From: Escherichia phage fKMPT1
DNA length: 64,000 nucleotides
Sequence record: PP620640
Direction: 5' to 3' (one strand)
In this document: one piece after another, positions 1-64,000 of the stretch
Layout of the letters: the number at the start of each line of letters is the position of its first letter
How positions within the stretch are numbered: position 1 is the first letter of the stretch
Position numbers and translations under genes: made by a program
The notes under the pieces: generated by a model
The model's input: only the letters and a program-made list of their open reading frames with translations
The model's database searches: none
Told to the model about the DNA's origin: nothing

Positions 1-63
1 CTAGAGGAAGCTTTTAAAAATAATATTGGTGCAATTGTAGTTGGTATTTTTAGTGTTATCGGA

Positions 64-363
64 ATGTATACCACGATGCAGGTTTCAAGTGGTAAACAAG
101 AGGTGTCTGTCAAAACAAAGTTACAACAGTTGGATAATTACACAAGTAGTAACTATTCAGCTATTCGTGATTTACAGTCTGACATTAGGCTTATCCAGTT
201 AGGGATGGAGAACCAGAAAGTCCAGTTAGAGAATGTTAAGGGTGAGAACGCAAAACTTACTAAAACCCTTGATAAATTCTCTGACAGCGTGAACAATCTG
301 GCTCAATCAGTATCAGCCCTCCAAGCTATTACTGAAAAGAACACAAAGAATACTGAAAAGTAA
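64..363 (+). CDS. hypothetical coiled-coil protein (C-terminal fragment of a longer gene possible)
   Basis: 99-aa ORF, heptad-like Q/L/K-rich sequence, followed by a hairpin terminator at 371-396. Confidence 0.5.
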   Translation: MYTTMQVSSGKQEVSVKTKLQQLDNYTSSNYSAIRDLQSDIRLIQLGMENQKVQLENVKGENAKLTKTLDKFSDSVNNLAQSVSALQAITEKNTKNTEK

Positions 364-370
364 AGTTTAA

Positions 371-396
371 GGCTCCTTTTTACGGGAGCCTTTTTG
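371..396 (+). terminator. rho-independent terminator, bidirectional
   Basis: ggctcc-loop-ggagcc hairpin followed by TTTTT; sits between convergent genes. Confidence 0.6.
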
Positions 397-399
397 TTT

Positions 400-1299
400 T
401 TACTTACCTACTGACAGAGGTGCTTCAATCTTACCTGCATGTTGGTAGTTATTAATCCCACCAATAAAGTCACTTGCAGTAAGATGTTTCAGGTCACTTA
501 AAGTATTAAGTGGTAGACCAATCTCAAAAGTTGGTGCATGGAACTCTTCATTGTTCATCAGTTCATAAACCTGCTTCATATGGTTCTGATAAATTTGAGT
601 ATCTCCAAAGACACCTATCAAGTACCGTGGAGTGTATCCGGTCATCTTGCAAAGAACTTCCAGAATAAAACCATAAGAGGCAATATTAAATGGAAGTCCT
701 AAGAAGGTGTCTACTGAACGCTGATACCATTGTAAGTCAACTTCACCCTCGTTAGTGATATAAATCTGAAACAGTACATGACAAGGTGCTAAAGCCATTG
801 AGTTCGCTGCAATATCTGCTGCATTCCAAGCATTAACAAGCATGTAACGGTCTGTGATATCACCCTTCATCTTCGTTACTAAGGTCTCTAGCTGGTCTAC
901 AACACAACCGTTATGACCTTCGAAGTTTCTCCACTGAACCCCATAGATTCTCCCACCTGCATCCTCTAACCAATCTTGTTCAGAAGAATAATTAGAGCTT
1001 AACCAGCGTTTAAAATCATCTGACCAGATAGTCCAGCGTTCTCCGTCATTTTCACCCCAAGTACGGTAACGAAGTTCACCAAGCTTATTCTCACCATTCA
1101 GGAACCATAAAGCTTCCCCAATAACTTGCCGTGTAAACACCTGTTTAGATGTTAATAGCGGGAAACCAGTTCGCATATCAAAACGAAACTGAGGTGGAGC
1201 AAATGCAGAGATAACATCTCCAGTTCGTGTAGTACGCAGTTCACCAACGGATAAAACATGGTTCAGGATATTTTTGTAACTTGTATCTGCTTGTGACAT
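400..1299 (-). CDS. thyA: thymidylate synthase
   Basis: 299 aa; active-site motif ALAPCH and overall ThyA-like sequence. Confidence 0.9.
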   Translation of the reverse strand: MSQADTSYKNILNHVLSVGELRTTRTGDVISAFAPPQFRFDMRTGFPLLTSKQVFTRQVIGEALWFLNGENKLGELRYRTWGENDGERWTIWSDDFKRWLSSNYSSEQDWLEDAGGRIYGVQWRNFEGHNGCVVDQLETLVTKMKGDITDRYMLVNAWNAADIAANSMALAPCHVLFQIYITNEGEVDLQWYQRSVDTFLGLPFNIASYGFILEVLCKMTGYTPRYLIGVFGDTQIYQNHMKQVYELMNNEEFHAPTFEIGLPLNTLSDLKHLTASDFIGGINNYQHAGKIEAPLSVGK

Positions 1300-1300
1300 A

Positions 1301-1846
1301 TCAAAAGTGTCCTTTTACTTGTGGAACATAAATTTCAAAGGTTGCTTTACCATCCTCTGATGGTTTTGACTGTACCTTTGTAAATACACGGTTATCATAC
1401 AGCTTCTCGAAGAAGTTTTCAAAAGGTAAATGCACAGTGGTCTCTTCAGTAACTTTATGGAAAACTGTATGGAAAACTACACCAGCATACGGTAAAGCAT
1501 TGACAAGGACACCTGCACCACCAATTACAAAGACATCTTCATCAATAGAGCTATCAAGATAGTTCAAGAATGCTCCAAAGGATTCTTTGCTGGCCTTAGC
1601 ATACATTACATCATCTTTGCCAAAATCTATGCCTAAATATGGTACAGAATTTGTTAAGATTAGGTTTGCACGTTCTGGTAAAGGTTTACTCCCCAGAGTC
1701 TTGAAAGTTTCATTACCCATCACTACTAAGTTGTTTTTAGTGAGTCTCTTAAACTCTTGCATGTCCTGTTTATGTCGAGGCCACGGCATACCAGTTGGAG
1801 TACCAAACTCACCATTTTCACCACTTGCAAAGATTAATTTAATCAT
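1301..1846 (-). CDS. folA: dihydrofolate reductase
   Basis: 181 aa; MPWP motif, VVMGNETF...PLPER pattern; immediately upstream of thyA as in T4 frd-td. Confidence 0.85.
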   Translation of the reverse strand: MIKLIFASGENGEFGTPTGMPWPRHKQDMQEFKRLTKNNLVVMGNETFKTLGSKPLPERANLILTNSVPYLGIDFGKDDVMYAKASKESFGAFLNYLDSSIDEDVFVIGGAGVLVNALPYAGVVFHTVFHKVTEETTVHLPFENFFEKLYDNRVFTKVQSKPSEDGKATFEIYVPQVKGHF

Positions 1847-2103
1847 TTTGTAAATCCTTTCTTAATGAACCAGTTGACAACATTCTTCACAGCTTTATTG
1901 CTATGATAGATTAAGTGTGGTGTAGGTTGGTATGAACCATAGGCCCAGAAAGCAATAATTTCACTACACCCTGTACACCTTGTACTCTCTTCAGCAATAT
2001 GACCGTTGACTATTTCACTCACCTCACCTTGTAAGTCTGTACATCCACAATGTGGGCAACGGATAGGTGCTCCGTCAGACTCATAGCAGTGTTCAATTTT
2101 CAT
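1843..2103 (-). CDS. small zinc-ribbon protein
   Basis: 86 aa with CPHCGC...CTGC cysteine pairs. Confidence 0.5.
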   Translation of the reverse strand: MKIEHCYESDGAPIRCPHCGCTDLQGEVSEIVNGHIAEESTRCTGCSEIIAFWAYGSYQPTPHLIYHSNKAVKNVVNWFIKKGFTK

Positions 2104-2619
2104 TTATTTAACCTCAAAAACTGGTTCAAGAACCAATATAAAGTCTACACAGTCATCTTCTTCATCCAGAATACCATCAAAGTTCTTAGGAACGAAGTCG
2201 AAGAGACTCATCACAAAGCAGTCAGAAGTAACCCTGATAGTTCCTCCGATGTTCTCTACAGTTAACACTGTACGACTTTCTTTTACCTCTCGCAAAAGAT
2301 TACTCACAAAGTCATCTAAGAAGTACTTCATCAGTGATTTAAAGCCTTTAGGGTAATCTGTACCAGAGTATGTTTCAATCTGAGGTACAAGCTTAACATT
2401 TATACTAGTCTTTGTTAAGAATGTGTTAGAGAACATACTATCAGGTAACTTACAAACAATCTTTCCAGTACCTTCATGTTCAATCTCAACAAAACCAGCT
2501 TCATCGCCACATGTAACTATTTTAAAAGATGCTTCATTCTCACACTGTGAAGCCATAAACTTTTTAAGCATAATTTTAAGGAAATCTGCATGAGCATCTT
2601 GTAAGTAGACATCAATCAT
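2104..2619 (-). CDS. hypothetical protein
   Basis: 171-aa ORF, tight packing in operon. Confidence 0.5.
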   Translation of the reverse strand: MIDVYLQDAHADFLKIMLKKFMASQCENEASFKIVTCGDEAGFVEIEHEGTGKIVCKLPDSMFSNTFLTKTSINVKLVPQIETYSGTDYPKGFKSLMKYFLDDFVSNLLREVKESRTVLTVENIGGTIRVTSDCFVMSLFDFVPKNFDGILDEEDDCVDFILVLEPVFEVK

Positions 2620-2632
2620 AGTTAATCACCTA

Positions 2633-2992
2633 TTATGGGAACAGACACTTAATGTCATCATTTTTGAAAACGAAGCTTGTGTAATTGTGACCATCAACAT
2701 CCAGCCAAACAGCCTGAACATCTACACCATCAAGATTGTGGTAAATCTCTTTGATGAAGTGGTCTTTTACAATCTGGCTACTAGTTGTTTCCAGCTTAAT
2801 GTTTGAGATTGCTGAACCTACAGCCATATAACCCATGACACGTTTCTTCTCAGTATGCTTAATCTTACCATCTTTATAAGCCATAATGAGATTGGAAAGA
2901 ATCTTCACACCATAATACTTTTCAAGGTGAGTAGGTACACCATAAAAGCCTAATGCGAAGTTTTCAGAGTGGATAATGTTTTCACGTTTCAT
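2633..2992 (-). CDS. hypothetical protein
   Basis: 119-aa ORF. Confidence 0.5.
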   Translation of the reverse strand: MKRENIIHSENFALGFYGVPTHLEKYYGVKILSNLIMAYKDGKIKHTEKKRVMGYMAVGSAISNIKLETTSSQIVKDHFIKEIYHNLDGVDVQAVWLDVDGHNYTSFVFKNDDIKCLFP

Positions 2993-2993
2993 A

Positions 2994-3323
2994 TTAATCT
3001 GCCAGCCTTAAATTAAAATTAACACCAAATTTTTCGCATACTTCCAACATATACTCAAGCGAGACATTACCAGTGAGGTGGATTATGTTGGATACGCGAG
3101 CCTGAGAGATACCACAAATTTTAGCAACTTGCTCTTGAGAAAGACCTCTGGATTTAATCTCTCTCTTAAAACGATGTGCAACGAAGTCTCTCATTTCGTC
3201 TACATCCATTGGACAAATATAACTCTCCATTTCAGCCTCTCTGTCAACCTCCCAATCATCTTGTGGAGCATAAGGGTCAAAAGTCTCATTCATCTTTCTT
3301 CTTCCGTTTGCGTGAAGTGTCAA
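2994..3323 (-). CDS. helix-turn-helix (XRE-like) DNA-binding protein
   Basis: SQEQVAKICGISQARVSNI HTH-like segment. Confidence 0.55.
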   Translation of the reverse strand: MTLHANGRRKMNETFDPYAPQDDWEVDREAEMESYICPMDVDEMRDFVAHRFKREIKSRGLSQEQVAKICGISQARVSNIIHLTGNVSLEYMLEVCEKFGVNFNLRLAD

Positions 3324-3498
3324 TCAATGAATCTATGTTTGTAGCCCTAACCTTTTCACGTTCATCGTTAAGATAATCATCAAGAGCCTTTTCAATCTGT
3401 GAATCATCTTGACAGATAACTGTAAAGACTGTAAAGCCGTCTGTATCGTCAATTATCTTACCATAACCGCTTCTGGGGTGTAACTTTTTAAGAGCCAT
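3286..3498 (-). CDS. hypothetical protein
   Basis: 70-aa ORF with basic C-terminus; overlaps neighbour by 38 nt. Confidence 0.35.
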   Translation of the reverse strand: MALKKLHPRSGYGKIIDDTDGFTVFTVICQDDSQIEKALDDYLNDEREKVRATNIDSLIDTSRKRKKKDE

Positions 3499-3499
3499 A

Positions 3500-3883
3500 T
3501 CAAATACCTGTGCAGCTTCTGTTTTCTAAGAAATACTCAACACCATACATAGCTTTTTGCATCAAATCTTCTTTAAACTGGATGCGATGGTTGAGCATAG
3601 CCTGTACATCAATATCATCATGGTGCTTTTCTTTAATATTTGCAGATTGCAGGAAATACTCTCCAAGAACACGATACTGGTAGTCAGTTACCTTATCAGT
3701 CATCTCTGTCAAAGACTCTTCAGAGATTGGTTTAAGTAGCTCACCTTTAGATAGCGCAACACCTTTTACAATCTGGCAAGTGTCTTCTGGAACACCTGAT
3801 AAGTCCACATTTGGAAGTTCTGTTGCATTGACTGGTAAATTCATTGCCATAACCATTGCAGCAGCTAATAAAATCTTTTTCAT
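3500..3883 (-). CDS. secreted/periplasmic small protein
   Basis: N-terminal signal peptide MKKILLAAAMVMAMNLPVNA. Confidence 0.55.
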   Translation of the reverse strand: MKKILLAAAMVMAMNLPVNATELPNVDLSGVPEDTCQIVKGVALSKGELLKPISEESLTEMTDKVTDYQYRVLGEYFLQSANIKEKHHDDIDVQAMLNHRIQFKEDLMQKAMYGVEYFLENRSCTGI

Positions 3884-4468
3884 AATGACCTCAAAGTTAT
3901 ATTAAATTTTGTATTACATTGAGTATAAAAATAAGCTATAACACCTGACTTGTCAACAGATTTTATAGCTTATTTGGCAGATTTTTTATAAGGCTACTGC
4001 CATCCTTCCATACCACACCAAACCACACCTTACCTCACACCACCACACCCAACCGAGCCTGACCTTATTAAAAGACCCTCTTAAAGACCTTTTAAAAAGG
4101 TAAGTCTCATTTTAATGTAGTTGAGACTAACTACCCATACTTTACCGGACCTTACTGGACCATACCTAACACCACCGAACCAAACCATACACCACCGAAC
4201 CGTACCATACCAGACATCACTTAAAAACCCTCTTAGAAAGACTCTTAAGTGATGCTGGTGAGTACCCGTTGGTTTATGCTGCTCAGTATACTCACCAAAT
4301 TTTCTATGTCAACAACTTTTATAAAAAAGTTCTGATAGCTATATGCGTCACGAAACAAAAGATTGTAAACAAGACACCCATTGCAAAAGATGTGTCCAAA
4401 AGCTTACTTGCAACGTATGACAATACAAAGACAACCAGTATAAACAAAATGACTGTACTGAACATAGT

Positions 4469-5569
4469 TTACTCATAATCCCTAATAACTAGCCCAACAG
4501 GAAACTGTAAAGACCCCTTACGAGTCATCTTCTGGAACTGAACCGTTAAAGGTTTCCCGATAAACTCTTCAGGATGCTCAGCAAGATACTGTTTCTTCTC
4601 ATGAGTAGTCTTCCATGAGACATCTACAAAGACGTTAGGAAGCGTCTCTACAACGAACTTGCCATGACCACGTTTATCGGTCTTTACACCAGTTACTTTA
4701 AACTCTTCAGTGTGCATCTTCTTGTGCTTAATCAAGAAGTATGAACGGTGACAACACTCATAGAAGGAGTCTTCAGAAATTGAACGGTACATTGCACCTT
4801 CAAACTTAGCTTCAACCCACTTATCATGGGCTTCATCAAACTCTTCCCAAGAGTTAACACGACGAGATTTAACAGGGACAACTTTACAGCCATCTCTAAA
4901 GTCATTCAATGGTGAAGTCTCAATAATATCTCTACGCTCAGGCCACGTCTTAGTACTGTCACAGATATCATACCAGTAGAACTGGAGTAGATGTCGGTCT
5001 GGATTGTCAGCATTCTTAATCATAGACACAATGTCTTCTAAGTCCCAACCATGAGCATAAATCTCGCCATCAAAGTCTTTAACTTGCGGATGTAATTTAA
5101 GCAACAAAAGTAAATCTGGGATTAGTTCTGCTGGAACGTTGTAAACAGTATTCTCACGAGAATAAGCCGTGAAGCTAACTGAATCAGCATCTCTTGAAAT
5201 TCTACAACGAACACCATCAAGTTTTGGTTGAGCATCAGCAGGGAATATCAAATACTTTGCATGACTAACCTTTGCAGCATCATGCGCAAGCTGTACACCT
5301 ACCTTCTCAGTATTCTGTGCAGACTCTTTTGTGTAAGCATAACCTTTGCGGTCAACCTGCTTTTTATACTTAGCAGCAACTTCAAAGAGAGCTTGCTGTT
5401 CAGCGTTACGCTCATTCTTTTTACCGATGTTTTTAGGTTCTGCTGTATACTCTTCAAACATCATCTTGCCATTCTCTTTACCGTAGGTTGTAATAACTTT
5501 GTCGCCTACAGCAACACATGACCAGACGTTGAAGGAGCCATCTTTATTTTGTTTGTATAGAATTGTCAT
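4469..5569 (-). CDS. ATP-dependent DNA ligase
   Basis: 366 aa; adenylation motif I KLDGVR. Confidence 0.8.
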   Translation of the reverse strand: MTILYKQNKDGSFNVWSCVAVGDKVITTYGKENGKMMFEEYTAEPKNIGKKNERNAEQQALFEVAAKYKKQVDRKGYAYTKESAQNTEKVGVQLAHDAAKVSHAKYLIFPADAQPKLDGVRCRISRDADSVSFTAYSRENTVYNVPAELIPDLLLLLKLHPQVKDFDGEIYAHGWDLEDIVSMIKNADNPDRHLLQFYWYDICDSTKTWPERRDIIETSPLNDFRDGCKVVPVKSRRVNSWEEFDEAHDKWVEAKFEGAMYRSISEDSFYECCHRSYFLIKHKKMHTEEFKVTGVKTDKRGHGKFVVETLPNVFVDVSWKTTHEKKQYLAEHPEEFIGKPLTVQFQKMTRKGSLQFPVGLVIRDYE

Positions 5570-5772
5570 TTTCTCTTACCACCAATTTCTACGTCAATAA
5601 CTTGAATATCACCAGCATCATCAAACTTGTGAATGATGCTTTTCACAGTGTAAGTCCAACCCTCGATGCGAACCAATTCACCTTCTCGTGGAACTATTGG
5701 GTTACGTTGAGCTACCGTTGTAGTGGAGTGAACAACATCATAACAATAGATATAGTTTACTAGGACTTCCAT
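5566..5772 (-). CDS. hypothetical protein
   Basis: 68-aa ORF. Confidence 0.45.
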   Translation of the reverse strand: MEVLVNYIYCYDVVHSTTTVAQRNPIVPREGELVRIEGWTYTVKSIIHKFDDAGDIQVIDVEIGGKRK

Positions 5773-5781
5773 GCCTTTTCC

Positions 5782-6015
5782 TTAAAATGATAAGTCAATA
5801 TTGATACGTTCACCCTTAAGGACTCCTGTACGGTCCCTTGCAATCTTACCGTCAACAATAAGGATATGCGCAGACCTTAAAGATTCACTATTAAAACCTT
5901 TTACGAACTTACTAGGCATAACTACAATAAGCATCTCTTGAATCAACTCTGGAGTGTAGCAGTTGTCGTGAAGTTGCTGAATAACGTCTGCAAGTGTCAT
6001 TTTTGATGTCTCCAA
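5782..6015 (-). CDS. small protein, paralog of 6203-6421
   Basis: 77 aa; shares MTL..E..QL...Y...I..M.IV......K.N.E.LR...I.I..GKIA.D.TG.LKGER.NI with 6203-6421. Confidence 0.5.
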   Translation of the reverse strand: METSKMTLADVIQQLHDNCYTPELIQEMLIVVMPSKFVKGFNSESLRSAHILIVDGKIARDRTGVLKGERINIDLSF

Positions 6016-6206
6016 TACTCAATGTCAATAAGTTCTTGTGCAATGCTTTTCAGATTACCTTTCAAGAAAACCTTCTCAGAATCTGAAAGAGATGAATTGT
6101 CAATTAACCTGTTCATTCTCTCAAACAACTTCTGCTTACGATTCTTGATAGTTTCCTTTGAAGCACCTTTCATCATCGCTGCATGGGTTCTTCCACGGTG
6201 GCTCAT
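5997..6206 (-). CDS. hypothetical basic protein
   Basis: 69-aa ORF between the two paralogs. Confidence 0.45.
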   Translation of the reverse strand: MSHRGRTHAAMMKGASKETIKNRKQKLFERMNRLIDNSSLSDSEKVFLKGNLKSIAQELIDIEYWRHQK

Positions 6207-6421
6207 AGTAAAGTCTCAATGTTTACACGCTCACCTTTTAAGTAGCCTGTCTTGTCTTTTGCGATTTTGCCTCCAGCAATAAAGATATCAACTCTACGTA
6301 GAACTTCAGGGTTTACCTTCAAATTCCTACAGCTACTGCAAAGAACAATAAACATCCCTTCAATCTCTTTTTGAGAGTAACCTGCACATTGCAACTGAAC
6401 TTCAATCTCTGAAAGCGTCAT
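6203..6421 (-). CDS. small protein, paralog of 5782-6015
   Basis: 72 aa; see paralog. Confidence 0.5.
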   Translation of the reverse strand: MTLSEIEVQLQCAGYSQKEIEGMFIVLCSSCRNLKVNPEVLRRVDIFIAGGKIAKDKTGYLKGERVNIETLL

Positions 6422-6472
6422 GTGACCTCCTATATAAGATATTGTATATGGTACTCTTCCATGAGCACCTTG

Positions 6473-6976
6473 TCAAGATAGTTTTGCAAACTCTCCGTGG
6501 AGTTTTATAGCAGCTTCACAGTAAGCTTTATGGGCTTCTTCAGGTGTATCAAATAGACCAAGTGATGACCTTTTACCTCTGCATGTTATAGTCGCCCTCC
6601 ACTTATTGCAGTCTTTAAAGTAATGAACACCCTTGTAACCTGATTTGTTAGTCGTCTGCTTTACCCTGTTTTGAGCGTTTCCATATTTATCGGTCTCCCT
6701 AAGATTAGAAATGTGATTATTACTCCTGTTGCCATCAATGTGGTCTATCATCTTAGTAGGTTTGTAACCATGCTCAAACCACCAAACAAGGTGATGCACT
6801 TTTATTACAACATCTTTGAATTTAAGCACTTTGTAACCATAAGCATCACTTCCTCCGGCAACCTGACCAGCTTTAGCTTGTCTATTCCTATCATACCTGT
6901 TGTAGAAGACCCCTTTATCGGGGTCGTAAATAAAGTTGTCCTTGTAATCTTGAAGTGTTAGTGAACGGCGTACCAT
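6473..6976 (-). CDS. HNH homing endonuclease with AP2-like DNA-binding domain
   Basis: HLVWWFEHGY...DHIDGNRSNNHISNLRE HNH motif plus GYKGVHYFKDCNKWRA AP2-like segment; overlaps 3' end of the polymerase gene. Confidence 0.8.
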   Translation of the reverse strand: MVRRSLTLQDYKDNFIYDPDKGVFYNRYDRNRQAKAGQVAGGSDAYGYKVLKFKDVVIKVHHLVWWFEHGYKPTKMIDHIDGNRSNNHISNLRETDKYGNAQNRVKQTTNKSGYKGVHYFKDCNKWRATITCRGKRSSLGLFDTPEEAHKAYCEAAIKLHGEFAKLS

Positions 6977-7509
6977 GTTTTACCTACCTTACCAGTACCC
7001 GTGACAAGTGTCTTACTCTTTAATCCAAGATTTTTTGATGCTTGACCATACATTCTATCAATAATCTCCTTAACATCTGGTACAGCTTTTGTTGGAACCT
7101 CTAAAGAAACTTCGTCGTGGTAACTACAGACCCATCTAGCACCAATAGCTGGTTTCCTACCATTTAGAACTGTAAGTTTTCGCTCTGTTAACTCTCTATT
7201 AGCCAAGTTAATCCCCTCATTCTGTACCTGCGCCTCACTACCCATGAGTGTGAAATTCAATAACTTATGTGGAGATTTACACCATAACCACGCTCCAGCG
7301 ACTTTGATATAACCACCTTTGGCAATTGCAGAAGTTTTTCCAAAAACCTCTTCAAGTGCTTTCTTAGTTGCTTTGAAGTCTTCCTCTAACCTATCAAGCA
7401 GCTTTTTAATCTTAGGTAGACGTACAAAGTAAGTTTGTTTAGTCAATGCACCTTCTTCCGTAGATGATGCCTTGATAGTTTTTGCAAACTTCTCGTCTCC
7501 AGCACCGAA
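6958..7509 (-). CDS. DNA polymerase (family A), exon 2 / C-terminal segment
   Basis: Begins FGAGDEK (motif B continuation, compare T7 YGAGDEK), contains motif C YHDEV; track ORF starts at a TTG so no obvious independent start. Confidence 0.8.
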   Translation of the reverse strand, partial: FGAGDEKFAKTIKASSTEEGALTKQTYFVRLPKIKKLLDRLEEDFKATKKALEEVFGKTSAIAKGGYIKVAGAWLWCKSPHKLLNFTLMGSEAQVQNEGINLANRELTERKLTVLNGRKPAIGARWVCSYHDEVSLEVPTKAVPDVKEIIDRMYGQASKNLGLKSKTLVTGTGKVGKTWYAVH

Positions 7510-7785
7510 CAATACATCTGGTCAATACACTCGCAAGGTGTACCAGTTCTCTTATGAACTTCTCCGCATTTCTACGGAGTGTCGGACTATATCACGTAGC
7601 AGGATGCTACCGTTGCACTTGGGAATGGTCATTAGCTTACCACCCTACTCTACTCAGTTCATACGTTAAGTATGCTTTTCGATAGTCTCTGAACGTTCCT
7701 CTCAAGAGGCTTCGCTGCTGATTACCGTATCTTCTCAGACTTAGGCTTCCAGCAATTCACAACGTTTTACATGCGCCACTGACGC
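7510..7785 (-). ncRNA. putative group I intron interrupting DNA polymerase motif B
   Basis: 276-nt ORF-less insertion between ...KNGIY and FGAGDEK...; upstream exon ends in U, intron ends in G; GUAAA near intron 5' end could pair with exon UUUAU (P1). Confidence 0.45.
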
Positions 7786-9924
7786 ATAAATGCCATTTTT
7801 GGCTTTCTTACGACCTTTTGTAATCTCGTGGAGAAGTTCCTCATCCTGTGTATACCTACAACGAACAATATCTTCTTCCTTGTTCAGACCAAAGTAAATA
7901 CTGTTCAGTGTATGTGCATCAGTACCTGTGTATACTTCATAGAGGTCATTCTCAGCATCATAACGAAGGTACTTGTCAGTTTCTGGATTGAGGTACTTAT
8001 CAAGATGCTTGCAATAGTATCTTCCATCCTCTTGCTTGGTAAATTCTACTGACTCTTTACCTTGTGTTACCGCTTTAGTGAACTCTTCATCACCCATAAA
8101 GTTACAAAGAAGAACTAGCTGTGCTGAGTTTTGGTCTACAGAGATGATATCTGTCCCCTCTTCACAAGTCCACACCTCCCTCATAGGTGCTCCATAGACA
8201 GCAGCACCAGACGGTACGTTTACAATACCATATTGTGTCATACGTCCAGTTGAAGTACCAAATACCATTGCACCAGCACTAAGGCGACCATCAGGACGAA
8301 TCTGGTTCAACCAACCTTTTTCATCATCCTTTGAGTTCTCAATAGTTCTGCGTCGGTGCATCAAAGTATAGTACTTAGCAATCTTCTGTCCAAGCTCACC
8401 TTCAATCGTATCATAAGATGATTCAGTAAGTTTTGGTGAAGTACGGATTAAGCAAGGTTCAAGCAAATCTGTGTATTTCTTCACAGACCAGTTATGTTCA
8501 ATGTACTGGACACCTTCATGTTCAACATAACTCAAACCACACCTTTCAACCATCTCATCCCACTTAGGATGCTTTGTAATCATCTTTTTGTTGTCTTTGA
8601 AACGACAAACTTTGACAGGACGACCATCTGAGTCTTTCTTGTAGTTCCAGTCATCTGGAATCCAACCAACTGATTTCAAATAGTCTTTCACAACTGCTAC
8701 CTGAGTCATACGAGAAACTTCGAACTCAATTGGTGTATATGGTGCATCAATCAAACCTGTGTAGCGACTTGACTCAAGCTCAAAGTGGTTAACAACATGG
8801 CTGTTATAGTACTTCACAGTTTTAACTGTTTTTACTGGCTTCCAATCTTTGCACTTCTTACCAATCTTTGCATTCAACTCATTGCAAATTGCACGAGCAT
8901 CCTTCATTGCTACAAAACCTTCCTTGTACTCTTCACCAGTTACAGAGTTGGTTGGTGTATAGCAATTCCGCTTTTCAATGTTAAAAATCTTTGTAGTTGG
9001 CTTACCAAATGGCTTGATTTCATATGTCTGCATCTCACCGTTACGTACCTGCTGACGATACTTTGTCTTAGGGTACTTGGTAATTCTCTTCAGTCCATCT
9101 GCGTGACCAAATGCTTCAACATACTCATTCCAAGCTTTTGCAAACTCTTCTCCAGTGACTTTAACTTTGGTCTTGATAGTTGGAGGAAGATGTGGTTCAA
9201 CTTCTGAAGCAAGCTCATTAGTCAACTTGTCAAGTTCCTTTACATGGAACTCCATAAGCTCTTTATCAGCTTTCCAACCATTGATAGCTTGTTGACTCAT
9301 CCAGAAAGATGTTTCTTTAGCTCGCATGTAGGTTTCATAAGTATCTACGCCACACTTCTTCAGCTTGAGATATTCATTATCCAGTGCACGTTTAGTTTTG
9401 GCGTTAATACGGATATCTTCTACAACACGAGTGAAGATTTCTGCATTCCACACACCCCAATGTTCAATCTCTGGTTTACGTACACCGACACGAGCACCCC
9501 ATGCAGCCAAGCCATGAGCACCTTTATAGCCTTTTGGAGTTGGTCTATCCATCCATTGAACACGAGATTGGATAAGAGAATCCTGAAAGAAATTACTCCA
9601 CGGCTTACACTTTGGATTATCAAAGTTCCACAAATCAGGTGCAATGTGATTGAAAACCCACCAGTCATACCCCAGACCATTATGGATGCAAAGTCGTTTT
9701 GCCTTTAACGCAAACTCAACACCTTCACGCAAGCCACCCTTAATGTACTTGGTATACTTGTGACCGAGGATAGGCTCATCTGTAAAGACCCATACAGGTG
9801 GCTCTTCATCGTCAGATTTATAGTCTGCGAAAGCCATTACGTGTACTTTAGTGAACTCAAGGAGTAAACCATCAGTTTCTGTATCGCCAACTAAATGTAA
9901 GTTTTTAAAATCTACGTTTTCCAT
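7786..9924 (-). CDS. DNA polymerase (family A) with 3'-5' exonuclease domain, exon 1
   Basis: DTETDG exo motif; motif A VDQNSAQLVLL; start taken at MENVDF with upstream GGAG RBS; frame runs 14 codons into insertion before stop at 7741. Confidence 0.85.
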
Positions 9925-10181
9925 TTTTACTCCCTCTAAAATCATTAACCACATACATTACTGCAAAAAATTATAAAAAGCAAGTTGACAATGTACTTGA
10001 CAAGGTGTTAATCTTTGCGAAGTGGGTTTTTACTTAAAAGGTTACTTAACAGTTTAACTATACAGATACTTTAAAACTCTTAAAAGATTATTTAATAGTT
10101 TTTAAAAAGCTTTAAAGTATAACGTATAGAATACGTTAAGATAAAAGATTAAAACTTAATAGTTACTTAAAAGAGGCTTAC

Positions 10182-10604
10182 ATGCAGAAAATGTTTGTTC
10201 ACCCAGACATAGCTGACTTTGTTAGAGCTTTGCAGAAGTTGGAAGAACTTGACATTGCTGCTCAACGGGAATATGCTCACCATCACAGGAGAATGGTTGA
10301 TATACAACATGAAATAGAGTTGTCTGAAAACTATGAAGATGACTTAAAATGCTCTGTATTTGAGCATATGAAAGATGTTGCTACAGCGAGACGTAAAGCT
10401 AAAGACACAGTTGCTTTACTAGATTCTCTTAAAAAGAGATTGCAAAGTGGTACAGACCTGTGTAATCTAGCGTCACTGATTAACGATGTTGAAACTTCTT
10501 GGGATAGACATTACTATCCACGTTCTGAAAAGACACTTGACTTTTCTTCATCCGAAAACTTAAAATGTTCTAGAAAGAAACTTAACCAACTGAGAGAGAA
10601 ATAA
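10182..10604 (+). CDS. hypothetical protein
   Basis: 140-aa ORF. Confidence 0.55.
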   Translation: MQKMFVHPDIADFVRALQKLEELDIAAQREYAHHHRRMVDIQHEIELSENYEDDLKCSVFEHMKDVATARRKAKDTVALLDSLKKRLQSGTDLCNLASLINDVETSWDRHYYPRSEKTLDFSSSENLKCSRKKLNQLREK

Positions 10605-10605
10605 T

Positions 10606-11418
10606 ATGAACACTACTGTAGACCAGATGCTTAAAGAAAAAGGTGTTGACGAAGCATTCTTAATCAATGCCGTAGAAAGCATGGCTATGATTCTTCGTGG
10701 AAACAACTATACAGAACAGTTTATGCCTGCAAGCTATAACTTACCTAAAGACAAGTCTGATAACGGTGCTTTTGCAGAACAGGTTAATATGATGCTGTGT
10801 GACAAAAAACTTGCTTTAGCATCTATCGTTGTAGGTGTTGATGCTCTTGCAGAGTTCATTTTTTATGAGATGCAGAAAAATGACTATATTGCCATGACCT
10901 CTGAAGAAAAAGACTCGCTACTACTCTTAGATAATAATGAGTTAGTTGACCTGTTAATTTCGTCAACGAGTGCTGTTATGGCTGCTCTTGAGAAGCGCAT
11001 GGAAGAGAAGCTGTCACGATATGAAAAGCTTGATTGGGGTGTAGAAGAGTTAAACCCACGAATCAAAGAGATTATCCAGCAAACTAAAGAGTCTTTAGAA
11101 GAGGCTGTGAAAGATGATTCCGTAGCTGATGTAGAACCACTACAGGTGAAGGTTGCTCTGATGATTCCAGCTATCTCTACAATGATGAATATCGTTGCAC
11201 TAATCCAACTTTCACAGATGTTGGGTGTAACCATTGAGTTCGTTGAGGAGATGACTGGTGGTGTCAGCATGCAAGCAATCAATGATGTTTTGGTAAACAT
11301 TGGCGCTTCAATCATTGAAGAGAAGCTGCGTATTAACTTTGGCGATGATTTTGTGAAGCAAGTATCAGCTATGGCTGAAAAAGAGTATTCACAGATTAAT
11401 ACCGACCAACTGCACTAA
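10606..11418 (+). CDS. hypothetical protein
   Basis: 270-aa ORF followed by hairpin terminator. Confidence 0.55.
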   Translation: MNTTVDQMLKEKGVDEAFLINAVESMAMILRGNNYTEQFMPASYNLPKDKSDNGAFAEQVNMMLCDKKLALASIVVGVDALAEFIFYEMQKNDYIAMTSEEKDSLLLLDNNELVDLLISSTSAVMAALEKRMEEKLSRYEKLDWGVEELNPRIKEIIQQTKESLEEAVKDDSVADVEPLQVKVALMIPAISTMMNIVALIQLSQMLGVTIEFVEEMTGGVSMQAINDVLVNIGASIIEEKLRINFGDDFVKQVSAMAEKEYSQINTDQLH

Positions 11419-11479
11419 GTCTTTATAAACCTTACAAGCCTCCTTAGTTGGGGGCTTTTTAGTAATTAAGGGAGATAGA

Positions 11480-12223
11480 ATGAGTAGTATTATTGCATTT
11501 ACTGGAAAGGCACGTTCTGGAAAAGACACCTCATGTTCTATTGTTAAGAATATTCTAGAAGATGAGTATGGCTACAATGTTGCAGTAATGGCCTATGCAG
11601 ACAATCTTAAACTTTCTGCATCAAAGATATTTGACTTGACTTGGAATGACCTGTACGGTGAAACTAAAGAAACTCCACAGGTTTTTGATTTATCATACTC
11701 TGAACTTATGCCTAAAGTTACAGAAGCTATTGAGTTCACCTTCAAAGATGAACGTTACCATATGGACTTCAAGCTTATGTCAGAGTTAACCGGACGATTA
11801 ATCATGGAGCTTAAGAAGGTTGCTAAACCAACTCTATTGACACGTCTGGGATTTAGCAAAAAGTATAAATTCTCATCAAGACAAATTCAACAGATTTGGG
11901 GAACTGAAGTTATCCGTAAAGTTATGGGTGACAAATTCTGGGCTAAAGACCTTGAAAAACGAATGGCTCGCTTCTTTGAATCTTGTTCACTTATGAGTCA
12001 AGAGGGTGTTGTTTTAATCAGTGACTTAAGGTTTGACTCTGAAGCTGAGTGGCTGAGTAGATTTGCACACCAGATTATTGAAGTAAAAAGAGACAATGTG
12101 GACAAGGTTTCATCACATGTTTCAGAAAATGGAATTTCTACCAAATATGCGCGTGACATTATCCATAATAATGGTACTCTTGCAGACCTTGAAAACAAGC
12201 TAAGAGCTATCCTGAAAATTTAA
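11480..12223 (+). CDS. deoxynucleoside monophosphate kinase-like P-loop protein
   Basis: N-terminal IIAFTGKARSGKDT resembles T4 gp1 dNMP kinase GVKRSGKDT. Confidence 0.65.
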   Translation: MSSIIAFTGKARSGKDTSCSIVKNILEDEYGYNVAVMAYADNLKLSASKIFDLTWNDLYGETKETPQVFDLSYSELMPKVTEAIEFTFKDERYHMDFKLMSELTGRLIMELKKVAKPTLLTRLGFSKKYKFSSRQIQQIWGTEVIRKVMGDKFWAKDLEKRMARFFESCSLMSQEGVVLISDLRFDSEAEWLSRFAHQIIEVKRDNVDKVSSHVSENGISTKYARDIIHNNGTLADLENKLRAILKI

Positions 12224-12231
12224 AAGAGAGA

Positions 12232-12432
12232 ATGAAGATGAGAGTAAAAGATAATTTCAAAGTTATTGACCATCGTTTAGTGGAACTCTCATCTCTTTCC
12301 AATGAGGTAATGATTGAACGTCTTAAGAGAGTTGAATCACGAAGGAAAGAGATTGCAGATGAAGTCCATGAACTTGACAAGATTGAAAATGGATTGAAGG
12401 CAGAACTACAACGAAGAGGTGCTAATGTCTAA
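12232..12432 (+). CDS. hypothetical small protein
   Basis: 66-aa ORF with RBS. Confidence 0.45.
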   Translation: MKMRVKDNFKVIDHRLVELSSLSNEVMIERLKRVESRRKEIADEVHELDKIENGLKAELQRRGANV

Positions 12433-14410
12433 AGGTCGTAAATTGAAAGAGGCTGGTCAGTTTATTGGTCATTGTGCGTGTCCACGTTGTGGTTCATCAG
12501 ATGCTGGTTCAATCTATCATCATGACGATGATTCTTATTCGATGACTTGCTTTAGTTGTAACAAAGGTTTCCCAGAGTGGGATTTTGATAAAGGACAAAT
12601 CGTGAGCACTTATTCTACTGGTTCAGATAATAAAAACCGTACTTTCCGTGGAATGGATTTAGACGATGTAAAAGAAAACCTTGAAGCAATGGACTTGAAA
12701 GACAGGAAGATTCCTGCAAAAGTTCTTGAACGCTTAGGTATCAAGGTTGACATTGACAGTGATGGTGAAATTGATGCACATTTCTATCCGACTTACAAAC
12801 GTAATGAAGATGGCAAGCTAGAACATGTTGGCTACCGTGTTCGTCACCGTTACCCAGAAGACCATCCAAAAGAACACCTACGTGGTAAACTAAAAGACTT
12901 TTCAGGTGGTGTTGGAGACATTAAAGGCGAACTGGCAATGTTCGGTTCATGGATTGCTCCAGAAGGTGGCAATCGTCTATTCATCTGGGAAGGTGAGATG
13001 GAATGTGCTACAGCAATCTACATGACTTCTCTGGCAATTAAAGATAAGTCTCGTCGTAAGAATTACTGTCACGTATCTGTTCCATCAGGTGCAAACATTA
13101 AGTCTATCAAAGACAACTATCAGTATATCACATCATTTGATGAGATTTACTTGTGCTTTGATAACGATGAAGCAGGTGCTAAAGCTACCAAAGAGGCTGC
13201 TGGTATCCTGCCTATTGAGAAGGTTCGTTTATTCCAGTATCCAGAAGGTGTAAAAGACCTTAATGAATGGTGGACAAAGTTCTATAAAGAGAAAGACACA
13301 GTTCTGGAAGGATTTAAGCAGCGTATCTACAACGCACCTCGTTATTGCCCTGCTGGTATCAAGAACTTTGCAGATGGTTTTGAGGCAATGAAGAATCGTG
13401 GTCAGATTCCATTGATTCCTTTCCCAGAGTCTTTCGGGGATTTGAACAGACTGACTTATGGTGGTTACGGTTTAGGTGAGATTACAACTCTGGCAGCACC
13501 ATCTTCAGTAGGTAAATCAGCGTACACCCGTGAAATGATTTACACTGCTTGGAAGGAAACCGATTATAATATTGGTGTAATTCCTGTAGAAGATACCTAC
13601 GAAGAGTTGATGGAAATGCTCTGTGCAATTCACCTGAGCAAGCAGATTTCTGAGATTCCTTATGACGAACGTGATTGGGATGAATTGAAGGAAGCACACG
13701 CAGAGCTATCTAAAGGTCGTCGTATCCATATCGTTGACCATCAAGGGGCAATTGACCAAGATAACCTGCTGGAGTTTGTTGACTATCTTGTTAATAGTTT
13801 AGACTGTAAGATTATTATTCTTGACCCTATTACGTTGGCTCTGTCACGTTCTGATACGGATGAAGAGGAAGTATTGTCTGAACTATTGCGTCGTTGCAAA
13901 CGCTACCAGTATGCGCAGGTAAACGTGTGTCACGTTCGTAAGAGTGCAGGTGGTCAGAAAGCCAACTCTGAAGGTGGAGATATCTCTGAAGAGGACATTA
14001 AAGGTTCTGGTGCGTATTTCCAGATTTCTATGAACAACATTCTGTTAATGCGTAACAAGGTTGACCCAGACCCTGTTAAGAAAAACTTGACAAAAATCAA
14101 GTTAACTAAGTGTCGTCGTCATGGTAAGTCAACAGGTATTGCTGGTCACACTTGGTACAATCCAGACACAGGACGTCTTATCAAAGCTTCTGGATGTGGT
14201 GTTGATATTGATGGTGCAGCAGAAAATATTCGTCAACAGTTTGGTATTGGTGAAGCTGAAGACCATTACGATGACTCTTTACCTCATTATGAGGATGAAG
14301 TGTTTGACCGTGAGACTGGTGAAGTCTATACTGAAGAACAGCGTCAAAGCTCAACGATTCCACCTGTATTAAGTGAGGATGCAGATGACTGCCCGTTTGA
14401 AACTGAGTGA
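12425..14410 (+). CDS. DNA primase-helicase (T7 gp4-like)
   Basis: Zn-ribbon CPRCGS...CFSCNKG, TOPRIM-like middle, Walker A SSVGKSAY with DnaB-like C-terminus; start at ATG 12425 after AAGAGG. Confidence 0.85.
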   Translation: MSKGRKLKEAGQFIGHCACPRCGSSDAGSIYHHDDDSYSMTCFSCNKGFPEWDFDKGQIVSTYSTGSDNKNRTFRGMDLDDVKENLEAMDLKDRKIPAKVLERLGIKVDIDSDGEIDAHFYPTYKRNEDGKLEHVGYRVRHRYPEDHPKEHLRGKLKDFSGGVGDIKGELAMFGSWIAPEGGNRLFIWEGEMECATAIYMTSLAIKDKSRRKNYCHVSVPSGANIKSIKDNYQYITSFDEIYLCFDNDEAGAKATKEAAGILPIEKVRLFQYPEGVKDLNEWWTKFYKEKDTVLEGFKQRIYNAPRYCPAGIKNFADGFEAMKNRGQIPLIPFPESFGDLNRLTYGGYGLGEITTLAAPSSVGKSAYTREMIYTAWKETDYNIGVIPVEDTYEELMEMLCAIHLSKQISEIPYDERDWDELKEAHAELSKGRRIHIVDHQGAIDQDNLLEFVDYLVNSLDCKIIILDPITLALSRSDTDEEEVLSELLRRCKRYQYAQVNVCHVRKSAGGQKANSEGGDISEEDIKGSGAYFQISMNNILLMRNKVDPDPVKKNLTKIKLTKCRRHGKSTGIAGHTWYNPDTGRLIKASGCGVDIDGAAENIRQQFGIGEAEDHYDDSLPHYEDEVFDRETGEVYTEEQRQSSTIPPVLSEDADDCPFETE

Positions 14411-14663
14411 TAGTTATAAAAGAGAGGGGTTTATACCCTTCTTTGAAGAAAAAAGTTTAAATAAATTTCAGGAAGAGTGTTTGACAAAGGTTGATAGGTT
14501 CTATAGAATGCTCTACATGAAATGTGATGGAGGAGTTGAGGTTGAACAAAAGTCCCATCACAGTATAATAACAGTCACTATTACTATACCTCAACATAAT
14601 ATTGGTTGGCTGTTTATAATTAAAGAAAATGTGTTTGAATATCAAGTATATCGGAGAATATCA

Positions 14664-14813
14664 TGAAACACTCTAAAGCATTTGAAAAAGTTTTTGGGGA
14701 TTCCTTAAAAGCCACTGCTGGTAAACCAGCAAAATACTATGAAGAGAAGCGTGTAAGAACTGGAAAAACTGCACGTAAAGCAGCTTCTAAAGATAAGCAC
14801 AACTTCCAGTAAT
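14664..14813 (+). CDS. hypothetical small basic protein
   Basis: 49-aa ORF with GGAGA RBS, not in six-frame track. Confidence 0.3.
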
Positions 14814-14819
14814 TAATGT

Positions 14820-14848
14820 TTGACAATAGAGTATCAACAAATTAGAAT
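14820..14848 (+). promoter_or_regulatory. sigma70-like promoter
   Basis: TTGACA - 17 nt - TAGAAT upstream of 14885 gene. Confidence 0.55.
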
Positions 14849-14884
14849 TGGTACTCTTCATAAATTGAGATAGAGGTTTAAATA

Positions 14885-15742
14885 ATGTCTAAAGTTGTTA
14901 AAATGAAAGCTCCGGTAGAGAAGTACAATGGTACTGAACGTCAAACTCTGCGTTACCTGCTGAAAGATGTTTGGTTTTATTACCTGAACACTTCACCACG
15001 TCCGGGAAAAGGTAAATCCATTGATAAGAAATTCCCAGGCAAAGACTGTAACTACAGTGTTTCAATTCTGGCAGAAGATGGTAATAAACTATTTAAAGAG
15101 TTTACTAAGTCTAAGAAAAACCCAGAAGGTTGGGATAAAGTTACTACTGAAGCAGTTGATGCAGATGACTTCGAAGAGAAGTTTGGTTGCAAACCACCAT
15201 TTGAAGCAGACACTTACTACATCTTGAAAGTAAGTCGTGCAGCAGCTTATAAAGACGGTGCTGTGTGGACAGCTAAACAGTCATTCCCTGTAATGCTGAT
15301 TGAAGAAGTAAATGGTAAGCGTGTAGCTGTTAAACAGCCGATGAAGAAAATCAAAGCTCAAGCATCTGACAAACATGAAGATGACAAGAACTATGATGTA
15401 ATTCATCCAGATATTGCAGTTGGTAACGGTTCTTTTGGTAGTGTGATTCTGTCTACTCACTTCTACACTTTTGAGAACAATGTTCTGACAAAACCTATTC
15501 AGGAACAGTTTATCATTGACACTCTTGTACCTTACACTGGTGGTAACGGTGCTAACGGTGAACCTGAACTGGATGAAGACGAACTGGCTATGCTTGGTCT
15601 TGATGGTGTTGAAGATAACGGTGAAATCACTGAAGAAGACGCAAAAGACCACAAACCTTCTAATGATTCTGATGATGGTGACGATGAAGACTTGCCAGAC
15701 CCAGATGACGAAGAAGATGAAGACTTCGATACAGAAGACTAA
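14885..15742 (+). CDS. single-stranded DNA-binding protein-like (acidic C-terminal tail)
   Basis: 285 aa ending DDGDDEDLPDPDDEEDEDFDTED, typical of T7 gp2.5-type SSB tails; placed between primase-helicase and exonuclease. Confidence 0.5.
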   Translation: MSKVVKMKAPVEKYNGTERQTLRYLLKDVWFYYLNTSPRPGKGKSIDKKFPGKDCNYSVSILAEDGNKLFKEFTKSKKNPEGWDKVTTEAVDADDFEEKFGCKPPFEADTYYILKVSRAAAYKDGAVWTAKQSFPVMLIEEVNGKRVAVKQPMKKIKAQASDKHEDDKNYDVIHPDIAVGNGSFGSVILSTHFYTFENNVLTKPIQEQFIIDTLVPYTGGNGANGEPELDEDELAMLGLDGVEDNGEITEEDAKDHKPSNDSDDGDDEDLPDPDDEEDEDFDTED

Positions 15743-15804
15743 TCTTTAAAAGTTACTTTAAAGCCCTGTACTTAGTATGGGGCTTTTTCATATGGAGAGC
15801 CACA

Positions 15805-16845
15805 ATGGAGAAGTATACACTAACAAAACTTCCCGATTCAGTTACACATGTCTTTATCGACTCTGACAGTATTGCCTATAAAGGTGCTTGTGTAGTTGAG
15901 AAAGCAAAATATAAGTATGTCAATAAACTCACAGCAGAAGAATCTGAACCATTTGATAATGCAAAAGATGCTGCAAGATGGTTAGCAGACCAGAGAATCC
16001 TTGTGGAAGAACTTGGCCTGACATTTGATGAAGATGAATGGGAAAGACAGACTTGGAAAGAGGCTAAGAGTGAAAAAGAAGCTATCATGGCTACTCAGCA
16101 GGTTCTTCAGGAATGGCTTAAGGTTGTTGGTAAAGAAAGAACTTGGGTAGGTTATTTAACAGAGAAGGGTGTACATAAACATAAAGACATTAAAGGTCTT
16201 GAGCACCAATATCAAGGTAACCGTAAAGATGCTGTCACACCAACACACTTAGTTGCTTGCCGTGAATATCTTCTGTCAAGACCAGAGTTTAAGCTTCTCC
16301 GTGGAGGATTTGAAGCCGATTCCATCGTAATTGCTAAAGCTGAAAAGATGGGTAAGAAGGCCGCTCTTATGAGTATTGACAAAGACCTTCGACAAGCTGA
16401 AGGGACTTATTGTATTGATATGACTTATGAAAAATCACCACTAATTTTTATCGCTGATAATAATGTTGGTAACATCTGGGATTGCCCTATCAAATCAAAA
16501 CCAAAAGCTGCAAAAACAGTTGGTGTAGGTTTTAAATTCTTGTGTTATCAGGCTGTTGCTGGAGATAATGCAGATAACTACTTCGGTCTTAAAGGTGCTG
16601 GAAAAGTAGCTGTGATGAATGCTTTAGATGGTAAAGAGACCTATAAAGAGTGCCTTGACGCTATCTATGAACTCTATGCTAAAAAAGAGTCTTACACCTA
16701 TGTATCATGGGATGGGCAGACTGTTACAAAAACACCATTAGAGTTAATGGAGCAGCATTTCTGGGTGGCATATCAAGAGAGAAATCCAAAAGATAATTTC
16801 TCTTTTAAGAAATATAATTGGGAGCCGTGTATGAATGAAGATTAA
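15805..16845 (+). CDS. 5'-3' exonuclease / flap endonuclease
   Basis: GNRKD, GFEADS, SIDKDL and AVAGDNADNYFGLKGAGKV segments resemble T5 D15-type FEN motifs. Confidence 0.7.
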   Translation: MEKYTLTKLPDSVTHVFIDSDSIAYKGACVVEKAKYKYVNKLTAEESEPFDNAKDAARWLADQRILVEELGLTFDEDEWERQTWKEAKSEKEAIMATQQVLQEWLKVVGKERTWVGYLTEKGVHKHKDIKGLEHQYQGNRKDAVTPTHLVACREYLLSRPEFKLLRGGFEADSIVIAKAEKMGKKAALMSIDKDLRQAEGTYCIDMTYEKSPLIFIADNNVGNIWDCPIKSKPKAAKTVGVGFKFLCYQAVAGDNADNYFGLKGAGKVAVMNALDGKETYKECLDAIYELYAKKESYTYVSWDGQTVTKTPLELMEQHFWVAYQERNPKDNFSFKKYNWEPCMNED

Positions 16846-17332
16846 AGGATTTGGCAATTGTCCCACCTATGGTCATTGGGTATCTTTGTGTGGGGAAGTT
16901 GACCCCACTAAACATTTTGGTTTTGTCTATTTAGTATACTGTAAGAAAACCGGACAATATTATATCGGAAAGAAACAGCTTAATAGTGTGACCAAAAGAA
17001 AAGTTGCTGGCAAGACTCGGAAGAAGGTAGTCACTAAGGAAAGTGATTGGATGACTTATGAGACTTCTTCTGAGTATGTTAAAAAAGATATTGAGAGCTT
17101 TGGAAAAGAATTTTTTGACTTTTACATTATTCAAACCTACTACACAAAAGGTGGTCTAGTTTATGGTGAAGCAAACCTTCAACATAAATTCGATGTAATG
17201 ACAAAAAGGATTGACTCTAAGCTCAGACTCTTCTACAATGCCAACATTGCAGCAATTAAGTTTATCACTAAAGAAACTTATGAAGATGCTGAAAAAAGAA
17301 TCCATAAGGTAATGAAAGCAAATTGTGCTTGA
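16835..17332 (+). CDS. hypothetical protein (weak GIY-YIG-like N-terminal motif)
   Basis: VYLVYCKKTGQYYIGKK resembles GIY...YIG but downstream catalytic residues not evident. Confidence 0.45.
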   Translation: MKIKGFGNCPTYGHWVSLCGEVDPTKHFGFVYLVYCKKTGQYYIGKKQLNSVTKRKVAGKTRKKVVTKESDWMTYETSSEYVKKDIESFGKEFFDFYIIQTYYTKGGLVYGEANLQHKFDVMTKRIDSKLRLFYNANIAAIKFITKETYEDAEKRIHKVMKANCA

Positions 17333-17338
17333 TAACTA

Positions 17339-17602
17339 TTGAGAGAGAATAAAATGTTTAACAAAAGTAAAGCTGTGAGTCATGTAGCAAAAGTTGACAG
17401 CAAGATTGAAGAACTTGAGCGCATTCTTGCAAATGTCAGAGAGTCAATAATTAAAGAAGTTGAAGCTGTTGAATCTCAAATGCAGCACCTAATGCTTAAA
17501 CGTCAAGAGCTACGTGAGCATCTGGAATATATTGAAACACGAGAGCTAAAGGTTAACAGATATTTTAAGGAGTCCGAATGTTTAACTCAAGAGAATCAGT
17601 AA
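17339..17602 (+). CDS. hypothetical coiled-coil protein
   Basis: 87-aa ORF. Confidence 0.45.
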   Translation: MRENKMFNKSKAVSHVAKVDSKIEELERILANVRESIIKEVEAVESQMQHLMLKRQELREHLEYIETRELKVNRYFKESECLTQENQ

Positions 17603-18333
17603 AAAACTGGAATCTTCGTTGTGGAAACACCCAAAAGCATCCTTACAGTGACGAGTATTGGGAATCTTTAAAGTCTCAATCTTTATGTATGCTTGAAGAA
17701 GCAAAAGAGCTTGTGAAGGCAATTGAAGAGAAAGACCCCATTGAGACACTGGATGCTCAGGCAGATTTGCAATATGTTCTTGATGGTTTGATTTACCTGT
17801 CACAACATGACCATAACGGTGCTATGAAAGCTGTTTGCCATAACAATGACCTGAAGTACACAGACGACTATGAAGAAGCTTTAAAACGTCTTGCAGATAT
17901 TGAGAAGCGTACTGGTCAAGAGTGTATCATCAGAATGTCAGTAGTTGATGGCAAAGAATGGTATGCAATTGCTCGTGCAGCCGATGGGAAGATTATGAAG
18001 CAATCTAATCTCCCTAAAGTTCAGCTTGGTGAATACATTGTAGAACTTGAAAGCCAAGAACTTTTTGTGGTAGTATCTGACACATGCGTTATCTGCAAAG
18101 GTATTGTATGTAGCTTAAAGGATTTGGGTGTAGATGGTTTTGTAGAAGTTAATCCAATTACCTCTAAAGCAGATAAAGATTTCTGTAAAGAGAATGGACT
18201 ATGGATTGCAGATATTGTCTACTATGATGGTGAGCAGTTCCATGTAACCTCATACCCGAAACTTAATTATGATGCTAATAACCTGAAGTGCTGGTTAAAA
18301 GGGGTTGGTTATAATGGATTCACAGAACATTAA
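17578..18333 (+). CDS. hypothetical protein
   Basis: 251-aa ORF. Confidence 0.5.
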   Translation: MFNSRESVKNWNLRCGNTQKHPYSDEYWESLKSQSLCMLEEAKELVKAIEEKDPIETLDAQADLQYVLDGLIYLSQHDHNGAMKAVCHNNDLKYTDDYEEALKRLADIEKRTGQECIIRMSVVDGKEWYAIARAADGKIMKQSNLPKVQLGEYIVELESQELFVVVSDTCVICKGIVCSLKDLGVDGFVEVNPITSKADKDFCKENGLWIADIVYYDGEQFHVTSYPKLNYDANNLKCWLKGVGYNGFTEH

Positions 18334-18637
18334 TAAAGAAGGTGTGGCTCAGAAGAGCCACTTCTCAAACTACAATATCTCTATGACGGTGTTTATGAAT
18401 GACCCGTTACTTGAGAAGTATGGTGAGACTCCAGATACACTTCTGGATAATGAACAAGTTTTAAAAGCAGTTCTGTACAAATACGGGATTGATATTGAGA
18501 AAGAGTATTCTTTTGAAATCTGTCAACACAGGAATACTTTTGGTAAAGTTGTAATGGCTCCACTCTTCATGGGTGTAGAAAGAACTGACTATGGTTGGTT
18601 ATATCTAAAAAGAAACTTGGAGAAATACCGTGTCTAA
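18305..18637 (+). CDS. hypothetical protein
   Basis: 110-aa ORF. Confidence 0.45.
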   Translation: MVIMDSQNINKEGVAQKSHFSNYNISMTVFMNDPLLEKYGETPDTLLDNEQVLKAVLYKYGIDIEKEYSFEICQHRNTFGKVVMAPLFMGVERTDYGWLYLKRNLEKYRV

Positions 18638-18968
18638 AGCAAAAAAGCTATCTTATGATGACATTATCTCAGGTGCTAAATTAGGTGTTGATAGTATCGG
18701 ACAAGATGTTAAGCACGGAGACACAGTTATGTACTGTGATGACCGAAGAGGGAGAAGTGCAATCTTGTTTGGAAGAATTGTTTGCAAGATGCGAGGTAAT
18801 TACGTTGTTGCAGACATGGATGTGAACGTTACACAAAAACTTGAAACACTTATGGATGATAATACATCATCATGGTTCTCCCTGAATTGTATGCACACTT
18901 CTTCAGTCACAAAAGTAAGTGATAAGTTTTACGATATGTGGCAGAATGAGCAAATTTTCAAGATTTAA
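18630..18968 (+). CDS. hypothetical protein
   Basis: 112-aa ORF followed by terminator. Confidence 0.5.
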   Translation: MSKAKKLSYDDIISGAKLGVDSIGQDVKHGDTVMYCDDRRGRSAILFGRIVCKMRGNYVVADMDVNVTQKLETLMDDNTSSWFSLNCMHTSSVTKVSDKFYDMWQNEQIFKI

Positions 18969-18971
18969 ACT

Positions 18972-18997
18972 AGGGAGCCTCTTCGGAGGCTCTTTTC
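18972..18997 (+). terminator. rho-independent terminator
   Basis: ggagcctc-ttcg-gaggctc hairpin + TTTT. Confidence 0.6.
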
Positions 18998-19014
18998 ATC
19001 TGTAGGATTTAAAA

Positions 19015-21249
19015 ATGATTAAGACAATTAAAAAATCAAACGGTACAGTAGTAAGCTTTGACCCAGAAAGACTGAATAAGTGGGCATCATGGGCAGATAA
19101 GCGTGGAATTATCTGGTCAGAAGTCACTATGGAAGCCATGAAGCGTGTCTATGAGGGTTGCACTACAAAAGAGATGCACCAAGCCATGATTGATGTTTGT
19201 GTTGATAAGCAAACTCAAGAGTACTCAGATATGGCTGGGCGGCTACTTCTGGGGATTATCTACAAAGAAGCCTTTGGAGGTTTTACTAAGGTTCCTACGC
19301 TGGTTACCTTCGTTAAAAATATGGAGAGAGCAGGACTTTGGGAGAAAATGGACTATTCTCAGGAAGAGCTTGAATATCTGCAAGGGTACATTGTGCACTC
19401 AAAAGATATCTCTTACGGTTATGCAGTATTGAAACAGTTTAGAGACAAGTATGGTATCCGTGATATTAAAACGGGAAGACTTTTTGAGTCACCACAATTT
19501 ATGTTTATGGGTATGGCTATGAAAGCCTTCGAGAAGCAACCAAAGCACCGTAGGCTGCAAGATGTTATCAAGCTGTACACTTACCTATCTGACCTGAAGA
19601 TTAACGCTCCTACGCCTTATCTGAATGGTTTAAGAGCTACTAAATCAGGTTATGCGTCATGCTGTTTGATTAAGGCAAATGATACTGCCGAATCACTTGG
19701 TATTGCTGCAAAGGTTGCTTATGATATGACTACAAAGCAAGCTGGTATTGGTATGCTTATGGAGACTCGCACTATTGGTGATGGTATCCGTCAAAACACG
19801 ATTGAGCACATGGGTAAGCTGCCTTATTACAAGCTTGTACGTTCATCTGTAGAGGCAAATAAACAGAAGAGTCGTGGTGGTTCAGCTAACAACTTCTACA
19901 CCGCTCTAGACCCGCAGATTGAAGATTTACTGCGTTTGAAGCACCCTACAACAGTTCCTTCGAAACGTATTAACGAGATGGACTACTCATTCGGTACAAA
20001 TGATTATTTCTGGCAGTGTGTTCAGTATGATACAGATTGGTTGCTATTCTCTTACAAGGATGCACCAAAACTTTATGATATGTTCTACACCGCATCTGCT
20101 GATGAGTTTGCTATGGCAGTTGGTCACGCAGTACATTCTGGTGTTAAACACAGACGAGTAAAGGCTCGTGAAATTGCTAAACTGTTTATCCAGCAGCGTT
20201 ACGCAACAGGTCGTGTGTATCCATTCTTCACAAACAATGCAAACACACATACACCATTTAAAGAGCCTTTGAAGATGTCAAATCTGTGTATGGAAATTGT
20301 GTTGCCAGTATACGGCTTTGAGAAAGAGACAGACCTTTACAGAGATGATGCTGTGAAAGAGGATGGTGAGGTAGCTCTTTGCTTCCTAGCTAGTTTGGTT
20401 GCAGGGAGAATTTCAGAAGATGAATACGCTGACGTTGCTTATTATGCTCTTGCAATGGTTGACTCCGTTATTGACCTTATGGATTATCCGTATCCGTCGA
20501 TGCGCAACCATGTTCAGAAGCGTCGCTCTGTTGGTATTGGCCTTACAAATGTGGCTCATTACCTTGCGAAAAACTATGTGAACTATTCTTCAAGAGCAGG
20601 TAAGACAAAGCTTCATGAGCTTGCAGAGATGCACTCTTACTACTTACACGAAGCTTCTTTAAGACTTGCTAAAGAACGTGGTGTACCTGAGTATATGCAG
20701 TTCACTAAATATCCTGAAGGTTGGGTTCCTCCGAAGACAGCTAACAGGAAGATTGATGAAAAGCATGATGCAAAACTACGATATGATTGGGATGACTTAG
20801 CACAACGTATCAAAGAAAATGGTGGAATCCGAAACTCTGTATTAGAAGCTTACATGCCTAATGAAAGTTCTTCACTAGCAACTAATACGACAAATGGCTT
20901 GTACCCAATTCGTGACTTTATTTTAACTAAAAAGTCTGCAACTGGTAACGTACTGTTTATTGTTCCAGATTACGAAGAGTTGAAGTATGTCTATGAAATT
21001 GCTTGGGATATTGACACCTTTGACCTGATAGATTGTTATGCAATTGTTCAAAAGTTCACTGGTCAAGCTATCTCTTCAGATTTCTATGTTGACTATGCAA
21101 AGTCTAAGAAGGTATCATTGGCTCAAGCTCTGAAGTACATGATTTATGCCAACTCGGTAGGTATGAAAACCATGTACTACCTTAACAGTCGCATCGGTGT
21201 AGGTAAATCTGCACTGCAAGATGCTTATTGCGAGGGTTGTGGTGTTTAG
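19015..21249 (+). CDS. nrdA: ribonucleotide reductase class I large subunit
   Basis: 744 aa; N-terminal ATP-cone-like region, active-site SNLCMEI motif. Confidence 0.9.
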   Translation: MIKTIKKSNGTVVSFDPERLNKWASWADKRGIIWSEVTMEAMKRVYEGCTTKEMHQAMIDVCVDKQTQEYSDMAGRLLLGIIYKEAFGGFTKVPTLVTFVKNMERAGLWEKMDYSQEELEYLQGYIVHSKDISYGYAVLKQFRDKYGIRDIKTGRLFESPQFMFMGMAMKAFEKQPKHRRLQDVIKLYTYLSDLKINAPTPYLNGLRATKSGYASCCLIKANDTAESLGIAAKVAYDMTTKQAGIGMLMETRTIGDGIRQNTIEHMGKLPYYKLVRSSVEANKQKSRGGSANNFYTALDPQIEDLLRLKHPTTVPSKRINEMDYSFGTNDYFWQCVQYDTDWLLFSYKDAPKLYDMFYTASADEFAMAVGHAVHSGVKHRRVKAREIAKLFIQQRYATGRVYPFFTNNANTHTPFKEPLKMSNLCMEIVLPVYGFEKETDLYRDDAVKEDGEVALCFLASLVAGRISEDEYADVAYYALAMVDSVIDLMDYPYPSMRNHVQKRRSVGIGLTNVAHYLAKNYVNYSSRAGKTKLHELAEMHSYYLHEASLRLAKERGVPEYMQFTKYPEGWVPPKTANRKIDEKHDAKLRYDWDDLAQRIKENGGIRNSVLEAYMPNESSSLATNTTNGLYPIRDFILTKKSATGNVLFIVPDYEELKYVYEIAWDIDTFDLIDCYAIVQKFTGQAISSDFYVDYAKSKKVSLAQALKYMIYANSVGMKTMYYLNSRIGVGKSALQDAYCEGCGV

Positions 21250-21304
21250 TTTTAATAACTATGAGGGTCGTAAAAGACCCTCTAAAATTAACTTTGGAGA
21301 AACT

Positions 21305-21562
21305 ATGAAAGATTTGATAGCGAATCACGAATGGCCCATATACTTGCTCCACAAACCTCGGAAAACGATGTACTATGTGAGTAGCACAGACATGATGATA
21401 AAACAAAATGATGACTCATGGGTCGAGGGTGTCTCTTACATCTCTACAGCAGATGGTAAAATCTATGCAAGACCTTATGACATGTTTAACAAAGAAAATT
21501 GGGAAGTTTTAGACAGAAAACAAGCCTTAGAGATGATAAAGAAAGGAGAAATCACACTATGA
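21305..21562 (+). CDS. hypothetical protein
   Basis: 85-aa ORF between nrdA and nrdB, start MKDLIANHEW after GGAGA. Confidence 0.4.
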   Translation: MKDLIANHEWPIYLLHKPRKTMYYVSSTDMMIKQNDDSWVEGVSYISTADGKIYARPYDMFNKENWEVLDRKQALEMIKKGEITL

Positions 21563-22632
21563 TTAACCAACACCCAATCTTTTTAGGTGGTGAGAGAAAG
21601 ACATTTGACTCACTTAACAAGCACTACCCAAAAATCTTTGAACTCTATAAACAACAAAAAGCACAAGACTGGTCAGAAGATGAGTTCCCTTTTGAACAAT
21701 CACGTCTTGATTTTGAGAGTGTGCCAGCATCAATGTCAGGTGTAATGCTTGAGATTCTTAAGTGGCAGTGGGAAGCAGATACCCAAGTTGCTAAGAGTTT
21801 AGCGTTTGCTTTTGCACCATTCATCTCTGATGACATTTATGCAACTGCAATTATGAAGCAGTCTGAGATTGAAAACCTACATGCTCTTACTTACTCAGAG
21901 ATTGTAAGGCAATGTATTAAAAATCCTGAGACAATCTTAGATGAGATTAACCAGAACGTTGCTGTACAAGACCGATTAAAAACTGTGAATCGTGTTCTTG
22001 AAGAATTACTGGATGAAGGTATAAACTATCGGCTGAGTTATGTCCGTGACTCACTTCTGGACAAAGACCCTTTACACTTCCATAAAGTGATTCTAAAAGG
22101 TCTATTTGCAGTGACTGCACTTGAAGGTATTTCTTTTATGGCATCCTTTGCATGTACTTTTGCACTTGATGCTCAAGATAAATTTCAGGGTATTGCTCAA
22201 GCTGTCCAGAAAATTATGCTTGATGAAATTCTTCACACTAAAATTGATATTGAAGTTTTAAAAGAAACTTTAAGAGATGATGAGTGGCAAAAAGCTTTCC
22301 AACAAATTCTTCCAGAGATTAAAGTAATCTTAGATGAAGTAGTTGAAAGTGAAGAAAAATGGTCGTATTATATCTTCTCCGAAGGACGTGCTGTAGTTGG
22401 TTTAAATACAAAGCTTCTTCATGAGTGGGTTTACTATAATGCTGCCCCACTGTATGATATGTTTGGCATTCCCAGAGATTTTGTAGCTCCTAAAGAACCA
22501 CCTTTGAAGTATATGATTAAGAAGATGGAAATTGATAAAGAGCAGAATGCTAATCAGGAGCAACAGAACGGTGCGTACTTATTGAATACTGTTGTAGATG
22601 ATTTGAATAGTGGATTTTTAGAGGTTCCTTAA
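21559..22632 (+). CDS. nrdB: ribonucleotide reductase class I small subunit
   Basis: Start MINQHPIF after AAAGGAG; di-iron ligand-like E...H segments. Confidence 0.85.
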   Translation: MINQHPIFLGGERKTFDSLNKHYPKIFELYKQQKAQDWSEDEFPFEQSRLDFESVPASMSGVMLEILKWQWEADTQVAKSLAFAFAPFISDDIYATAIMKQSEIENLHALTYSEIVRQCIKNPETILDEINQNVAVQDRLKTVNRVLEELLDEGINYRLSYVRDSLLDKDPLHFHKVILKGLFAVTALEGISFMASFACTFALDAQDKFQGIAQAVQKIMLDEILHTKIDIEVLKETLRDDEWQKAFQQILPEIKVILDEVVESEEKWSYYIFSEGRAVVGLNTKLLHEWVYYNAAPLYDMFGIPRDFVAPKEPPLKYMIKKMEIDKEQNANQEQQNGAYLLNTVVDDLNSGFLEVP

Positions 22633-22874
22633 TGACTTATGTAATTTACTCCAAAACTGGATGCCCTCAGTGTGAGACTGCAAAGAATTTTGCAAAAGCT
22701 CGTGGTATTGACCATGTTGTGAGAATGTTAGGGCAGGATTATGAACTGTCAGACCTGATGGATATTGCACAGATGCCAGTTCGTCAGATGCCATTCATCA
22801 TGAAGACTGATGGTCAAAATCTAAAACCTGTTGGGACGCTACAGAATTTTATGGCAGAGGTGAATAATGCTTAA
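22632..22874 (+). CDS. glutaredoxin-like (NrdH/NrdC-type) redoxin
   Basis: 80 aa with CPQC active site. Confidence 0.75.
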   Translation: MTYVIYSKTGCPQCETAKNFAKARGIDHVVRMLGQDYELSDLMDIAQMPVRQMPFIMKTDGQNLKPVGTLQNFMAEVNNA

Positions 22875-23073
22875 ACGCCTTTGGGAAGGTTTGGTTGTTG
22901 ATGCACCAGCCATTGTGATTGGTATGCTTGTTGTTAACCTATTTACTGATTTTGAACAAGGTTCATTGTTTGGAGCCATGCTATTATGGGTTATCTTTGA
23001 AATATTAGAGATACAGCTAGGCATCACTGAAAAACTAAGAAAACTCGTTTCAAAGTTTTCTAAAAAGATTTAA
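22867..23073 (+). CDS. small membrane protein
   Basis: 68 aa, two hydrophobic segments. Confidence 0.4.
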   Translation: MLKRLWEGLVVDAPAIVIGMLVVNLFTDFEQGSLFGAMLLWVIFEILEIQLGITEKLRKLVSKFSKKI

Positions 23074-23081
23074 AATGAAAG

Positions 23082-23104
23082 GGTCTCTTCGGAGACCTTT
23101 TTAG
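23082..23104 (+). terminator. rho-independent terminator
   Basis: gggtctc-ttcg-gagacc hairpin + TTTT. Confidence 0.6.
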
Positions 23105-23121
23105 CATGTAAAGGGGCAATA

Positions 23122-25266
23122 ATGAACAAAGTACAGATTATTAAAAAGAATGGCTCACTTGAAGAACCTGATATCAAAAAAGTTTTAGCAGCAGTAACTA
23201 AGTCAGCTAATAGGGTTGGGTATAAAGAACTCCCACCAGATGTTACCCAAGCTCTTGAGTCAGCATTCATGAGGATTCTGGTGAAGTCCACTAAGCAGAA
23301 TAATTTGCTCATCTCGGTAAATGACATTCACAGTATTGTTGAGGGTGCTTTGGCAGAAGTCAATCACGAGATTTACGAGTCTTACTCAACATATAGAAAT
23401 TACCGTAAAGAGGTTGCTCAAAATTGGGATGAGCTTTACCAAAAGACTAGAGACACACTCTTCTTAGGTGACCGTGAAAATGCTAACTTTGACAGCAGTT
23501 TAATCTCTACAAAAGGCTCAATTATTCGTGGTTATCTGACTAAAGAAATCTTTAAACAGTACCATTTAACACCAGAAGAACTCGAAGCCATTGAACAAGG
23601 GTTTATCTACATCCATGACTTAAGAGACCTAATTTTTGGTGGTATTAACTGTTGCTTGTTTGACATTGGTAAAGTACTGAAAGGTGGCTTTGAAATGTCT
23701 GGCATCGAATACTGTGAACCGAAGTCTGTACTGTCAGCCTTACAAGTCATCGGTGATGTAGTTCTTTCAGCAACTGCACAGCAATTTGGTGGCTTTACTT
23801 TAGCAGAGATTGATAAGGTACTTGTACCGTATGCTAAGAAGTCTCTACGCTATCATGCTGAGAAAGCAGCATCTTACGGTATTCCTAAAGAACATTACCA
23901 TAACTATGTCATGGAGCAGCTACAGATTGAATTAACTCAAGGCTTCCAGTCACTAGAGATGAAGCTAAATACTGTACCTTGTAGCCGTGGTGATTTCGCA
24001 TTCACAACTTTAACATTTGGGTTGCTCGACTCAGATATGTCTAATGAAGACAACAGACTGCAATACATGATTGCAAGTACTCTCCTAGATGTTCGTATGA
24101 ATGGGCAAGGTAAGAGCAAAAAACCTGTTGTATTCCCTAAACTGGTTTATATCTACGACCAGAAGAGACATGATGAAAATATCTGTCAAGGTCACCTGTA
24201 CAGTAAAGCTATCGAGTGTTGCTCTAAAGCAATGTATCCAGATTTCTTAAGTGTATCTGGTCACGGTGCTGTAGCAGAGGCTTTTGAGCGTTCTGGTAAG
24301 GTAATTTCACCGATGGGTTGCAGAGCTTTCTTGTCTCCATATCTTAACGATGATGGGGAAGAGTTCTACGTTGGTCGTGCTAACATTGGTGCTGTGTCTT
24401 TGAACTTGCCAATGATTTACCAGTATTCTAAAGAGAATGGTTTAGATTTCTGGAAAGAGCTTGATAAGTACCTAGAGATGATTCGCAGCTTCCACAAGAA
24501 ACGCTACGAAATGATTGCTAATATGCCAGCAAGTTCTAACCCTCTTGCATTCACACAAGGTGGTCTGTACAAAGGTACTAAGAAATCTACTGACAAGGTT
24601 GGCTGGGATATCGTGAAGTCCTTCACAGCTTCTTTTGGGGTTACTGCACTTGATGAGTTATCTGTTCTTGCTGAAGGTAAACGACTTCATGAAGTTGGAA
24701 GCTATAGTTTCGCATACGATGTTCTGGCATACATCAACATGAAAACTGAAGAGTTTAAAAATGAAGATGGCTTCTTATATGCTGTCTATGGTACTCCAGC
24801 AGAATCACTTTGTGGAACTCAGCTAAAACAGTTCAGAGATATGTTTGGCGTTATTAAAGGCGTTTCTGACAAGGAATACTTCACAAACAGTTTTCATATG
24901 AATGTTGCAGCAGACATCTCACCATTTGAGAAGCAGGACTTAGAAGAGCCATTCTTCCATATCTGTAGAGGCGGTAGAATCCAGTATGTAAGGGTAGCTA
25001 ACCCAGAAAACTTAACAGCACTTAAAAGTTGTATTACAAGAGGGATGTTGAAGGGTTTTTATCAGGGACTTAACTTTGACTTAGCAATCTGTGAACATTG
25101 TGGTAGCAGACCAAAGGCTGATGTTGAAGAATGTGAGGTTTGCCATTCACATGATATCTCTGTGATTAACAGGGTGTGCGGGTACTTGGGGTGGACTAAG
25201 ATTAAAGGTGAATCCCGAATGAATGATGCAAAAATTGCTGAGATTCGTGATAGAGTATCTATGTAA
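23122..25266 (+). CDS. nrdD: anaerobic ribonucleotide reductase (class III)
   Basis: 714 aa; C-terminal Zn site CEHCGS...CEVCHS and glycyl-radical motif RVCGYLG. Confidence 0.9.
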   Translation: MNKVQIIKKNGSLEEPDIKKVLAAVTKSANRVGYKELPPDVTQALESAFMRILVKSTKQNNLLISVNDIHSIVEGALAEVNHEIYESYSTYRNYRKEVAQNWDELYQKTRDTLFLGDRENANFDSSLISTKGSIIRGYLTKEIFKQYHLTPEELEAIEQGFIYIHDLRDLIFGGINCCLFDIGKVLKGGFEMSGIEYCEPKSVLSALQVIGDVVLSATAQQFGGFTLAEIDKVLVPYAKKSLRYHAEKAASYGIPKEHYHNYVMEQLQIELTQGFQSLEMKLNTVPCSRGDFAFTTLTFGLLDSDMSNEDNRLQYMIASTLLDVRMNGQGKSKKPVVFPKLVYIYDQKRHDENICQGHLYSKAIECCSKAMYPDFLSVSGHGAVAEAFERSGKVISPMGCRAFLSPYLNDDGEEFYVGRANIGAVSLNLPMIYQYSKENGLDFWKELDKYLEMIRSFHKKRYEMIANMPASSNPLAFTQGGLYKGTKKSTDKVGWDIVKSFTASFGVTALDELSVLAEGKRLHEVGSYSFAYDVLAYINMKTEEFKNEDGFLYAVYGTPAESLCGTQLKQFRDMFGVIKGVSDKEYFTNSFHMNVAADISPFEKQDLEEPFFHICRGGRIQYVRVANPENLTALKSCITRGMLKGFYQGLNFDLAICEHCGSRPKADVEECEVCHSHDISVINRVCGYLGWTKIKGESRMNDAKIAEIRDRVSM

Positions 25267-25328
25267 AACTTGACAAGGTGGTGTGGGTCTTGGTAGGCTT
25301 ACATCACCTTTTTTATTGGAGTTGCATT

Positions 25329-25673
25329 ATGGGCTTATGGCTTTATGTAGCAGTTGGTGGACTTGCATGTGTTATAATCTTAGTTGTTCTTGGAGTAATG
25401 CGATTCAAAGACATCATACGGTCAGATTTTTGGCCTGATTTTATTTTAAAATCTGTAGCAGTTGTGGTCATTATACTTTGTGTTTTTGTTGTGTACTACG
25501 CATATAAAACTATAATATGGATGGACACAAGCAACTGTGTAAAAACCTCTCAACATCGTGAAGTTACCTACTTTGTAAGTGTGTTAAGTGGGAGCACCAC
25601 TATACTTGTTCCACAAACTTCTGTAGAGTATCTTTACACATGTGATAATGGTAAAACTATATGGTGGAATTAA
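25329..25673 (+). CDS. membrane protein
   Basis: multiple hydrophobic helices; start after GGAG. Confidence 0.45.
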   Translation: MGLWLYVAVGGLACVIILVVLGVMRFKDIIRSDFWPDFILKSVAVVVIILCVFVVYYAYKTIIWMDTSNCVKTSQHREVTYFVSVLSGSTTILVPQTSVEYLYTCDNGKTIWWN

Positions 25674-25675
25674 CA

Positions 25676-25876
25676 ATGACAACACTCTTAAAGGTATTGA
25701 CACCCATACTACACATAGCAATCTTCTTCTTTGGTGTTAGTGTTATGGTGTGGGGTTTTTCAGACCCACAATGGGGTTTCTCATATCATGGTCAGATGGA
25801 TTTATGGTCATGCTTCAAACCATTCTTAGGGTTAGCTATAGCATTCAGTGCATTACCAACTAAGGTGAAATTATGA
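25676..25876 (+). CDS. small membrane protein
   Basis: 66 aa hydrophobic. Confidence 0.4.
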   Translation: MTTLLKVLTPILHIAIFFFGVSVMVWGFSDPQWGFSYHGQMDLWSCFKPFLGLAIAFSALPTKVKL

Positions 25877-26268
25877 TTAAGTTGAACAAAAAACAGCTAG
25901 AGTGGATTAAAGATTACGCCTCAGAGTGTGGCTCTTGCGAAAAGAATCACGTAAGATATTCAGCATTCCATACGACCTTCACATTGTACATCAGTGACAA
26001 CGTTCTAAGTGATTCCGTAGAAGATGGTGTAGCGTTGCCTAATGAATTACTTGATAAATTAGCTATAGTCACTGGAACTTGGTCTGAAGAAGACGGTCAT
26101 GAATTATTTGACAATGTTGTCTTCTACAGTCTTGAAAACATTATGAATCCAGAGTACATTATGCTAATGACTTGTGCACAAGACTGTGTGCCATTACAAA
26201 ACTTCATTAAAGAGCACTGTGAAGAGTTTATTACTAAACAGGTTCCTTGTCAGGTGGTGTTTGAATGA
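25873..26268 (+). CDS. hypothetical protein
   Basis: 131-aa ORF. Confidence 0.5.
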   Translation: MIKLNKKQLEWIKDYASECGSCEKNHVRYSAFHTTFTLYISDNVLSDSVEDGVALPNELLDKLAIVTGTWSEEDGHELFDNVVFYSLENIMNPEYIMLMTCAQDCVPLQNFIKEHCEEFITKQVPCQVVFE

Positions 26269-26564
26269 GTAAAACAATTCGAAGAAAAGGTTTAAAGAAC
26301 GTTCATGGACTTTATGAGTGGAGAAATGAGGTACGTAACAGAGAAAATGCTTCAGAGGTCTACTACCACTCTGATATGATGTCCAGAAAAGGTGGCTCTT
26401 ACGACTTCACAAGTCAGCCTTGTAGAGAGATTAAGAAGGCTACTAAACGTCTTACAAGAACACAAATAAGGCAGCTTTCTAAGACATCCTACTTAGATGA
26501 AGACTTTGACATTGATAGTAAGTCTCCAAAGAAAGCTGCTCAGAGCACTTATATGTATTGGTGA
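26265..26564 (+). CDS. hypothetical protein
   Basis: 99-aa ORF. Confidence 0.5.
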   Translation: MSKTIRRKGLKNVHGLYEWRNEVRNRENASEVYYHSDMMSRKGGSYDFTSQPCREIKKATKRLTRTQIRQLSKTSYLDEDFDIDSKSPKKAAQSTYMYW

Positions 26565-26573
26565 GGTAACTAG

Positions 26574-27059
26574 ATGAATTACATGGAGATTCGGCCATTT
26601 GACACAGCTAATGGTGAAGGGGTTCGTGTAAGCCTCTTTGTAGCTGGTTGTAAGCACCACTGTGAAGGCTGCTTTAACAGGGAATCTTGGAAGTTTAATG
26701 CTGGTAAAGAGTTTACTTATGCAAACCTCTACGGCATCATTAAGTTAATGGATGATGAGGCCATCAGTGGTTTGTCAATACTTGGTGGAGAACCTCTGGA
26801 TGATAGAAATATTCAAGAGGTTACCAACATATGCAAACGTATTAAAACTGTTTATCCAGAAAAGTCTATATGGCTTTGGACTGGTTTTCAACTGCACGAA
26901 AAAATCCACTTAGATGTAATGAAATATGTTGACGTGGTGATTGATGGTAAGTATGATTCATCTAAACCAACAGTTAAACCATATCGTGGTTCTGATAACC
27001 AAAACCTCTGGAGAAAAGAGTATGGGTGGCAAGGTGATTGTCAATGGCGAGCAGAATGA
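26574..27059 (+). CDS. nrdG: anaerobic RNR activating protein (radical SAM)
   Basis: 161 aa; CKHHCEGC radical-SAM-type cysteine cluster. Confidence 0.85.
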   Translation: MNYMEIRPFDTANGEGVRVSLFVAGCKHHCEGCFNRESWKFNAGKEFTYANLYGIIKLMDDEAISGLSILGGEPLDDRNIQEVTNICKRIKTVYPEKSIWLWTGFQLHEKIHLDVMKYVDVVIDGKYDSSKPTVKPYRGSDNQNLWRKEYGWQGDCQWRAE

Positions 27060-27297
27060 TTATTCTGGCAAGTGGACTTACGACATCAACAAGTTAGATG
27101 CTTGGATGATTTACACAAGAGAAAAATTTGGCGAACGTTCATTATGTGCTCTTGCAACGATGGTGAAGAACGTTACCTTTGTCATTCATGAATCAGATAA
27201 GTTTGGAGACTTCTACAGGATTCAAAACATCAGAGAAGGTATAACTCCAATCGGTATCACTGAAGAAGAACTTCATAAGTTCTGTATTAAACTTTAA
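27022..27297 (+). CDS. hypothetical protein
   Basis: 91-aa ORF overlapping nrdG 3' end. Confidence 0.35.
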   Translation: MGGKVIVNGEQNDYSGKWTYDINKLDAWMIYTREKFGERSLCALATMVKNVTFVIHESDKFGDFYRIQNIREGITPIGITEEELHKFCIKL

Positions 27298-27312
27298 TGA
27301 GAGAGACTAAAA

Positions 27313-27579
27313 ATGGGAATTTTAGGTAATATGAAAGCTGGCTTCTTGAAGGCACTGGCAAAAGCAGCAGCAATCATTTCTATGACTGGGAAGCAGGTTG
27401 GTGTAGATGCTTCAGCAATTGCACAGGTTCTTGCAAGCCAAATTGAACAGCAGCCTTACATCCACGTTGGACGTGGTAAAGGTGGTAAGAAGCAGGCTCA
27501 TCGTAAATCTGGTGCAGCAGCTATTAAACGAGCAGCTAAAAAAGCTCGTAACCGTAAACGTAACAAGAAGGTTAAATAA
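27313..27579 (+). CDS. small protein with highly basic C-terminus
   Basis: C-terminal KRAAKKARNRKRNKKVK. Confidence 0.5.
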   Translation: MGILGNMKAGFLKALAKAAAIISMTGKQVGVDASAIAQVLASQIEQQPYIHVGRGKGGKKQAHRKSGAAAIKRAAKKARNRKRNKKVK

Positions 27580-27581
27580 TC

Positions 27582-27893
27582 ATGAGCAAAGTTTATAACA
27601 CTCGCAAGATTCAGATTTTAGCACTTTGTCAGTTCATGCTTGACAAACATAATGCTCACTATTGTGGGACTGGCTTCTTGTGTTTTGACCGAAAGTATAT
27701 ACCTTTCAAAGAGGCTGTAAAGCTCTACAATGAGCATGATGAAAGTGACAAAGAGTTAAAACAACTTAAGCTGACTTATGACAAGAAGCATAAGAAGATT
27801 GTTTGCCTGAACAATTATATCAAGCCAACTGAAGTACTGAAGTCAACGCTTGGTGAAGGTGAATTTGAAAAAGTCTTGAAGGCTATCCAATAA
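27582..27893 (+). CDS. hypothetical protein
   Basis: 103-aa ORF, terminator follows. Confidence 0.5.
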   Translation: MSKVYNTRKIQILALCQFMLDKHNAHYCGTGFLCFDRKYIPFKEAVKLYNEHDESDKELKQLKLTYDKKHKKIVCLNNYIKPTEVLKSTLGEGEFEKVLKAIQ

Positions 27894-27945
27894 GCTTGTA
27901 TGATTAGGGAACTGTAAAAGGTTCCCTTTTTATTTTGGAGAAAAT

Positions 27946-28479
27946 ATGTATCTGGCAAACCTTAAGCGCTCTGCTGCAATGTCTGTCCTTCGTCTTGACT
28001 TTGATGAGCGTCAAGAATTTATAGACTCCCACAAGTATGACCCTTCAAATTCTAATCACATGGTTCTTTGGAATCGTGGAAGCTTCCGTGATAAATCCCT
28101 CTTCAGATACTACCCACATTACACCATTGATAACCTGTATGAGTACTGCGTTGTCAAAAACACTATTACAGTACTTAATAAACTATGCAAATACTCTGAC
28201 AAGAGAGCCTTCACATTAGGTCACCACACACCTGTTACAAAAGGTGGCGAGCATCACTGTACAAACTGGTTTATCCAAACTAAAGCTGATAATCAGAAGC
28301 AAGGGGATAACCTACTAAGTACTCCTAAGATGACCTATGAAGAGCAAGAGAAATATATCAAAAATAATATGCCAGATGTGCTTGACAACAACTATACAGA
28401 TTTGGCAATATCTCTCCTGTTGAAGTTCGAGACAGTTTATAGGGCAACTTACAATGGCAGTAACAAACGTAACTTTTGA
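27946..28479 (+). CDS. HNH endonuclease
   Basis: GHHTPVTKGGEHHCTNWFIQTKADNQKQGDN HNH motif. Confidence 0.7.
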   Translation: MYLANLKRSAAMSVLRLDFDERQEFIDSHKYDPSNSNHMVLWNRGSFRDKSLFRYYPHYTIDNLYEYCVVKNTITVLNKLCKYSDKRAFTLGHHTPVTKGGEHHCTNWFIQTKADNQKQGDNLLSTPKMTYEEQEKYIKNNMPDVLDNNYTDLAISLLLKFETVYRATYNGSNKRNF

Positions 28480-28494
28480 TTGAGAGAGAAAACT

Positions 28495-28950
28495 ATGATT
28501 TTTTGCAGCTTCCAAAAAAGAATTATTGAGATTCTATACAATAAGTTTGGGACAGATAACACATTTGACTCAAATGAAGCTATTGAAGCCCTACAAGAAG
28601 GAAGTGATTACATCAAAAAACAGCCAATAGCAAACATCAGGTACTACTTGACTCAGATGAGAAAGTGGGGTGTGCTCATCGTGGTAGGACAGATTAAGCA
28701 ACAAGGGAGGATGCTCATCAACCAATTAAATAGGGGTTTTATTGAGAAGCACATTCAGCTAGAATATTTACTTAAAGAGCCACGAAACCAACGTGAAGAA
28801 CAGCAAAAAGACTTAAGTGATGGTGTAGGTGTGTCTCCAGACATAAAATTCTTTATTGGTGAGTTGATGTTTGATACACTCCAAGACGCTGTCGAACACT
28901 GCAAAAAGTATATTATCAAAGTAAAACGTGCAAAAATTATTTGGGAGTAA
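28495..28950 (+). CDS. paralog family member A1 (unknown function)
   Basis: MIFCSFQKRIIEILY...EAVEHCKKYIIKVKRAKIIWE; tandem paralog set. Confidence 0.6.
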   Translation: MIFCSFQKRIIEILYNKFGTDNTFDSNEAIEALQEGSDYIKKQPIANIRYYLTQMRKWGVLIVVGQIKQQGRMLINQLNRGFIEKHIQLEYLLKEPRNQREEQQKDLSDGVGVSPDIKFFIGELMFDTLQDAVEHCKKYIIKVKRAKIIWE

Positions 28951-28954
28951 TAAC

Positions 28955-29350
28955 ATGTTTGAGCTTCTGAAGGTTCTGTATATAACTTTTGGCTATGATA
29001 AAACATTTTCTGGCTCACAGCTAACTAAGGTTTTTAATAAATATCTACCACATGCTTCAATCAGGGATAAAGCTAATTGGTCTCACAGATTACGTAAAAG
29101 TGGGTATATTAGCGTTGTTGGAGCGACAGGCTTTAATAATGAGTATCTTATGAGAATCAATGAAAGCAAAGCTAAAAAGGTGCTTTTAAATTGTAATGAC
29201 CATCAACAAAAGTATGAAGAGGCTAGTGTAGGTGAAGTAGGGTACTTCATAGGTGACATACACTTTACCAGTATGGAGGCAGCAGTTGAGCATTGTAAGA
29301 AAACGGTTATCCAAACAAAAAGAAAGCGTATTGTTTGGGAAGAAGTTTAA
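28955..29350 (+). CDS. paralog family member B1 (unknown function)
   Basis: MFELLKVLYITFGYD...AVEHCKKTVIQTKRKRIVWE. Confidence 0.6.
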   Translation: MFELLKVLYITFGYDKTFSGSQLTKVFNKYLPHASIRDKANWSHRLRKSGYISVVGATGFNNEYLMRINESKAKKVLLNCNDHQQKYEEASVGEVGYFIGDIHFTSMEAAVEHCKKTVIQTKRKRIVWEEV

Positions 29351-29371
29351 ACATTTGATTAGGAATACACT

Positions 29372-29836
29372 ATGATTTTTTGCAATTTACAGAAGCACGT
29401 AATAGAGATTTTATACAAAACCTTCGGGACAGAAAACACTTTTGACTCTAATGAAGCAATTGACGCATTAAGAGAGAATAGTCTTTTTATACGAGGCCAG
29501 TCAATCAGTAATACCCGTGGGTATCTAACAATGTTAAGACAGTCTGGTGTACTGCTGACTGTAGGGCAGGTAAAAAGCAAAGGTAGGCTAAGTATTAATC
29601 AATTAAATCGAGCCTTTATGGAGAAGCACATACAACTGTCAAGGATGCTAGATAATACGCGTGAAGAGTTGGGGAGTTCACAAAAAGCAAGTTCATCTGA
29701 TGTTAAAGATGTGGATGTACAACCTGACGTAAGATACTTTATCGCAGATGTTATGTTTAAAACACTTGATGAAGCTGTTGAGCACTGCAAAAAGCATCTT
29801 ATTAAAGTTAAACATGCAAAAGTTATTTGGGAGTGA
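29372..29836 (+). CDS. paralog family member A2 (unknown function)
   Basis: MIFCNLQKHVIEILY...EAVEHCKKHLIKVKHAKVIWE. Confidence 0.6.
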   Translation: MIFCNLQKHVIEILYKTFGTENTFDSNEAIDALRENSLFIRGQSISNTRGYLTMLRQSGVLLTVGQVKSKGRLSINQLNRAFMEKHIQLSRMLDNTREELGSSQKASSSDVKDVDVQPDVRYFIADVMFKTLDEAVEHCKKHLIKVKHAKVIWE

Positions 29837-29840
29837 TGTT

Positions 29841-30221
29841 ATGATTGAACTGTTAAAAGTCCTATATAATAAGTTTGGTTATGATGAAACTTTTACTTGT
29901 TCACAGATACGTAGTATCCATGATAAGGAATTTCCAAATGTATCCAAGACAAACAAGTCAACTCGGTTCAATCGTCTTCGCCAGAGGGGTTACATTAAAA
30001 TAGTTGGATACAAGAATAACTCTTTTGAGTATGTAATGCAGATTAACAGAGAAGTATCAAGTAAAATACTTGAAGAGCCAACAGCCGAAGAACAAAAGAT
30101 ACAAGATGGTGAAGTTCGCTTCTTTGTGGAGAAGGAAAGTTTTGGGTCAATAGACGAAGCTATCGAATATTGCAAAAAGAACATTATCCAGATAAAGCGT
30201 AGAAAGGTTATTTGGGAATAA
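29841..30221 (+). CDS. paralog family member B2 (unknown function)
   Basis: MIELLKVLYNKFGYD...EAIEYCKKNIIQIKRRKVIWE. Confidence 0.6.
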   Translation: MIELLKVLYNKFGYDETFTCSQIRSIHDKEFPNVSKTNKSTRFNRLRQRGYIKIVGYKNNSFEYVMQINREVSSKILEEPTAEEQKIQDGEVRFFVEKESFGSIDEAIEYCKKNIIQIKRRKVIWE

Positions 30222-30240
30222 AGAGAAAGAGAGAGAAACT

Positions 30241-31122
30241 ATGAAAACATCTATCCGCGTTACAGTTCATTCACCAACTAAAGGAACTTATGAAGAAGAG
30301 TTTAACATCATCCAATTCCCTTCTGGTGAGATTGGTGGACACTTTTCACCAGAGTTTGTTGACTTCACTACTTATGCAGCATCATCTATCAACAATGTGA
30401 TTATGATTGTAAAAGGTTATGATAAAGATACATTGTTTGCTGTGGCACTTGCTAAAGAGGCGGTGGACAACTTAGTACCTCATAAGTTTGCTATGAAGAC
30501 CATTATCTTTTACTATTTGCCAAATGCACGTTATGACCGTCACATGTTTAAAGGTGATGCAGCAGCTTTGAAAGTGTTTGCACAACAGGTTAATGCAATG
30601 GGTTTTGATGCAGTCTGTGCAGTTGACCCTCACAGCTATGTACCAGATAACCTGTTTAACTGCTTCCAAAGTATCCCTCAAAATGAAGTTGCAGTTCACT
30701 ATGCAAATGACCCTCTGGTTGATTACTTAGTAGCCCCAGATGCAGGTGCTTCTAAGAAGATTGCAGAGACTGCTAAAGAGGTGGATAAACCATATATCAC
30801 AATGTCTAAGGTGCGTAACCTTAAGACTGGTGAAATTACTGGTATGCGAATCCTTGATGATGTTGATTTGACAGATAAAACCGTCATGATTCTGGATGAT
30901 ATTTGTGATGGAGGACGAACCTTCATAGAAGCAGCTAAACATCTTCGTGAAGCAGGTGCAAAACGTGTGGAACTCTATGTAACTCATGGTATTTTCTCTA
31001 AAGGGGTTGAAAACTTGCTTGACAATGGTATTGACCATATCTACACTACAAACTCTTTAGGGGAAGCTAAAGACCGTGGCTTAACACATTATGCTCAAGT
31101 TACTGTAGCAAACCTTGATTAA
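30241..31122 (+). CDS. ribose-phosphate pyrophosphokinase (PRPP synthetase) family enzyme; candidate ADPR-pyrophosphate synthetase
   Basis: 293 aa; PRPP/phosphoribosyl-binding loop VMILDDICDGGRTF. Confidence 0.75.
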   Translation: MKTSIRVTVHSPTKGTYEEEFNIIQFPSGEIGGHFSPEFVDFTTYAASSINNVIMIVKGYDKDTLFAVALAKEAVDNLVPHKFAMKTIIFYYLPNARYDRHMFKGDAAALKVFAQQVNAMGFDAVCAVDPHSYVPDNLFNCFQSIPQNEVAVHYANDPLVDYLVAPDAGASKKIAETAKEVDKPYITMSKVRNLKTGEITGMRILDDVDLTDKTVMILDDICDGGRTFIEAAKHLREAGAKRVELYVTHGIFSKGVENLLDNGIDHIYTTNSLGEAKDRGLTHYAQVTVANLD

Positions 31123-31167
31123 AACTTTATAGGGGCTTACAAGCCCCATTTTGAGAGAGATTAAAAG

Positions 31168-32949
31168 ATGACTAAATCACTTTATGCAGTACCAGCAGGT
31201 TTAAACGCAGACGCTTACAAATCTGGTCACATCTACCAGTATCCTAGTGCAATAGAGTACTTGATGTTCAACCTGACACCACGTAGTGATAAATGGTTTA
31301 ACAGCCCCTTAGCAATTGACGGTGTAGTGGCTTTTGGTATTCAACGTTTTGTTAAAGATTACCTGATAGACCACTGGAACGCCACCTTCTTCGAACGTGA
31401 CAAAAAAGAAGCAATTGACGAAATCTTAGAAGTCATGAACGGTGTTCTGGGTAAAGATGCTATTGGTCGAGAACATTGGGAAGCACTCCACGACTTAGGT
31501 TATCTACCAGTTGAAGTATACGCTGTAGAAGAAGGCACAGTTGTCCCTATGCGTGTACCAATGATTGTCTTCCAGAACACTGTTTCAGGTTTCCATTGGG
31601 TAGCGGGGTATCTGGAAGATGCTTTCTCTGCTGAGATTTGGAAGGCTTGTACCATTGCAACTATTGCATTGCACTACAAACGTATCTGTAAGAAGTGGTC
31701 TGACCTTACTTGTGACAATGACTTGCATTTACCTTATCAGTGCCATGACTTTGCTATGCGTGGTATGTCTGGCTTTACTGATGACGCATTTAATGCTGTA
31801 GGCCACTTAACCAGCTTTAAAGGGACTGATAGCTTCCCTGCTGTATACACGGCTAAACGCATCTATGGACAGCCCTACCCAATCTCTGATATTGGTAGTT
31901 CTGTACCAGCCACTGAACACTCTGTAATGTGTGCAAACATTGCTTGGGAAGGTGGTAATGAGTTGATTGAAGAAGAAAGACGCTTTAAAGGTGAGTTACA
32001 AACCTTCCGTCGTTTCTTAACAGAAACTTACCCAACTGGTATTGCAAGTGTTGTTTCAGACACTTATAATTTCTGGAAAACTGTATCAGAAATCTTACCA
32101 GCACTTCGCAAAGAGATTATGGAACGTGACGGAAAACTGGTAATTCGTCCTGACTCTGGCGACCCTGTACATATTGTCACAGGTTATAAAGCAATCCACT
32201 TAGAGTGCGCTAAAAAAGCTTATTACGAACACCTAAGCAAGCTGGAAGCCAGCGACACAAAGTTGAATGCTGTTCTGAACATGAATCTTGAAGACATTCA
32301 CTATATTATGGCTGGGTGGTTACGTACAGAAGGCTATGAAATGGTGGTTGACAGAGAAGACTTTGAAGTAGCTGATACAGTGCTTCTGAAAGATGCCTAC
32401 ATCAACGGCTCTGCAAACGTTGTAACACGTCCTGTAGCAGAGATTGATGGAGCTATTAAGACCCTGTATAACATCTTTGGAGGGACTATCAACGCTAAAG
32501 GTTTTAAAGTACTGGATGAGCACATTGGACTTATTTATGGTGACTCTATCACGTTGGAACGTGCAAACGAAATCCTTAAGCGTTTGTATGAAATGGGTTT
32601 TGCAAGCTCTAACGTAGTGTTTGGTGTAGGTTCTTACACTTACCAGTACATGACTCGTGACACCTTTGCATTTGCTGTTAAAGCAACTCTGGCAAGCATT
32701 GGTGGCAAAGAGATTATGCTTGCAAAAGACCCTAAAACAGATAGTGGTGTTAAGAAGTCTGCTTTTGGTGGTGTAGCACCTATGTGGGATGGTGATAAGC
32801 TGAAAGCTGTAGATGGCTATGGGTTCCAGAGCTTTGCAGATGTGCTTGAACATCCAGCTTGTGCTTTACGTTTAGTCTTTAGTGACTCTGAGCAGTTTGG
32901 TTACACAAATCTTGGTGATATTCGAAATAATATTGACAAGCAGCTTTAA
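31168..32949 (+). CDS. nicotinamide phosphoribosyltransferase (NAMPT) family enzyme; candidate nicotinamide ADPR transferase
   Basis: 593 aa with NAMPT-like core; directly downstream of PRPS-like gene; terminator follows. Confidence 0.75.
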   Translation: MTKSLYAVPAGLNADAYKSGHIYQYPSAIEYLMFNLTPRSDKWFNSPLAIDGVVAFGIQRFVKDYLIDHWNATFFERDKKEAIDEILEVMNGVLGKDAIGREHWEALHDLGYLPVEVYAVEEGTVVPMRVPMIVFQNTVSGFHWVAGYLEDAFSAEIWKACTIATIALHYKRICKKWSDLTCDNDLHLPYQCHDFAMRGMSGFTDDAFNAVGHLTSFKGTDSFPAVYTAKRIYGQPYPISDIGSSVPATEHSVMCANIAWEGGNELIEEERRFKGELQTFRRFLTETYPTGIASVVSDTYNFWKTVSEILPALRKEIMERDGKLVIRPDSGDPVHIVTGYKAIHLECAKKAYYEHLSKLEASDTKLNAVLNMNLEDIHYIMAGWLRTEGYEMVVDREDFEVADTVLLKDAYINGSANVVTRPVAEIDGAIKTLYNIFGGTINAKGFKVLDEHIGLIYGDSITLERANEILKRLYEMGFASSNVVFGVGSYTYQYMTRDTFAFAVKATLASIGGKEIMLAKDPKTDSGVKKSAFGGVAPMWDGDKLKAVDGYGFQSFADVLEHPACALRLVFSDSEQFGYTNLGDIRNNIDKQL

Positions 32950-32962
32950 AAGTATATGATAA

Positions 32963-32986
32963 GAGGCTCCTACGGGAGCCTTTTTA
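32963..32986 (+). terminator. rho-independent terminator
   Basis: ggctcc-tac-gggagcc hairpin + TTTTT. Confidence 0.6.
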
Positions 32987-33002
32987 ATTTCTGGAGAAGA
33001 TT

Positions 33003-33338
33003 ATGAAAATCAAAGAAATGAATATCAATATTGTCTTAGAAGAACGTTGGGAGAACATCAAGAAGCCTGAAAATGGTCATAAGTTCCTCAACAAAATCTT
33101 AGTAGCAGCTAAAGAAGAACTGACTGGCAAGGTTGCAGCAGCAATTACAATAAAGGTGTGTGTAAAAGGTCTTCCAGACAATCACCAATTTGCACTTGAC
33201 GAGTTTAAAGAAAGCTTCTACAATCCAAACAAACAGATGCTTGAAAGTAATTTTGCAGTATCTACAAGTATCGTCCATGACAGAAGCTTTATCCTTTACA
33301 AGAATATGAGAGGTGAGTCATGCAAGCATATTGGATAG
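33003..33338 (+). CDS. hypothetical protein
   Basis: 111-aa ORF. Confidence 0.5.
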   Translation: MKIKEMNINIVLEERWENIKKPENGHKFLNKILVAAKEELTGKVAAAITIKVCVKGLPDNHQFALDEFKESFYNPNKQMLESNFAVSTSIVHDRSFILYKNMRGESCKHIG

Positions 33339-33496
33339 AAATTTTACTGTCACTTGGTAGTGTAGCAGTATTTGTTTACCTTCTTTGCAAGTACTATGCA
33401 GAACACAAAAAATGTGACTTCTGTAACGGAGAGGGTTATACAAGAGCAGGTTGTTGCCCTATGTGTGGTGGTTCTGGTAAAATGTTTAATAAGTAA
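33320..33496 (+). CDS. small membrane-anchored protein with DnaJ-type zinc finger repeats
   Basis: 58 aa; hydrophobic N-terminus then CDFCNGEGY...CPMCGGSGK (CxxCxGxG x2). Confidence 0.4.
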   Translation: MQAYWIEILLSLGSVAVFVYLLCKYYAEHKKCDFCNGEGYTRAGCCPMCGGSGKMFNK

Positions 33497-33524
33497 TTTA
33501 ACAGTAAACTAAGAGGAAAGTATT

Positions 33525-35891
33525 ATGCGCATGGTAAACGACCACGCAGAAGTGATTAAGAGTTCAACTTCTTTAGAGACGTCGCAAGCACAGATTACAA
33601 TGACACCTGAAATGTTCAGCCTTTTGAGTTCTGGTGTATATACCTTTAAAGAAAGGGCAGTGATTCGTGAACTGTCATGTAACGCAGTAGATGCTCAGAA
33701 AGAAGCTGGAAAAGAGAATATCCCGTTCCATGTGCATTTACCTACTCGTTTTGAGCCTTACTTTGAAGTTCGTGATTTTGGAACTGGATTAACTCATGAT
33801 AAAGTTATGAGTTTGTACCTAAACTATGGGGCTTCTACGAAGAATGACTCTAATGACTACATTGGTGCAATGGGTATCGGCTCAAAATCACCATTTGCAA
33901 TTGCTCAGTCATTCACAGTGTCTAGCTATGTTGACGGTGTTGTTAATAAGTACTCTGTTTATCTTGAGAATGGTATCCCTCAAGTAACTAAACTGACCAC
34001 TAACCCAACAAAAGAACCTAATGGTTTAGCTGTACGTGTGGCAGTTGCTGACCACCGTATTTCAAAGTTCTTTGAAGAGGCTGGTAATGTATACTCATAC
34101 TTTGCTGTAAAACCAGAAAGTAACATCGAGTATGACGATGTACTAGCAGATATGAATGTCATTGCCCGTGAAGAAGGTGTCTATGATGCCATGATTCATA
34201 AGCAAAGCTGGCGTTCTAGTGGTAACAGGACAGAGTTTAATGTGGTGATGGGTAATATCGCCTATCCAGTTAACATGGAAGCATTACTTGGAGATGATTT
34301 CTTCAAAGTCTTGCCAGAATTTTTCCGTAGGAGCGTAGACCTTGTAAACATCTACATGCCTATTGGTTCAGTCGCTATTGCAGCTTCTCGTGAAGCATTG
34401 CAGATGAATGATACGACAAAAAATGTTATCATTGAGGCTACTAAAAAGATAACTGAAGCAATTACAAAGGATGTTATCAAGAAAGTTAATAGCCAACCTA
34501 CACTCATGGATGCTGCACAGGCTTATGCTGAGTTACGTTTGAACTCACGAGAGATGTTCAATGCTGTGTGTCCAAAGCTAGAGTGGGGTGGTGTTAAGCT
34601 TGATTCTCTGGAAGAAGAATTACTAAACATTCGTCGTGGAATTATCTACGCAGAAGACGGCTCAGTCATTTACGAACGTGACGGCAAAGGCAATATTAAG
34701 GTTGATAGGAACGGGAACAATATCCCTAAAGTAGATTATCTTTATGACCCAGTTGCTTACGTCAAGTTCAACTCTTTAGAGAGTAAGATTCGTGCAACAT
34801 CGCTTTCCTACACTCAAGAGGCAAGTATGTTCAATATCTTTGGCGCAATGCGTAAAAGCCAAATTGAACAGTTTTTGTTTGTTATAAATGACCGTCGCAA
34901 TAAAAATGGTACTGAGAAGACTGTAGGACGCAATCAAATTTTGCGTGGTGCATGTCGAGACTATGCCAATGAGTCAAGTCTGTTTCACAGATACAATGGT
35001 ATTGTCTTTGTATTCTCTACAGAGAAAGAGCTAGACGACTTAATCAATTTGCACAAACTTGATAAAAGCTTGTTAAAGATTGTGAAGATGTCTGATAAGG
35101 AACACCATTATCAGCGTAAAGAAGCTGTAAGAGGTGTTGTAAAACTTTGGAAAGCTGTTCCAGCAGAAGGTGTAGCTTCCTATAAAGAGGTTTCAGAGGA
35201 CTTTGATACAATTGAAGAACCTCAGCTTTACATTAAGGCAGTCGGCGACACAGTTGACGGTGAATGTTTTTGCTCATCTCCAGAAGATGTAGCTAAGTCA
35301 GTTGCAAATGTCATTGGGAAGACAGTCTATGTTTTCCGAAAAGCAAATTGGAAAAAGATACCAGAAGACTGGATTGAAGTAGATGAGAAGCTCTTGAACG
35401 ACAGCTTAACTGATGTTCACTGGATTAACCATAATAGGTATATGACACGCATCTATATGAATGGTGTCCTTGACCTCACAAGCAGTTGGATTATTGCCAG
35501 AAACTTTACGTTCAATAACAGGAAGATTTCTCGTGGCTATTGTTATTCACGGGATACAAACAAAACTATCTTCCTAGAAGGCAATGAGGATGCTGTTGAG
35601 GCAATGTTTGGTAAAATCCAATACGTTGCTGCACCGTTTGCATACACTTACACTATTAGTAGACTGCAAACTTTGAAAGAATGCCTTGATAACGATACAA
35701 AGCTGTACAAGAAAATCAAGAAAGCTGGTGACCGTATGGTCATTAAGGTGACAAACTACCTTTCAAAAAGGAAACAAGAAAACTTCTTGCTTTCTCATTT
35801 AGATTGGGATAAAGTGTCACCCATCGAAGTGAGTAAGTTCTTAGGCTTTGATGTGAAGTGTGTTCCAGAAGGGACTACAATTTACGATTAA
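33525..35891 (+). CDS. rIIA: rIIA-like protein (GHKL ATPase-like N-terminal domain)
   Basis: 788 aa; N-terminal ELSCNAVDA...GAMGIGSKSPF resembles HATPase-like motifs of phage rIIA. Confidence 0.55.
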   Translation: MRMVNDHAEVIKSSTSLETSQAQITMTPEMFSLLSSGVYTFKERAVIRELSCNAVDAQKEAGKENIPFHVHLPTRFEPYFEVRDFGTGLTHDKVMSLYLNYGASTKNDSNDYIGAMGIGSKSPFAIAQSFTVSSYVDGVVNKYSVYLENGIPQVTKLTTNPTKEPNGLAVRVAVADHRISKFFEEAGNVYSYFAVKPESNIEYDDVLADMNVIAREEGVYDAMIHKQSWRSSGNRTEFNVVMGNIAYPVNMEALLGDDFFKVLPEFFRRSVDLVNIYMPIGSVAIAASREALQMNDTTKNVIIEATKKITEAITKDVIKKVNSQPTLMDAAQAYAELRLNSREMFNAVCPKLEWGGVKLDSLEEELLNIRRGIIYAEDGSVIYERDGKGNIKVDRNGNNIPKVDYLYDPVAYVKFNSLESKIRATSLSYTQEASMFNIFGAMRKSQIEQFLFVINDRRNKNGTEKTVGRNQILRGACRDYANESSLFHRYNGIVFVFSTEKELDDLINLHKLDKSLLKIVKMSDKEHHYQRKEAVRGVVKLWKAVPAEGVASYKEVSEDFDTIEEPQLYIKAVGDTVDGECFCSSPEDVAKSVANVIGKTVYVFRKANWKKIPEDWIEVDEKLLNDSLTDVHWINHNRYMTRIYMNGVLDLTSSWIIARNFTFNNRKISRGYCYSRDTNKTIFLEGNEDAVEAMFGKIQYVAAPFAYTYTISRLQTLKECLDNDTKLYKKIKKAGDRMVIKVTNYLSKRKQENFLLSHLDWDKVSPIEVSKFLGFDVKCVPEGTTIYD

Positions 35892-35970
35892 AGTGTTTGA
35901 CAAGGGGCTTCAAAGCCCCTTAGAATAGTCTTACAAAATGATTTATTAACTAACAAGAGAGAGTAATAAG

Positions 35971-37080
35971 ATGACTACTAAAACTAAAGCACAGATTGAC
36001 GCAGAAATTTACGAACTGGTTAAAGAAGGTAAGCTGACTAAAACAGCTATTGCACAGAAGTTCAATACTTCAACCCGTTCAGTTGGTCGTGCTGTAGAGC
36101 GTCATGAAGCAACCTTAAAAGGTAAGAAGAAGACGACTTCTAATCCAGCTAAGAAGACCCTAAAGCAAGTTGCTAAGTCAGTTAAAAAGAAAGCTGGAAA
36201 ACCAGTTGAAAAGGTTGTTAAAAAGGCTGTACAAAAAGCTCCGGTAAATAAACTACACGAAGCTATGCAGAAAGATGACAAGATTGAGTACATGATTACT
36301 GGTGACTCTGTAATTATGACTTACGGTTCAGAATCTGAAATTGTTGAGTCTACTCATCCGAACTATCAAGAGATTGTAGTTCATGTTGTGAAAGGTGAGT
36401 TCAAGAAAGCCTTTGAACTGATGAACATTCGTAAGTCTATCGAAAACTTCACTCAGGGTGCTATCACAATCAAAGGTGACAAGTTATTCTACGGTGCTGT
36501 TGAGATGCGTTCTACTCTGGTTGACCGTATTCTTCACATGATGAAGACTGGTGATAAAGGTTTTGAACGACTTGTAATGTTCTTCGAAAAACTGATGGAA
36601 AACCCATCTAAAGACTCTGTAGAACAACTTTGGGGATTTGTATCTCACCTTGATGTTGAGATTGATGAAGAAGGCTTCATCATTGGTTGGAAGAAAGTCT
36701 CTACTCGTGAAGGTAAGCTGGTTGACTCCCACACCTACAAAGTACCTAATGATTTGGGTAACATTGTAGAAATGCCACGTTGGATGGTTGATAACAACCG
36801 TAACGTAACTTGTTCTCAAGGTCTTCATGTTGGTGCTTGGGATTATGTTCGTTACTTCTCAGGTGATACCATCCTGAAGGTTCGTGTCCATCCACGAGAT
36901 GTTGTATCTGTTCCAACTGATTACAACGATATGAAGATGCGTTCATCCCGTTATGAAGTTGCAGCAATCGTTGATAATCAGCGTAAAGTACTGAAAGCGT
37001 GGGATGGTAAGACTGAGGCTTTGCATGTCATCGTTGGCACTGCTGGTGAACTCATCTCCCAACGTAAACGTGAAATCTAA
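35971..37080 (+). CDS. hypothetical protein (rIIB-like by position only)
   Basis: 369 aa, lysine-rich N-terminal region, immediately downstream of rIIA-like gene. Confidence 0.5.
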   Translation: MTTKTKAQIDAEIYELVKEGKLTKTAIAQKFNTSTRSVGRAVERHEATLKGKKKTTSNPAKKTLKQVAKSVKKKAGKPVEKVVKKAVQKAPVNKLHEAMQKDDKIEYMITGDSVIMTYGSESEIVESTHPNYQEIVVHVVKGEFKKAFELMNIRKSIENFTQGAITIKGDKLFYGAVEMRSTLVDRILHMMKTGDKGFERLVMFFEKLMENPSKDSVEQLWGFVSHLDVEIDEEGFIIGWKKVSTREGKLVDSHTYKVPNDLGNIVEMPRWMVDNNRNVTCSQGLHVGAWDYVRYFSGDTILKVRVHPRDVVSVPTDYNDMKMRSSRYEVAAIVDNQRKVLKAWDGKTEALHVIVGTAGELISQRKREI

Positions 37081-37096
37081 TAAGTAATTTCTTAAA

Positions 37097-37120
37097 AGGC
37101 TGCTTCGGCGGCCTTTTTTA
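37097..37120 (+). terminator. rho-independent terminator
   Basis: ggctgc-ttcg-gcggcc hairpin + TTTTTT. Confidence 0.6.
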
Positions 37121-37180
37121 TTTGTATTTTGTGCAGAGTGCTGTATAATTGTTGTCACGATAAACTAAACAGGAGAACCA

Positions 37181-37729
37181 ATGAAGAATTTGATTCTAGG
37201 TTTGTGCTTAATGTTTACAGCACACTTATCTTATGCAGTTGACTGCCCAGAGCTATCAATTAGCCAAAAAGTAAACATGTTAAAAGCTTACCAGTATGGT
37301 GAGAACAACATGGGTAAAGGTTGGGGTATCACTCTAGCAGCTATAGCCTTACAAGAGTCAGAGTTAGGTCTGAAGGTAGAGAATAAAAAGACCCATGACT
37401 ATGGTATTTTCCAGAATCACTTGAAGACTGTTGTAAAGCGTAACAAAATCAGTCCTAATGTGGCTAAAAAGAAACTCTTAAAAGATTTTGACTATGCTGC
37501 AAAAGAGACACATAAAGAGCTTGAGTTTTGGACTAAGGTACATGGTCACCCGAAGTCAAAGAAGACTTTACAAAAAGTTTTGGCATCATATAATGCTGGG
37601 TATTCGTACAAAATCCCTAAAGCTAAGAAATACTCTCAAGATGTCTATAACAATATGAAAGTTATTGCTCAATGTGAATTTGCAACAAACATTTCTAAGG
37701 TAAATCATGAAAAAATTAAGAAAGTCTGA
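37181..37729 (+). CDS. secreted lytic-transglycosylase-like protein
   Basis: signal peptide MKNLILGLCLMFTAHLSYA; LAAIALQESELG resembles SLT catalytic region. Confidence 0.45.
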   Translation: MKNLILGLCLMFTAHLSYAVDCPELSISQKVNMLKAYQYGENNMGKGWGITLAAIALQESELGLKVENKKTHDYGIFQNHLKTVVKRNKISPNVAKKKLLKDFDYAAKETHKELEFWTKVHGHPKSKKTLQKVLASYNAGYSYKIPKAKKYSQDVYNNMKVIAQCEFATNISKVNHEKIKKV

Positions 37730-38402
37730 TGAAGTCCTGTGCCACGCTTATGACTTGCATCCTCATGAGTTAGGTCTTGATTCCTGTGTATGGACTCCAG
37801 AACAGTGCAGGGATTTTGAAGACACTGCAAGAGAAGTTGTATGTTCACTTGAAGAGTTCCACACATCAGAACCAATTGTGAACGTTGTGGATAAAGAAAC
37901 TGGACAAGCTATAGGTGTAAGTCGTGATAGTTTAGTCATAGTCAATGAAGACCTTGTAGAAAAAGGTAACCTCATCTTAGCAGATATTGATGGTGTTCTT
38001 ACAAATTTTAATCACGAAGATTGCTCAACGGAATTGACTGACGGGTCATTTTCACAGTACACTAATCTTCTTGACTCTGTAAGAGCAAAACCAACATATA
38101 TTTTCAGTATCATTGATGCAATTGCTAATCATGCTGCCATTGGCCTCTTAACAGCAAGAGGTGAAACTCAGAGAATACCTACTGAGATGTTCTTGAGGCA
38201 CAATATAGAGCATGATTACATGCTTTTTATGCGTGGTTTTGGAACTAACTCTCTAAGTGCAGAAAGTTTAAAAGTGAGGATGATTCAGTCTTGCATTCTT
38301 CCTTACTTTAATATAGTATGTTTTATAGAAGATACAGAGAAGAATGTTCAGAAGGTTAACAGAATCCTTCCACACATCAAAACCATGCTAGTTAAACATT
38401 GA
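37707..38402 (+). CDS. HAD-like phosphatase/nucleotidase candidate
   Basis: LILADIDGVLT resembles HAD motif I DxDGT. Confidence 0.4.
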   Translation: MKKLRKSDEVLCHAYDLHPHELGLDSCVWTPEQCRDFEDTAREVVCSLEEFHTSEPIVNVVDKETGQAIGVSRDSLVIVNEDLVEKGNLILADIDGVLTNFNHEDCSTELTDGSFSQYTNLLDSVRAKPTYIFSIIDAIANHAAIGLLTARGETQRIPTEMFLRHNIEHDYMLFMRGFGTNSLSAESLKVRMIQSCILPYFNIVCFIEDTEKNVQKVNRILPHIKTMLVKH

Positions 38403-38412
38403 GAGAAAACTT

Positions 38413-38877
38413 ATGAACAATATCATTACGGTAGCACTGGACGTTACGGAAAACAAATCTGCAGTAGTTCGTAACATTATCAAGAGCAACTTTGAGGGTA
38501 AAATCTTCCGTGCTGTCAATGTAAAAGCAGACGGGAACATTCGGGAGTATCGTGCTCTTCTGAATGTTAAGAAACATGTCAAAGGTGCTGGTTCAACGAC
38601 TGCACACAAAGAAAACCTGATGACTATCTATGATATGGGTATGGCTTCAGAGTTAGGTGCTGAAGGTATCGTTAAAGAAGGTGCTCCGTATCGCTCTTTC
38701 AATCTGGAAACTGCTCTTATGCTTTCCTTTACAAGTGGTTCTAAAACAACTACTTATCTCTTTACTGATGCTGCAACGGTATCTGCTATTAAGGATAGCA
38801 CTGTCAAAGCTGGGGTAGCTGCTGCTGCAAAAGCTTCTTCGATGGCTGCAAATGTCCTTGCTAAAGTCCTCAGTTAA
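38413..38877 (+). CDS. hypothetical protein
   Basis: 154-aa ORF followed by strong terminator. Confidence 0.5.
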   Translation: MNNIITVALDVTENKSAVVRNIIKSNFEGKIFRAVNVKADGNIREYRALLNVKKHVKGAGSTTAHKENLMTIYDMGMASELGAEGIVKEGAPYRSFNLETALMLSFTSGSKTTTYLFTDAATVSAIKDSTVKAGVAAAAKASSMAANVLAKVLS

Positions 38878-38888
38878 GGTTAAGATAC

Positions 38889-38911
38889 AGGCTCCTTCGG
38901 GAGCCTTTTTC
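38889..38911 (+). terminator. rho-independent terminator
   Basis: ggctcc-ttcg-ggagcc hairpin + TTTTT. Confidence 0.6.
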
Positions 38912-38929
38912 ATTTCAGGAGATTGTTAA

Positions 38930-39277
38930 ATGACATTTAAAGAGTTTTGTCAAGCTACTTTCATAATTGTTTTCTTAGTTGGGGCAGGTGTCTGGGGAGG
39001 ATACTCTTACAGAGACTACCAAGTTGCTGAAGCTGAGCTAAATAATGAGAAACTAATAAGTGTCGCTAAAGATGCTTATCAGGAAGGTTTAGTCACACTC
39101 AGCACCAATTACAAAAATGATTTGAAAGACGTGCTTGCTAAGAATAAGCATACAAAAGAGGTACTAACATATGAAAAAACTAAGCCAGAGTTTTATAATG
39201 TTTGTGTTACTGATAATTATGTCAGGGTGTTCAACGAACAAAGTGAACAGTACATTCAAAAACTCCCAAGTAAGTGA
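38930..39277 (+). CDS. i-spanin-like protein (N-terminal TM, periplasmic coiled-coil)
   Basis: TM segment FIIVFLVGAGVWGG then charged helical region; overlapped by lipoprotein ORF. Confidence 0.45.
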   Translation: MTFKEFCQATFIIVFLVGAGVWGGYSYRDYQVAEAELNNEKLISVAKDAYQEGLVTLSTNYKNDLKDVLAKNKHTKEVLTYEKTKPEFYNVCVTDNYVRVFNEQSEQYIQKLPSK

Positions 39278-39440
39278 GAGTGACAAGTACACTCAAGAAG
39301 AATCAAGATTCACTGTCAAAGGCAACACTGGTAGTGATGTGGCAGCAGCCCTTGAGTTTTATCGTGATGGTTTTTACCAGTGCACAATCAAAGCTAATAA
39401 CCTTATTGATATGATTTTATTAGGAAACAAACAGCAATGA
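39171..39440 (+). CDS. o-spanin-like lipoprotein
   Basis: lipoprotein signal with lipobox IMSGC; starts inside 38930-39277 in another frame. Confidence 0.45.
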   Translation: MKKLSQSFIMFVLLIIMSGCSTNKVNSTFKNSQVSESDKYTQEESRFTVKGNTGSDVAAALEFYRDGFYQCTIKANNLIDMILLGNKQQ

Positions 39441-39706
39441 CAGAGAATGAAGACACTTTCTATGTAGAAGGGTACTTACTACTACCACGACCAAAAGAAA
39501 CTTATATACGGGTTGATTTCTCACCAACCATTATGGATAACGTGATGTGTCATATCTTTATGCAAGGTGTCACAGCACAACTTAAGCATGTTGGTAAAGA
39601 GTGCAAAATAAAGGTTGACACTCATCCAGAAATCAAAGAGAATCACTACACATGGTTCTTGCCAGACTCTAAAGAAATCTTAGCAGTTCTTAAAACGAGG
39701 AAATGA
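39437..39706 (+). CDS. hypothetical protein
   Basis: 89-aa ORF. Confidence 0.5.
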   Translation: MTENEDTFYVEGYLLLPRPKETYIRVDFSPTIMDNVMCHIFMQGVTAQLKHVGKECKIKVDTHPEIKENHYTWFLPDSKEILAVLKTRK

Positions 39707-40017
39707 TTATGCAATTCCAGCCAACAAATCGTGGATTTTCTTATGCAGAATTTAAAGATGCTAAAGGAGAGATTTGTACTTTACAAGAAAGTTCATCATA
39801 TGAACCATGTATCTGGTTAGGTGCTAAAGAGGTCTCTGTTCAGTACCTAGATGGTGGCTGGAAAACACTTGATATCCAAGCGTTAGTAGGCAAAGATTTT
39901 GTAGGTAACCAAAGAATGAAACTCAACCAAGAACAGGTGAAAGAGTTATTGCCATACCTTCAGTACTTTGCTGAAAATGGTGAATTACCAACAGAGGAAC
40001 TTACAAATGCAGATTAA
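39703..40017 (+). CDS. hypothetical protein
   Basis: 104-aa ORF. Confidence 0.5.
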   Translation: MIMQFQPTNRGFSYAEFKDAKGEICTLQESSSYEPCIWLGAKEVSVQYLDGGWKTLDIQALVGKDFVGNQRMKLNQEQVKELLPYLQYFAENGELPTEELTNAD

Positions 40018-40333
40018 TGGAAGAGACTTTGTAGCCGTTTACTACGAGAAAGATAAAGAAGTTGGCGTAGCACAAGTATCTTATGGTAATGGTAAGTGGT
40101 TATATGGCACAATCGCAGTAGTAGGAACAAGAAGTGATACAAAAACTTTTAAAGACTGTGTTGACCTTCTTGAAGAATCCATCCACAATCATTGGTGTCT
40201 GATATGGATGACTGACAACGAAGTGATAGAACGCTTCAAAAAGATTGGTATCAACATTGATAGCATTGAGCATGTTGACTTGTATGAGCTAACTGAGAAG
40301 GTAAATTATGAAAGTAATACTAGCCAGAGATAA
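39968..40333 (+). CDS. hypothetical protein
   Basis: 121-aa ORF. Confidence 0.5.
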   Translation: MLKMVNYQQRNLQMQINGRDFVAVYYEKDKEVGVAQVSYGNGKWLYGTIAVVGTRSDTKTFKDCVDLLEESIHNHWCLIWMTDNEVIERFKKIGINIDSIEHVDLYELTEKVNYESNTSQR

Positions 40334-40527
40334 AAAGACACGGAAAATTATCCGGTCAGCAGTATTCATTGGAAGAAATAAAGTGATTCCATTTACAGCA
40401 AATGATGTAATAGCCTACAGGGAAAAATTAGCATTTAGTTATTGCTTGCGTGGCTTCATCTCACAACCATTGGAAGACTTCAAAAGTCGTTGTGGCAAAG
40501 GTATCATCATTCAAGAGGCAATTATTC

Positions 40528-40728
40528 ATGGCTGACTTCTGCAAAGATTGTGCTATCGAAATGTTCGGGCGGGATACAGGAGACTTAAAAGGTCTTATCA
40601 CTGAAGATGACTTTAAAGCTGGCTATGCAATGCCAGTAATCTGTGAAGGCTGTGGATGTATCTGGGTAGACCACGAAGGACAACGTGTAAAACCTTCAGA
40701 AGATAAAGAATCTTGGGAGAGATGTTAA
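40528..40728 (+). CDS. small zinc-ribbon protein
   Basis: MADFCKDCAIE...CEGCGC; start after AAGAGG. Confidence 0.45.
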   Translation: MADFCKDCAIEMFGRDTGDLKGLITEDDFKAGYAMPVICEGCGCIWVDHEGQRVKPSEDKESWERC

Positions 40729-41514
40729 ATGGGTATTGTAAAAATCATCAATGGTGATATCTTTGCAGCATTTGATAAAGGTAAGTTTGACATCATCGGT
40801 CACGGTTGCAACTGTATGAACTTAATGGGTGCAGGTATCGCTGACAAGATTTCTAAACTTTACCCAAAAGCATATGAGACCGATACAGAAGTTTATCTGT
40901 ATGCAGGTGGTATAGGTCACAAACCCTGTGAAAATTTACTAGGCAATTTCTCTGTAGCACGTTTAGAACAAGGCCGTATAGCTAACCTTTACACTCAGCT
41001 TAAGACTGGTAAAGATGCCCGATACAGTGCTTTAGAGTCATCTTTGAAACAGCTTAACAGATACTGTGAAGTTAACCAGTTGAAGAAAGTTGGTTTACCT
41101 ATGATTGGTGCAGGTATCGGTGGACTGGACCCTCAAGCCGTTACCGTTATCATTAATCAGGTGATGAAGAGTGTAGATGTGTATCTGTATGTCTACGAAG
41201 GGGAGATGTACCACGAGTTACGCTCAGGTTGGAAGAACTACTGTGAACCAGAATACTTTGCAGGTGTAGTAACGTTCACTGATGATGCAGTTACCCTCTT
41301 CAGACGAAGAAAAGGTAAGATACATCAAAGTAACCCTCCGGTTGAAAAGATGTCTCTAAGTAACGCTCTAGTTACCCACCTGTCGAAGAGCAATCACAGA
41401 ATTGCCGTGACATTTGGTAGCGATGCAGATACATATATCTATGCAAGAACTGATGAGGATGTTGAGGAAATTTTCTCTTCACCAGAAGTTACCTTCTTAG
41501 ACGCAAAGAACTAA
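40729..41514 (+). CDS. macro-domain (ADP-ribose binding/hydrolase) protein
   Basis: N-terminal IINGDIF...DIIGHGCNCMNLMGAGIADKI resembles macro-domain Gly-rich ADP-ribose pocket. Confidence 0.6.
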   Translation: MGIVKIINGDIFAAFDKGKFDIIGHGCNCMNLMGAGIADKISKLYPKAYETDTEVYLYAGGIGHKPCENLLGNFSVARLEQGRIANLYTQLKTGKDARYSALESSLKQLNRYCEVNQLKKVGLPMIGAGIGGLDPQAVTVIINQVMKSVDVYLYVYEGEMYHELRSGWKNYCEPEYFAGVVTFTDDAVTLFRRRKGKIHQSNPPVEKMSLSNALVTHLSKSNHRIAVTFGSDADTYIYARTDEDVEEIFSSPEVTFLDAKN

Positions 41515-41544
41515 GAAACTCTGTATAATATTCACAATAGACTA

Positions 41545-41590
41545 AGCCTTCCTTATCTGGTAAATTTTTTAGGTAAGGAGGGCTTTTTCA
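41545..41590 (+). terminator. rho-independent terminator
   Basis: ccttcctta...taaggaggg hairpin + TTTTT. Confidence 0.55.
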
Positions 41591-41768
41591 TTTTAGAATT
41601 GTGCAGGTAGAGTTCTGGACAGAAATCTGTAGAGAGAATTTTGAACTCCAAAGAGAAAATTCATTTTCAAACTGTGCAGGTAATCTCCAAAGAGCTTTTT
41701 CATTTTCAAAACGTGCAGAGAAAAATCAGGTCGGGCAAGAAAAATCATTTTCGAATTGTGCAGGTAGG
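41588..41768 (+). repeat. four direct repeats (iteron-like) cattttcNaaNtgtgcaggta
   Basis: copies at about 41588, 41659, 41700, 41745 with variable spacers; followed by AT-rich tract 41915-41945. Confidence 0.6.
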
Positions 41769-41945
41769 TGGGTGCAGGTGGGGATGTCGCCATTTCTCAC
41801 AAGGCTACCACATCTGAAAAGAAAAGTCAACAGAAAAATTTGTAGCGGATTGAAAAATAATTCTTGATTGTAGTTCTGTTTTGTGGTAGTCGCGTGCGCC
41901 CGTTTCATTACAGTTTTTTGAAAAAAAATATTTTTAAAATTTTTA

Positions 41946-41974
41946 TTGACTCCTCGAACGGGTTTTTATAGTAT
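41946..41974 (+). promoter_or_regulatory. sigma70-like promoter feeding the small-ORF array
   Basis: TTGACT - 17 nt - TAGTAT. Confidence 0.5.
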
Positions 41975-41980
41975 TTGCAT

Positions 41981-42035
41981 CAACGGGGAGGGAATGAACT
42001 TCCCACTAACTAACCTTAAACTAGGAGATTCTAAA
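41981..42035 (+). repeat. type-B conserved leader (hairpin + Shine-Dalgarno); copies also at 44043, 44906, 46128, 46696, 47291
   Basis: caacGGGGAGGgaatgaCCTTCCCCactaagtaaaacccttaaactaggagattcaaaaATG repeated 6 times. Confidence 0.8.
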
Positions 42036-42242
42036 ATGATTTACAGCCGTGAATTGATGGTCACAACTAACGTTAACACAAAGGTAAAACGTTTTTATAT
42101 GCAAGTATGCGGCGCATGGCGTAGAATATCAGAATCTGATTATTGCAACTATGTAGAAACGGCTATTAATTCTAATTGCTATCTTACAAAGAATACAAAG
42201 CGACATATAAAACAGACAGCGGTTTACTATTACGATATATAA
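42036..42242 (+). CDS. cassette small protein 1
   Basis: 68 aa; ATG after conserved leader; track ORF 41946 is a spurious upstream extension. Confidence 0.55.
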   Translation: MIYSRELMVTTNVNTKVKRFYMQVCGAWRRISESDYCNYVETAINSNCYLTKNTKRHIKQTAVYYYDI

Positions 42243-42332
42243 AAAGTACTTTACAAGGGGCTTATAGTTCGATAAAGTAAGCCCCAGATAAAAAGCTTTA
42301 TCACATTAACCTTAAACTAGGAGATTCAAAAA
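42243..42332 (+). repeat. type-A conserved intergenic element (8-bp hairpin + Shine-Dalgarno); copies also at 42717, 43058, 44373, 45166
   Basis: tttacaaGGGGCTTAtagttcgataaagTAAGCCCCagataaagagctttac...aaactaggagattcaaaaATG repeated 5 times. Confidence 0.8.
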
Positions 42333-42716
42333 ATGGCTTATCGTGCACCTAAATTCATCAACAAAGACAACTTCCGCAACGCACTGGAAAAATCACTTGG
42401 TGAGAACTTTACAGGTCAGATTATTGTTGTTCACGCATATAATTTTAAGTATGATATTAACGGGAACAGAATCAACCATTACACGGCAACCATGTTAGAT
42501 GGTGCGCTTTCAAGTGAAAAAGCCGTACTGAATGCACTTGCTGGACGTGGCAAAAACCTGATAAAATGCGATAAGAGACGTTATCAAGGTGGCGCATATG
42601 GTTATGATGATGCTGTTTACCATCTTGAAAATATGGGCTATCAGGTGGAAAAAGCCGGAGTGTCTCAAATAATCGGCAGTGATGGTTATGTGACAATTTT
42701 CAAAATTAACGGATAA
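42333..42716 (+). CDS. cassette small protein 2
   Basis: 127-aa ORF behind type-A leader. Confidence 0.6.
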   Translation: MAYRAPKFINKDNFRNALEKSLGENFTGQIIVVHAYNFKYDINGNRINHYTATMLDGALSSEKAVLNALAGRGKNLIKCDKRRYQGGAYGYDDAVYHLENMGYQVEKAGVSQIIGSDGYVTIFKING

Positions 42717-42801
42717 AGTACTTTACAAGGGGCTTATAGTTCGATAAAGTAAGCCCCAGATAAAGAGCTTTACCACTCAATCCTAAATTGGAGATTCTAA
42801 A

Positions 42802-43059
42802 ATGGCTATTATCAAAAACGTTGTAATTACTGCAAAAACTCGCGATGACGCTCGCATCATGGCGAAAAAGTTAGGCGGGAAAGTTGTTGACAACGGAAAA
42901 CAATCTGCTGTAAGGTGGGGCGTGAAGGCTGATAAACAACTAACCTTAAAACGCAGTTCAAACAATCTTTTTAAAGGTGTAAAATCACTCGGTAAAGTGA
43001 ACGTGTTTACCAAAAAAGGCTATAAAATGCACTTATCATTAACTGGCAATTTAATCTGA
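42802..43059 (+). CDS. cassette small protein 3 (basic)
   Basis: 85-aa ORF behind type-A leader. Confidence 0.6.
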   Translation: MAIIKNVVITAKTRDDARIMAKKLGGKVVDNGKQSAVRWGVKADKQLTLKRSSNNLFKGVKSLGKVNVFTKKGYKMHLSLTGNLI

Positions 43060-43149
43060 TAAAGTACTTTACAGGGGGCTTAAAAGCTGATATCTTAAGC
43101 CCCAGATAAAGAGCTTTACTACATTAACCTTAAACTAGGAGATTCAAAA

Positions 43150-43662
43150 ATGAAAACTGTAGACGCTACCTTTGAAGTTGTAAAAGAAAAATTTTCCATC
43201 ATTTACGAAGCTGTTAACTGCTACGAAGCAAGCCATAGCCTTGATAATTGGGAATTTACAGATAATCATCAAGGCGGTGTGACTATTAAAAACCCCAACT
43301 ATCGTTATAATGCTTTTAAATATGCAATCCCTTTACATTACAGCCTTAAACAGCTTTCAAGCGACTATGCAAAACAAGGCCGGGAAAATCCATCAAAAGC
43401 GGCCTATATCAGCTTGCAGAGAGAACTAGAAAGGGATTTAGAAGCATCATCATATAATATTGCCGCAAAAGTTGTAGACGCAAACGGGAAAACGGTTTTA
43501 GATAGTTTTTCTGTTGGTTACGCTTTCGATTGGTGCTATAGCGACGGCGTCGATTTAGCGGATAGACTAAAAGAGGAAGTGAGCAATTCAGGTGCAGAAT
43601 CTGAAGTTATGGAACAATTGGAAGCCTTAAAAGATTCAGTGATGAATATCTTTAAAAATTAA
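43150..43662 (+). CDS. cassette protein 4
   Basis: 170-aa ORF behind type-A leader. Confidence 0.6.
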   Translation: MKTVDATFEVVKEKFSIIYEAVNCYEASHSLDNWEFTDNHQGGVTIKNPNYRYNAFKYAIPLHYSLKQLSSDYAKQGRENPSKAAYISLQRELERDLEASSYNIAAKVVDANGKTVLDSFSVGYAFDWCYSDGVDLADRLKEEVSNSGAESEVMEQLEALKDSVMNIFKN

Positions 43663-43678
43663 ATTAAGAGGAAACACC

Positions 43679-44011
43679 ATGTTAATGATGGGTATCACTG
43701 CAAGCATTGCCATTATAGCACTTTATAAGGCATATAAAGCCTATAATCTGGCAAGTAAGGCAATCACACAACAGGTCAATAATAGTCTTGTAATGAGCTT
43801 TCTGGAGCGTTTAAGTGATGAGCAATTGAAACGGTTAGAAATGAGCTTCAGATTTCAATCAAAAACTTATCAAATCAGCGACATTTTCAAAGAGGATTTT
43901 CAGCTTGTCGATGATTATAACTCACTGATAAATGCTTTAAATATCAGTGACTTAAAAGATTATTACACTGTAATTGTTCAAGAATTAAACAAACGAAAAA
44001 ATTTCTCTTGA
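43679..44011 (+). CDS. cassette protein 5 (N-terminal TM)
   Basis: 110 aa; own RBS AAGAGGAAA. Confidence 0.55.
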   Translation: MLMMGITASIAIIALYKAYKAYNLASKAITQQVNNSLVMSFLERLSDEQLKRLEMSFRFQSKTYQISDIFKEDFQLVDDYNSLINALNISDLKDYYTVIVQELNKRKNFS

Positions 44012-44098
44012 TTTTGGTTTTAAAAGCAAGTAAATTACTAATCAACGGGAGGGATGACCTCCCCACTAAGTAAAACCCTTAAACTAGGAGATTCTAAA

Positions 44099-44371
44099 AT
44101 GTATACTACTAACAACGGTCGCACCTTAAACGTAACCCTGCGCCACTATGTAAACGGGGTGATGCACTTCGAGGATTTACGGGCTGAACAGCACATTTTG
44201 GATTGGCAACTTGCAGGATTCCAAAAAACTGCTACCGGATACGGGAAAAAGATTCCAACTAGTTGGAAAGTATACTACGAAGGACGTTTGCGCAGAATTT
44301 ATCAGGATGTATATAGCAATAGCGCATCAACTTACATCATGGTAAAAGGTAAAAAATTACACTTAGTGTAA
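44099..44371 (+). CDS. cassette small protein 6
   Basis: 90 aa; ATG after type-B leader. Confidence 0.55.
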   Translation: MYTTNNGRTLNVTLRHYVNGVMHFEDLRAEQHILDWQLAGFQKTATGYGKKIPTSWKVYYEGRLRRIYQDVYSNSASTYIMVKGKKLHLV

Positions 44372-44456
44372 AGTACTTTACAGGGGGCTTATAGTTCGAT
44401 AAAGTAAGCCCCAGATAAAGAGCTTTACTACTCAATCCTAAATTGGAGATTCTAAA

Positions 44457-44861
44457 ATGGCTATTAATAACCGTGAATTATCAATCTTAAAAGCACGTTT
44501 GACCGTTAACCGGATTAATGTTATTACGTCATCAGCACCAGACGAGACACTGCACAACATTATTGGGAAGATTCAAAGTGTTGTCTTAGACGTTGAAAAC
44601 GTGAAAAACTCATTAACTGACGTTGCAGCAGGTATCACGCTAGACGGTGCACAATATGAAATGGCTGACATGTTGGGCAAATCTAAGGTAATGAATAGGG
44701 AGTTAGATTTGAAAATGTTTCGTTTTGCTGTTAAAGTGTGGCTATCTGTCGAATATGACGCAAATTTTGCAATCGCTGACTTTTTTGCAACATGGTTGCA
44801 ACGTAATTTAACAAATCACGATTTTCGTAGTATCTGTGATGCAATCTATGCAGAACTTTAA
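44457..44861 (+). CDS. cassette protein 7
   Basis: 134-aa ORF behind type-A leader. Confidence 0.6.
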   Translation: MAINNRELSILKARLTVNRINVITSSAPDETLHNIIGKIQSVVLDVENVKNSLTDVAAGITLDGAQYEMADMLGKSKVMNRELDLKMFRFAVKVWLSVEYDANFAIADFFATWLQRNLTNHDFRSICDAIYAEL

Positions 44862-44961
44862 AAAATTTTGTTGACACTGGTTTTTAAATAGATTAAATTA
44901 CACATCAACGGGAGGGATGACCTCCCCACTAAGTAAAACCCTTAAACTAGGAGATTCTAAA

Positions 44962-45165
44962 ATGGCTATTATCAACGGTTTAAACATTGAAACTACTCAC
45001 ATCAAAGATATCAAAGTTGGCGATATAGTCCTTTTTCACGGTGTAGAGAAAACTGTTACCGCAAAAGATATCAAAGAGAGTTCATTCATGGGCCGGACCC
45101 TCTTCGGTGATTCGTATTGCTTAGGTTACCGTGCAGTTTTAAAAGTTGTCAAAAATAACAGATAA
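44962..45165 (+). CDS. cassette small protein 8
   Basis: 67 aa; ATG after type-B leader. Confidence 0.55.
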   Translation: MAIINGLNIETTHIKDIKVGDIVLFHGVEKTVTAKDIKESSFMGRTLFGDSYCLGYRAVLKVVKNNR

Positions 45166-45252
45166 AGTGCTTTACAAGGGGCTTAAAAGCTGATATCTTA
45201 AGCCCCAGATAAAGAACTTTACCACTCAATCCTTAAACTAGGAGATTCAAAA

Positions 45253-45795
45253 ATGAAATGCTTTCACGGTACTACTCAAGAAAACTTTATCAACCTGATT
45301 AATAACGGCGATAAGCCATCAGGTGCATGGAATTGTTCGGATATGGATGGAAATTTTTACGTTTATCCAGAAAATAAAATCTATGGCGACGATGAGGAAG
45401 AGATAGCATCTGAAGGTATCCAGCAAGCGTTAGGCAATGCAGCTATCACCGCAGCTTTTCAGATGAAAACCCAAAATATTGTTATCTTAGAACTTGATAT
45501 CCCAGAAGATGAGTTAAATGATGATTATTCTTGTGATAATATGTCTGGCGTGGCAAGTTTTACAGAATATTTCGATTTAAACTGGATTAAAAAGGTTTAC
45601 ATCACTGAATTTAATGCTATGTTTTCACCATTTTGTCTGCCTTCACTGGATAACCCAAATTTAAATTATATTGATGAGTCTCTGGAACTTCTCGCTAAAA
45701 GTGTTCAACAGTCCGACAGTATTCAGGTTTTTTGTGACATCATGGACACACTAACAGGAAACATTATAGAAAGCGATTTAAAGGGCTTTTTATAA
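45253..45795 (+). CDS. cassette protein 9 (acidic)
   Basis: 180-aa ORF behind type-A leader; terminator follows. Confidence 0.6.
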   Translation: MKCFHGTTQENFINLINNGDKPSGAWNCSDMDGNFYVYPENKIYGDDEEEIASEGIQQALGNAAITAAFQMKTQNIVILELDIPEDELNDDYSCDNMSGVASFTEYFDLNWIKKVYITEFNAMFSPFCLPSLDNPNLNYIDESLELLAKSVQQSDSIQVFCDIMDTLTGNIIESDLKGFL

Positions 45796-45861
45796 TAACC
45801 TATACAATCACCTTATAAACACTGATTAGCCCCTTCTAGGGGCTTTTAAGGAGCTTTAATC

Positions 45862-46095
45862 ATGCTTACAACCGTTTATCTTATCCTTTCTATTTGTAAC
45901 GGTCATTCATGCGATTTTAAAGGGCTTGAGGAGTTTACAGGGAGTAAAGAAAATGCTATTCAAGTTTGCCAGATAGCAAGGCAAGACTACCCCGCCAGTG
46001 ATGATATACAATGTTATTTTAAGACAGAAGACAGCGACGGCGTTTATTTTGATAGCGTTGATGGTCAATATGAAATTATCATTGATAAAGATTAG
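45862..46095 (+). CDS. cassette small protein 10
   Basis: 77 aa, hydrophobic N-terminus. Confidence 0.5.
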   Translation: MLTTVYLILSICNGHSCDFKGLEEFTGSKENAIQVCQIARQDYPASDDIQCYFKTEDSDGVYFDSVDGQYEIIIDKD

Positions 46096-46188
46096 ACAAG
46101 CCGGATAAAAGCCTGTAAATTGTCAATCAACGGGGAGGGGATGACCTTCCCCCACTAAGTAAAACCCTTAAACTAGGAGATTCAAAAA

Positions 46189-46530
46189 ATGGCTTATGTA
46201 ACCGTCATTACTGATAAAGCTGGGTCATCTTGGTCAACTCAAGTAAGTGATAAGATGACACCTATGCAGTGCCTAAAATACTTTGAGCAATGGAATAAAG
46301 GCGAGGATGTAAGCCCCTTCCAAGTGATGCAGATTATCCATACAGACAACGAAGGGAATAAAACGACCTTGAACAGTGAATACTACGCAAGCCGTTTTGA
46401 AACGAGAAGTAAAACGATGAAACTATTACGTGAATCCGGTTATTCTCATATTGCTGCGCTAATCTGGGATGACTTGCTAAAAAATCAGCGTATCAGCTAC
46501 GTAAAACCTGAAAAAATATTCATCAGTTAA
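46189..46530 (+). CDS. cassette protein 11
   Basis: 113-aa ORF behind type-B leader. Confidence 0.6.
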   Translation: MAYVTVITDKAGSSWSTQVSDKMTPMQCLKYFEQWNKGEDVSPFQVMQIIHTDNEGNKTTLNSEYYASRFETRSKTMKLLRESGYSHIAALIWDDLLKNQRISYVKPEKIFIS

Positions 46531-46750
46531 TCAATAACTTACAAAAAACTTTCAAAAAAGTGTTGACAATACCCCTTGACATTGGTAATGTTGTTCGAGG
46601 GGGTTTATCTTAAAGGGATTCACTTAAAAGATTTCTTTAAAGATAAACTGAAAAAATTGCTTGCAAAGGCAAATCAAATCCAGTAAATTACTAATCAACG
46701 GGGGGATAACCTCCCCACTAAGTAAAGTCCTTAAACTAGGAGATTCAAAA

Positions 46751-47281
46751 ATGAACAAGTTCAAAGCCATCAATTACATCCGCTCAAATGCTGTAATGTC
46801 TAAGCCTGTAAAAGATACCTACGAATTTCGTTGTAATGGTGTACACTTTGCAACAATCACCAAATCAGAAAACGGGGCTTATTACGTCCATCGTCGTAAT
46901 GTTGCAACCGTTGTTGTCTCTCATTTTATGCAAGCTGTCGCGGAGCTTCTCCCGATGTTTTTAGGGCTTTACTTAGATGAGTGTAAAAACGTTCACAGTC
47001 ACGTTAAAAACCTTTTAAATAGTTATAAAATGGCTTACGAGCGTTCTCTCAAGTACTTAAACAAGTTTTATAAAGCCCCTGTAAACACTGTTTCAATGGC
47101 TTACACTGTAAGCGGTGAGCTGGTTAGTCTCTTCGAAGTGGAAGAAATCGAACTGCATGACTTACGCCCTGAAGGTTATTCTAAGACCATCGGCGAAGGT
47201 TTAACGTTCAATATCAAGAACCTAGAAAAAACTTTAAAAGATATCGAAAAAGATATTGACGAGACCATCAAAAATCTGTAA
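46751..47281 (+). CDS. cassette protein 12
   Basis: 176 aa; ATG after type-B leader. Confidence 0.55.
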   Translation: MNKFKAINYIRSNAVMSKPVKDTYEFRCNGVHFATITKSENGAYYVHRRNVATVVVSHFMQAVAELLPMFLGLYLDECKNVHSHVKNLLNSYKMAYERSLKYLNKFYKAPVNTVSMAYTVSGELVSLFEVEEIELHDLRPEGYSKTIGEGLTFNIKNLEKTLKDIEKDIDETIKNL

Positions 47282-47349
47282 ATTGTCAATCAACGGGGAG
47301 GGAATGACCTTCCCCACTAAGTAAAACCCTTAAACTAGGAGATTCAAAA

Positions 47350-47598
47350 ATGGCAACTATCCGCGCAACTGTTAACGAATTCGGCTTCTACTCTCTGGAC
47401 GTTAAATTTGACCTTGTAGGTACTGGTAACGCCTTTGAAATGGTGAAAGGCCTTATCAGTCAGACCATTAAAGACTATAACCCTTCTGATGAGTTCTGGG
47501 AGGAAACAAAACAGGAAGTTTTTACGCATGGACACACCTATCACTATTGGGGTGAAAAAATTGTCTCCCTGTACTATGATAAAGAAGGCACTAACTAA
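47350..47598 (+). CDS. cassette small protein 13
   Basis: 82-aa ORF behind type-B leader. Confidence 0.6.
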   Translation: MATIRATVNEFGFYSLDVKFDLVGTGNAFEMVKGLISQTIKDYNPSDEFWEETKQEVFTHGHTYHYWGEKIVSLYYDKEGTN

Positions 47599-47599
47599 T

Positions 47600-49330
47600 C
47601 AACGCAACGGGGCTAAATAGCCCCAGATACCTTTACAGCCCCTTTATATTGATTCGATAGAATCTATCTCATAGGGGCTTTTTTACATCTCTGTAATAGC
47701 CTCTATACAATCCCTTTCCTTCCCTTTCCAGAATCTATCCCACTAATTCGATAGAATCTTACCAGACCTTAAAAGTAATAACTCTATAGCTTACTCTATA
47801 GCCCCTTATCAAATCAACTTAAATAAAAGCCCATAACCCGAAAGGGAAGGGCAACCACTAAAACGCTATATAAAGCTCTATAACAGCCTTATCAACCTAA
47901 CTTAAGGGATTGCATTACCTCACCCTTAAAAGCCCTTTATAAAGCTTTCTAGGGGGGCTTAAAAGAGTCTTAAAAGAATCTTATAAGGGTGTAAGCTTTA
48001 TCATCTCGTTAGCTATCCTGTGAATAACTAAAAAGGGCTTGTTAGTGTCTTAAAAGTATGTTATAGGGGGCTGTGAAGTTACTTCAAAGTTACGTGAAAG
48101 AGGCTATAAAGTTACGTAAATGCTAGCCCCCTTAACATTTTCTTAACAATTTCTTAACAATCCCTACATAGTTATGCTTGTTAGCAACTTGTTAGCCCCT
48201 TGTTAAATCTCTGTTAAGACCACGTAAAAGCCTTGTAAGAGTCTTTGGCATAGCCTTTAAAGCCCCTGTAAAGCTCTATAAAGAGGTGTCTGTATAGTTG
48301 GGGTGTAATTACTAGGAAGAGGCTTAAAAGAGCTTACAAGGGGCTATAGAGAGCTTTTAAGAGGTATGTTTAAAGAATCACTAAGAGGGAAAGGGAACTA
48401 TAGACCAAGAGATAGTGACCATGTTAATAGCTTGTTAAAAAGATTAAACACTTGTTAGGAATTTGTTAATTATCTTAACAAAATAACTCTTAAAAATTAA
48501 CTTGTTAGCTCTTATTAGTCATCTGTTAAGACTCTGTAAAGCCTATGTATCAACTGTTAAGAAACTGTTACCCTCTTGTTAAAACTGTTAAGAAACTGTT
48601 AAGACCTCTGAAGAGATGTTAAAAAGGTGTAGTATCTGTTAAGAGATTGTTAAGGATATTTTAAAATTCTGCAAAGGGGATGTTACAGGGATGTTAAGGG
48701 CTACCAAGCAGATATACATCTTCTACAGATATTTTTCAGTTCCTTCAAAGACCCTAAAAAATGACTTGATAGTCCTATTTTATAAAAATTTTAAAATTCT
48801 GAATAATTACCTAGACAGTCTTCTAAAAATACAGGCATAAACAGGCTTATAAGATACCTTGTTAGTACCGTGTTAGACCTTGTGAGATAAGGCCTGTAAA
48901 GATATTCCTGTTAAGTTTGTTAAAACAGTCTATATAGAGGCTTAGTAATACCTAGTGAACACCTATAGAGGGTAACATATCTAACCTAGAGATTAAGAGG
49001 TGTATAGGAGCTTCTAAGAGGGTGTAGAGAGATGGTTAAGGTGATTGTATAGGCTGTTAAGAAGGCTTGTTAGAGGGCTTGTTAGAGGGCTATTTAGAAG
49101 GTTTATACAGAGGAGCTATTAAGACCACTAGATAGAGACTAAGATACTATATAGTACTATATAACTATATATATAGAGAGTAAGCTTAAGAAGGATGTTA
49201 AGAAGGATAGATATTTTATTCACATATGATGGTGACCCAGAGGTTGGGACAACCGATAAAATTTTATAAAAATTATAAATTTCGTAAAATTTACTCAATA
49301 AAAAGCCCCCAATTAAGGAGGCTCTTAAGA
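47600..49330. repeat. ORF-free repeat-dense region (TGTTAAG / CTTGTTAG motif clusters)
   Basis: no ORF of 60 aa or more on either strand for 1.7 kb; dozens of short direct repeats; lies between convergent transcription units. Confidence 0.7.
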
Positions 49331-49334
49331 TATT

Positions 49335-49928
49335 TTAAACCAGTGTTTCCAGAACTGTCTTCAGTGATGACTTTGTTGTCTGATAAAAATGAGTAAATCC
49401 ATTGTTGTTATCAAATACCTGCATCATGATATCATCTCCCTTGATTGGGTACACTCGGATATCATAGTGAAAACCATTAAATACAGCAGAACCATTACAG
49501 AATGCTCGAAAGTCATCCACTGAGATATACTCTTCATGACCTGTGATTTTTATACAAACACCTTTACTCGGTCTCTTAGGGTTGATATCTTCCATCACAG
49601 ACATACTCTGTCCACCAAGAGATACCAGAGTGACCACTTTACGGTTCTTCTGTCTAAAGTACATCTTAACTTTCTGCAAAGTGTGTTCATAGAACGGATA
49701 AGATTTCTCTACAAATATTCCTTCAAGTGGCTCTTTACCATTTACAATACCCCTAGTATGCCGTACTGCGAAGATAAGTTGCTTTAGTGTGTCAAGATTT
49801 TCTTCGGATAGTGCTTCCCGAATATCATTCCAGTCAAGGACTAGGTAGTTACCTTCAACATCTTTTAAATTATCTTTTTCCATAGCTATCACACCATTAT
49901 CGTAAAACTTGGTAAGCTGGTACTGCAA
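49335..49928 (-). CDS. hypothetical protein
   Basis: 197-aa ORF. Confidence 0.55.
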   Translation of the reverse strand: MQYQLTKFYDNGVIAMEKDNLKDVEGNYLVLDWNDIREALSEENLDTLKQLIFAVRHTRGIVNGKEPLEGIFVEKSYPFYEHTLQKVKMYFRQKNRKVVTLVSLGGQSMSVMEDINPKRPSKGVCIKITGHEEYISVDDFRAFCNGSAVFNGFHYDIRVYPIKGDDIMMQVFDNNNGFTHFYQTTKSSLKTVLETLV

Positions 49929-50361
49929 ACTTGTTGCCGTTGTTCTTAATGAGGTCTTCTTCTGTTACTAGGAATGTAATCCCACACAAGTGTGTGTATT
50001 GGCTGTCATACTCAAATATTTTAAGTAAGTATTTACCATCGTGATAAACAAATTCTACTACACCTTTTGCAACAATCTTTCCAGTCTTGAAATCTTTAAG
50101 AGAGTATACATTACCAACTTCAGGGGCTGTTTTCATCTCAGGTTCTTTTAGTTTCTCACTAACTTCTACATCACCTAGTAAGTTAGAACTTTCAAAAGCT
50201 CTGAATCTCATATAAGCTTCTGAACATTCCCAGATAAAACAATGTACAAGAACCTTAGCAGCATGTCTTGAGCAATTCAACTCATCACAGATTTCTTTGT
50301 ACATTTCATCTTTAGTTGAATTGGTAAGCATTGCTTTTCGAACTGTTTCTTTAATTTTCAT
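49897..50361 (-). CDS. hypothetical protein
   Basis: 154-aa ORF with AGGAGG RBS. Confidence 0.55.
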   Translation of the reverse strand: MKIKETVRKAMLTNSTKDEMYKEICDELNCSRHAAKVLVHCFIWECSEAYMRFRAFESSNLLGDVEVSEKLKEPEMKTAPEVGNVYSLKDFKTGKIVAKGVVEFVYHDGKYLLKIFEYDSQYTHLCGITFLVTEEDLIKNNGNKFAVPAYQVLR

Positions 50362-50414
50362 TTTGCTACCTCCTAAGTTTCTATAAAGGGGCTATCAAGT
50401 AACCCCTCAAGTTA

Positions 50415-50639
50415 CTACTCAGACTTTTCAGTCTTCTTATCGGATTTCTTACTAGTCTTCTTCTCAGCTTTCTGCTCAGGTTCCTTCTCAGAAGTTGCCT
50501 TGATAACCATATCAAGAAGCTCTGATACGTCACTCTTCAGCAGAGTAACAGGCTGCTCATTGTAGAAGTTTTTGTCAAGATAAACTTTGAACTCTTCAAT
50601 AGAAGGAAATCCAAAAATTGGTACAGGTGTCTTAATCAT
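50415..50639 (-). CDS. hypothetical small protein with lysine-rich C-terminus
   Basis: 74-aa ORF. Confidence 0.45.
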   Translation of the reverse strand: MIKTPVPIFGFPSIEEFKVYLDKNFYNEQPVTLLKSDVSELLDMVIKATSEKEPEQKAEKKTSKKSDKKTEKSE

Positions 50640-50715
50640 TACTTAGTCTCTCCATAGGCATCTTTCAAGATTGCCTTGTTAATCATTTCAGCGATTGCAA
50701 AACGAACACATACAG

Positions 50716-51249
50716 CTATAATTGTAGGTTGCATTCTTTACTTACCTCTTCAAGTTTAACCTCAGAGTCCTTAAGTCGTTTCTTATGAACTCTGAATCTC
50801 ATTAGTGCGATGATGATACCAACTAAAGGGACAACATACAAGTACCAAACATCATATACCTTTGCAGTAATCTGTGTAATGGTTAAGTCTTGAGCTATGG
50901 AACTGATTGTTGATACTGCCAGTAATGTTGCTAGGAAAAATGCCAGTACCATTACCGTACTTAAACAACCTCTGGCATGGTGTTCATGCTTAATGCACTT
51001 ATTCTTTTCGTCAACAACCCTGTTGTAGTCATTTGTAAAGTCTCTGTAGAAAGCTTTCAAGTATTCTTGACTGTAGCCTTCAAAGCAACCTGTACCGTAC
51101 CAATAATCACCACCAAAGTGTGCTATGATACCGGTATCCCCATTCGGTTTGGTTACTCTTAGGGAGACATGATGACCAGTCTTCTGGTAATCTATTTTGT
51201 ATCTTTCTTCGTAAATCATTTCCCAACCCCTCTCAATCGTTTGTTCCAC
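50716..51249 (-). CDS. membrane protein
   Basis: 177 aa; two central hydrophobic helices. Confidence 0.5.
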   Translation of the reverse strand: MEQTIERGWEMIYEERYKIDYQKTGHHVSLRVTKPNGDTGIIAHFGGDYWYGTGCFEGYSQEYLKAFYRDFTNDYNRVVDEKNKCIKHEHHARGCLSTVMVLAFFLATLLAVSTISSIAQDLTITQITAKVYDVWYLYVVPLVGIIIALMRFRVHKKRLKDSEVKLEEVSKECNLQL

Positions 51250-51449
51250 TCAAGGTCAACAAGTCTTTGCAGGACTTTCCCTCTAGGTGTTACACCTTTT
51301 AAATCTGCATCATAGCAATGGTAAAAGTCACCTTCAGCGTGTTTACCATAACATTTTCTGATATTCTGACTTCTACGATATTGTTCTAATAGGGACAGCT
51401 TGTAGTAATCTTCAACTGTAGTTAGTTTTTTCATTCTTTCACCACGCAT
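51216..51449 (-). CDS. hypothetical small protein
   Basis: 77-aa ORF. Confidence 0.4.
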   Translation of the reverse strand: MRGERMKKLTTVEDYYKLSLLEQYRRSQNIRKCYGKHAEGDFYHCYDADLKGVTPRGKVLQRLVDLEWNKRLRGVGK

Positions 51450-51507
51450 CTTCTCCAGAAACTAAAAAGGGAACTACCTCTCGATAGCTCCCATTATAGA
51501 TAATATT

Positions 51508-52098
51508 TTATACTCTGCAAGAGTATTTCTTAGGCATTAATGCACTACGTTTGCTGCTCTCTTCACTCAACAATGCGATAAAGTCATCACCTTTACCTTT
51601 CCACGGGCTGAATGAAGGGATATGCTCACGAATAGCCTCAATAACCGTCTTAAGTGCTGTATTTTTCATCCACCAGTCAGAGTCTGCTGATGCCACTACG
51701 TAGTATCCACCGTCATCAGTAAGGATTGGCTCTGAGATACATGGAGAAATCAAAGTTGTGACGATTGAACCATTGTTCATGTAGTATGTACGCTTAATAA
51801 CCTTTTCAAGAAGCTTGTGAAGGTCACCAAACAGTGTTACAAGTTCTTTATGGTCAATATCTTTTTCGAGACTAGCTCGATACTTCAATAGTGCAGCATC
51901 AACTTCTCTGTCATTAAACTTGAAGTACTGGACTTCATCAACAAGACAGACACTAATGTTATTAACATTCATAGTCAACTTACAGACTTTTGCAGGAGAA
52001 TTGATACTTGGTTGAAAAAGTGCAACACAACCTTCAATGTTCCCAAAATGTTGGACTAGTGTTACTTGTGGGATAATATCCTGTTGCTCTTCAGACAT
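51508..52098 (-). CDS. hypothetical protein
   Basis: 196-aa ORF. Confidence 0.55.
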   Translation of the reverse strand: MSEEQQDIIPQVTLVQHFGNIEGCVALFQPSINSPAKVCKLTMNVNNISVCLVDEVQYFKFNDREVDAALLKYRASLEKDIDHKELVTLFGDLHKLLEKVIKRTYYMNNGSIVTTLISPCISEPILTDDGGYYVVASADSDWWMKNTALKTVIEAIREHIPSFSPWKGKGDDFIALLSEESSKRSALMPKKYSCRV

Positions 52099-52442
52099 TA
52101 CAGTTTCCTCATTAAATACTTTTTAAGTTGTGTGTTAGGTTTCTCAAAAACTTCTATAGAAGATATCTTAACAGATTCACCACGCATACCAGTATGTTTG
52201 AAAATATAGTACTCTAACATACCTATGTACTTTGCTGGTAAGTCGTGTTTGACATACACCGTTACAGAATCTTCAAATTCAACAACCTTTGTACCATCTT
52301 TGTAGTTAAACTCTTTAGGATGGCTGTAGTTGTCGATATCATACATTAAAAAGAGTCTTTTCCGTTGCATGTCAAGCTTATTGGTTAAAGACTCTTTGAT
52401 ATCTGAGAAGTTTTTGTACACTGTGACATGGAGCTTACTCAT
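52098..52442 (-). CDS. hypothetical protein
   Basis: 114-aa ORF. Confidence 0.5.
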   Translation of the reverse strand: MSKLHVTVYKNFSDIKESLTNKLDMQRKRLFLMYDIDNYSHPKEFNYKDGTKVVEFEDSVTVYVKHDLPAKYIGMLEYYIFKHTGMRGESVKISSIEVFEKPNTQLKKYLMRKL

Positions 52443-52728
52443 CGTTAAACTCTCTGACGAAGAAATAGTTGACTTTGTTGTTACCTACCATAAGGTCAAA
52501 GCAGGTGTTCTCAAAAGGTTTGTTGTAGGCATCATATGAAGTGTACGTATCAGCTACTTGTTTAGTATTGAGCTTTTTACTTGATGGGTTTAAGAGGCCA
52601 CCATACAGTTTCTTGATAGCCTCTTCTACAACAGACCAGATAATTTCGTCAGTAATTTCTTCGTACAGGTCAAGTTCACGCTCTAGTGAGAAGTCACAAA
52701 TAGGGAAGATAACCTGCACTTTACTCAT
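52435..52728 (-). CDS. hypothetical protein
   Basis: 97-aa ORF. Confidence 0.5.
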   Translation of the reverse strand: MSKVQVIFPICDFSLERELDLYEEITDEIIWSVVEEAIKKLYGGLLNPSSKKLNTKQVADTYTSYDAYNKPFENTCFDLMVGNNKVNYFFVREFNDE

Positions 52729-53123
52729 TAACGAATAACCTGTGTGACTTGAATTGCTTCAGTTACGGACAATTCACCCACTTTCTCTTCTTTGATAAAA
52801 GTGAAGGTGAGTTCAACAGGTTCTTCCTCTTCTTGCTCAACTGGAACACCATTAAGTTCATCAAAGATTGATTGAGTTGTCCAGTCTTCACCACCATCTG
52901 GGTAGTGGATGGCATAAAGAGGAAACTCTAAATTGTACCAAGCAAAAACAGGGCAACCATCTGCATCATCTCGGCATCTGTGGAGATATGTGTTTGTACC
53001 TTCAAAATGCAAATGGAGATTACCATTCTTCTCAAAGAGAAGAGCATCTTGCAGGTCTAGTTCCTCATTTTCGCTGTAACGACTGACATCAACTTTAACG
53101 TGGATATGACTGTTATTATTCAT
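52728..53123 (-). CDS. hypothetical protein
   Basis: 131-aa ORF. Confidence 0.5.
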   Translation of the reverse strand: MNNNSHIHVKVDVSRYSENEELDLQDALLFEKNGNLHLHFEGTNTYLHRCRDDADGCPVFAWYNLEFPLYAIHYPDGGEDWTTQSIFDELNGVPVEQEEEEPVELTFTFIKEEKVGELSVTEAIQVTQVIR

Positions 53124-53514
53124 AAAAACCTCTCTCTGCTTGTTCGATTTTCGCTTTTAGAACTTCACACCGTTCAATGTGATATCTGGCTTCATGTTCA
53201 TGTGTCGCCAAAGTTCTTTCAAGAATGGTTTTATAGTAACCTGCAAGTTGCTCTCTTGTCAATGGATTCTCTGAAATAATATCGAGACCGCTTTCACCCA
53301 GAGTATTAAACTGCCCATGTTCATTTACATGATAAGTCTCAAACTTGAATAAACCATTATTAGCAGCTTCAATAGGTGAGAGTTCAACCAACTCAACGGT
53401 GAACATTGTATGCACTCTATCACCAACTGTAACAATGTTACTTCCAATGATGCGTACAAGCGAACCATTACGAGTGTACTTAAAAGTCCCAAAGTCACTA
53501 GCCCAAAGCTTCAT
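53116..53514 (-). CDS. hypothetical protein
   Basis: 132-aa ORF. Confidence 0.5.
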   Translation of the reverse strand: MKLWASDFGTFKYTRNGSLVRIIGSNIVTVGDRVHTMFTVELVELSPIEAANNGLFKFETYHVNEHGQFNTLGESGLDIISENPLTREQLAGYYKTILERTLATHEHEARYHIERCEVLKAKIEQAERGFYE

Positions 53515-53533
53515 AGTTTTCTCCTTAGAAAAT

Positions 53534-53556
53534 AAAAAAGGCTCCCGAAGGAGCCT
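53534..53556 (-). terminator. rho-independent terminator
   Basis: on minus strand ggctcc-ttcg-ggagcc + TTTTTT just downstream of lysozyme gene. Confidence 0.6.
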
Positions 53557-53565
53557 ATGAAGATA

Positions 53566-54030
53566 TTACTTTGGGTATACGCTGTCAAGATAAATGTCAG
53601 CTTCCATTCTACGTCTGTTTTTAAGACCGTTTGAGGTGACCTTCTTACCTTTGACTGTAACCTTGTTCCACCACTGCATAGCTTCTGCACAACCTACCTT
53701 ATTACAAGCATTGTGGCGCTTGATAAATGTAGAATCCTGCATAGCTGTGATACCGATGTTGTATGTTTCACTTACAAGTGCATCGAACTCATTCTGAGAA
53801 GTTGGAACCTTGATAGCTTTGTTCACTGCTGCAACAAACTTTTCAACATCTGCGAGAAGATACTGTTCGGCTTGTTCAGCAGTAATTTTCATACCCATCT
53901 TAACAGGTTTACCAGAAATACTGGTTGTCCCATACCCAATTGTAGGGATTCCAGCAGAGTCTTCGTAAGCCTCTAACTTCAGACCTTCAAAGAACTTAAT
54001 AGCTTCTAAACCTTTTCTTGAGAGTTGCAT
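53566..54030 (-). CDS. lysozyme (T4 e-type, GH24) endolysin
   Basis: KGLEAIKFFEGLKLEAYEDSAGIPTIGYGT matches catalytic N-terminus of T4-type lysozymes. Confidence 0.8.
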   Translation of the reverse strand: MQLSRKGLEAIKFFEGLKLEAYEDSAGIPTIGYGTTSISGKPVKMGMKITAEQAEQYLLADVEKFVAAVNKAIKVPTSQNEFDALVSETYNIGITAMQDSTFIKRHNACNKVGCAEAMQWWNKVTVKGKKVTSNGLKNRRRMEADIYLDSVYPK

Positions 54031-54914
54031 TATGCCTCCCCTGTTGGGTTAACTGTAACTGTTGCCGCATTAGATGTTACAGAGCCACCTGCACCAGTTA
54101 CTACACAAGTGTAGCTCCCTGCATCAGCAGCAGTTGCACCTTCTTTGGTGTAAGTTGCAGCAGTTGCGTCTGGGATGACTTCCTCACCTTTCTTCCACTG
54201 GTAACCTGTTGCACCAGTTGCCACAACATTCAGCGTTAAGGTCTCACCTTCAGTGATTTCTTGATTTGCTGGCTGTTGAGTGATTACAGGAAGAGCATTC
54301 ACAGTAACTGTTGCCGCATCTGAAGTAACACTTGTCCCAGCCTCTCCAGATACAACACAAGTGTATGAACCAGCATCGGCAGGTACTACAGATTGTTTTG
54401 TGTAAGTTGCAGAAGTGGCACTAGGGATGTCCTCACCACCCTTCTTCCACTGATATCCAGTGGCGTTAGTTGCGACAACGCTTAAGGTAAGTGTGCCACC
54501 CTCATTGACTGTTTGGTTTGTTGGTTGCTGAGTGATTGCTGGTGGCTTAATGGCATCCTTCAACTTAGCATTCAACATTGAGAACGGTTTAACCCTTGCC
54601 AGCCATTCACAATAAACTGTATCAACATCTTTACCATTGATAATTGCATACTGTAAATCCATGAAGAAATCAGCAGTTCTCATCTGTGCACCAACACTGT
54701 AAAGGAGTTCATCACTAAAAGGAACTTTGTAGTCTGGTTTGTAGTCAAACTTCTTAACCTCTGCAATATCAGCTTCAGGCCAATATGAGCTATAGGTTAG
54801 TGGTAAAATAGCTTCTTGATACGCTCTAAAATCATATCTCTTACCAGCTTTTACGTTTGCAACGAAACCTTTTACAAACTCTTTGAAGTCTGGGTAAGTC
54901 TTTGCTTTAATCAT
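54030..54914 (-). CDS. Ig-like repeat protein (possible virion decoration/adhesin)
   Basis: two tandem ~85-aa repeats QQP.NQ...EG.TLTL.VVATGATGYQWKKG...YTCVV...VTVN. Confidence 0.55.
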   Translation of the reverse strand: MIKAKTYPDFKEFVKGFVANVKAGKRYDFRAYQEAILPLTYSSYWPEADIAEVKKFDYKPDYKVPFSDELLYSVGAQMRTADFFMDLQYAIINGKDVDTVYCEWLARVKPFSMLNAKLKDAIKPPAITQQPTNQTVNEGGTLTLSVVATNATGYQWKKGGEDIPSATSATYTKQSVVPADAGSYTCVVSGEAGTSVTSDAATVTVNALPVITQQPANQEITEGETLTLNVVATGATGYQWKKGEEVIPDATAATYTKEGATAADAGSYTCVVTGAGGSVTSNAATVTVNPTGEA

Positions 54915-55106
54915 TTCTTTTTAGCCTCTAAATGTGCGTTTAATCTCAAATAAACTTTATGTAGTGGGACACATCACCAACAATGATGTTCTTCACTATT
55001 TCACGGAATTGATGTGTAGTTGTGGGAGCAATAAAAGTCTTTTACACTTTTACCTTTATAGGGTGTGCTTATAAATAATTAAAGGGGCATCAGCCCCTAT
55101 TCACAC

Positions 55107-55697
55107 TTAAGCTTTAGTCTTAAGTAGGTTCTTAAGTTTTTTGAGATTCATACTCTCATCAAACTTAAAACCAAATCCATTGACATAATCAATGAACTCG
55201 GATTTCTTACTGAGTGACAATGCGTAACTCATATCAAAGTTCTTACTTGTTTCTGCGTCTGGACTAGAGTTCACATCAAATGAAATTTCTGTAGGCTCAA
55301 GCTTGCCACTTCCCATATTATCAATTAATAGACATGTATAGTTTGCTGGATAGAAGTTTACACTGCCATCAACGTAGCTGTACTTATTATTATGGATAAG
55401 GTTGGAAAATACCTTAAGAAATGTTTCTGAGTCGTGGCATACAAGCTTGAATTGACTACTTTCTCCAAGAGCCACTAAAGAGTAAGGGCTTTCACTATCA
55501 ATGTCATAGTTTGGATTTGATGTTGTAACCGTTACACGCATCAAGTTATTAGCAATAGTCTTCTGCTTAAAAGAATTTGGAACATAGTGAAGACCTCTAT
55601 CACACTGGTTAACTAACTCTTTCAAGAGGTCATTAGCATACGGTGAATTAATTGATACAGAGCCATCACTATTATAATTAAAACTTACTGTTAACAT
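55107..55697 (-). CDS. hypothetical protein
   Basis: 196-aa ORF. Confidence 0.5.
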   Translation of the reverse strand: MLTVSFNYNSDGSVSINSPYANDLLKELVNQCDRGLHYVPNSFKQKTIANNLMRVTVTTSNPNYDIDSESPYSLVALGESSQFKLVCHDSETFLKVFSNLIHNNKYSYVDGSVNFYPANYTCLLIDNMGSGKLEPTEISFDVNSSPDAETSKNFDMSYALSLSKKSEFIDYVNGFGFKFDESMNLKKLKNLLKTKA

Positions 55698-55924
55698 TTT
55701 TCAGTTCTCCTGCGGTTTATAATTTTGCTGCAATAGAGAAACGAAGTAAACTCACTGGAAGAAACCATTAAGTGTTGTTCACTAGATTGAGCCATTGCCC
55801 TGAAATACATTCCAGTCAAAGCATCGTAGTGACTATTCTTTCCAATTGAGGTTATATAGCCATGACTCTTTGCAGTTTTATATAAATCTATAATATCTGC
55901 GATTTCTAATTGGGAACTACACAT
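55691..55924 (-). CDS. hypothetical small protein
   Basis: 77-aa ORF. Confidence 0.4.
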   Translation of the reverse strand: MCSSQLEIADIIDLYKTAKSHGYITSIGKNSHYDALTGMYFRAMAQSSEQHLMVSSSEFTSFLYCSKIINRRRTEKC

Positions 55925-56316
55925 AGATAATCCTCTTGTCTTCTGTAATTTTGAAAGAACAGGTACAGACCAATTTCAGAGGATGAATAGTAGAGTAACT
56001 CTACCCTTTTTGATTCCTTACAGTGATTGGTATTTTTACCTTTCTTCGGGTTATTTGATTTTCTCATTAAGTCTCCTTTGTAGAACAAGGCAGACCCACA
56101 GCTTTAAGTAAGATGGTACAGTAATCCATACAACAAGTCAAGAACTATTGCAAGTTAAAAAAGTTGTTGACAAAGGACTTGACAAGGTGTAGGCTTCTAA
56201 ATACTTAGAAGATAACTTAAAAGGTTCCTCTAAAAAGGCTATTTAAACAGATATCTTTCTGGATATCTATCTTTTATCTTAAAAGCCTTTTAAGAGGTCT
56301 TATAAGAGGCATACCA

Positions 56317-56688
56317 ATGAAAAACAGAACAAACAAAGGCCAGTTTAAAAAAGGCCAATCTGGAAACCCATCTGGAAGACCAAAAGGCTCTCGTAACAAA
56401 AGCTCACTTGTAAAAGCTCAACTGACCATTGATAATTCTGCTGAGTTTGCTGCAAAGTTGTTTGAGGCGATTGTTACAAGGGATGCTGCTAAGCTTGCAG
56501 AGTTCGGTTTGACGACTGACGATGTAAACCTGAAGTCGATGATGGAAGCTGGTAAAACTATCATGACTCACTCAGCAGGTGAGATGAAAGCCATTGCAGC
56601 AGACACTAAGAAGACTCCTGATAACGGTGGTCAGTCTCAGACAGAAAACAAACCAACGTTCTCTGCTGTTGCAACGCTTAAAAAATAA
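56317..56688 (+). CDS. hypothetical protein with basic N-terminal GNPSGRPKG motif
   Basis: 123-aa ORF. Confidence 0.5.
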   Translation: MKNRTNKGQFKKGQSGNPSGRPKGSRNKSSLVKAQLTIDNSAEFAAKLFEAIVTRDAAKLAEFGLTTDDVNLKSMMEAGKTIMTHSAGEMKAIAADTKKTPDNGGQSQTENKPTFSAVATLKK

Positions 56689-56769
56689 TTTTAAAAGGTG
56701 TTGACAGACTCTATAAAGCTACTCTAAAGTCTGTCACATCAAACAACAAATGAGAGAAGAGAGTAAAAT

Positions 56770-58185
56770 ATGAGCGAATTATTTAAACATGCGCACCTTC
56801 ATGCAGGTCGAACTGAAAATGGTGCTGTAAACCATACTTCATCAATGTCTGCTCTTGTAGACTTTTACAAAGCTGCTGGTTCAAGCCGTAGCAATGTAGA
56901 AATCTTACCAGACTTGTTCTACAAAGCTTTGCGTGAGGATGTTGATGTTGCAGTTCGTATTTTGCTTCACATGCGAGATGTACGAGAAGGTATGGGTGAG
57001 CGTAAAGCCTTCAGAACTGTTTTACTTCAAGCAATCGAAGATAAAGTTTTAGAGCCTACACAGGTTCTTCGTATTATGGATAAGATTGCAGAACTTGGTC
57101 GTTTTGATGACTTCAAAATCTTCGTAGGTACTCGTTTTGAGACAGATGCCTTTAAGCATTTAGAAGCAGCATTACTAGACCCTGAGACAGCAGGTTTAGC
57201 AGCTAAGTGGTTACCACGAGTAAAACCACGACACAAACAGTTTGTAAAACGTTTCTGTAAGTTTGCTAACTTGAGTGAGAGAGAGTATCGCACACTGTTA
57301 TCTGTACTGTCTGATACTGTTGAGCAAAAAATCTCTGCTAATGAGTTTGGTAAGATTGACTACAGCAAGATTCCTTCACTCGCTGCTGCACGTTACCAAA
57401 AACTCTTTAACCGTAAAGATGGTGAACGCTACAAAGCTTACATCGAGTCACTCTCAAAAGGTGAGGCTAAGATTAACGCTGGTGCTGTTTACCCATACGA
57501 TGTGATTAAGTCTATCAAGTATGGTAATGCAGATGTTGCTAATGAGCAGTGGAAAGCACTACCAAACTGGATGGCAGAAGGTGAAAACATTTTGTGTATG
57601 ACTGATGTTTCAAGCTCAATGTCTTGGGTGAATCTTGGTTCAATCACTGCTCTTGATATTGGTGTATCTCTTGCCTTGTATGTAGCAGAACGCAACACTG
57701 GTTGCTTTAAGAATGAGTTAATGGTTTACTCAACAAACCCTCACTTCATCGAACTGAGTGGTGATTTACGAAACCGTCATCGTCAGGTAATGCGTCACGT
57801 TGAATATGGTTCAACTAACTTACAAGCAGCTTTTGACCGTATTCTTGAGGTAGGTAAGAGAAACAACTTGACTCAGAAAGATATGCCAAGTAAGCTTATT
57901 ATCTTCTCTGATATGGAGTTTAATCAGGTTGACGGTGCAAATGGTCGTACAAACTTTGAAGCAATTCAGAGTAAGTACAAAAAAGCTGGATACGAAATGC
58001 CACAACTGGTATTCTGGTACTTAGCAAACCGTAATGGTACTTGCGAAGTATCTGTTAAGGATAACGGTGTAGCAATGGTATCAGGGTTCTCTCCAGCCAC
58101 TTTAAAAGCTCTGCTTGGTGGTGAGAAGTTTGACCCAATCAGCGTAATGCTCAAAGCAGTAATGATTGACCGTTACATCTGGTAA
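56770..58185 (+). CDS. vWA-domain protein with helical N-terminal domain (TROVE/Ro60-like or DUF2828-like candidate)
   Basis: 471 aa; helical N-terminus, then MIDAS-like DVSSSM and SDMEF vWA features. Confidence 0.5.
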   Translation: MSELFKHAHLHAGRTENGAVNHTSSMSALVDFYKAAGSSRSNVEILPDLFYKALREDVDVAVRILLHMRDVREGMGERKAFRTVLLQAIEDKVLEPTQVLRIMDKIAELGRFDDFKIFVGTRFETDAFKHLEAALLDPETAGLAAKWLPRVKPRHKQFVKRFCKFANLSEREYRTLLSVLSDTVEQKISANEFGKIDYSKIPSLAAARYQKLFNRKDGERYKAYIESLSKGEAKINAGAVYPYDVIKSIKYGNADVANEQWKALPNWMAEGENILCMTDVSSSMSWVNLGSITALDIGVSLALYVAERNTGCFKNELMVYSTNPHFIELSGDLRNRHRQVMRHVEYGSTNLQAAFDRILEVGKRNNLTQKDMPSKLIIFSDMEFNQVDGANGRTNFEAIQSKYKKAGYEMPQLVFWYLANRNGTCEVSVKDNGVAMVSGFSPATLKALLGGEKFDPISVMLKAVMIDRYIW

Positions 58186-58203
58186 AAAGTTTTAAAAAGG
58201 GTA

Positions 58204-58232
58204 TTGACAATGTGTTTAATACCCTTTAATAT
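58204..58232 (+). promoter_or_regulatory. sigma70-like promoter upstream of tRNA array
   Basis: TTGACA - 17 nt - TAATAT. Confidence 0.5.
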
Positions 58233-58350
58233 GTTCTACATAGAAACGAAATGAGAGCTTTTCTAAGATACTGAAAAATATTTTAAAAAAGTTCTTGACA
58301 ACCACTAAAAAATAATGTTAAAGTGGTTACATAGAGTTTGAAAAGTTTAT

Positions 58351-58427
58351 CTCTGTTTAGCTCAGCTTGGTAGAGCGTTCCGTTTGGGGCGGTAAGGCCG
58401 GAGGTTCAAGTCCTCCAACAGAGACCA
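58351..58427 (+). tRNA. tRNA-Pro (anticodon TGG)
   Basis: hand-folded cloverleaf, GGTTCAAGTCC T-arm, encoded CCA. Confidence 0.7.
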
Positions 58428-58434
58428 AATTAAT

Positions 58435-58512
58435 GTTCCAGTAGACAAAATGGTAAAGTCACCACTCTTTCAAAGTGGATATTTGAGGGTTCAAATCCCT
58501 TCTGGAACGCCA
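58435..58512 (+). tRNA. tRNA-Glu (anticodon TTC)
   Basis: perfect acceptor and anticodon stems, encoded CCA. Confidence 0.7.
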
Positions 58513-58603
58513 GTTTTGACAGAAGACCAATTGCAGCAAACTTAATCTTATTCATCTGACACGAAATCGGACAAAGAAGAGATTTGGTCTGGTCATTAAG
58601 AAT

Positions 58604-58680
58604 TGCGGGTATAGAGAAAGGGCGTCTCACATGTCTCATTAGCATGGTATCGGCAGGTTCGACTCCTGCACCCGCCTCCA
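58604..58680 (+). tRNA. tRNA-Met (anticodon CAT), 1:72 mismatch
   Basis: T-arm and anticodon arm clear; acceptor 5' boundary uncertain. Confidence 0.55.
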
Positions 58681-58763
58681 AATTTACAGAAGACCGTTTA
58701 CAGCAATATTTATTAAATTTTTAGCGGAAAAATTGAAAGATACGGTCTGGTAATACTAAACAT

Positions 58764-58840
58764 GGTTAGGAAGCACATAAGGTATGTGCGGTCGCCTGTT
58801 AAGCGAATGGCACAGGGTTCGAATCCCTGACTAACCGCCA
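58764..58840 (+). tRNA. tRNA-Asn (anticodon GTT)
   Basis: cloverleaf with perfect T-stem, CCA encoded. Confidence 0.65.
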
Positions 58841-58909
58841 AATTTAGGAGAGAAGCGATTGCTCACCGATTTGTAAGGTGCAAGTCCTTAGCCTGAATAG
58901 AAATTAAAT

Positions 58910-58997
58910 GTGTCGTTATCCCGTAGATGGTAGCGGTGGGGACTGTAAATCCCTTGTCATTGAGACTCGGTAGGTTCGACTCCTACACGGCACACCA
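58910..58997 (+). tRNA. tRNA-Tyr (anticodon GTA), long variable arm
   Basis: 88 nt type II structure, anticodon loop CTGTAAA. Confidence 0.7.
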
Positions 58998-59003
58998 AAT
59001 AAA

Positions 59004-59081
59004 GGTTATGTAGTTTAATCTGGTTAAAATACTCCCCTGTCACGGGAGATGATGAGGGTTCGAATCCCTTCGTAACCGCCA
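59004..59081 (+). tRNA. tRNA-Asp (anticodon GTC)
   Basis: anticodon arm ctccc-CTGTCAC-gggag. Confidence 0.7.
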
Positions 59082-59537
59082 AATTATAATAAGTATTTCA
59101 AAATGATGTTTTGAGAGGGCTATTTAGCCCCTCCCTTAAAGAGTTCTTACGAGTATTCTTTAAAGGAGCAGAAGACCAAATTCAGCAAGAACGTATGAAA
59201 TTTCAAGCCAATTTAATTTTGAAAATTTAAAACTTGGTCTGGCTCAACAAATTTACAGAAGACCGTTTACAGCAAAACTTAAACAATCTATTTCTCGGTA
59301 AAGAAAAGGCGAAGGTTCGATTCCTTCACTCGGCAGATGTCGAGTTGGTGTAATGGTAGCACTTAAGATGATAAACAACGGTCTGGTAATTGTCTTTGCA
59401 GTAGCTTATGTGGCTAATTATGTCGTCCCATGAGTGCCGATGAATTTCCTTAGCATGATTCTAGATTAGCTTAATAGGAAATGACTCTACAGACCCTTTA
59501 GCAAGGTCTGCGTAGGTTACTGCAAAGATAATTTAAT

Positions 59538-59613
59538 GGAAGTGTAGCAGAATGGTGATGCGGCAGACTTTTAATCTGACAGGCGATGGGTTCGAATCCC
59601 TCCACTTCTACCA
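59538..59613 (+). tRNA. tRNA-Lys (anticodon TTT)
   Basis: cloverleaf; weak T-stem; paralogous to 60859-60934. Confidence 0.55.
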
Positions 59614-59617
59614 ATAT

Positions 59618-59694
59618 GGTTCAGTCGCAGATAAGGTAATGCAGGGGTTTCATAAGCCCTATGAATGTGGGTTCGATTCCCATCTGAACCTCCA
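59618..59694 (+). tRNA. tRNA-Met/Ile2 (anticodon CAT)
   Basis: perfect acceptor stem, anticodon loop TTCATAA. Confidence 0.65.
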
Positions 59695-59696
59695 AT

Positions 59697-59771
59697 TGTG
59701 GGTTAGCATAAATGGTAATGCAAACGGCTGATAACCGTTAGAAGAGGGTTCGATACCCTCACCTACAACCA
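59697..59771 (+). tRNA. tRNA-Ile (anticodon GAT)
   Basis: anticodon arm aacgg-CTGATAA-ccgtt perfect. Confidence 0.7.
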
Positions 59772-59786
59772 ATTTCAATAAAGTTG

Positions 59787-59815
59787 TTGACATTGAGATG
59801 TGACTACTTTATAGT
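59787..59815 (+). promoter_or_regulatory. sigma70-like promoter inside tRNA region
   Basis: TTGACA - 17 nt - TATAGT. Confidence 0.55.
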
Positions 59816-60109
59816 AACTGAAAATGATTCAGCATATGTATAATTCAAACACCAATACATGAGCGTTAGACGTAACACAATGTGGGGAAATTTGTTGTAC
59901 ATATTCTGAATAGTTTTCGTTGCGTAGCGTCTATTTTGCAAAGTTAAAATAAATGCAAACGACAATGTTTTTCTGGCAGTAGCTTGATAGGCTAAACACC
60001 AGTGAGGTCTTCCAACCCCTCATCAAAGAATTTGGCGTACTAGCCCACGGTATGATTAATAAGGTGGGCATCTTTAAGGGCTTTCTAAGAGAGTCTTTAA
60101 AGATAATTA

Positions 60110-60191
60110 CGGGGCGTATCTCAGCTGTCTTCTAAACAGCCGTTAACCGAGTAAGTGGAGTATGCGGGTTCGAGTCCTGCCGCCTCGACCA
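60110..60191 (+). tRNA. tRNA-like gene, non-canonical (no D-arm; anticodon-like hairpin with TCT)
   Basis: perfect acceptor and T-arm with CCA; internal hairpin gctgt-CTTCTAA-acagc; only 7 nt where D-arm should be. Confidence 0.4.
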
Positions 60192-60334
60192 ATTTAGTTA
60201 GCAGATTACTTAGACGACCTTATCGGGTCTTCCTGTAGGGAGGTGGTCTGTATCTCATGTTTTCCAGAACATGTAAATAATCTGAGAAGGGGCTTTACAG
60301 TGTTGTGAAAATACGGTAAGCTTCGAACTATAAT

Positions 60335-60417
60335 GTGGGACGATGTTAAGACTCTAAGGCATGAGCAACGGCTTCCAACACCGTTTCAAAGGGGTTCAAA
60401 TCCTCCGTCCCATGCCA
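60335..60417 (+). tRNA. tRNA-like gene, isotype undetermined (9-nt loop hairpin containing CCA/TCC)
   Basis: acceptor/T-arm/CCA canonical; internal hairpin aacgg-CTTCCAACA-ccgtt; D region irregular. Confidence 0.4.
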
Positions 60418-60430
60418 AAGTCTTATTAGG

Positions 60431-60518
60431 GGTAGGTAGCGGCTAATGGTAGCCAAACTGTCTTGAAAACAGTTGCCACTGTAGAGATACGGTGAGGGTT
60501 CGACTCCTTTACTTACCG
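60431..60518 (+). tRNA. tRNA-Ser (anticodon TGA), long variable arm; CCA not encoded
   Basis: anticodon arm actgt-CTTGAAA-acagt perfect; 20-nt variable arm. Confidence 0.65.
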
Positions 60519-60773
60519 CCTAATAAGATTTACACCGTCCATGCTCGCTCGCATTTTCGGTTTATCCCTCGTGTTGTCGTACACTTTGATAAAGCACCTA
60601 GTAGGTGTCACGGAGAAGAGATAATATCAAGCTCTCCAAAGGTTCTAGTCACCGGATTAAACAAGACTATGCAAAGACCTATTTAGGTCTTTTTAGAGGG
60701 CTTCTAAGGTTATTACAGCTTGTTGTGGAACCTTGTTGCTTAGGTTCTTAGAAGTTCTCTAAAAAGATTTAAT

Positions 60774-60851
60774 GGGAGATTGACGGTAATTGGTAAACCT
60801 ATCTCGCTTAGAACGAGATGTTTGAGGGTTCGAATCCCTTGTCTCCTACCA
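60774..60851 (+). tRNA. tRNA with Leu anticodon TAG, short variable arm
   Basis: anticodon arm tctcg-CTTAGAA-cgaga perfect; type I length; A73. Confidence 0.55.
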
Positions 60852-60858
60852 AATTAAT

Positions 60859-60934
60859 GCAGGTGTAGCAAAATGGTTATGCGGCTGACTCTTAATCAGT
60901 AAGACGATGGGTTCAATTCCCTCCACCTGTACCA
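60859..60934 (+). tRNA. tRNA-Lys (anticodon CTT)
   Basis: anticodon loop CTCTTAA; encoded CCA. Confidence 0.6.
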
Positions 60935-60940
60935 AACATT

Positions 60941-61016
60941 GGGGTCATAGTTTATATGGTTAAAATTCGAGTTTTGCAAACTTGGGAACTGAGTTCAATT
61001 CTCAGTGACTCCACCA
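60941..61016 (+). tRNA. tRNA-Ala (anticodon TGC)
   Basis: G3:U70 wobble in acceptor stem, anticodon loop TTTGCAA, perfect T-stem. Confidence 0.75.
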
Positions 61017-61022
61017 ATTAGT

Positions 61023-61097
61023 GCATCCATAGTTTAAACGGGAAAATTACAGTCTTCCAAACTGAGGTTGAGGGTTCGATTCCCTCTGGATGCTCCA
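61023..61097 (+). tRNA. tRNA-Gly (anticodon TCC)
   Basis: perfect acceptor stem, U73 discriminator, anticodon loop CTTCCAA. Confidence 0.7.
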
Positions 61098-61103
61098 AAC
61101 AAT

Positions 61104-61180
61104 GCTGCTTTCGTATAATTGGCTATTACACATCCCTTGTAAGGATGGAGATGCGGGTTCAAGTCCTGTGAGCAGCACCA
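61104..61180 (+). tRNA. tRNA-Thr (anticodon TGT)
   Basis: anticodon arm catcc-CTTGTAA-ggatg perfect. Confidence 0.7.
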
Positions 61181-61275
61181 ATTTAGAGGTCAAGTGAAAG
61201 ACCGCTGGTGTCAACTGAAGACCGTAACAAATTCCACGGAGTTGAGTTAGCGGCACAACTTCAGACCTCTTTCAT

Positions 61276-61350
61276 ACTCGCTTAGTTTATATGGTAAAAC
61301 ATCACCCTTACAAGATGAAGAAAAAGGTTCAAGTCCTTTAGTGAGTACCA
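61276..61350 (+). tRNA. tRNA-Val (anticodon TAC)
   Basis: perfect D- and T-stems, anticodon loop CTTACAA. Confidence 0.65.
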
Positions 61351-61351
61351 T

Positions 61352-61429
61352 GTTCCAGTATCCCAATTGGCAGAGGATGCAAGCTCAAACCTTGTACTAG
61401 TGACGGTTCGAATCCGTCTTGGAACACCA
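61352..61429 (+). tRNA. tRNA with Leu anticodon CAA, short variable arm
   Basis: anticodon arm gcaag-CTCAAAC-cttgt; type I length; A73. Confidence 0.55.
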
Positions 61430-61543
61430 ATTTTAGGAGAGCACTATGAGTGATAAGTCAATAGCAAAAAAGTTTAGAGCGTCATACCTAAACAGACGTA
61501 AAAACAAAGATTGTGAAAAACTGTATGGTGTTCTTGTAGGTAA

Positions 61544-61619
61544 GCAGGATTAGTTCAAATGGATAGAGCAGCAGTCTACGAAGCTGTTAATAGGGGTTCG
61601 AATCCCTTATCCTGCGCCA
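61544..61619 (+). tRNA. tRNA-Arg (anticodon ACG)
   Basis: perfect acceptor stem; anticodon loop CTACGAA. Confidence 0.65.
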
Positions 61620-61638
61620 ATTTAAAGAGGCTATTTAG

Positions 61639-62196
61639 ATGAGATATTTGAAGTATGCTTCATGGATTTTCTTAGCTTTGTTAGAGCCATTTGCAGCAAT
61701 CTTAGCAGTTATCTTAGCACCTTTCGTGGTTCCATTCTACAGTGAGAAGAAAGGACATCTACCTTTCGGCTTCAGATGGATGGAGACATACGACAACCCA
61801 ATTGATGGTGATGAAGGTCATGTCGAACGATGGGCTAAGATTAGAAAGATTGGTAAGCTGGGTGTCTACATGCAGAGAGTTGGATGGCTCTGGAGAAACA
61901 AAGCTTATAACTTCTCTTACCATGTATTAGGAAGAGATGTAAAAGATGTTACTAAGTGGAAAGGCAATATCAACGTAAGTTCTAACCCTGAAGATAATCA
62001 GACAGGTTATCTCCTAATGTGGAACAGTAATGCTTGGGGATTATTCGCTTTTATCCCATCAATTAAAGTCTTTGGTAAACAATTCTACTGGAGAATTTAT
62101 ATTGGGTGGAAGCTAAAAAGTGTTGTCCCAGAAGAAAGAGCATTCTCAAGGGAAAGAGTTATGTTGGCATTCTTTATTCATCCACTAAGAAAGTAA
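61639..62196 (+). CDS. membrane protein embedded in tRNA array
   Basis: 185 aa; N-terminal hydrophobic helix, aromatic-rich C-terminus, AAAGAGG RBS. Confidence 0.55.
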   Translation: MRYLKYASWIFLALLEPFAAILAVILAPFVVPFYSEKKGHLPFGFRWMETYDNPIDGDEGHVERWAKIRKIGKLGVYMQRVGWLWRNKAYNFSYHVLGRDVKDVTKWKGNINVSSNPEDNQTGYLLMWNSNAWGLFAFIPSIKVFGKQFYWRIYIGWKLKSVVPEERAFSRERVMLAFFIHPLRK

Positions 62197-62204
62197 AGAT
62201 TTAA

Positions 62205-62280
62205 AGGGGATTAGTTTACAAGGTTAAAACCTCGGTCTTTGAAATCGAAGAAGTTGGTTCAATTCCAACATCCCCCGCCA
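62205..62280 (+). tRNA. tRNA-Gln (anticodon TTG)
   Basis: perfect D-, anticodon and T-stems; 1:72 mismatch. Confidence 0.65.
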
Positions 62281-62282
62281 AT

Positions 62283-62361
62283 GCTCCATTACTCCAATTG
62301 GCAGAGAGGCCAGACTTAAAATCTGTGTTATGTATCGGTTCGAATCCGATATGGAGTACCA
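62283..62361 (+). tRNA. tRNA with Leu anticodon TAA, short variable arm
   Basis: anticodon loop CTTAAAA; perfect T-stem; A73. Confidence 0.55.
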
Positions 62362-62366
62362 AATTT

Positions 62367-62442
62367 AGCGGTATAGCATAACTGGCAATGCAGCAGTCTC
62401 TGAAGCTGTCCTATTAAGGTTCAAATCCTTATGCCGCTGCCA
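62367..62442 (+). tRNA. tRNA-Gln (anticodon CTG)
   Basis: perfect D- and T-stems; anticodon loop CTCTGAA. Confidence 0.65.
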
Positions 62443-62473
62443 CTTCTAAGGGTTCTTACGAGAGTCCTTAAAT

Positions 62474-62549
62474 GTGGCCTTATCATAAACGGTAATGACC
62501 CATGCTGTGAACATGGTCTATACGGGTTCAAATCCCGTAGGTCACCCCA
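62474..62549 (+). tRNA. tRNA-His (anticodon GTG)
   Basis: all four stems near-perfect; C73 discriminator. Confidence 0.75.
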
Positions 62550-62554
62550 ATTTA

Positions 62555-62631
62555 TAGTCCAAGTAGCTTATATGGTTAAAGCGCGTGTCTGAAAAACATG
62601 AGAAGAGGGTTCAAATCCCACTGGACTACCA
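62555..62631 (+). tRNA. tRNA-Phe (anticodon GAA), boundaries approximate
   Basis: anticodon arm cgtgt-CTGAAAA-acatg; acceptor/D junction irregular. Confidence 0.5.
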
Positions 62632-62646
62632 ATTTCAAAGGTGCTT

Positions 62647-63382
62647 AATGAAAGAGATGACAGAACAAGGTAAGGAGATTTTTAATCTCTTAAAAACTGG
62701 TAAAGGGTTTTCTAACCCCCTTATTACTGGTGCAGCAGTTCTCGGTGGAACCGTAGCTGCCTCTACATCACTTGTAAGCTCTATTAGCTCTGTAACAGAC
62801 CCTACAATAAAAGATAAGCTTGTTGCTGCTGGGCTTACAACAGTTCTGCTTAGCAGCTTTACAACGAGTCTGACAAGCACTACAGCAACTACTAAGACCC
62901 TAACAGACTATGGTCAAAAGTCCATTGATGAGTTTTCATCACGTATGCAGGTAGCAAAAGGTTATTCTAATGCTATGGGTGCAGCAGGTGAACAAGTTGG
63001 CTGTACACCATTTAGTGGTATTATGGGTGTTGCTACAGAGTATGGTCAAAAAGCTATGGATACGATTAACAGCGCACTAGATGGCGTTAATGATGTATTA
63101 AGCGACTTACAAGATGCTATTGACAAAGGTCTTGATACTGTTTCTGATTTAGCTAACCAAGCTGTTAGCAAGATTAATGAAGGTATCTCGAAGATTACAG
63201 CTTATGCAGATGAAGTTGTGCAGATGATTGAAGAAGAAGCTGCCCTTATTGCAGAGTACCTTAAAACGAATATCAATGGGTTCTTAGCAGGTATCTTACC
63301 AGACTGGTTTGATGATGCTTGTAAAACTGGTGTGATTGATACTATTGCAACACCAGAAATGAAGAACGCATTACAGAAATAA
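62647..63382 (+). CDS. hypothetical Ser/Thr/Ala-rich protein
   Basis: about 245 aa from ATG after AAAGG; track ORF start 62585 overlaps tRNA-Phe and is unlikely. Confidence 0.5.
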
Positions 63383-63383
63383 C

Positions 63384-63476
63384 GGAAGATTAACCCTAAA
63401 AGGTAAGGGAGCAGTTTGCTAAACTGCCAGTAGCTGAGAAATCGGTGTACCAGTTCAAGTCTGGTATCTTCCTCCA
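63384..63476 (+). tRNA. tRNA-Ser (anticodon GCT), long variable arm
   Basis: 93 nt; anticodon arm gcagt-TTGCTAA-actgc perfect; T-stem perfect; CCA encoded. Confidence 0.7.
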
Positions 63477-63480
63477 ATTT

Positions 63481-63556
63481 GAATCCGTGACAGAAATGGC
63501 TATGTGCCTGTCTGCAAAACAGGTTTATAAGGGTTCGAGTCCCTTCGGATTCTCCA
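63481..63556 (+). tRNA. tRNA-Cys (anticodon GCA)
   Basis: perfect acceptor stem, U73, anticodon arm cctgt-CTGCAAA-acagg. Confidence 0.7.
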
Positions 63557-63778
63557 AGTTATTTTACTCTCTCTCAATTAAAATAATAATAATGCCCTGC
63601 TATAAGTATTCTTCCTTTCGCTACCGAAGAGTATTTTTAGACAGGGCTTTTTTACAGAGTTATACTTTATAAGAAGCCTTATACAGTATGTCTCTGACGT
63701 ACATTGTGGTTTCTCCTTGACGGTCTCTGTGCCGTCTTTTTTAAGGGGAAACAAGATTAATTATTTGGAGAAAACATA

Positions 63779-63979
63779 ATGAGCGAGAACGTTTATAAAG
63801 AACTTTATGAAGCTAACAAGAAGCTAGAATTTATGCAGAATACTATCATGGCAATTGCAGACAGATTATCTGTAGCAACAGGCATTGATATTAAAGAAGC
63901 ATCTATGGATGCACTTCTTGATGCTGTTGATGCAAAGTTCGAAGTTAAGAAAGAAGAGACTGCTACAGACTCTGAATAA
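63779..63979 (+). CDS. hypothetical small acidic protein
   Basis: 66-aa ORF with GGAGAAAA RBS. Confidence 0.5.
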   Translation: MSENVYKELYEANKKLEFMQNTIMAIADRLSVATGIDIKEASMDALLDAVDAKFEVKKEETATDSE

Positions 63980-64000
63980 TTCTATTTGCGGAGGTGCTTA

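What the first reader, a model, noticed from the sequence alone, without database searches (positions are those of the whole stretch)
60110..60417. Two tRNA-like genes with canonical acceptor/T-arm/CCA but aberrant D-arm region
60110-60191 has perfect acceptor and T-stems and CCA, but only 7 nt where the D-arm should be and a perfect hairpin with loop CTTCTAA (anticodon-like UCU). 60335-60417 has a 5-bp stem closing a 9-nt loop CTTCCAACA, an expanded anticodon-like loop, and no clear D-stem. They could be D-armless tRNAs, frameshift-suppressor-like tRNAs, decoys for tRNA-targeting nucleases, or pseudogenes.
Basis: seen in the sequence. Interest (0 to 1): 0.45.

Follow-up and report, generated by a model that had tools for sequence, protein, structure and literature searches.

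The report
Two hidden, rewired phage tRNA genes
Two unannotated genes in the tRNA cluster of a Felix O1-like phage look like real but oddly built tRNAs: an arginine tRNA whose D-arm pieces are joined in a different order, a design shared by many unrelated phages, and a tryptophan tRNA with extra nucleotides; together they would give the phage tRNAs for all 20 amino acids.

Summary
The window is a Felixounavirus with a 25-gene tRNA array that lacks Trp and Arg(UCU).

**Element 1 (60110-60191)** is most likely the phage's tRNA-Arg(UCU).
- It is not D-armless. The D-stem 5' strand plus D loop (positions 10-21) sits between the variable region and the T stem.
- The D stem therefore forms by a long-range, covarying pairing around the anticodon arm.
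- The same layout occurs in over 100 unrelated viral contigs, in cultured coliphages and Klebsiella phages, and in bacterial tRNA arrays.
- Where the position-20 analogue is A, the anticodons are Arg. Where it is U, they are Ile.
- A model built from non-Felix members scores element 1 at 71 bits (E 1e-17).
- In Mooglevirus a canonical tRNA-Arg(UCU) sits in exactly the same slot.

**Element 2 (60335-60417)** is most likely tRNA-Trp(CCA).
- It is conserved across Ounavirinae, with compensatory changes in all four helices.
- It has three fixed oddities: a 9-nt anticodon loop (C31·A39), six extra nucleotides before the D stem, and an A49·C65 mismatch (or 8/4 geometry).

Neither gene is annotated with its isotype. 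No expression or charging data exist. Element 1 also carries G3·U70 and A73, which are alanine identity elements. I found no published description of the permuted architecture.

The parts
60110..60191 (+). Element 1: non-canonical tRNA-Arg(UCU) gene with encoded CCA (permuted D domain)
   Evidence: Class model R1 gives 71.1 bits, E 1.2e-17. Rfam tRNA gives 31.2 bits. Present in 281 phage records.
60110..60116 (+). Element 1 acceptor 5' strand CGGGGCG. It pairs with 60181-60187 (CGCCTCG). G60112·T60185 is G3·U70.
   Evidence: Sequence. Acceptor pairs are 99% paired, and all 7 covary in the class alignment.
60117..60123 (+). U8 A9 analogues (60117-18), U22 analogue (60119), CUC as the analogue of D-stem 3' strand 23-25 (60120-22), and A26 analogue (60123)
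   Evidence: T8 and A9 are invariant in the 60-sequence alignment. CUC pairs with GAG at 60149-51.
60124..60140 (+). Element 1 anticodon arm GCUGU-CUUCUAA-ACAGC; anticodon UCU at 60131-33
   Evidence: Canonical 5-bp stem and 7-nt loop with U33 and A37. There is a compensatory GCGGT/ACCGC <-> GCTGT/ACAGC change within Felixounavirus.
60141..60148 (+). Linker V' (CGUUAACC), the analogue of the variable region
   Evidence: Its length varies from 3 to 11 nt across the class.
60149..60163 (+). Relocated D segment: GAG (analogue of 10-12, pairs with 60120-22), U13, A14 A15 G U G18 G19 A20 (A20 analogue at 60159), then G U A21-like, and U48-like at 60163
   Evidence: Long-range helix: 343 of 399 cells paired against 213±8 in shuffles, and 88% paired with double changes in all 3 pairs. 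The 15/48 pair covaries: A/U 121, G/C 5. GGA goes with Arg anticodons and GGU with Ile anticodons.
60164..60180 (+). Element 1 T arm GCGGG-UUCGAGU-CCUGC
   Evidence: Sequence.
60188..60191 (+). Element 1 discriminator A73 and encoded CCA
   Evidence: Sequence. CCA is encoded in 92 of 133 class members.
60335..60417 (+). Element 2: non-canonical tRNA-Trp(CCA) gene with encoded CCA
   Evidence: Conserved in 235 phage records across Ounavirinae. 9 pairs show double changes. ARAGORN -mt calls Trp(cca).
60335..60341 (+). Element 2 acceptor 5' strand GUGGGAC. It pairs with 60407-60413 (GUCCCAU). 1-72 is G·U here and A-U in most relatives.
   Evidence: Pair 1-72: AU 6, GC 2, GU 1. Pair 2-71: UA 7, CG 2.
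60342..60349 (+). Invariant 8-nt connector GAUGUUAA (a canonical tRNA has 2 nt). G60342 could pair with C60406 to give an 8/4 acceptor/T geometry.
   Evidence: Invariant in all Ounavirinae copies. The unrelated contig L134 has GAGCAUAA instead. RNAalifold predicts the 8th pair.
60350..60366 (+). Element 2 D arm: G(A)CUC (60350-54), loop UAAGGCAU (60355-62), GAGC (60363-66)
   Evidence: CUC/GAG changes to CAC/GUG in a compensatory way. Helix is 97% paired. The single-sequence MFE fold also forms it.
60367..60385 (+). Element 2 anticodon arm: 5-bp stem AACGG/CCGUU (60367-71 with 60381-85) closing the 9-nt loop CUUCCAACA (60372-80); anticodon CCA at 60375-77; C60372·A60380 is the C31·A39 mismatch
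   Evidence: Stem variants ACGG/CCGU, UAAG/CUUA and UAGG/CCUA. The 26-44 pair covaries (AU 4, GC 3, GU 2). Position 31·39 is never paired, 0 of 9.
60390..60406 (+). Element 2 T arm: A49 (60390), GGGG (60391-94), UUCAAAU (60395-60401), CCUC (60402-05), C65 (60406); A49·C65 is never paired
   Evidence: Pair 50-64 shows G-C <-> U-A. Position 49·65 is unpaired in 9 of 9.
60414..60417 (+). Element 2 discriminator G73 and encoded CCA
   Evidence: Sequence. G73 is a bacterial Trp identity element (PMC9976931).

Best explanation
Both elements are functional, structurally irregular elongator tRNA genes that complete the phage's own decoding set.

**Element 1 is the phage's tRNA-Arg(UCU), for AGA and perhaps AGG codons.**
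- It belongs to a widespread phage class in which the D/anticodon domain is internally circularly permuted.
- After U8-A9 come the analogues of positions 22-25, then 26, the anticodon arm and a short variable-type linker. Only then come the analogues of 10-13 and the D loop (A14...G18 G19 A20...A21), followed by U48 and the T stem.
- The D stem therefore forms as a long-range 3-bp helix that encloses the anticodon arm.
- The G18 G19 elbow contacts, the U8·A14 and 15·48 tertiary pairs, and the position-20 'variable pocket' read by ArgRS can all be kept in an L shape.
- *Shown:* the helices, their covariation, the 15/48 covariation, the link between the position-20 analogue and anticodon identity, the class-wide restriction to Arg or Ile anticodons, non-redundancy with canonical isoacceptors, and the replacement of a canonical tRNA-Arg(UCU) at the same site.
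- *Inferred:* the L-shaped fold, charging by ArgRS, and use on the ribosome.

**Element 2 is the phage's tRNA-Trp(CCA).**
- It has an ordinary cloverleaf order but three fixed irregularities: 6 extra nucleotides between the acceptor and D stem; an unpaired C31·A39, so a 5-bp stem (26-44 plus 27-30/40-43) closes a 9-nt loop; and an A49·C65 mismatch (or an 8-bp acceptor with a 4-bp T stem).

**Why these shapes are kept is unknown.** My best guess is a structurally tolerated lineage design that spreads horizontally among phage tRNA arrays, possibly with the benefit of escaping host tRNA-targeting enzymes. That last step is speculation.
For: **Element 1 and its class**
- The long-range helix is 100%, 97% and 61% paired at its three positions, with four Watson-Crick types at the middle pair. 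343 of 399 cells are paired against 213±8 in shuffles and 24-35% in slid registers.
- On an independent MAFFT alignment of 60 non-Felix members, 96.2% of cells are paired and the covariation score is 0.891 against 0.218 shuffled. All 3 long-range pairs show double changes.
- Model R1 scores element 1 at 71.1 bits, E 1.2e-17, against 32 bits or less for canonical tRNAs.
- The Levitt-type 15/48 pair covaries: A/U 121, G/C 5, exceptions 3.
- With A after GG, anticodons are UCU, ACG, UCG, CCU, CCG or GCG, with one GAU exception. With a non-A after GG it is always U, and anticodons are UAU 14, GAU 4, CAU 3 and UGU 1, all with A73.
- This matches the bacterial identity sets: Arg = A20, C35, U/G36, A/G/U73; Ile = U20, A73, anticodon (PMC9976931).
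- Of 52 viral arrays holding a permuted Arg, only 3 also have a canonical Arg with the same anticodon, while 30 have canonical Arg with other anticodons. The window shows the same pattern: canonical Arg(ACG) at 61544 plus permuted Arg(UCU).
- Mooglevirus, Suspvirus and Pectobacterium phages carry a canonical 77-nt tRNA-Arg(UCU) at the syntenic site. The flanks are orthologous right up to the gene ends.
- AGA is 25% and AGG 10% of Arg codons in the window's ORFs. The Felix O1 genome paper found AGA over-represented and 'might have expected' a tRNA for it (PMC3185647).
- AGA codons align with Arg in 51% of positions, against 52-64% for CGU, CGC and CGA and 38% for the 8 aligned CGG codons, and with Ala in 3%, in orthologues of a distant phage.
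- Within Felixounavirus the anticodon stem shows a compensatory double change.

**Element 2**
- It is present in 235 phage records at 77-100% identity.
- 9 pairs show double changes and every helix is 97-100% paired, while 31·39 and 49·65 are unpaired in 9 of 9 sequences.
- It carries G73, A9, G3-C70, G4-C69, G5-C68 and CCA, and A1-U72 in most relatives. These are bacterial Trp identity elements.
- The 25 ARAGORN tRNAs cover 19 amino acids, all except Trp. A 2025 study of Mooglevirus Sf14 likewise lists 26 tRNAs for 19 amino acids and no Trp (PMC12482277).
- An unrelated viral contig (L134) has a Trp-type gene with the same three oddities, and ARAGORN finds no Trp there either.
Against: - There are no expression, processing, modification or aminoacylation data for either RNA.
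- The L-shaped fold of the permuted design is inferred from covariation, not modelled.
- Single-sequence folding is unremarkable (z = -0.14 and -0.82). For element 1 the MFE pairs CUC with the other GAG.
- Element 1 carries G2-C71, G3·U70, G4-C69 and A73, which is the whole acceptor-branch identity set of bacterial tRNA-Ala. AlaRS might therefore charge it.
- The scan patterns fixed the T loop and part of the D-loop motif, so class statistics are conditioned on those motifs.
- Element 2 has mismatches of the kind expected in decaying genes. In Pectobacterium and Yersinia phages it also has a bulged U in the acceptor stem.
- A promoter-like site (10 of 12 matches) ends exactly at nucleotide 1 of element 2. 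Transcripts started there would lack its 5' end.
- Annotators call relatives 'tRNA-OTHER' or 'tRNA-Leu(taa)', or leave them unannotated.
Confidence: 0.7

Rival explanations
1. Element 1 is charged wholly or partly with alanine. Its acceptor stem carries the AlaRS determinants (G3·U70, G2-C71, G4-C69, A73). It would then be a dual-identity or mis-incorporating tRNA that puts Ala at AGA codons.
For: The acceptor sequence matches the bacterial Ala identity set in the acceptor branch (PMC9976931). G3·U70 is kept in four lineages whose pairs 1-72 and 2-71 differ: Felix, Klebsiella phage Roth39, jumbo phage 121Q and contig L030. There is precedent: green-algal mitochondrial tRNA(CCU) with G3:U70 and A73 is described as sharing Ala identity elements (review PMC7609411).
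Against: AGA codons in the window's genes align with Arg (51%) and almost never with Ala (3%) in distant orthologues, so Ala insertion would be mistranslation of the phage's own proteins. The Arg determinants (A20 analogue, C35, U36, A73) are all present. G3·U70 is absent from the 60-member class alignment and from close relatives such as VivaForever. 1-72 is C-G rather than G-C, and the G20 determinant is replaced by A.
Confidence: 0.12
2. One or both elements are non-translational tRNA mimics. Candidates include decoys or sponges for host tRNA-targeting nucleases, or partners of the Ro-like RNA-binding protein encoded just upstream of the array.
For: Phage tRNAs are proposed to counter host tRNases (PMC10264068). 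The ORF at 56770-58185 is labelled 'RNA-binding protein' in PHROGs and shows weak vWA similarity to a Ro60 orthologue. A conserved Y-RNA-like tRNA mimic lies nearby at about 59255-59385. The irregular shapes could hinder ribosome use.
Against: Both elements keep open acceptor ends with discriminator and CCA. They keep anticodon loops with U33 and a purine at 37, and the synthetase identity elements. Anticodon identity in the class tracks the position-20 analogue. Members are non-redundant with canonical isoacceptors. Element 1 replaces a canonical tRNA-Arg(UCU) exactly. A pure decoy would not need any of this. The true Y-RNA-like module in the window looks different: it has a closed acceptor hairpin and no anticodon.
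Confidence: 0.1
3. Element 2 is a recoding tRNA. Its 9-nt loop or loosened anticodon stem lets CCA read UGA (opal read-through as Trp) or a quadruplet.
For: The enlarged loop is strictly conserved. tRNA-Trp(CCA) with a shortened anticodon stem reads UGA in eukaryotes and in E. coli tests (PMC13092985).
Against: In the published cases the unpaired position is the top pair, 27-43. Here the top is extended (the 26-44 pair covaries) and the bottom pair 31-39 is open. TGA ends 9 of the 44 ORFs of at least 150 aa in the window, and TAA dominates. I saw no sign of in-frame TGA, but did not test for it systematically. No other tRNA-Trp exists in the array to do ordinary UGG decoding.
Confidence: 0.08
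4. They are decaying tRNA pseudogenes or homing-endonuclease scars with no function.
For: They are missed by ARAGORN. They contain mismatches and insertions. Homing endonuclease genes are inserted near these loci in some relatives.
Against: Compensatory substitutions occur in every helix of both elements. The same 'defects' are conserved across genera. The design of element 1 is shared by hundreds of unrelated phages. Identity elements are retained.
Confidence: 0.04

Closest known systems
Canonical bacterial or phage tRNA-Arg(UCU), e.g. the 77-nt gene at the same site in Mooglevirus Sf14/Sf17, Suspvirus SUSP2 and Pectobacterium phage Wc4-1
   Same: Same genomic slot with orthologous flanks. 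Same anticodon loop CUUCUAA. Same type of T arm, 7-bp acceptor and encoded CCA, and an A at the position-20 equivalent.
   Different: In element 1 the D-stem 5' strand and D loop lie after the anticodon arm rather than before it. The D stem is a long-range helix around the anticodon arm, and there is no separate 5-nt variable loop.
D-armless mitochondrial tRNAs (e.g. metazoan or nematode mt-tRNA-Ser(UCU/GCU)), as reviewed in PMC7609411
   Same: Only a few nucleotides lie between the acceptor stem and the anticodon stem. The secondary structure has three arms. By coincidence, a UCU anticodon.
   Different: The mitochondrial tRNAs have lost the D stem and loop and often the canonical T loop, and rely on flexibility. 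The phage class keeps a covarying D-type helix, a G18 G19-containing D-loop segment, a canonical T loop, and 15/48 covariation.
Permuted tRNA genes of the red alga Cyanidioschyzon merolae (from my own knowledge; PMC3728597 was listed)
   Same: The order of tRNA segments in the DNA is circularly permuted.
   Different: There the whole gene is permuted, with the 3' half before the 5' half, and processing restores a canonical mature tRNA. Here only the D/anticodon domain is permuted, the ends are normal, and the mature RNA itself would have the new connectivity.
tRNAs with 8/4 or 9/3 acceptor/T-stem geometry and allo-tRNAs (Mukai et al., PMC5389517)
   Same: Irregular tRNAs found in phage tRNA clusters and missed or mis-typed by standard tools. 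Element 2 can be drawn with an 8-bp acceptor and a 4-bp T stem.
   Different: Those described are Ser, His, Cys or Sec-like, with long variable arms or Sec-like D arms. No Trp, Arg or Ile member and no permuted D domain is described. For element 2 the 8th pair is invariant, so the geometry is unresolved.
[quoted passage not shown]
   Same: Element 2 is a tRNA-Trp(CCA) with one canonical anticodon-stem pair unformed.
   Different: The published class loses the top pair, 27-43. Element 2 loses the bottom pair, 31-39, and gains a covarying 26-44 pair, giving a 9-nt loop.
Phage tRNAs proposed to evade host anticodon nucleases through anticodon-loop changes (PMC10264068)
   Same: Phage-encoded tRNAs in large arrays that deviate from host tRNAs. 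This offers a possible selective reason for odd shapes.
   Different: That proposal concerns point changes in the anticodon loop. Element 1 has a host-like anticodon loop and a rewired core. No nuclease is known that would discriminate it.
Bacterial Y RNA YrlA, a tRNA mimic that works with Ro60/Rsr (from my own knowledge)
   Same: A tRNA-like RNA encoded next to a Ro-type protein gene. A neighbouring element in this window (about 59255-59385) has that layout.
   Different: Elements 1 and 2 have open acceptor ends with CCA, anticodon arms and synthetase identity elements. YrlA-type modules have a closed acceptor hairpin and no anticodon.

Membership tests
Canonical tRNA (cloverleaf; Rfam RF00005) | 7-bp acceptor stem, discriminator and 3' CCA (encoded or added) | tested here: met
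   Both elements meet this. Acceptor pairs covary.
Canonical tRNA (cloverleaf; Rfam RF00005) | D stem-loop located between position 9 and position 26 | tested here: not met
   Element 1 has only 7 nt there, and the Rfam alignment deletes the D arm. Element 2 has the D arm, but 6 nt further from the acceptor stem.
Canonical tRNA (cloverleaf; Rfam RF00005) | 5-bp anticodon stem closing a 7-nt loop with U33 and a purine at 37 | tested here: inconclusive
   Element 1 meets it (GCUGU-CUUCUAA-ACAGC). Element 2 does not: 31·39 is unpaired in 9 of 9 relatives, giving a 9-nt loop.
Canonical tRNA (cloverleaf; Rfam RF00005) | Score at or above the Rfam gathering threshold (29 bits) | tested here: inconclusive
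   Element 1 scores 31.2 bits in a 341-nt search. In the 6-kb search it is listed only as a weak tRNA-Sec match at 23.3 bits. Element 2's best score is 21.8 bits, to tRNA-Sec.
Permuted-D-domain phage tRNA class (defined here; model R1) | A long-range 3-bp helix between the nucleotides after U8-A9-N and the nucleotides just before the UAA-N-UGG motif, enclosing the anticodon arm | tested here: met
   60120-22 (CUC) pairs with 60149-51 (GAG). Class covariation is shown.
Permuted-D-domain phage tRNA class (defined here; model R1) | A D-loop-like segment U-A-A-N-U-G-G-(A/U) followed by ...A-U immediately before the T stem, with 15/48 covariation | tested here: met
   60152-63 reads UAAGUGGAGUAU. 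Class counts: A15/U48 121, G15/C48 5.
Permuted-D-domain phage tRNA class (defined here; model R1) | A significant score against a covariance model built without Felix-type sequences | tested here: met
   71.1 bits, E 1.2e-17, full-length match to model positions 1-76.
Bacterial tRNA-Arg identity (A20, C35, U/G36, A/G/U73; PMC9976931) | Presence of the determinants | tested here: met
   C35 and U36 at 60132-33, A73 at 60188, and an A directly after G18 G19 at 60159. Equating that A with A20 is an inference, supported by the GGA/Arg versus GGU/Ile split.
Bacterial tRNA-Arg identity (A20, C35, U/G36, A/G/U73; PMC9976931) | Aminoacylation by ArgRS | not testable with these tools
   This needs a charging assay.
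Bacterial tRNA-Ala identity (G3·U70, G2-C71, G4-C69, A73, G20) | Acceptor-branch determinants | tested here: met
   G60111-C60186, G60112·U60185, G60113-C60184 and A60188. The G20 determinant is not met, because the analogue is A. AGA codons still mean Arg.
D-armless (mitochondrial-type) tRNA | Absence of the D stem and of the D-loop elements that contact the T loop | tested here: not met
   A covarying D-type helix and a conserved GG-containing segment are present.
Bacterial tRNA-Trp identity (G73, A1-U72, G2-C71, G3-C70, G4-C69, G5-C68, A9, C34 C35 A36) | Presence of the determinants in element 2 | tested here: inconclusive
   Met: G73, CCA, A9 (60343), G3-C70, G4-C69, G5-C68. 1-72 is G·U in the window and A-U in 6 of 9 relatives. 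2-71 is U-A, not G-C. Charging cannot be tested here.
(8/4) tRNAs (Mukai et al. 2017) | An 8-bp acceptor stem with a 4-bp T stem | tested here: inconclusive
   G60342-C60406 can pair and RNAalifold predicts it, but both bases are invariant. The alternative, 7/5 with an A49·C65 mismatch, cannot be excluded.
4-bp anticodon-stem tRNA-Trp(CCA) that decodes UGA | The top anticodon-stem pair (27-43) is unpaired | tested here: not met
   27-43 is paired, and 26-44 is also paired and covaries. The open pair is 31-39.
Y RNA / YrlA-type tRNA mimic | A closed acceptor-like hairpin, no anticodon arm, and RNA ends in a separate stem | tested here: not met
   Both elements have open acceptor ends with CCA and anticodon arms. 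Rfam reported only tRNA-clan and weak permuted-tmRNA matches for 60090-60430, with no match to any Y RNA family.
tRNA pseudogene | Relaxed constraint: uncompensated changes in the stems and loss of identity elements | tested here: not met
   Compensatory changes occur in all helices and the same irregularities are conserved.

The most novel reading that the evidence does not exclude
Phages widely use a tRNA architecture that I could not find described: an internal circular permutation of the D/anticodon domain. The relocated D loop would still work as the synthetase 'variable pocket', with A20 for ArgRS and U20 for IleRS. Element 1 is the Felix O1-group example and is the long-missing AGA tRNA of these phages. 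The rewired core may make these tRNAs invisible to host enzymes or defence nucleases that read the canonical D arm or elbow. In the Felix/Roth39/121Q lineage, the added G3·U70 and A73 may give a dual Arg/Ala identity.
Probability: 0.5. Interest if true: 0.85.

Novelty: new variant of a known kind. Interest (0 to 1): 0.72.

Why it matters
- **tRNA structure.** If the permuted design is a working tRNA, the L-shaped adaptor can be built with a different strand connectivity and still be recognised by RNase P, class Ia synthetases, EF-Tu and the ribosome. That bears directly on tRNA structure, evolution and engineering, for example compact or orthogonal scaffolds.
- **Annotation.** Standard annotation systematically misses or mis-types a whole set of phage tRNAs. 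Relatives are left unannotated, or labelled 'tRNA-OTHER', or 'tRNA-Leu(taa)' in phage 121Q. Published counts are therefore incomplete, including 22 tRNAs with no AGA reader for Felix O1, and 19 amino acids for Sf14. Codon-usage and tRNA analyses of therapeutic Felix O1-like phages need correcting.
- **A testable question.** Do phage tRNAs with altered cores escape tRNA-targeting immunity? The G3·U70 feature offers a natural experiment on competition between ArgRS and AlaRS.

Tried and rejected
- **ARAGORN on 59772-60780** with lowered thresholds (-ps, -ps80, -ps70), intron mode and the mitochondrial modes. It never finds element 1. Its 'tRNA-Pyl(cta)' call at 60322-60417 was rejected because the supposed CUA loop is not conserved: it reads CACUAAG in Mooglevirus.
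- **Reading element 2's loop as CUUCCAA (anticodon UCC, Gly).** Rejected because relatives have CCUCCAAAA with CCA centred, and G73 with A1-U72 fits Trp.
- **An alternative D stem ATG/CAT in element 2.** Rejected because it is not conserved in Yersinia phage P778 and sits at a different position in Wc4-1.
- **A local hairpin inside element 1's 23-nt region, and the MFE pairing of CUC with the second GAG.** Rejected because only the first site covaries across the class.
- **Weak Rfam hits to permuted tmRNA, tmRNA and tRNA-Sec**. Treated as chance or partial matches to T arms.
- **AGA reassigned to Ala.** Tested against orthologues and rejected.
- **Other isotypes with the permuted layout.** A motif-free descriptor search of 2.9 Mb of viral loci gave only Arg and Ile, plus mis-parsed canonical tRNAs.
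- **The upstream ORF.** Searches against PDB sequences and NCBIfam found nothing.
- **Literature.** Eight full-text searches for a description of the permuted architecture found none, and two further searches covered Felix O1 tRNAs and phage tRNA defence evasion. Reading reviews and papers on irregular tRNAs (PMC7609411, PMC5389517, PMC13092985) also found none. Subscription-only papers were not searchable.
Full report
**Context.** The window matches Felixounavirus genomes; the best hit is Salmonella phage fBSPA4 at 99.9%. ARAGORN finds 25 tRNA genes between 58351 and 63556. They cover 19 amino acids, with no Trp and no Arg(UCU). The two elements lie in gaps of this array. In 260 related phage records the region is unannotated or carries only small hypothetical ORFs.

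**Observation.**
- Element 1 (60110-60191): a 7-bp acceptor stem including G3·U70, 7 nt, a perfect 5-bp hairpin with loop CUUCUAA, 23 nt, a canonical T arm, A73 and CCA.
- Element 2 (60335-60417): a 7-bp acceptor, G73, CCA, and a 5-bp stem closing the 9-nt loop CUUCCAACA.
- ARAGORN never recovers element 1, even at 70% threshold or in mitochondrial mode. It calls element 2 Trp(cca) only in mitochondrial mode.
- In a focused search Rfam's tRNA model gives element 1 31.2 bits (gathering score 29), aligning it with the D arm deleted and a 20-nt insertion in the variable region. Element 2 reaches only 21.8 bits, against tRNA-Sec.

**Element 1 belongs to a large class.**
- A scan of viral contigs for CTTCTAA, a long spacer and a T loop returned many unrelated contigs with the same layout. 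That layout is: acceptor, GUA(U), 3 nt X, 1 nt, anticodon arm, a short linker, X' complementary to X, UAA-N-UGGA, a few nt ending in AU, T arm.
- An anticodon-independent scan (GTAANTGGA, spacer, T loop) again hit the 120-locus limit. It gave over 100 distinct sequences whose anticodons were UCU, ACG, UCG, CCU, CCG or GCG, all Arg, with one GAU exception.
- Across 133 parsed members the X/X' helix is 100%, 97% and 61% paired at its three positions. The middle pair occurs as G-C 61, C-G 38, U-A 21 and A-U 9.
- 343 of 399 cells are paired, against 213±8 when partners are shuffled and 24-35% in shifted registers.
- On a MAFFT alignment of 60 non-Felix members, 96.2% of all cells are paired (62% shuffled). 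The covariation score is 0.891, against 0.218 shuffled and at most 0.19 slid. All three long-range pairs show changes on both sides.
- A covariance model from that alignment finds element 1 at 71.1 bits, E 1.2e-17. The window's canonical tRNAs reach 32 bits at most.

**Interpretation of the layout.**
- The segment after X' (U-A-A-N-U-G-G-A) reads like positions 13-20 of a bacterial tRNA-Arg D arm. The nucleotides after the acceptor are invariant U-A, like U8-A9. X is followed by one nucleotide and then the anticodon stem, as 22-25 is followed by 26.
- The order is therefore 1-9, 22-26, 27-43, linker, 10-21, 48, 49-76. This is an internal circular permutation of the D/anticodon domain. The secondary structure is shown by covariation; the L-shaped tertiary fold is inferred.
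- Two further observations support the inference. First, the nucleotide equivalent to 15 and the nucleotide just before the T stem covary like the Levitt pair: A/U 121, G/C 5, exceptions 3. The preceding base is A in 127 of 129.
- Second, a third scan requiring a non-A after GG found the same architecture with U at that position. Its anticodons were UAU 14, GAU 4, CAU 3 and UGU 1, and all had discriminator A.
- Bacterial Arg identity is A20, C35, U/G36 and A/G/U73. Ile identity includes U20, A73 and the anticodon (PMC9976931). So the position-20 analogue tracks the anticodon's amino acid, as expected if the relocated loop is still read by class Ia synthetases.
- A motif-free descriptor search of 2.9 Mb of viral loci found no other isotype with this layout. 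Those loci had been selected by motif.

**Evidence that element 1 is used as the AGA tRNA.**
- In 52 viral arrays with at least 8 ARAGORN tRNAs and a permuted Arg, only 3 also have a canonical tRNA-Arg with the same anticodon, while 30 have canonical Arg genes with other anticodons. The window shows the same pattern: canonical Arg(ACG) at 61544 and permuted Arg(UCU).
- Sister genera carry a canonical 77-nt tRNA-Arg(UCU) between tRNA-Ile and the element-2 homologue. These are Mooglevirus Sf14, Sf17, Mijalis, ESh19 and Mordin; Suspvirus SUSP2; and Pectobacterium phages Wc4-1 and Arno162.
- The flanks in the window and in Sf14 align right up to both ends of the gene, so this is a precise cassette replacement.
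- AGA and AGG make up 25% and 10% of Arg codons in the window's 44 ORFs of at least 150 aa. The Felix O1 genome paper noted AGA as over-represented and said a tRNA for it might have been expected (PMC3185647).
- Within Felixounavirus the anticodon stem shows a compensatory GCGGU/ACCGC to GCUGU/ACAGC change.
- Sequences 85-88% identical to element 1 occur in unrelated cultured phages: the jumbo phages 121Q, SP27 and SE_PL; Klebsiella phages Roth39, Spivey, KPP-1 and BIS47; and phages of about 146-149 kb such as W22, PHB05 and VivaForever. There they are unannotated, 'tRNA-OTHER', or 'tRNA-Leu(taa)'.
- Members also occur in bacterial assemblies, for example inside an 18-tRNA array in Bradyrhizobium sp. 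C9.

**An unresolved point for element 1.**
- Its acceptor stem has G2-C71, G3·U70, G4-C69 and A73. That is the full acceptor-branch identity set of bacterial tRNA-Ala.
- G3·U70 is shared with Roth39, 121Q and contig L030, although pairs 1-72 and 2-71 differ among them. It is absent from VivaForever and from the 60-member alignment.
- I tested whether AGA has changed meaning. In 29 orthologue pairs with Pectobacterium phage Wc4-1 (mean identity 44.5%), AGA aligns with Arg in 51% of positions and with Ala in 3%. CGU, CGC and CGA align with Arg in 52-64%; the 8 aligned CGG codons do so in 38%.
- AGA therefore still means Arg. Whether AlaRS mischarges this tRNA cannot be decided here.

**Element 2.**
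- It is conserved in 235 phage records: Felixounavirus 92-100%, Mooglevirus 82-89%, Suspvirus, and Pectobacterium and Yersinia phages about 77%. It is never annotated as a tRNA.
- In a 9-sequence alignment, all four helices are 97-100% paired and nine pairs change on both sides. None do so in slid registers.
- The changes are: acceptor 1-72 (A-U, G-C, G·U) and 2-71 (U-A, C-G); D stem CUC/GAG to CAC/GUG; anticodon stem ACGG/CCGU, UAAG/CUUA and UAGG/CCUA; T stem 50-64 G-C to U-A.
- Three irregularities are fixed. 31·39 is never paired (C·A, C·C or A·C), while 26-44 covaries (A-U, G-C, G·U), so a 5-bp stem closes a 9-nt loop with CCA centred. 49·65 is always A·C, or G8-C65 makes an 8/4 geometry. 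The connector between acceptor and D stem is 8 nt (GAUGUUAA) instead of 2.
- Most relatives have the loop core CUCCAAA, as I recall for E. coli tRNA-Trp. G73, A9, G3-C70 to G5-C68 and CCA, plus A1-U72 in most relatives, match bacterial Trp identity.
- With element 2 the array covers all 20 amino acids. A 2025 study of Sf14's tRNAs lists 19 amino acids and no Trp (PMC12482277).
- An unrelated viral contig (L134) has a Trp-type gene with the same three oddities and no other Trp gene.
- The published UGA-reading tRNA-Trp variants lose the top stem pair, not the bottom one (PMC13092985). Element 2 is therefore not a member of that class.
- One caveat: a promoter-like site (10 of 12 matches) ends at the base before element 2. 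The tRNA would have to be processed from a longer transcript, for example from the near-consensus promoter at 59787-59815.

**Novelty.** Eight full-text searches aimed at the permuted architecture, out of ten in all, plus three papers on irregular tRNAs, gave no description of it or of these two genes. Subscription-only literature was not covered. Annotation pipelines sometimes flag relatives as tRNAs of undetermined type, so the loci are not invisible, but I found no description of their isotype or structure. I rate this a new variant of a known kind, tRNA.

**Limits.**
- There are no expression, charging or structural data.
- Class statistics are conditioned on the scan motifs (T loop GGTTCGANTCC; GTAANTGG).
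- The reason for the permuted design is unknown. Evasion of tRNA-targeting defences (PMC10264068) is a hypothesis without evidence here.

Noticed in passing
window 59255-59385 (outer stem 59260-67 with 59377-84; T arm 59311-27; closed acceptor-like hairpin 59328-45; D arm 59348-62): A conserved permuted tRNA-like module lies in the gap between tRNA-Asp and tRNA-Lys. It runs T arm, then an acceptor-type stem closed by a 4-nt loop, then a D arm, all inside a long-range stem. The MFE fold gives this layout. The closed hairpin covaries in relatives (ACTCGGC/GTCGAGT, ACACG/CGTGT, ACCCTTC/GAAGGGT). It resembles the bacterial Y RNA YrlA as I remember it. No Rfam match.
   Followed up: partly
window 56770-58185 (+): The ORF just upstream of the tRNA array is DUF2828 + DUF7788, PHROG 850 'RNA-binding protein'. 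It aligns weakly (BLASTP E 2e-4) with the vWA/MIDAS start (DVSxSM) of a true Ro60 orthologue. It may be a Ro-like partner of the Y-RNA-like element. No match to PDB sequences or NCBIfam.
   Followed up: partly
window 60112 and 60185, with 60188: Element 1 has G3·U70, G2-C71, G4-C69 and A73, the alanine identity set of the acceptor branch. G3·U70 is also present in Klebsiella phage Roth39, jumbo phage 121Q and contig L030. AGA codons still align with Arg.
   Followed up: partly
viral loci L103, L367, L381, L389, L394, L403, L407, L415, L417, L423, L434, L444, L450, L452, L461 and others: An Ile branch of the permuted architecture: the same layout with UGGU (U at the position-20 analogue), discriminator A, and anticodons UAU, GAU or CAU.
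   Followed up: partly
viral loci L011, L039, L046, L052, L061, L075, L088, L090, L035, L041, L044: A second irregular tRNA-Arg(UCU) family. It has an apparent 8-bp acceptor and 4-bp T stem, a 5-bp long-range helix (e.g. CCCGA/UCGGG) around the anticodon arm, and the motif GGGAAGGA. This is the same topological idea with different details.
   Followed up: no
L268 (Bradyrhizobium sp. C9 scaffold), about 5171-5250 (-) and 2879-4501 (-): A bacterial 18-tRNA array in 8 kb holds a permuted tRNA-Arg(ACG) that ARAGORN misses, a Ro60 orthologue (TROVE + vWA_Ro60) and an HNH endonuclease. This is a second co-occurrence of a Ro-type protein with a tRNA array.
   Followed up: partly
L357 299-380 (Escherichia phage 121Q), L358 308-389 (Klebsiella phage Roth39), L359 302-380 (phage VivaForever): Relatives of element 1 in cultured phages are annotated 'tRNA-Leu(taa)' or 'tRNA-OTHER'. 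By the evidence here they are mis-typed permuted tRNA-Arg(UCU) genes.
   Followed up: yes
L353 about 431-575 (Escherichia phage SUSP2); also after tRNA-Arg in Citrobacter phage Mijalis (L231): An extra element of about 140 nt with acceptor-like ends (GGTCAAG ... CTTGACT-G-CCA) and a T arm (GTAGG-TTCGACT-CCTAC) follows the canonical tRNA-Arg. It has no Rfam match and is absent from the window.
   Followed up: no
window 59787-59815 and 60305-60334; 59398-59417 and 59976-59995: There is a near-consensus sigma-70-type promoter (TTGACA-17-TATAGT) right after tRNA-Ile. A second promoter-like site has its TATAAT abutting nucleotide 1 of element 2. A 20-nt direct repeat, GCAGTAGCTTnnnnGGCTAA, occurs in the leaders before tRNA-Lys and element 1.
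   Followed up: no
L138, - strand (the parsed gene starts at position 1532 of the reverse-complemented locus): This is the single permuted-class member with A at the position-20 analogue but a GAU (Ile) anticodon, A73 and no encoded CCA. It may be an identity switch in progress or a defective copy.
   Followed up: no
window 59772-60780, compared with phages SP22, mio and bumzen: In some Felix-like phages an HNH homing endonuclease gene is inserted in this intergenic region, next to element 1. Roth39 also has an HNH gene directly downstream of its copy. This suggests homing endonucleases help move these tRNA cassettes.
   Followed up: no

Follow-up and report, generated by a model that had tools for sequence, protein, structure and literature searches.

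Three genes in the tRNA array of Escherichia phage fKMPT1 (sequence record PP620640; the 64,000-nucleotide stretch analysed here is the window) carry leucine anticodons on cloverleaves that lack a long variable arm. Judged from their sequences, they are very probably functional leucine isoacceptors of type I that the host's leucyl-tRNA synthetase (LeuRS) charges. The three tRNAs are most likely transcribed within the phage array and processed by host enzymes, and the LeuRS of Salmonella or E. coli would then leucylate them, reading A73 and the elbow of the D and T loops rather than the anticodon or a long arm. Once charged, they would decode UUA and UUG (anticodon UAA), UUG (CAA) and CUA together with CUG and possibly CUU (UAG), codons used far more by the AT-rich phage than by its host, so that the expected benefit is one of codon supply. 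That the arm is missing in leucine tRNAs only is probably because LeuRS is the only synthetase of type II tRNAs that can do without it; the arm is needed by SerRS and by bacterial TyrRS.

Three short leucine tRNAs in a 25-gene array

All tRNA genes detected by ARAGORN in the window lie in one array on the plus strand (Table 1). Coordinates and anticodons of the three leucine genes are concordant between ARAGORN, the Rfam tRNA model, whose gathering score of 29 bits all three exceed as complete cloverleaves, and the GenBank record of the Felixounavirus Salmonella phage fBSPA4 (OR711204), where they are already labelled tRNA-Leu. This concordance rules out an artefact of boundaries or anticodon placement. 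The positions and lengths of 78–79 nt given by a sequence-only reading of the window match the ARAGORN and Rfam calls exactly, and software refolding returned the same anticodons and no longer arm under any alternative boundary.

Table 1 Positions of the tRNA array, its leucine genes and its long-armed members in the window.
Feature	Position	Strand	Source
tRNA array of 25 genes, including three Leu	58351–63556	+	ARAGORN; annotated in GenBank OR711204
tRNA-Tyr(GUA), type II, 88 nt, internal comparator with long variable arm	58910–58997	+	ARAGORN
tRNA-Ser(UGA), type II, 90 nt, internal comparator	60431–60520	+	ARAGORN
tRNA-Leu(UAG), type I, 78 nt	60774–60851	+	ARAGORN; Rfam RF00005, 44.5 bits
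tRNA-Leu(CAA), type I, 78 nt	61352–61429	+	ARAGORN; Rfam RF00005, 43.6 bits
tRNA-Leu(UAA), type I, 79 nt	62283–62361	+	ARAGORN; Rfam RF00005, 47.5 bits
tRNA-Ser(GCU), type II, 93 nt, internal comparator	63384–63476	+	ARAGORN

The variable loops measure 4, 5 and 7 nt as drawn by ARAGORN and 5, 6 and 7 nt in canonical 44–48 numbering, the range read earlier by hand; the two counts differ because a sixth anticodon-stem pair is counted in two of the tRNAs. With regions of 4–7 nt, none of the three has the stem-loop arm of more than 10 nt that defines type II, and each combines a leucine anticodon (NAG or YAA) with a loop of about 4–7 nt and an otherwise complete cloverleaf, the combination taken here as type I. 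Discriminator A73 and an encoded CCA are present in all three genes, and the ARAGORN cloverleaves bear out the anticodon loops and A73 of the sequence-only reading.

In tRNA-Leu(UAG), the anticodon loop is CUUAGAA and the variable region UGUUU, its last base being U48; in its irregular D arm, one nucleotide is extra or bulged and a GGU/ACC stem carries the loop AAUUGGUAA. In tRNA-Leu(CAA), whose anticodon loop is CUCAAAC, the D stem (UCC/GGA) has 3 bp and bears the 11-nt loop CAAUUGGCAGA; the variable region likewise ends in U48. The same D loop, on a 3-bp CUC/GAG stem, is found in tRNA-Leu(UAA), which has the anticodon loop CUUAAAA, a G1:U72 pair and the 7-nt variable loop GUUAUGU (last base U48).

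The long arms of tRNA-Tyr and of both tRNA-Ser of the array are retained. ARAGORN finds no further tRNA-Leu in the array beyond the three, in agreement with the earlier statement that it holds no canonical type II tRNA-Leu, and a low-threshold Rfam scan of the array gaps found no hidden degenerate type II leucine gene, its only hit being a weak tRNA-Sec-like match (60109–60188, 23 bits, E = 0.35).

In E. coli K-12, the tRNAs with the same anticodons UAA, CAA and UAG (leuZ, 87 nt; leuX, 85 nt; leuW, 85 nt) have stem-forming variable arms; host tRNA-Leu thus differ from the 78–79-nt phage tRNAs in their 13–15-nt stemmed arm and length of 85–87 nt. The remaining features are largely common to both: A73, U8, A14, A15, G18G19, A20a and U48; a D arm that joins a 3-bp stem to an 11-nt NAAUYGGYAGA loop; and, in the UAA isoacceptor, G1:U72. 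The D-arm geometry of the phage CAA and UAA tRNAs is that of leuZ, leuX and leuW, with a 3-bp stem and the loop RAAUYGGUAGA. The UAG isoacceptors differ in the anticodon loop, UUUAGGU (G37) in the host and CUUAGAA in the phage, where A37 takes the place of the m1G37 site, a difference that weighs against the leucine-isoacceptor reading.

Conservation and wide occurrence of the short form

The leucine genes are conserved in about 260–310 phage records, with at least 97% identity for Leu(CAA) in about 250 Ounavirinae records and at least 99% for Leu(UAA) in 215. Structural support was taken from covariation, single-sequence folding being usually uninformative for tRNA genes: minimum free energy folding gave a cloverleaf for Leu(UAG) only (one of three), with z-scores of −1.4 to −1.6. 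Among 71 distinct sequences of the viral type I Leu(UAA) family, 98.4% of cells are paired and 19 of 20 pairs covary, having changed on both sides, a level reached by 0 of 500 shuffles. Compared with the Leu(caa) of phage phiEa21-4, Leu(CAA) shows compensated changes in its acceptor, anticodon and T stems and an identical D arm. Leu(UAG) has two anticodon-stem alleles with compensatory changes inside Felixounavirus, and pairing is kept among the stems ATCTCG/CGAGAT, ACCATC/GTTGGT and ACCTCG/CGAGGT; short homologues of it occur in T5-like phages and in Arno18, the T5/BF23 gene being 75.7% identical and that of Arno18 84.6%. The D arm of the T5 gene is regular (3-bp stem, 11-nt loop), whereas the Felix O1-type and Arno18 genes have the extra nucleotide.

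Type I tRNA-Leu is widespread in phages and in some bacteria. In T5, Arno18 and phiEa21-4, every leucine tRNA is short. The T5 Leu(UAA) and Leu(UAG) and other Ounavirinae leucine tRNAs are type I molecules of 77–78 nt with A73, CCA, the same D-loop motif and the loop CUUAGAA, and both T5 leucine genes share their arrays with long serine and tyrosine tRNAs, as in the window. Short leucine beside long serine and tyrosine tRNAs recurs in Arno18, phiEa21-4, at least 80 viral contigs and bacterial tRNA arrays. The tRNA-Leu(UAA) of T4 is likewise a leucine isoacceptor in the tRNA cluster of a virulent coliphage, but it is a type II tRNA of 87 nt.

Pattern scans of IMG/VR and GTDB gave at least 120 matches each. 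In place of a direct count of pattern matches, viral contigs were sampled through an unrelated anchor gene, tRNA-Arg(UCU); 13 of the 39 tRNA-Leu in this small sample are short. The sequence-only reading had held bacterial and phage tRNA-Leu to be normally type II, which applies to the E. coli K-12 genes and holds only in part for phages, T4 having the long form and T5, the Ounavirinae and many uncultured phages the short one. Among the matches listed, chromosomal tRNA-Leu(UAA) is short in many Actinomycetota, its commonest D loop being CAAUUGGCAGA and its commonest variable loops CCAGU and ACAGU, which are shared with the pooled viral set and differ from those of the window genes. Short-armed tRNA-Leu is thus common in viral contigs, mobile tRNA arrays and Actinomycetota. 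In textbooks and in the recent primary literature, tRNA-Leu of bacteria counts as type II, and our full-text literature searches yielded no account of the short-armed form in phages. For annotation, the consequence is that isotype models trained on type II tRNA-Leu give poor scores and sometimes the label 'OTHER'.

The short arm might itself be an adaptation, by which phage tRNA-Leu escapes nucleases that recognize type II tRNAs through the arm, whether these belong to host defences or toxins or to an attack that the phage induces on host tRNAs. Some bacterial nuclease, or an attack on host tRNAs, would sense the arm of type II tRNA-Leu, and the short copies would escape while remaining LeuRS substrates, so that leucine decoding continues during infection; such a function would add to the role as leucine tRNAs, not replace it. 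Phage tRNAs rescue cells from tRNA nucleases (PMC12445682), Septu/PtuAB and Retron-Eco7 target tRNA-Tyr and cut it in the variable loop (PMC13096335, PMC12673091), and the human proteins SLFN14 and SLFN11 cut type II tRNAs selectively (PMC13245857). Type I tRNA-Leu also recurs among virulent phages that are unrelated to one another and have large tRNA arrays, and the anticodon stem of Leu(tag) is swapped wholesale among close phages, as expected under nuclease-driven diversification. Against this, the long arm is retained in 21 of 21 cases of phage tRNA-Tyr, which PtuAB is known to cleave in that arm; many Actinomycetota have the short form as their regular chromosomal tRNA-Leu(UAA), with nothing there to evade; relaxed constraint and genome economy explain the loss in a single isotype equally well; and we found no report of a bacterial nuclease aimed at the tRNA-Leu variable arm. 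On balance, we regard escape through arm loss as doubtful. If true, it would be a prokaryotic parallel of Schlafen cleavage of type II tRNAs, and the short form bears on ideas of why phages carry tRNAs.

Far less probable is that the genes are decaying or non-functional, or that they encode tRNA-like RNAs acting outside translation, for example as decoys, primers or processing signals. Few genes of the array have lower Rfam scores, the Leu(UAG) D arm is irregular, the relatives Si3 and FG1m have chimeric leucine genes, and adjoining genes are labelled tRNA-OTHER or pseudo in some GenBank records. Near-perfect conservation over hundreds of genomes, compensatory substitutions in every stem, invariance of the L-shape and LeuRS positions, the encoded CCA and anticodons that fit codons over-used by the phage all argue for functional leucine tRNAs.

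Leucine identity, codon meaning and the host synthetase

The leucine identity set of E. coli consists of A73, A15–U48, G18G19, A20a and D/T-loop tertiary pairs; the anticodon and the long arm are dispensable (PMC9976931). The underlying work (Asahara 1993/1998, Larkin 2002, Du & Wang 2003) is cited here after PMC9976931 and PMC6614811. As marks of a LeuRS substrate we took A73, U8–A14, A15–U48, G18G19 with U55 C56, A20a and U54–A58. All of these E. coli-type identity nucleotides are present in the three genes, each of which has U8, A14, A15, G18G19, A20a, U48, the T loop UUCGAAU and A73. Among the matches listed, 118 short leucine tRNAs have A73 throughout, U8 in 117 and U48 in 110. In the alignment of 71 sequences, T8, A14 and G19 are invariant, unforced by the search pattern, and A15, G18, A20a/A21 and U48 occur at 90% or more.

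When the anticodon loop is masked and the variable region left out, leucine tRNAs make up 37 of the 40 nearest neighbours among 1,155 tRNAs for the CAA gene, 36 for UAA and 18 for UAG, the base rate being 21%. For the near-identical genes of phage Sf14, the tRNAscan-SE isotype models put leucine first (67.4, 49.1 and 60.2), in Leu(UAG) narrowly above Ile2 (65.7), Lys (63.4) and Arg (PMC12482277). Identity marks of other synthetases are missing: SerRS would find no long arm and AlaRS no G3:U70, the 3:70 pairs being G–C, U–A and U–A while the tRNA-Ala of the same array has G3:U70, and the remaining synthetases read anticodon bases that find no match in these tRNAs (identity rules, PMC9976931).

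Codon meaning was examined in the phage NrdA against 39 homologues of 60% identity or below. Leucine is the aligned residue at a frequency of 0.84 for phage UUA codons, 0.86 for CUA and 0.52 for UUG (otherwise I, V and M), and in conserved columns the residue is leucine for 6 of 6 UUA, 7 of 7 CUA and 5 of 7 UUG codons. The anticodons read sense leucine codons, not stops, and NrdA gives leucine. Enterobacteria use CUG for about 50% of their leucine codons; in the phage, the shares are 16% for CUG, 27% for CUU, 24% for UUA and 11% for CUA.

Charging with another amino acid, so that UUA, UUG or CUA would be read differently, is extremely improbable: the loss of the class-defining feature and the near tie of isotype scores in Sf14 Leu(UAG) stand against the alignment of all three codons with leucine in distant NrdA homologues, the intact leucine identity set, the lack of any foreign identity mark, and the host type II tRNA-Leu that read the same codons and would make mischarging a source of ambiguous decoding. 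On the NrdA test and the identity rules recoding was dismissed; a genetic code altered by these tRNAs is not supported. Of the two possibilities raised by the sequence-only reading, unusual type I leucine tRNAs are borne out by identity elements, covariation, nearest neighbours and the Sf14 scores, and recoding is not.

Among the closest described systems is the tRNA-Leu(CAA) of Streptomyces coelicolor, likewise short and of type I, with the 5-nt variable loop ACAGC (commonest in the pooled viral set are ACAGU and CCAGU), and in which U8–A14 is important (PMC6614811). Its cognate enzyme does not use A73 as an identity element and the tRNA has C48, whereas the phage tRNAs have U48 and A73 (PMC6614811). 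The phage tRNAs must also function in enterobacterial cells, where every tRNA-Leu of the host is type II, unlike the S. coelicolor case. E. coli LeuRS (EcLeuRS) failed to leucylate the S. coelicolor tRNA and is said to accept type II only, the Streptomyces enzyme being described as the sole prokaryotic LeuRS for both types (PMC6614811). The presence of C48 instead of U48 may explain this failure. The conservation of type I leucine tRNAs in Felix O1-like and T5-like phages implies that they are charged in Salmonella and E. coli; if so, the type II-only statement is too narrow, and the phage tRNAs would be natural substrates for probing what LeuRS needs, with U48 versus C48 as a candidate. Their charging may be less efficient, since crystal structures place the LeuRS C-terminal domain in contact with long-arm nucleotides 47f–47i. 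T5 tRNAs were reportedly identified, in work of 1976–1980, through aminoacylation with E. coli enzymes. Among the ORFs tested within the window, no phage LeuRS or tRNA-modifying enzyme was seen near the array. PMC4810235 includes a T5 tRNA-Leu in its list of T5 tRNAs known from the classical identifications.

Animal mitochondrial tRNA-Leu also lacks the long arm and has A73 and A14 as identity elements (PMC9976931). Its charging falls to a mitochondrial LeuRS dedicated to it, and its fold is relaxed, with frequent mismatches, whereas the phage tRNAs have canonical D and T loops and would depend on a bacterial LeuRS.

Minor features of the array

Matches to the promoter consensus TTGACA lie upstream of the array, at 58204 and 58295, and a terminator-like hairpin, also a consensus match, lies downstream at 63719–63736. 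Phage UAB_Phi87 carries its tRNA-Arg(UCU) gene at the position equivalent to the gap at 59772–60431; aligned to this gap, that gene gives only a short, weak local match, at 60363–60404. A T-arm-like hairpin is visible by eye in the raw sequence at 59309–59329.

The tRNA-Leu genes and their array

Within an array of tRNA genes are three short tRNA-Leu genes, whose Rfam scores all exceed the tRNA threshold of 29 bits. In the ARAGORN cloverleaves, the anticodon loops read CUUAGAA in Leu(tag), CUCAAAC in Leu(caa) and CUUAAAA in Leu(taa), and each gene has A73, an encoded CCA and a variable loop of 4–7 nt. The sequence-only reading, folded by hand, had given the coordinates, lengths, anticodons, A73 and short variable loops as confirmed here by ARAGORN, Rfam and the annotation of OR711204; software folding returns the same anticodons and likewise short variable arms. 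It also holds that canonical type II tRNA-Leu, with a long variable arm, is missing, as ARAGORN finds no fourth tRNA-Leu at 58351–63556. The tRNA-Tyr (88 nt) and two tRNA-Ser (90 and 93 nt) of the array keep long arms, and the variable arms of E. coli K-12 leuZ (87 nt), leuX and leuW (85 nt each) form stems.

Features of the tRNA array and adjoining genes
Feature	Position	Strand	Size	Evidence
Protein gene directly upstream of array	56770–58185	+	471 aa	Pfam DUF2828 and DUF7788; phrog_850 'RNA-binding protein'; annotated in relatives as vWFA protein
tRNA array	58351–63556	+	25 genes	ARAGORN
T-arm-like hairpin in array gap	59309–59329			GAAGG-TTCGATT-CCTTC
tRNA-Sec-like match in array gap	60109–60188			Weak Rfam match, 23 bits, E = 0.35
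tRNA-Leu(tag)	60774–60851	+	78 nt	ARAGORN; Rfam tRNA 44.5 bits
tRNA-Leu(caa)	61352–61429	+	78 nt	ARAGORN; Rfam tRNA 43.6 bits
Conserved protein gene inside array	61639–62196	+		phrog_2143
tRNA-Leu(taa)	62283–62361	+	79 nt	ARAGORN; Rfam tRNA 47.5 bits
Conserved protein gene inside array	62585–63382	+		phrog_2114; weaker match to 'GTP-binding domain' family

The region 60400–63600 shares 100% identity with Salmonella phage fBSPA4 (OR711204), whose GenBank record already lists all three as tRNA-Leu with matching coordinates, and ~96% with Felix O1; it matches 293 phage records, nearly all Felixounavirus or other Ounavirinae. At ≥95% identity the genes occur in from ~70 genomes (Leu(tag)) to ~250, depending on the gene, and distant relatives are recognisable in Erwinia phages (Leu(caa)) and Pectobacterium phage Arno18 (Leu(tag)). 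Comparison of Leu(caa) in fBSPA4 and phiEa21-4 shows both partners replaced in five of the seven acceptor pairs and in most pairs of the anticodon and T stems, and an identical D arm. Leu(tag) alleles in Felixounavirus, compared between the window, UAB_Phi87, Si3 and FG1m, are ~90% identical, with mostly compensatory differences that are confined to the anticodon stem and keep it paired (ATCTCG/CGAGAT, ACCATC/GTTGGT, ACCTCG/CGAGGT); by analogy, the pattern brings to mind phage tRNAs that evade nucleases directed at the anticodon stem.

Salmonella phage Si3 has a single Leu gene (3001–3079 of its locus) with the 5′ acceptor strand and D arm of Leu(caa) and the rest of Leu(taa), and in FG1m (about 3001–3078) the Leu(caa) gene has its T-stem and acceptor 3′ strands from Leu(taa). 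Compared with 61352–62361, these look like ~0.9-kb deletions through recombination between paralogous Leu genes, and 6 of 7 acceptor positions are still paired in the chimaeras. The array-gap hairpin and tRNA-Sec-like match may derive from tRNA genes that have since been lost; UAB_Phi87 and like relatives have an additional tRNA-Arg(UCU) between Ile and Ser. The position of the upstream gene beside the array suggests a possible tRNA- or RNA-handling role for its product.

Leucine identity and codon meaning

Leucine identity in E. coli is set by A73, the A15–U48 pair, G18G19, A20a and tertiary pairs that link the D loop to the T loop (PMC9976931); the anticodon and long arm are not needed, and armless variants are active (PMC9976931; PMC6614811). 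The D arms of Leu(caa) (U8 A9, UCC, CAAUUGGCAGA, GGA) and Leu(taa) (U8 A9, CUC, CAAUUGGCAGA, GAG) share with host tRNA-Leu (U8 G9, GYG, RAAUYGGUAGA, CRC) an identical geometry, a stem of 3 bp and a loop of 11 nt, and their A14, A15, G18, G19 and A20a are in register. Leu(tag) keeps AAUUGGUAA in a D arm longer by one nucleotide, which is present in Arno18 but absent from T5. Common to all three genes are U48 as the final variable nucleotide, the T loop UUCGAAU and discriminator A. Absent from all three are the marks used by the two other synthetases that ignore the anticodon: the long arm for SerRS and, for AlaRS, G3:U70, which is present in the array's tRNA-Ala; their 3:70 pairs are G-C, U-A and U-A.

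A neighbour comparison that left out the variable region and masked the anticodon loop drew on 1155 tRNAs assembled here, of which 21% are Leu; the closest 40 include 37 Leu for caa, 36 for taa and 18 for tag. In Shigella phage Sf14 the counterparts of the three genes are near-identical, and Leu is their top tRNAscan-SE isotype model (67.4, 49.1 and 60.2), with runner-up isotypes close behind for the UAG gene; that study nowhere mentions the variable arm (PMC12482277). The identity set, the mostly leucine neighbours of caa and taa and the isotype models favour the first of two alternatives raised earlier, unusual type I (short variable region) leucine tRNAs.

The second, charging with another amino acid and recoding, fails on codon meaning as well as on the missing SerRS and AlaRS marks. 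When phage NrdA (19015–21249; Pfam RNR domains) is compared with 39 non-redundant homologues of ≤60% identity, leucine accounts for 84% of aligned residues at UUA, 86% at CUA and 52% at UUG, the remainder at UUG being Ile, Val or Met. Among conserved columns, leucine occupies 6/6 at UUA, 7/7 at CUA and 5/7 at UUG, and control codons behave as expected. Because these codons mean leucine in NrdA and host tRNAs also read them as leucine, recoding is rejected.

Across 50 long ORFs in the window (G+C 38.7%), leucine codons divide into UUA 24%, UUG 15%, CUU 27%, CUC 7%, CUA 11% and CUG 16%; in enterobacteria, about half are CUG and CUA is rare. The proposed comparison of phage and host usage thus finds the codons of the three tRNAs over-used by the phage, and UUA and CUA are among those differing significantly between phage and host in the Sf14 study (PMC12482277). 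This match fits an ordinary codon-supply role. The Leu(UAG) loop (60805–60811), identical in T5 and Arno18, has A37, whereas host tRNA-Leu(UAG), with loop UUUAGGU, has G37, the m1G37 site of TrmD; in the Leu(CAA) loop (61383–61389), C38 interrupts A36-A37-A38, the motif that MiaA uses. Judging from these loops, both tRNAs may carry modifications unlike those of the corresponding host tRNAs.

Probable leucine charging and the missing arm

The three genes are most probably working leucine isoacceptors: transcription of the array would produce them, host enzymes would process them, host LeuRS, reading A73 and the elbow, would charge them, and the AT-rich phage would use them to decode UUA, UUG and CUA. 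Tolerance of arm loss by LeuRS, and by neither of the synthetases for Ser and Tyr, would explain why Leu alone of the three lacks the arm; the recurring pattern of short Leu and long Ser and Tyr fits this. That arm loss is adaptive and not simply tolerated, letting the tRNAs evade nucleases that recognise type II arms, for instance, seems unlikely; precedents for such recognition are PtuAB, acting on tRNA-Tyr (PMC13096335; PMC12673091), and the animal Schlafens (PMC13245857).

Type I tRNA-Leu has been described in animal mitochondria and, among bacteria, in S. coelicolor alone, as its tRNA-Leu(CAA) (PMC6614811). According to the same paper, type II makes up almost all bacterial tRNA-Leu, and E. 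coli LeuRS, said to be an enzyme that 'only charges type II', failed to charge this Streptomyces tRNA. We infer charging of the phage tRNAs by enterobacterial LeuRS with that result as a caution. The S. coelicolor tRNA has variable loop ACAGC and C48, whereas the phage genes have U48, as the E. coli set wants, and from the sequences this difference may explain the failure. Classical T5 tRNAs were reportedly identified by charging with E. coli enzymes. If T5 tRNA-Leu, which is in the table of classically identified T5 tRNAs (review PMC4810235), was so charged, it would be a direct precedent for type I charging, since T5 encodes two tRNA-Leu, each of type I.

Full-text searches of the literature turned up no description of short-armed tRNA-Leu in phages, and surveys of phage tRNAs and tRNA arrays leave it unmentioned. 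The three genes are already annotated and type I tRNA-Leu is already known as a kind; its presence in enterobacterial phages and its frequency in viruses appear previously undescribed.

Short tRNA-Leu in viruses and bacteria

Short as in the window are Leu(taa) and Leu(tag) of T5 (77 nt each), Leu(tag) and Leu(taa) of Arno18 (78 and 77 nt) and Leu(caa), Leu(aag) and Leu(taa) of phiEa21-4 (77–78 nt); in each phage, Ser (89–93 nt) and Tyr (83–91 nt) are long. The T4 tRNA-Leu, at 87 nt, is unlike the window genes. A pattern specific for short Leu(UAA) has at least 120 matches in IMG/VR. Among the matches listed, ARAGORN confirms short Leu(taa) in 77 of 80 loci, in which Leu is short in 108 of 119 genes, and Ser (44/44) and Tyr (15/15) are long. 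When the genes from the window, T5, Arno18 and phiEa21-4 are added, the short Leu genes (n = 118; IMG/VR part among the matches listed) have 3-bp D stems, 10–12-nt D loops, variable loops of 4–8 nt (5 nt in 79), U8 (117/118), U48 (110/118) and ACCA throughout.

In an alignment of 71 distinct short Leu(UAA) sequences from viral contigs and reference phages, 98.4% of cells pair on a cloverleaf whose D stem has 3 bp and whose variable loop is short; double-sided changes occur at 19 of 20 pairs (447 cells). This covariation is reached by none of 500 shuffles, and sliding the partner lowers pairing to 36–47%. No sequence departs from T8, A14 or G19, and A15, G18, A20a/A21 and U48 each occur at ≥90%, none being fixed by the search pattern; the first pair is most often G1:U72, which leuZ also has.

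A small independent viral sample anchored on the unrelated tRNA-Arg(UCU), four of whose loci overlap the IMG/VR set, has 26 long and 13 short Leu (25 and 4 without the overlap), with Ser (15/15) and Tyr (6/6) all long. The earlier statement that phage tRNA-Leu is normally type II is borne out by T4 and by 26 of these 39 genes, but not by T5, Arno18, phiEa21-4 and the other 13. The short arm is less unusual than had been assumed.

In GTDB (one genome per species), the same pattern has at least 120 matches; among the matches listed, 67 of 80 loci are confirmed short Leu, 50 of them lone genes. Loci with few tRNA genes are mostly Actinomycetota contigs, many of them long, and include Mycobacterium, Rhodococcus, Corynebacterium and Arthrobacter; CAAUUGGCAGA is among their commonest D loops, and CCAGU or ACAGU forms the variable loop in most (all among the matches listed). 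Lone, apparently chromosomal type I Leu(UAA) genes of 76–78 nt with the D arm GCC/CAAUUGGCAGA/GGC and either of these two variable loops occur in many Actinomycetota (loci L127–L206, among the matches listed), examples of lone short-Leu loci being Mycobacterium sp. (L127), Corynebacterium yonathiae (L141) and a Timonella sp. chromosome (L192). This suggests that type I tRNA-Leu is far commoner in Actinomycetota than the single published Streptomyces case implies. Since short Leu recurs in phages, viral contigs and bacteria, the window genes are members of a broad type I tRNA-Leu family.

Eight further confirmed GTDB loci lie in large tRNA arrays from cyanobacteria and MAGs; there, without exception, the Leu genes are short and those for Ser and Tyr long (among the matches listed). 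They follow the rule of the phage arrays, consistent with a shared mobile origin. Such arrays, with 12–29 genes, Leu (up to five anticodons) of 74–79 nt and Ser and Tyr of 84–92 nt, are found in Nostoc/Nostocales and Moorena (L131, L156, L166, L177) and in MAGs (L135, L142, L186).

What the first reader, a model, noticed from the sequence alone, without database searches (positions are those of the whole stretch)
61639..62196. Membrane protein gene embedded in the middle of the tRNA array
A 185-aa ORF with a good RBS, an N-terminal TM helix and a W/Y/F-rich soluble part sits between tRNA-Arg and tRNA-Gln. Protein genes inside phage tRNA islands are often accessory or host-interaction functions.
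Basis: seen in the sequence. Interest (0 to 1): 0.35.

Follow-up and report, generated by a model that had tools for sequence, protein, structure and literature searches.

The report
Dispensable lysis-linked membrane protein among tRNAs
The gene is real and conserved: it encodes a single-pass membrane protein of an uncharacterised phage family (DUF7338) that some databases call a holin, but a published knockout screen shows it is dispensable, and its neighbours in other phages suggest an accessory role in controlling host-cell lysis.

Summary
ORF 61639-62196 (+, 185 aa) sits 19 nt after tRNA-Arg and 8 nt before tRNA-Gln in a Felix O1-like phage (100% identical to Salmonella phage fBSPA4). It is a full-length DUF7338 / phrog_2143 member, under strong purifying selection (dN/dS about 0.07), with a confident predicted fold that has no match in the PDB.

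The ortholog in phage Mushroom is annotated "holin" and was described in 2015 as a class-III holin. That is a prediction only. My evidence argues against it being the essential holin:
- It has no sequence or fold relation to T4 holin T.
- T4-like carriers also encode T.
- In at least two lineages it sits beside classical holins.
- In the Bas63 knockout screen its ortholog scores as dispensable, while the endolysin and another membrane protein score as needed.

It is still tied to lysis. In 7-8 independent lineages it is the first gene of a cassette in the order DUF7338, small membrane protein, endolysin.

Best reading (about 0.4): an accessory inner-membrane lysis regulator, co-transcribed with the tRNAs. 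Rivals are a redundant holin, a superinfection-exclusion factor, or an envelope enzyme. Interest is moderate.

The parts
61639..62196 (+). DUF7338 gene (185 codons plus stop), ortholog of Felix O1 ORF48/gp48, Mushroom gp87 and Bas63 gene 153
   Evidence: ORF listing. Pfam PF24027 at 209.8 bits against a cut-off of 27. phrog_2143. Same position in Felix O1 and Mushroom. dN/dS 0.07.
61624..61630 (+). Shine-Dalgarno sequence AAAGAGG, 8 nt before the ATG
   Evidence: Read directly from the sequence. The same AAAGAGG is present in Felix O1 and L038.
61657..61737 (+). Codons 7-33: the single N-terminal transmembrane helix. It contains an acidic residue (E16) and three prolines, including P28, which is conserved in 89% of the family.
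   Evidence: AF2 model helix 2-33. Hydropathy and composition. Conservation.
61738..62193 (+). Codons 34-185: basic, aromatic-rich alpha+beta globular domain. Near-invariant residues are T50, D52, G57, D58, W83, R86, N87, Y90, G156, W157 and K158.
   Evidence: Model with pLDDT 92.7. No PDB fold match. Conservation over 173 family representatives.
61544..61619 (+). tRNA-Arg(acg), ending 19 nt before the start codon
   Evidence: ARAGORN.
62205..62280 (+). tRNA-Gln(ttg), starting 8 nt after the stop codon
   Evidence: ARAGORN. The 8-nt gap is conserved in all Felixounavirus loci, and in L038 where the flanking tRNAs differ.
58351..63556 (+). Array of 25 tRNA genes in which the gene is embedded. 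This is the presumed co-transcription unit.
   Evidence: ARAGORN. There is no room for a separate promoter or terminator next to the ORF.
58204..58324 (+). Two sigma-70-like promoter matches (58204-58232 and 58295-58324) just upstream of the first tRNA
   Evidence: Consensus scan. These are matches only, and the region as a whole is not significantly enriched.
63719..63736 (+). Terminator-like hairpin followed by a T-run, just after the last tRNA
   Evidence: Consensus scan.
1..360 (+). Single-TM plus coiled-coil protein, cut by the window start. It is the ortholog of Mushroom gp56 and occupies the position of Bas63 gene 29. It is a better holin candidate for this phage, and the same kind of protein sits next to DUF7338 in other lineages.
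   Evidence: tblastn at 97% identity to Mushroom gp56. Bas63 gene 29 has negative fitness. Same architecture beside DUF7338 in L101, L086, L010 and Aeh1.
53569..54030 (-). Endolysin (lysozyme), 7.6 kb away and on the other strand
   Evidence: tblastn at 97% identity to Mushroom gp94 endolysin.
38930..39437 (+). Overlapping i-spanin and o-spanin genes
   Evidence: tblastn to Mushroom gp124 and gp123.

Best explanation
The ORF encodes a non-essential inner-membrane protein of the DUF7338 family that works with the phage lysis machinery. It most likely modulates a separate holin (an antiholin-like or timing function) and does not form the lethal hole itself.

Shown:
- One N-terminal TM helix anchors a 152-aa basic alpha+beta domain of a fold not seen in the PDB. 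The domain carries a cluster of near-invariant polar residues.
- The gene has no space for its own promoter or terminator.

Inferred:
- The gene is transcribed as part of the tRNA-array transcript, and its mRNA is released by tRNA 5' and 3' processing.
- The conserved polar site binds a common envelope or holin-associated ligand and so tunes when the holin fires.
For: 1. Linkage to lysis genes. In 7 firm and 1 tentative of 28 usable sequence clusters, an endolysin lies within two genes of the homolog. Three endolysin families are involved, plus one tentative. Against a 3-8% background this gives P of about 1e-3 to 1e-6. The cassettes are:
   - L076 (16 loci): DUF7338, then Phage_holin_4_1, then Phage_lysozyme.
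   - L094: DUF7338, then GTA_holin_3TM, then GH108.
   - L086 and L066: DUF7338, then a small TM protein, then a lysozyme.
   - L069: GH19, then DUF7338.
   - L010: tail fibre, TM protein, DUF7338, TM protein, YkuD-like enzyme, coiled-coil proteins.
   - L101: DUF7338, 96-aa TM/coiled-coil protein, GH108, then a 72-aa protein without a TM, then a 2-TM protein, then an Rz-type spanin.
   - Aeh1 cluster: tail fibre, DUF7338, T4 e lysozyme, Rz-like protein, asiA.
   - S16-like L064: an e lysozyme 916 nt downstream.
2. It is not the holin itself. Classical holins sit next to it. T4-like carriers also encode T: LF82-5, vB_Ecl_id4496 and Xman appear in both hit lists.
3. It is dispensable. Bas63 gene 153 scores +0.84 to +1.85 on host S17 and +0.75 to +0.81 on MG1655. 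The endolysin scores -0.5 to -1.2, and gene 29 scores -0.35 to -1.7.
4. It is nevertheless strongly conserved: dN/dS 0.07 and 889 family clusters. That fits a function that matters in nature but not in single-phage laboratory culture, as for the T4 r genes.
5. Packing between tRNAs: 15-27 nt upstream and 8 nt downstream in Felix O1-like phages, and 15 nt upstream in M5.1.
Against: - No lysis-timing measurement exists for any family member.
- In this genome the gene is 7.6 kb from the endolysin and unlinked to the spanins.
- Roughly half of the clusters are not in recognisable lysis cassettes. Some follow tail-fibre genes at the end of an operon (L074, L067, L006, L073). Others lie among replication genes or unknown genes.
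- A set of invariant T/D/R/N/Y/K residues looks more like an enzyme or ligand site than like known antiholins.
- T4-like carriers presumably already have the RI and RIII antiholins (established knowledge of T4-type phages; not checked here).
- The Bas63 score for gene 153 seems to rest on a single insertion variant (blank eps column, tiny variance). An insertion near the 3' end could leave the protein functional.
- Topology is unresolved.
Confidence: 0.4

Rival explanations
1. It is a true holin of T4-type class III topology (one TMD, large periplasmic domain) but of a family unrelated to gp t, as annotated in phage Mushroom. It accumulates in the inner membrane and forms holes that release the soluble lysozyme. 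In Felixounavirus it would be redundant with a second holin.
For: - It is annotated "holin" in Mushroom and described there as a class-III holin.
- It has one N-terminal TMD containing an acidic residue and conserved prolines.
- The Aeh1-cluster T4-like phages are reported to lack T (PMC6669705). All 13 of their records carry DUF7338. In Aeh1 and AsFcp_4, the two loci I examined, it sits in the T4 t slot directly upstream of the lysozyme, followed by an Rz-like protein. That is the classical holin, endolysin, spanin order.
- Felixounavirus has no T homolog.
- Two-TM variants imply a C-out orientation.
Against: - The Bas63 ortholog is dispensable, while the endolysin and gene 29 are not.
- It co-occurs with Phage_holin_4_1, GTA_holin_3TM and T.
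- It shows no homology to T: hhalign probability 0.1%, and no PDB fold hit.
- The invariant polar residues and a net charge of +11 are unusual for holins.
- In Aeh1 the downstream TM/coiled-coil protein could be the holin instead.
- The absence of T in Aeh1 is taken from a paper. I did not re-check it on the whole genome.
Confidence: 0.2
2. It is a superinfection-exclusion or envelope-modifying accessory protein. Made by the infected cell, it would sit in the inner membrane and block DNA entry or tail penetration by later-arriving phages, like T4 Imm or Sp in role.
For: - It is dispensable in single-phage culture yet under strong purifying selection.
- In several lineages it is the gene right after the tail-fibre or tail-fibre-assembly genes, a common site for exclusion genes.
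- Sigma-70-like promoters in front of the tRNA array would allow early expression.
- Every carrier I could classify has a contractile tail (T4-like, Felix O1-like, jumbo, Mu-type baseplate).
Against: - It has no similarity to any known exclusion or defence protein (PADLOC none; PHROG function unknown).
- Exclusion proteins are usually lineage-specific and fast-evolving. This family keeps invariant polar residues across phages of Enterobacteria, Aeromonas, Vibrio, Pseudomonas, Rhizobium, Betaproteobacteria and Selenomonadaceae.
- Tight coupling to holin and endolysin genes in 7-8 lineages is not explained by this reading.
Confidence: 0.2
3. It is a membrane-anchored enzyme or binding protein that acts on a universal envelope component (a lipid-linked precursor, phospholipid, peptidoglycan or LPS). 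It is only loosely tied to lysis, for example by weakening the envelope before lysis.
For: - Near-invariant T50, D52, D58, R86, N87, Y90 and K158 across 173 representatives below 50% identity look like an active or ligand site.
- The globular domain is confidently folded.
- One family member (P0079) carries an extra Cys-rich extension whose GCGPS...CDKHDNCY motif resembles secreted phospholipase A2. That resemblance is recalled from memory.
Against: - There is no match to any enzyme family by sequence or by fold.
- The phospholipase-like motif got no Pfam or PDB support.
- No cofactor or substrate can be inferred.
Confidence: 0.15

Closest known systems
T4 gp t holin (class III / IIIa; Pfam Phage_holin_T)
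   Same: Overall architecture: one N-terminal TM segment followed by a domain of about 150 aa. In Aeh1-type phages it occupies the very locus where T4 has t. The Mushroom authors called it a class-III holin.
   Different: - No sequence relationship: hhalign probability 0.1%, and no Pfam hit.
- No fold match to anything in the PDB.
- Only about 6 residues precede the TM, against 34 in T.
- It co-exists with T in many T4-like phages.
- It is dispensable in Bas63, whereas t is required for T4 lysis (established knowledge).
- The Young laboratory states that all known class III holins of this topology are gp t homologs (PMC12894885).
T4 RI antiholin, and lysis regulators such as phiKZ gp143
   Same: These are accessory proteins that set lysis timing through the holin. 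They are dispensable for plaque formation and genetically tied to lysis (phiKZ gp143 lies between holin and endolysin). DUF7338 sits directly beside holin-type genes in several lineages.
   Different: No sequence or structural similarity was detected. RI is a 97-aa protein with a releasable signal-anchor, and gp143 is soluble and cytoplasmic. DUF7338 is a 185-aa protein with a strongly hydrophobic anchor. No timing phenotype has been measured.
i-spanins (lambda Rz type)
   Same: An N-terminal TM anchor with a C-terminal domain of 100-150 aa, encoded in lysis cassettes.
   Different: The DUF7338 domain is a globular alpha+beta fold, not a coiled coil. This phage and its relatives already have an i-/o-spanin pair. 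L101 has a separate Phage_lysis spanin. No partner lipoprotein gene is evident.
Pfam DUF7338 (PF24027) / PHROG 2143
   Same: Full-length, high-scoring member of both.
   Different: Neither entry carries a function. No paper in the searchable library mentions DUF7338.

Membership tests
Pfam DUF7338 (PF24027) | Score above the curated gathering threshold over the full model | tested here: met
   209.8 bits against a cut-off of 27, covering residues 1-184 of the protein and positions 1-176 of the 180-position model.
PHROG 2143 | Significant full-length HMM match | tested here: met
   E = 2.7e-81, residues 1-185 of the protein against positions 1-183 of 186.
T4 gp t-type class III holin | Sequence homology to gp t (Phage_holin_T) | tested here: not met
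   No Pfam hit other than DUF7338 at E up to 1. hhalign of the family profile against T4 T gives probability 0.1%.
T4 gp t-type class III holin | Fold of the soluble domain like the solved T periplasmic domain | tested here: not met
T4 gp t-type class III holin | Single TMD with N-in, C-out topology and a periplasmic C-terminal domain | tested here: inconclusive
   A single TMD is present. The charge count favours C-in: the flank after the TM has more K+R than the N-terminal tail in 114 of 170 members, the domain has median net charge +7, and no Cys pairs co-vary. The 2-TM variants P0173 and P0118 favour C-out.
Holin (functional class) | Required for endolysin release, so that loss abolishes lysis and phage propagation | tested here: not met
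   Published screen: Bas63 gene 153 has positive fitness on S17 and MG1655, while the endolysin is negative. Caveat: the score probably rests on a single insertion variant, and a second holin could mask the loss.
Holin (functional class) | Gene adjacent to the endolysin gene | tested here: inconclusive
   Not adjacent in this genome, where the endolysin is 7.6 kb away on the other strand. Adjacent or within two genes in 7-8 other lineages, but usually with another small TM protein in between.
Holin (functional class) | Lethal, energy-poison-triggerable hole formation on expression | not testable with these tools
   Needs expression experiments.
Antiholin / holin-associated lysis regulator | Genetic linkage to a holin gene | tested here: met
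   Directly upstream of Phage_holin_4_1 (L076 cluster) and GTA_holin_3TM (L094), and beside holin-like small TM proteins in L066, L086, L010 and L101. Not linked in this genome.
Antiholin / holin-associated lysis regulator | Dispensable for propagation, with loss changing lysis timing | tested here: inconclusive
   Dispensability is shown in Bas63. Lysis timing has not been measured anywhere I could find.
Antiholin / holin-associated lysis regulator | Homology to a known antiholin (T4 RI or RIII, P1 LydB, and so on) | tested here: not met
   No PDB sequence or fold hit. No named Pfam, NCBIfam or PHROG family.
Known superinfection-exclusion or defence proteins | Match to a catalogued exclusion or defence family | tested here: not met
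   PADLOC gives 0 families. PHROG function is unknown.

The most novel reading that the evidence does not exclude
DUF7338 is a new, widespread class of membrane-anchored lysis-timing regulators with a fold not seen in the PDB. Through its invariant polar pocket it would sense a common envelope or periplasmic signal and restrain unrelated holins (class I, class II, T-type and single-TM/coiled-coil types) in contractile-tailed phages of many bacterial phyla. In the enterobacterial clade it would be delivered from a tRNA-punctuated transcript.
Probability: 0.22. Interest if true: 0.6.

Novelty: new variant of a known kind. Interest (0 to 1): 0.4.

Why it matters
The family has at least 889 sequence clusters and appears in 565 phage genome records, including many Felix O1-like, T4-like and Klebsiella phages that are being developed for therapy and biocontrol. 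In those records it is labelled either "hypothetical" or "holin".

If the holin label is wrong, as the knockout data suggest, an error is spreading through phage annotation, and the real Felix O1 holin is still unassigned. That question has been open since the 2010 genome paper. The single-TM/coiled-coil protein at the start of this window becomes the better candidate.

If DUF7338 is a general holin regulator, it would be a new and widely distributed handle on lysis timing.

The tight packing between tRNAs is also a clean natural case for asking whether tRNA processing is used to release a phage mRNA.

Tried and rejected
- **Homology to T4 holin T.** Rejected: hhalign probability 0.1%, and no PDB fold hit.
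- **A known enzyme or defence family.** Nothing in NCBIfam, PADLOC or PDB sequences.
- **afdb50 fold search.** The library was not available.
- **Recent co-transfer of the gene with its flanking tRNAs between Felix O1-like and T4-like phages.** Not supported: the tRNAs are only 73-85% identical and the gene about 72%.
- **A disulfide signature to place the domain in the periplasm.** No co-varying Cys pairs, only one frequent unpaired Cys column.
- **The positive-inside rule.** It contradicts the published N-in/C-out call but is not decisive.
- **A phospholipase A2 domain in the P0079 extension.** No Pfam or PDB support.
- **A named family for the recurring single-TM/coiled-coil neighbours.** Only sub-threshold coiled-coil noise.
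- **A canonical holin elsewhere in Felixounavirus.** All small TM proteins fall in PHROGs of unknown function, and there is no T homolog.
- **Bacterial genome scan.** Only 7 loci, mostly prophage-like or phage contigs.
- **Literature.** No paper mentions DUF7338, and I found no experimental study of this protein's role in lysis.
- **Not done.** I did not scan the whole Aeh1 genome for T. I relied on PMC6669705.

Full report
**What is there**

The window is a Felix O1-like myovirus. The 1-kb stretch around the finding is 100% identical to Salmonella phage fBSPA4 and 95-98% identical to more than 200 Felixounavirus records. The ORF at 61639-62196 (+) has an ATG start and 185 codons. An AAAGAGG sequence lies 8 nt upstream.

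The ORF sits 19 nt after tRNA-Arg(acg) and 8 nt before tRNA-Gln(ttg), inside an array of 25 tRNA genes at 58351-63556. Residues about 7-33 form one hydrophobic helix. The remaining 152 residues are 18% W/Y/F and strongly basic, with net charge +11.

**It is a real, conserved gene**

- It matches Pfam DUF7338 over its whole length (E = 3e-62) and phrog_2143, function unknown.
- tblastn finds it in 565 phage records.
- A profile search finds 889 clusters at 50% identity, nearly all single-domain proteins of 170-195 aa.
- All 26 Felixounavirus-clade copies I examined are intact. The median pairwise dN/dS among 23 distinct alleles is 0.066.

**Structure**

An AlphaFold2 model built on 32 homologs is confident (mean pLDDT 92.7, pTM 0.83). 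It shows a helix at 2-33, a small helical region at 43-96, and an antiparallel sheet at 106-184.

Across 173 representatives, these residues are 85-99% conserved: P28, L41, P42, W47, T50, D52, G57, D58, W83, L84, R86, N87, Y90, G109, G123, G156, W157 and K158. The polar subset looks like a ligand or active site.

**What was already said about it**

- The 2010 Felix O1 genome paper found no holin next to the lysin. It listed gp79, gp116, gp118, gp119 and gp131 as candidates, not gp48 (PMC3185647).
- In the Mushroom record, the gene annotated "holin" is CPT_Mushroom87, in exactly this position, between tRNA-Gln downstream and tRNA-Leu upstream (tRNA-Arg is not annotated in that record). A few other records copy the label.
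- No paper in the library mentions DUF7338, and I found no experiment on its lysis function.

So the holin label is a prediction.

**Test of the holin reading**

1. There is no relation to T4 holin T. The only Pfam hit is DUF7338, hhalign of the family profile against T4 T gives probability 0.1%, and there is no fold hit. A 2026 Young-laboratory paper notes that all known class III holins of the T4-type topology are close gp t homologs (PMC12894885).
2. T4-like carriers have both genes at different loci. Escherichia phage LF82-5, Enterobacter phage vB_Ecl_id4496 and Citrobacter phage Xman appear in both the DUF7338 and the T hit lists.
3. In other lineages a classical holin lies right next to it. 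These are Phage_holin_4_1 in the 16-locus L076 cluster and GTA_holin_3TM in L094.
4. There is direct experimental evidence from the PhageMaP barcode-insertion screen of Bas63, a Felixounavirus.
   - The screen lists gene 153 "holin*" between tRNA-Leu and tRNA-Gln, with the same downstream order as in this window: Gln, Leu, Gln, His, Phe, membrane protein, tRNA, Cys.
   - Gene 153 scores +0.89, +0.84 and +1.85 on host S17, and +0.81, +0.78 and +0.75 on MG1655. Scores below 0 mean essential.
   - The true endolysin (gene 123) scores -1.05 to -1.19 and -0.53 to -0.86 on the same two hosts.
   - A second "holin*" (gene 29) scores -0.35 to -0.48 and -1.43 to -1.70 (doi 10.1101/2024.10.10.617714, supplementary file 3).
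   - The asterisk only means the name was taken from a BLASTp hit.
   - Caveats: the gene 153 value seems to come from a single insertion variant, and the spanins also score as non-essential in this assay.

I identified Bas63 gene 153 by gene order, not by aligning sequences.

Taken together, DUF7338 is not the essential holin of Felixounavirus. By its position next to thymidylate synthase and the tail-fibre genes, gene 29 corresponds to Mushroom gp56, a 123-aa single-TM plus coiled-coil protein. Its ortholog lies at window 1-360. That protein is the better holin candidate.

**It is nevertheless tied to lysis**

I collected 93 loci from viral, genome and annotated collections and grouped them into 28 clusters at 75% identity. 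Four further lineages came from contig look-ups. Twenty-eight clusters had enough flanking sequence to use.

A census of the two genes on either side showed endolysin families as the commonest neighbours. The arrangements, locus by locus, are:

| Locus or cluster | Gene order |
|---|---|
| L076 cluster | DUF7338, Phage_holin_4_1, Phage_lysozyme |
| L094 | DUF7338, GTA_holin_3TM, GH108 with PG_binding_3 |
| L086 | DUF7338, 89-aa TM protein, lysozyme with a signal-anchor-like N-terminus |
| L066 | DUF7338, TM protein, Phage_lysozyme |
| L069 jumbo-phage cluster | GH19-like enzyme, DUF7338, small TM proteins |
| L010 (Selenomonadaceae prophage) | tail fibre, TM protein, DUF7338, TM protein, YkuD-like enzyme (weak hit), coiled-coil proteins, integrase |
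| L101 | Mu-type baseplate, tail fibre, 193-aa protein, DUF7338, 96-aa TM/coiled-coil protein, GH108 endolysin, 72-aa protein without a TM, 2-TM protein, Phage_lysis spanin (frames overlapping or abutting) |
| Aeh1 and AsFcp_4 | tail fibre, DUF7338, T4 e-type lysozyme, Rz-like protein, asiA |
| L064 (S16-like) | e-type lysozyme 916 nt downstream |

Seven firm and one tentative case among 28 clusters is far above a 3-8% expectation (P of about 1e-3 to 1e-6).

The Aeh1 case is the strongest argument for a holin role. The gene occupies the T4 t slot. The Aeh1 cluster is reported to lack the T holin (PMC6669705). All 13 Aeh1-cluster records carry the homolog. I did not re-scan the Aeh1 genome for T, and the downstream TM/coiled-coil protein could be the holin there.

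**The tRNA link**

- All Felixounavirus loci have the gene embedded in the array with the same 8-nt gap to the next tRNA. This holds even in L038, where the flanking tRNAs are Asp and Ser.
- Pseudomonas phage M5.1 (Otagovirus, about 33% identity) also has it embedded, 15 nt after a tRNA-Gln.
- The T4-like clades with 55-62% identity to the Felix O1-like protein lie 29-990 nt from tRNA genes. In WG01 the gene lies between tRNA.2 and e.8, which is the T4 tRNA slot.
- Distant members (42% identity or less) have no tRNA within 6 kb, apart from M5.1 and L008.
- tRNA sequences of the two phage groups are only 73-85% identical, so there is no sign of recent joint transfer.

So the tRNA position is a trait of one clade, not of the family. 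It does not predict function.

It does bear on expression. With 19 nt and 8 nt of spacer, the gene cannot have its own promoter or terminator. Sigma-70-like sites lie just before the first tRNA, and a terminator-like hairpin lies just after the last (consensus matches only). I infer co-transcription with the tRNAs, and release of the mRNA by tRNA end-processing. This is not shown, and I found no transcriptome.

**Topology**

The published N-in/C-out call is not secure.

- Against it: the 15 residues after the TM carry more K+R than the short N-terminal tail in 114 of 170 members, the domain has a median net charge of +7, and no cysteine pairs co-vary.
- For it: rare variants with an extra N-terminal TM followed by a K/R-rich loop (P0173, P0118) imply that the family TM runs from inside to outside.

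I leave this open.

**Conclusion**

The gene is an already catalogued but functionally uncharacterised family member that some records label as a holin on prediction alone.

The best-supported reading (about 0.4) is an accessory inner-membrane component of the lysis module, probably a regulator of a separate holin. The rivals are a redundant, non-T class III holin (0.2), a superinfection-exclusion or envelope-modifying protein (0.2), and an envelope-directed enzyme (0.15).

Interest is moderate. It rests on four points: the family is large, its predicted fold has no PDB relative, it is linked to lysis cassettes across phyla, and the spreading holin label conflicts with knockout data. The mechanism, however, remains inferred.

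Noticed in passing
window 62648-63382 (+): A second protein gene is embedded in the array, between tRNA-Phe and tRNA-Ser. It is a 244-aa gp49-like protein (phrog_2114) with tape-measure-like similarity. The mechanical GTG start at 62585 overlaps tRNA-Phe, so the ATG at 62648 is the likely start. Felix O1 Gp49 was detected in the virion proteome, and the Bas63 ortholog (gene 159) is dispensable.
   Followed up: partly
window 1-360 (+): A single-TM plus coiled-coil protein (Mushroom gp56 family, phrog_4038), cut by the window start. The gene in the corresponding position in Bas63 (gene 29) has clearly negative fitness. The same architecture recurs next to DUF7338 in L101, L086, L010 and Aeh1. 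It is probably the real Felixounavirus holin, or otherwise important.
   Followed up: partly
window 61447-61548 (+): A 33-codon ORF with an AGGAG ribosome-binding site lies between tRNA-Leu(caa) and tRNA-Arg and overlaps the first bases of tRNA-Arg. Several related records annotate two hypothetical proteins in this interval.
   Followed up: no
window 58204-58324 and 63719-63736 (+): Two sigma-70-like promoter matches lie just before the first tRNA, and a GC-rich hairpin with a T-run lies just after the last. The array with its two embedded protein genes looks like one self-contained transcription unit, separate from the terminase operon.
   Followed up: partly
window 59082-59537 and 59772-60430: These gaps in the tRNA array have no long ORF here. 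In Felix O1 the corresponding gaps carry HNH homing endonuclease genes (ORF44 and ORF45), and a third (ORF47) sits between tRNA-Gly and tRNA-Thr, which are adjacent in this window. This phage therefore has endonuclease-free alleles.
   Followed up: partly
L038 5899-6658: An 88%-identical copy of the gene is flanked by tRNA-Asp and tRNA-Ser instead of Arg and Gln, yet keeps the same 8-nt gap to the downstream tRNA. The array has been reshuffled around the gene.
   Followed up: partly
protein P0079 (288 aa), residues about 183-288: This is a DUF7338 protein with a Cys-rich C-terminal extension containing GCGPS...SCDKHDNCY, followed by a second TM segment. From memory, the motif resembles the Ca-loop and His-Asp site of group XII secreted phospholipase A2. 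No Pfam or PDB sequence match supports this.
   Followed up: partly
window 56770-58182 (+): A Ro60-like or DUF2828-type RNA-binding protein gene lies directly upstream of the tRNA array. The PhageMaP authors report its Bas63 ortholog (g130) as a counter to the Ppl defence system and speculate that some of the annotated tRNAs are Y RNAs.
   Followed up: no
PP693301.1 (Yersinia phage vB_YenM_P8) 46870-47406 and 124475-125119: The same record labels both the DUF7338 homolog and the true T homolog as "holin". This shows how the unverified label is spreading.
   Followed up: no
L013 29873-30421 (Mushroom gp127): The protein annotated "endoribonuclease, T4 RegB-like" begins with a signal-peptide-like hydrophobic segment (MKKLILGLCLMFTAHLSYA...). 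That is odd for a cytoplasmic RNase.
   Followed up: no
L064 7471-7968: In an S16-like T4-type phage, the e-type lysozyme gene lies only 916 nt downstream of the DUF7338 gene. At least one enterobacterial T4-like lineage therefore keeps the two genes close together.
   Followed up: partly
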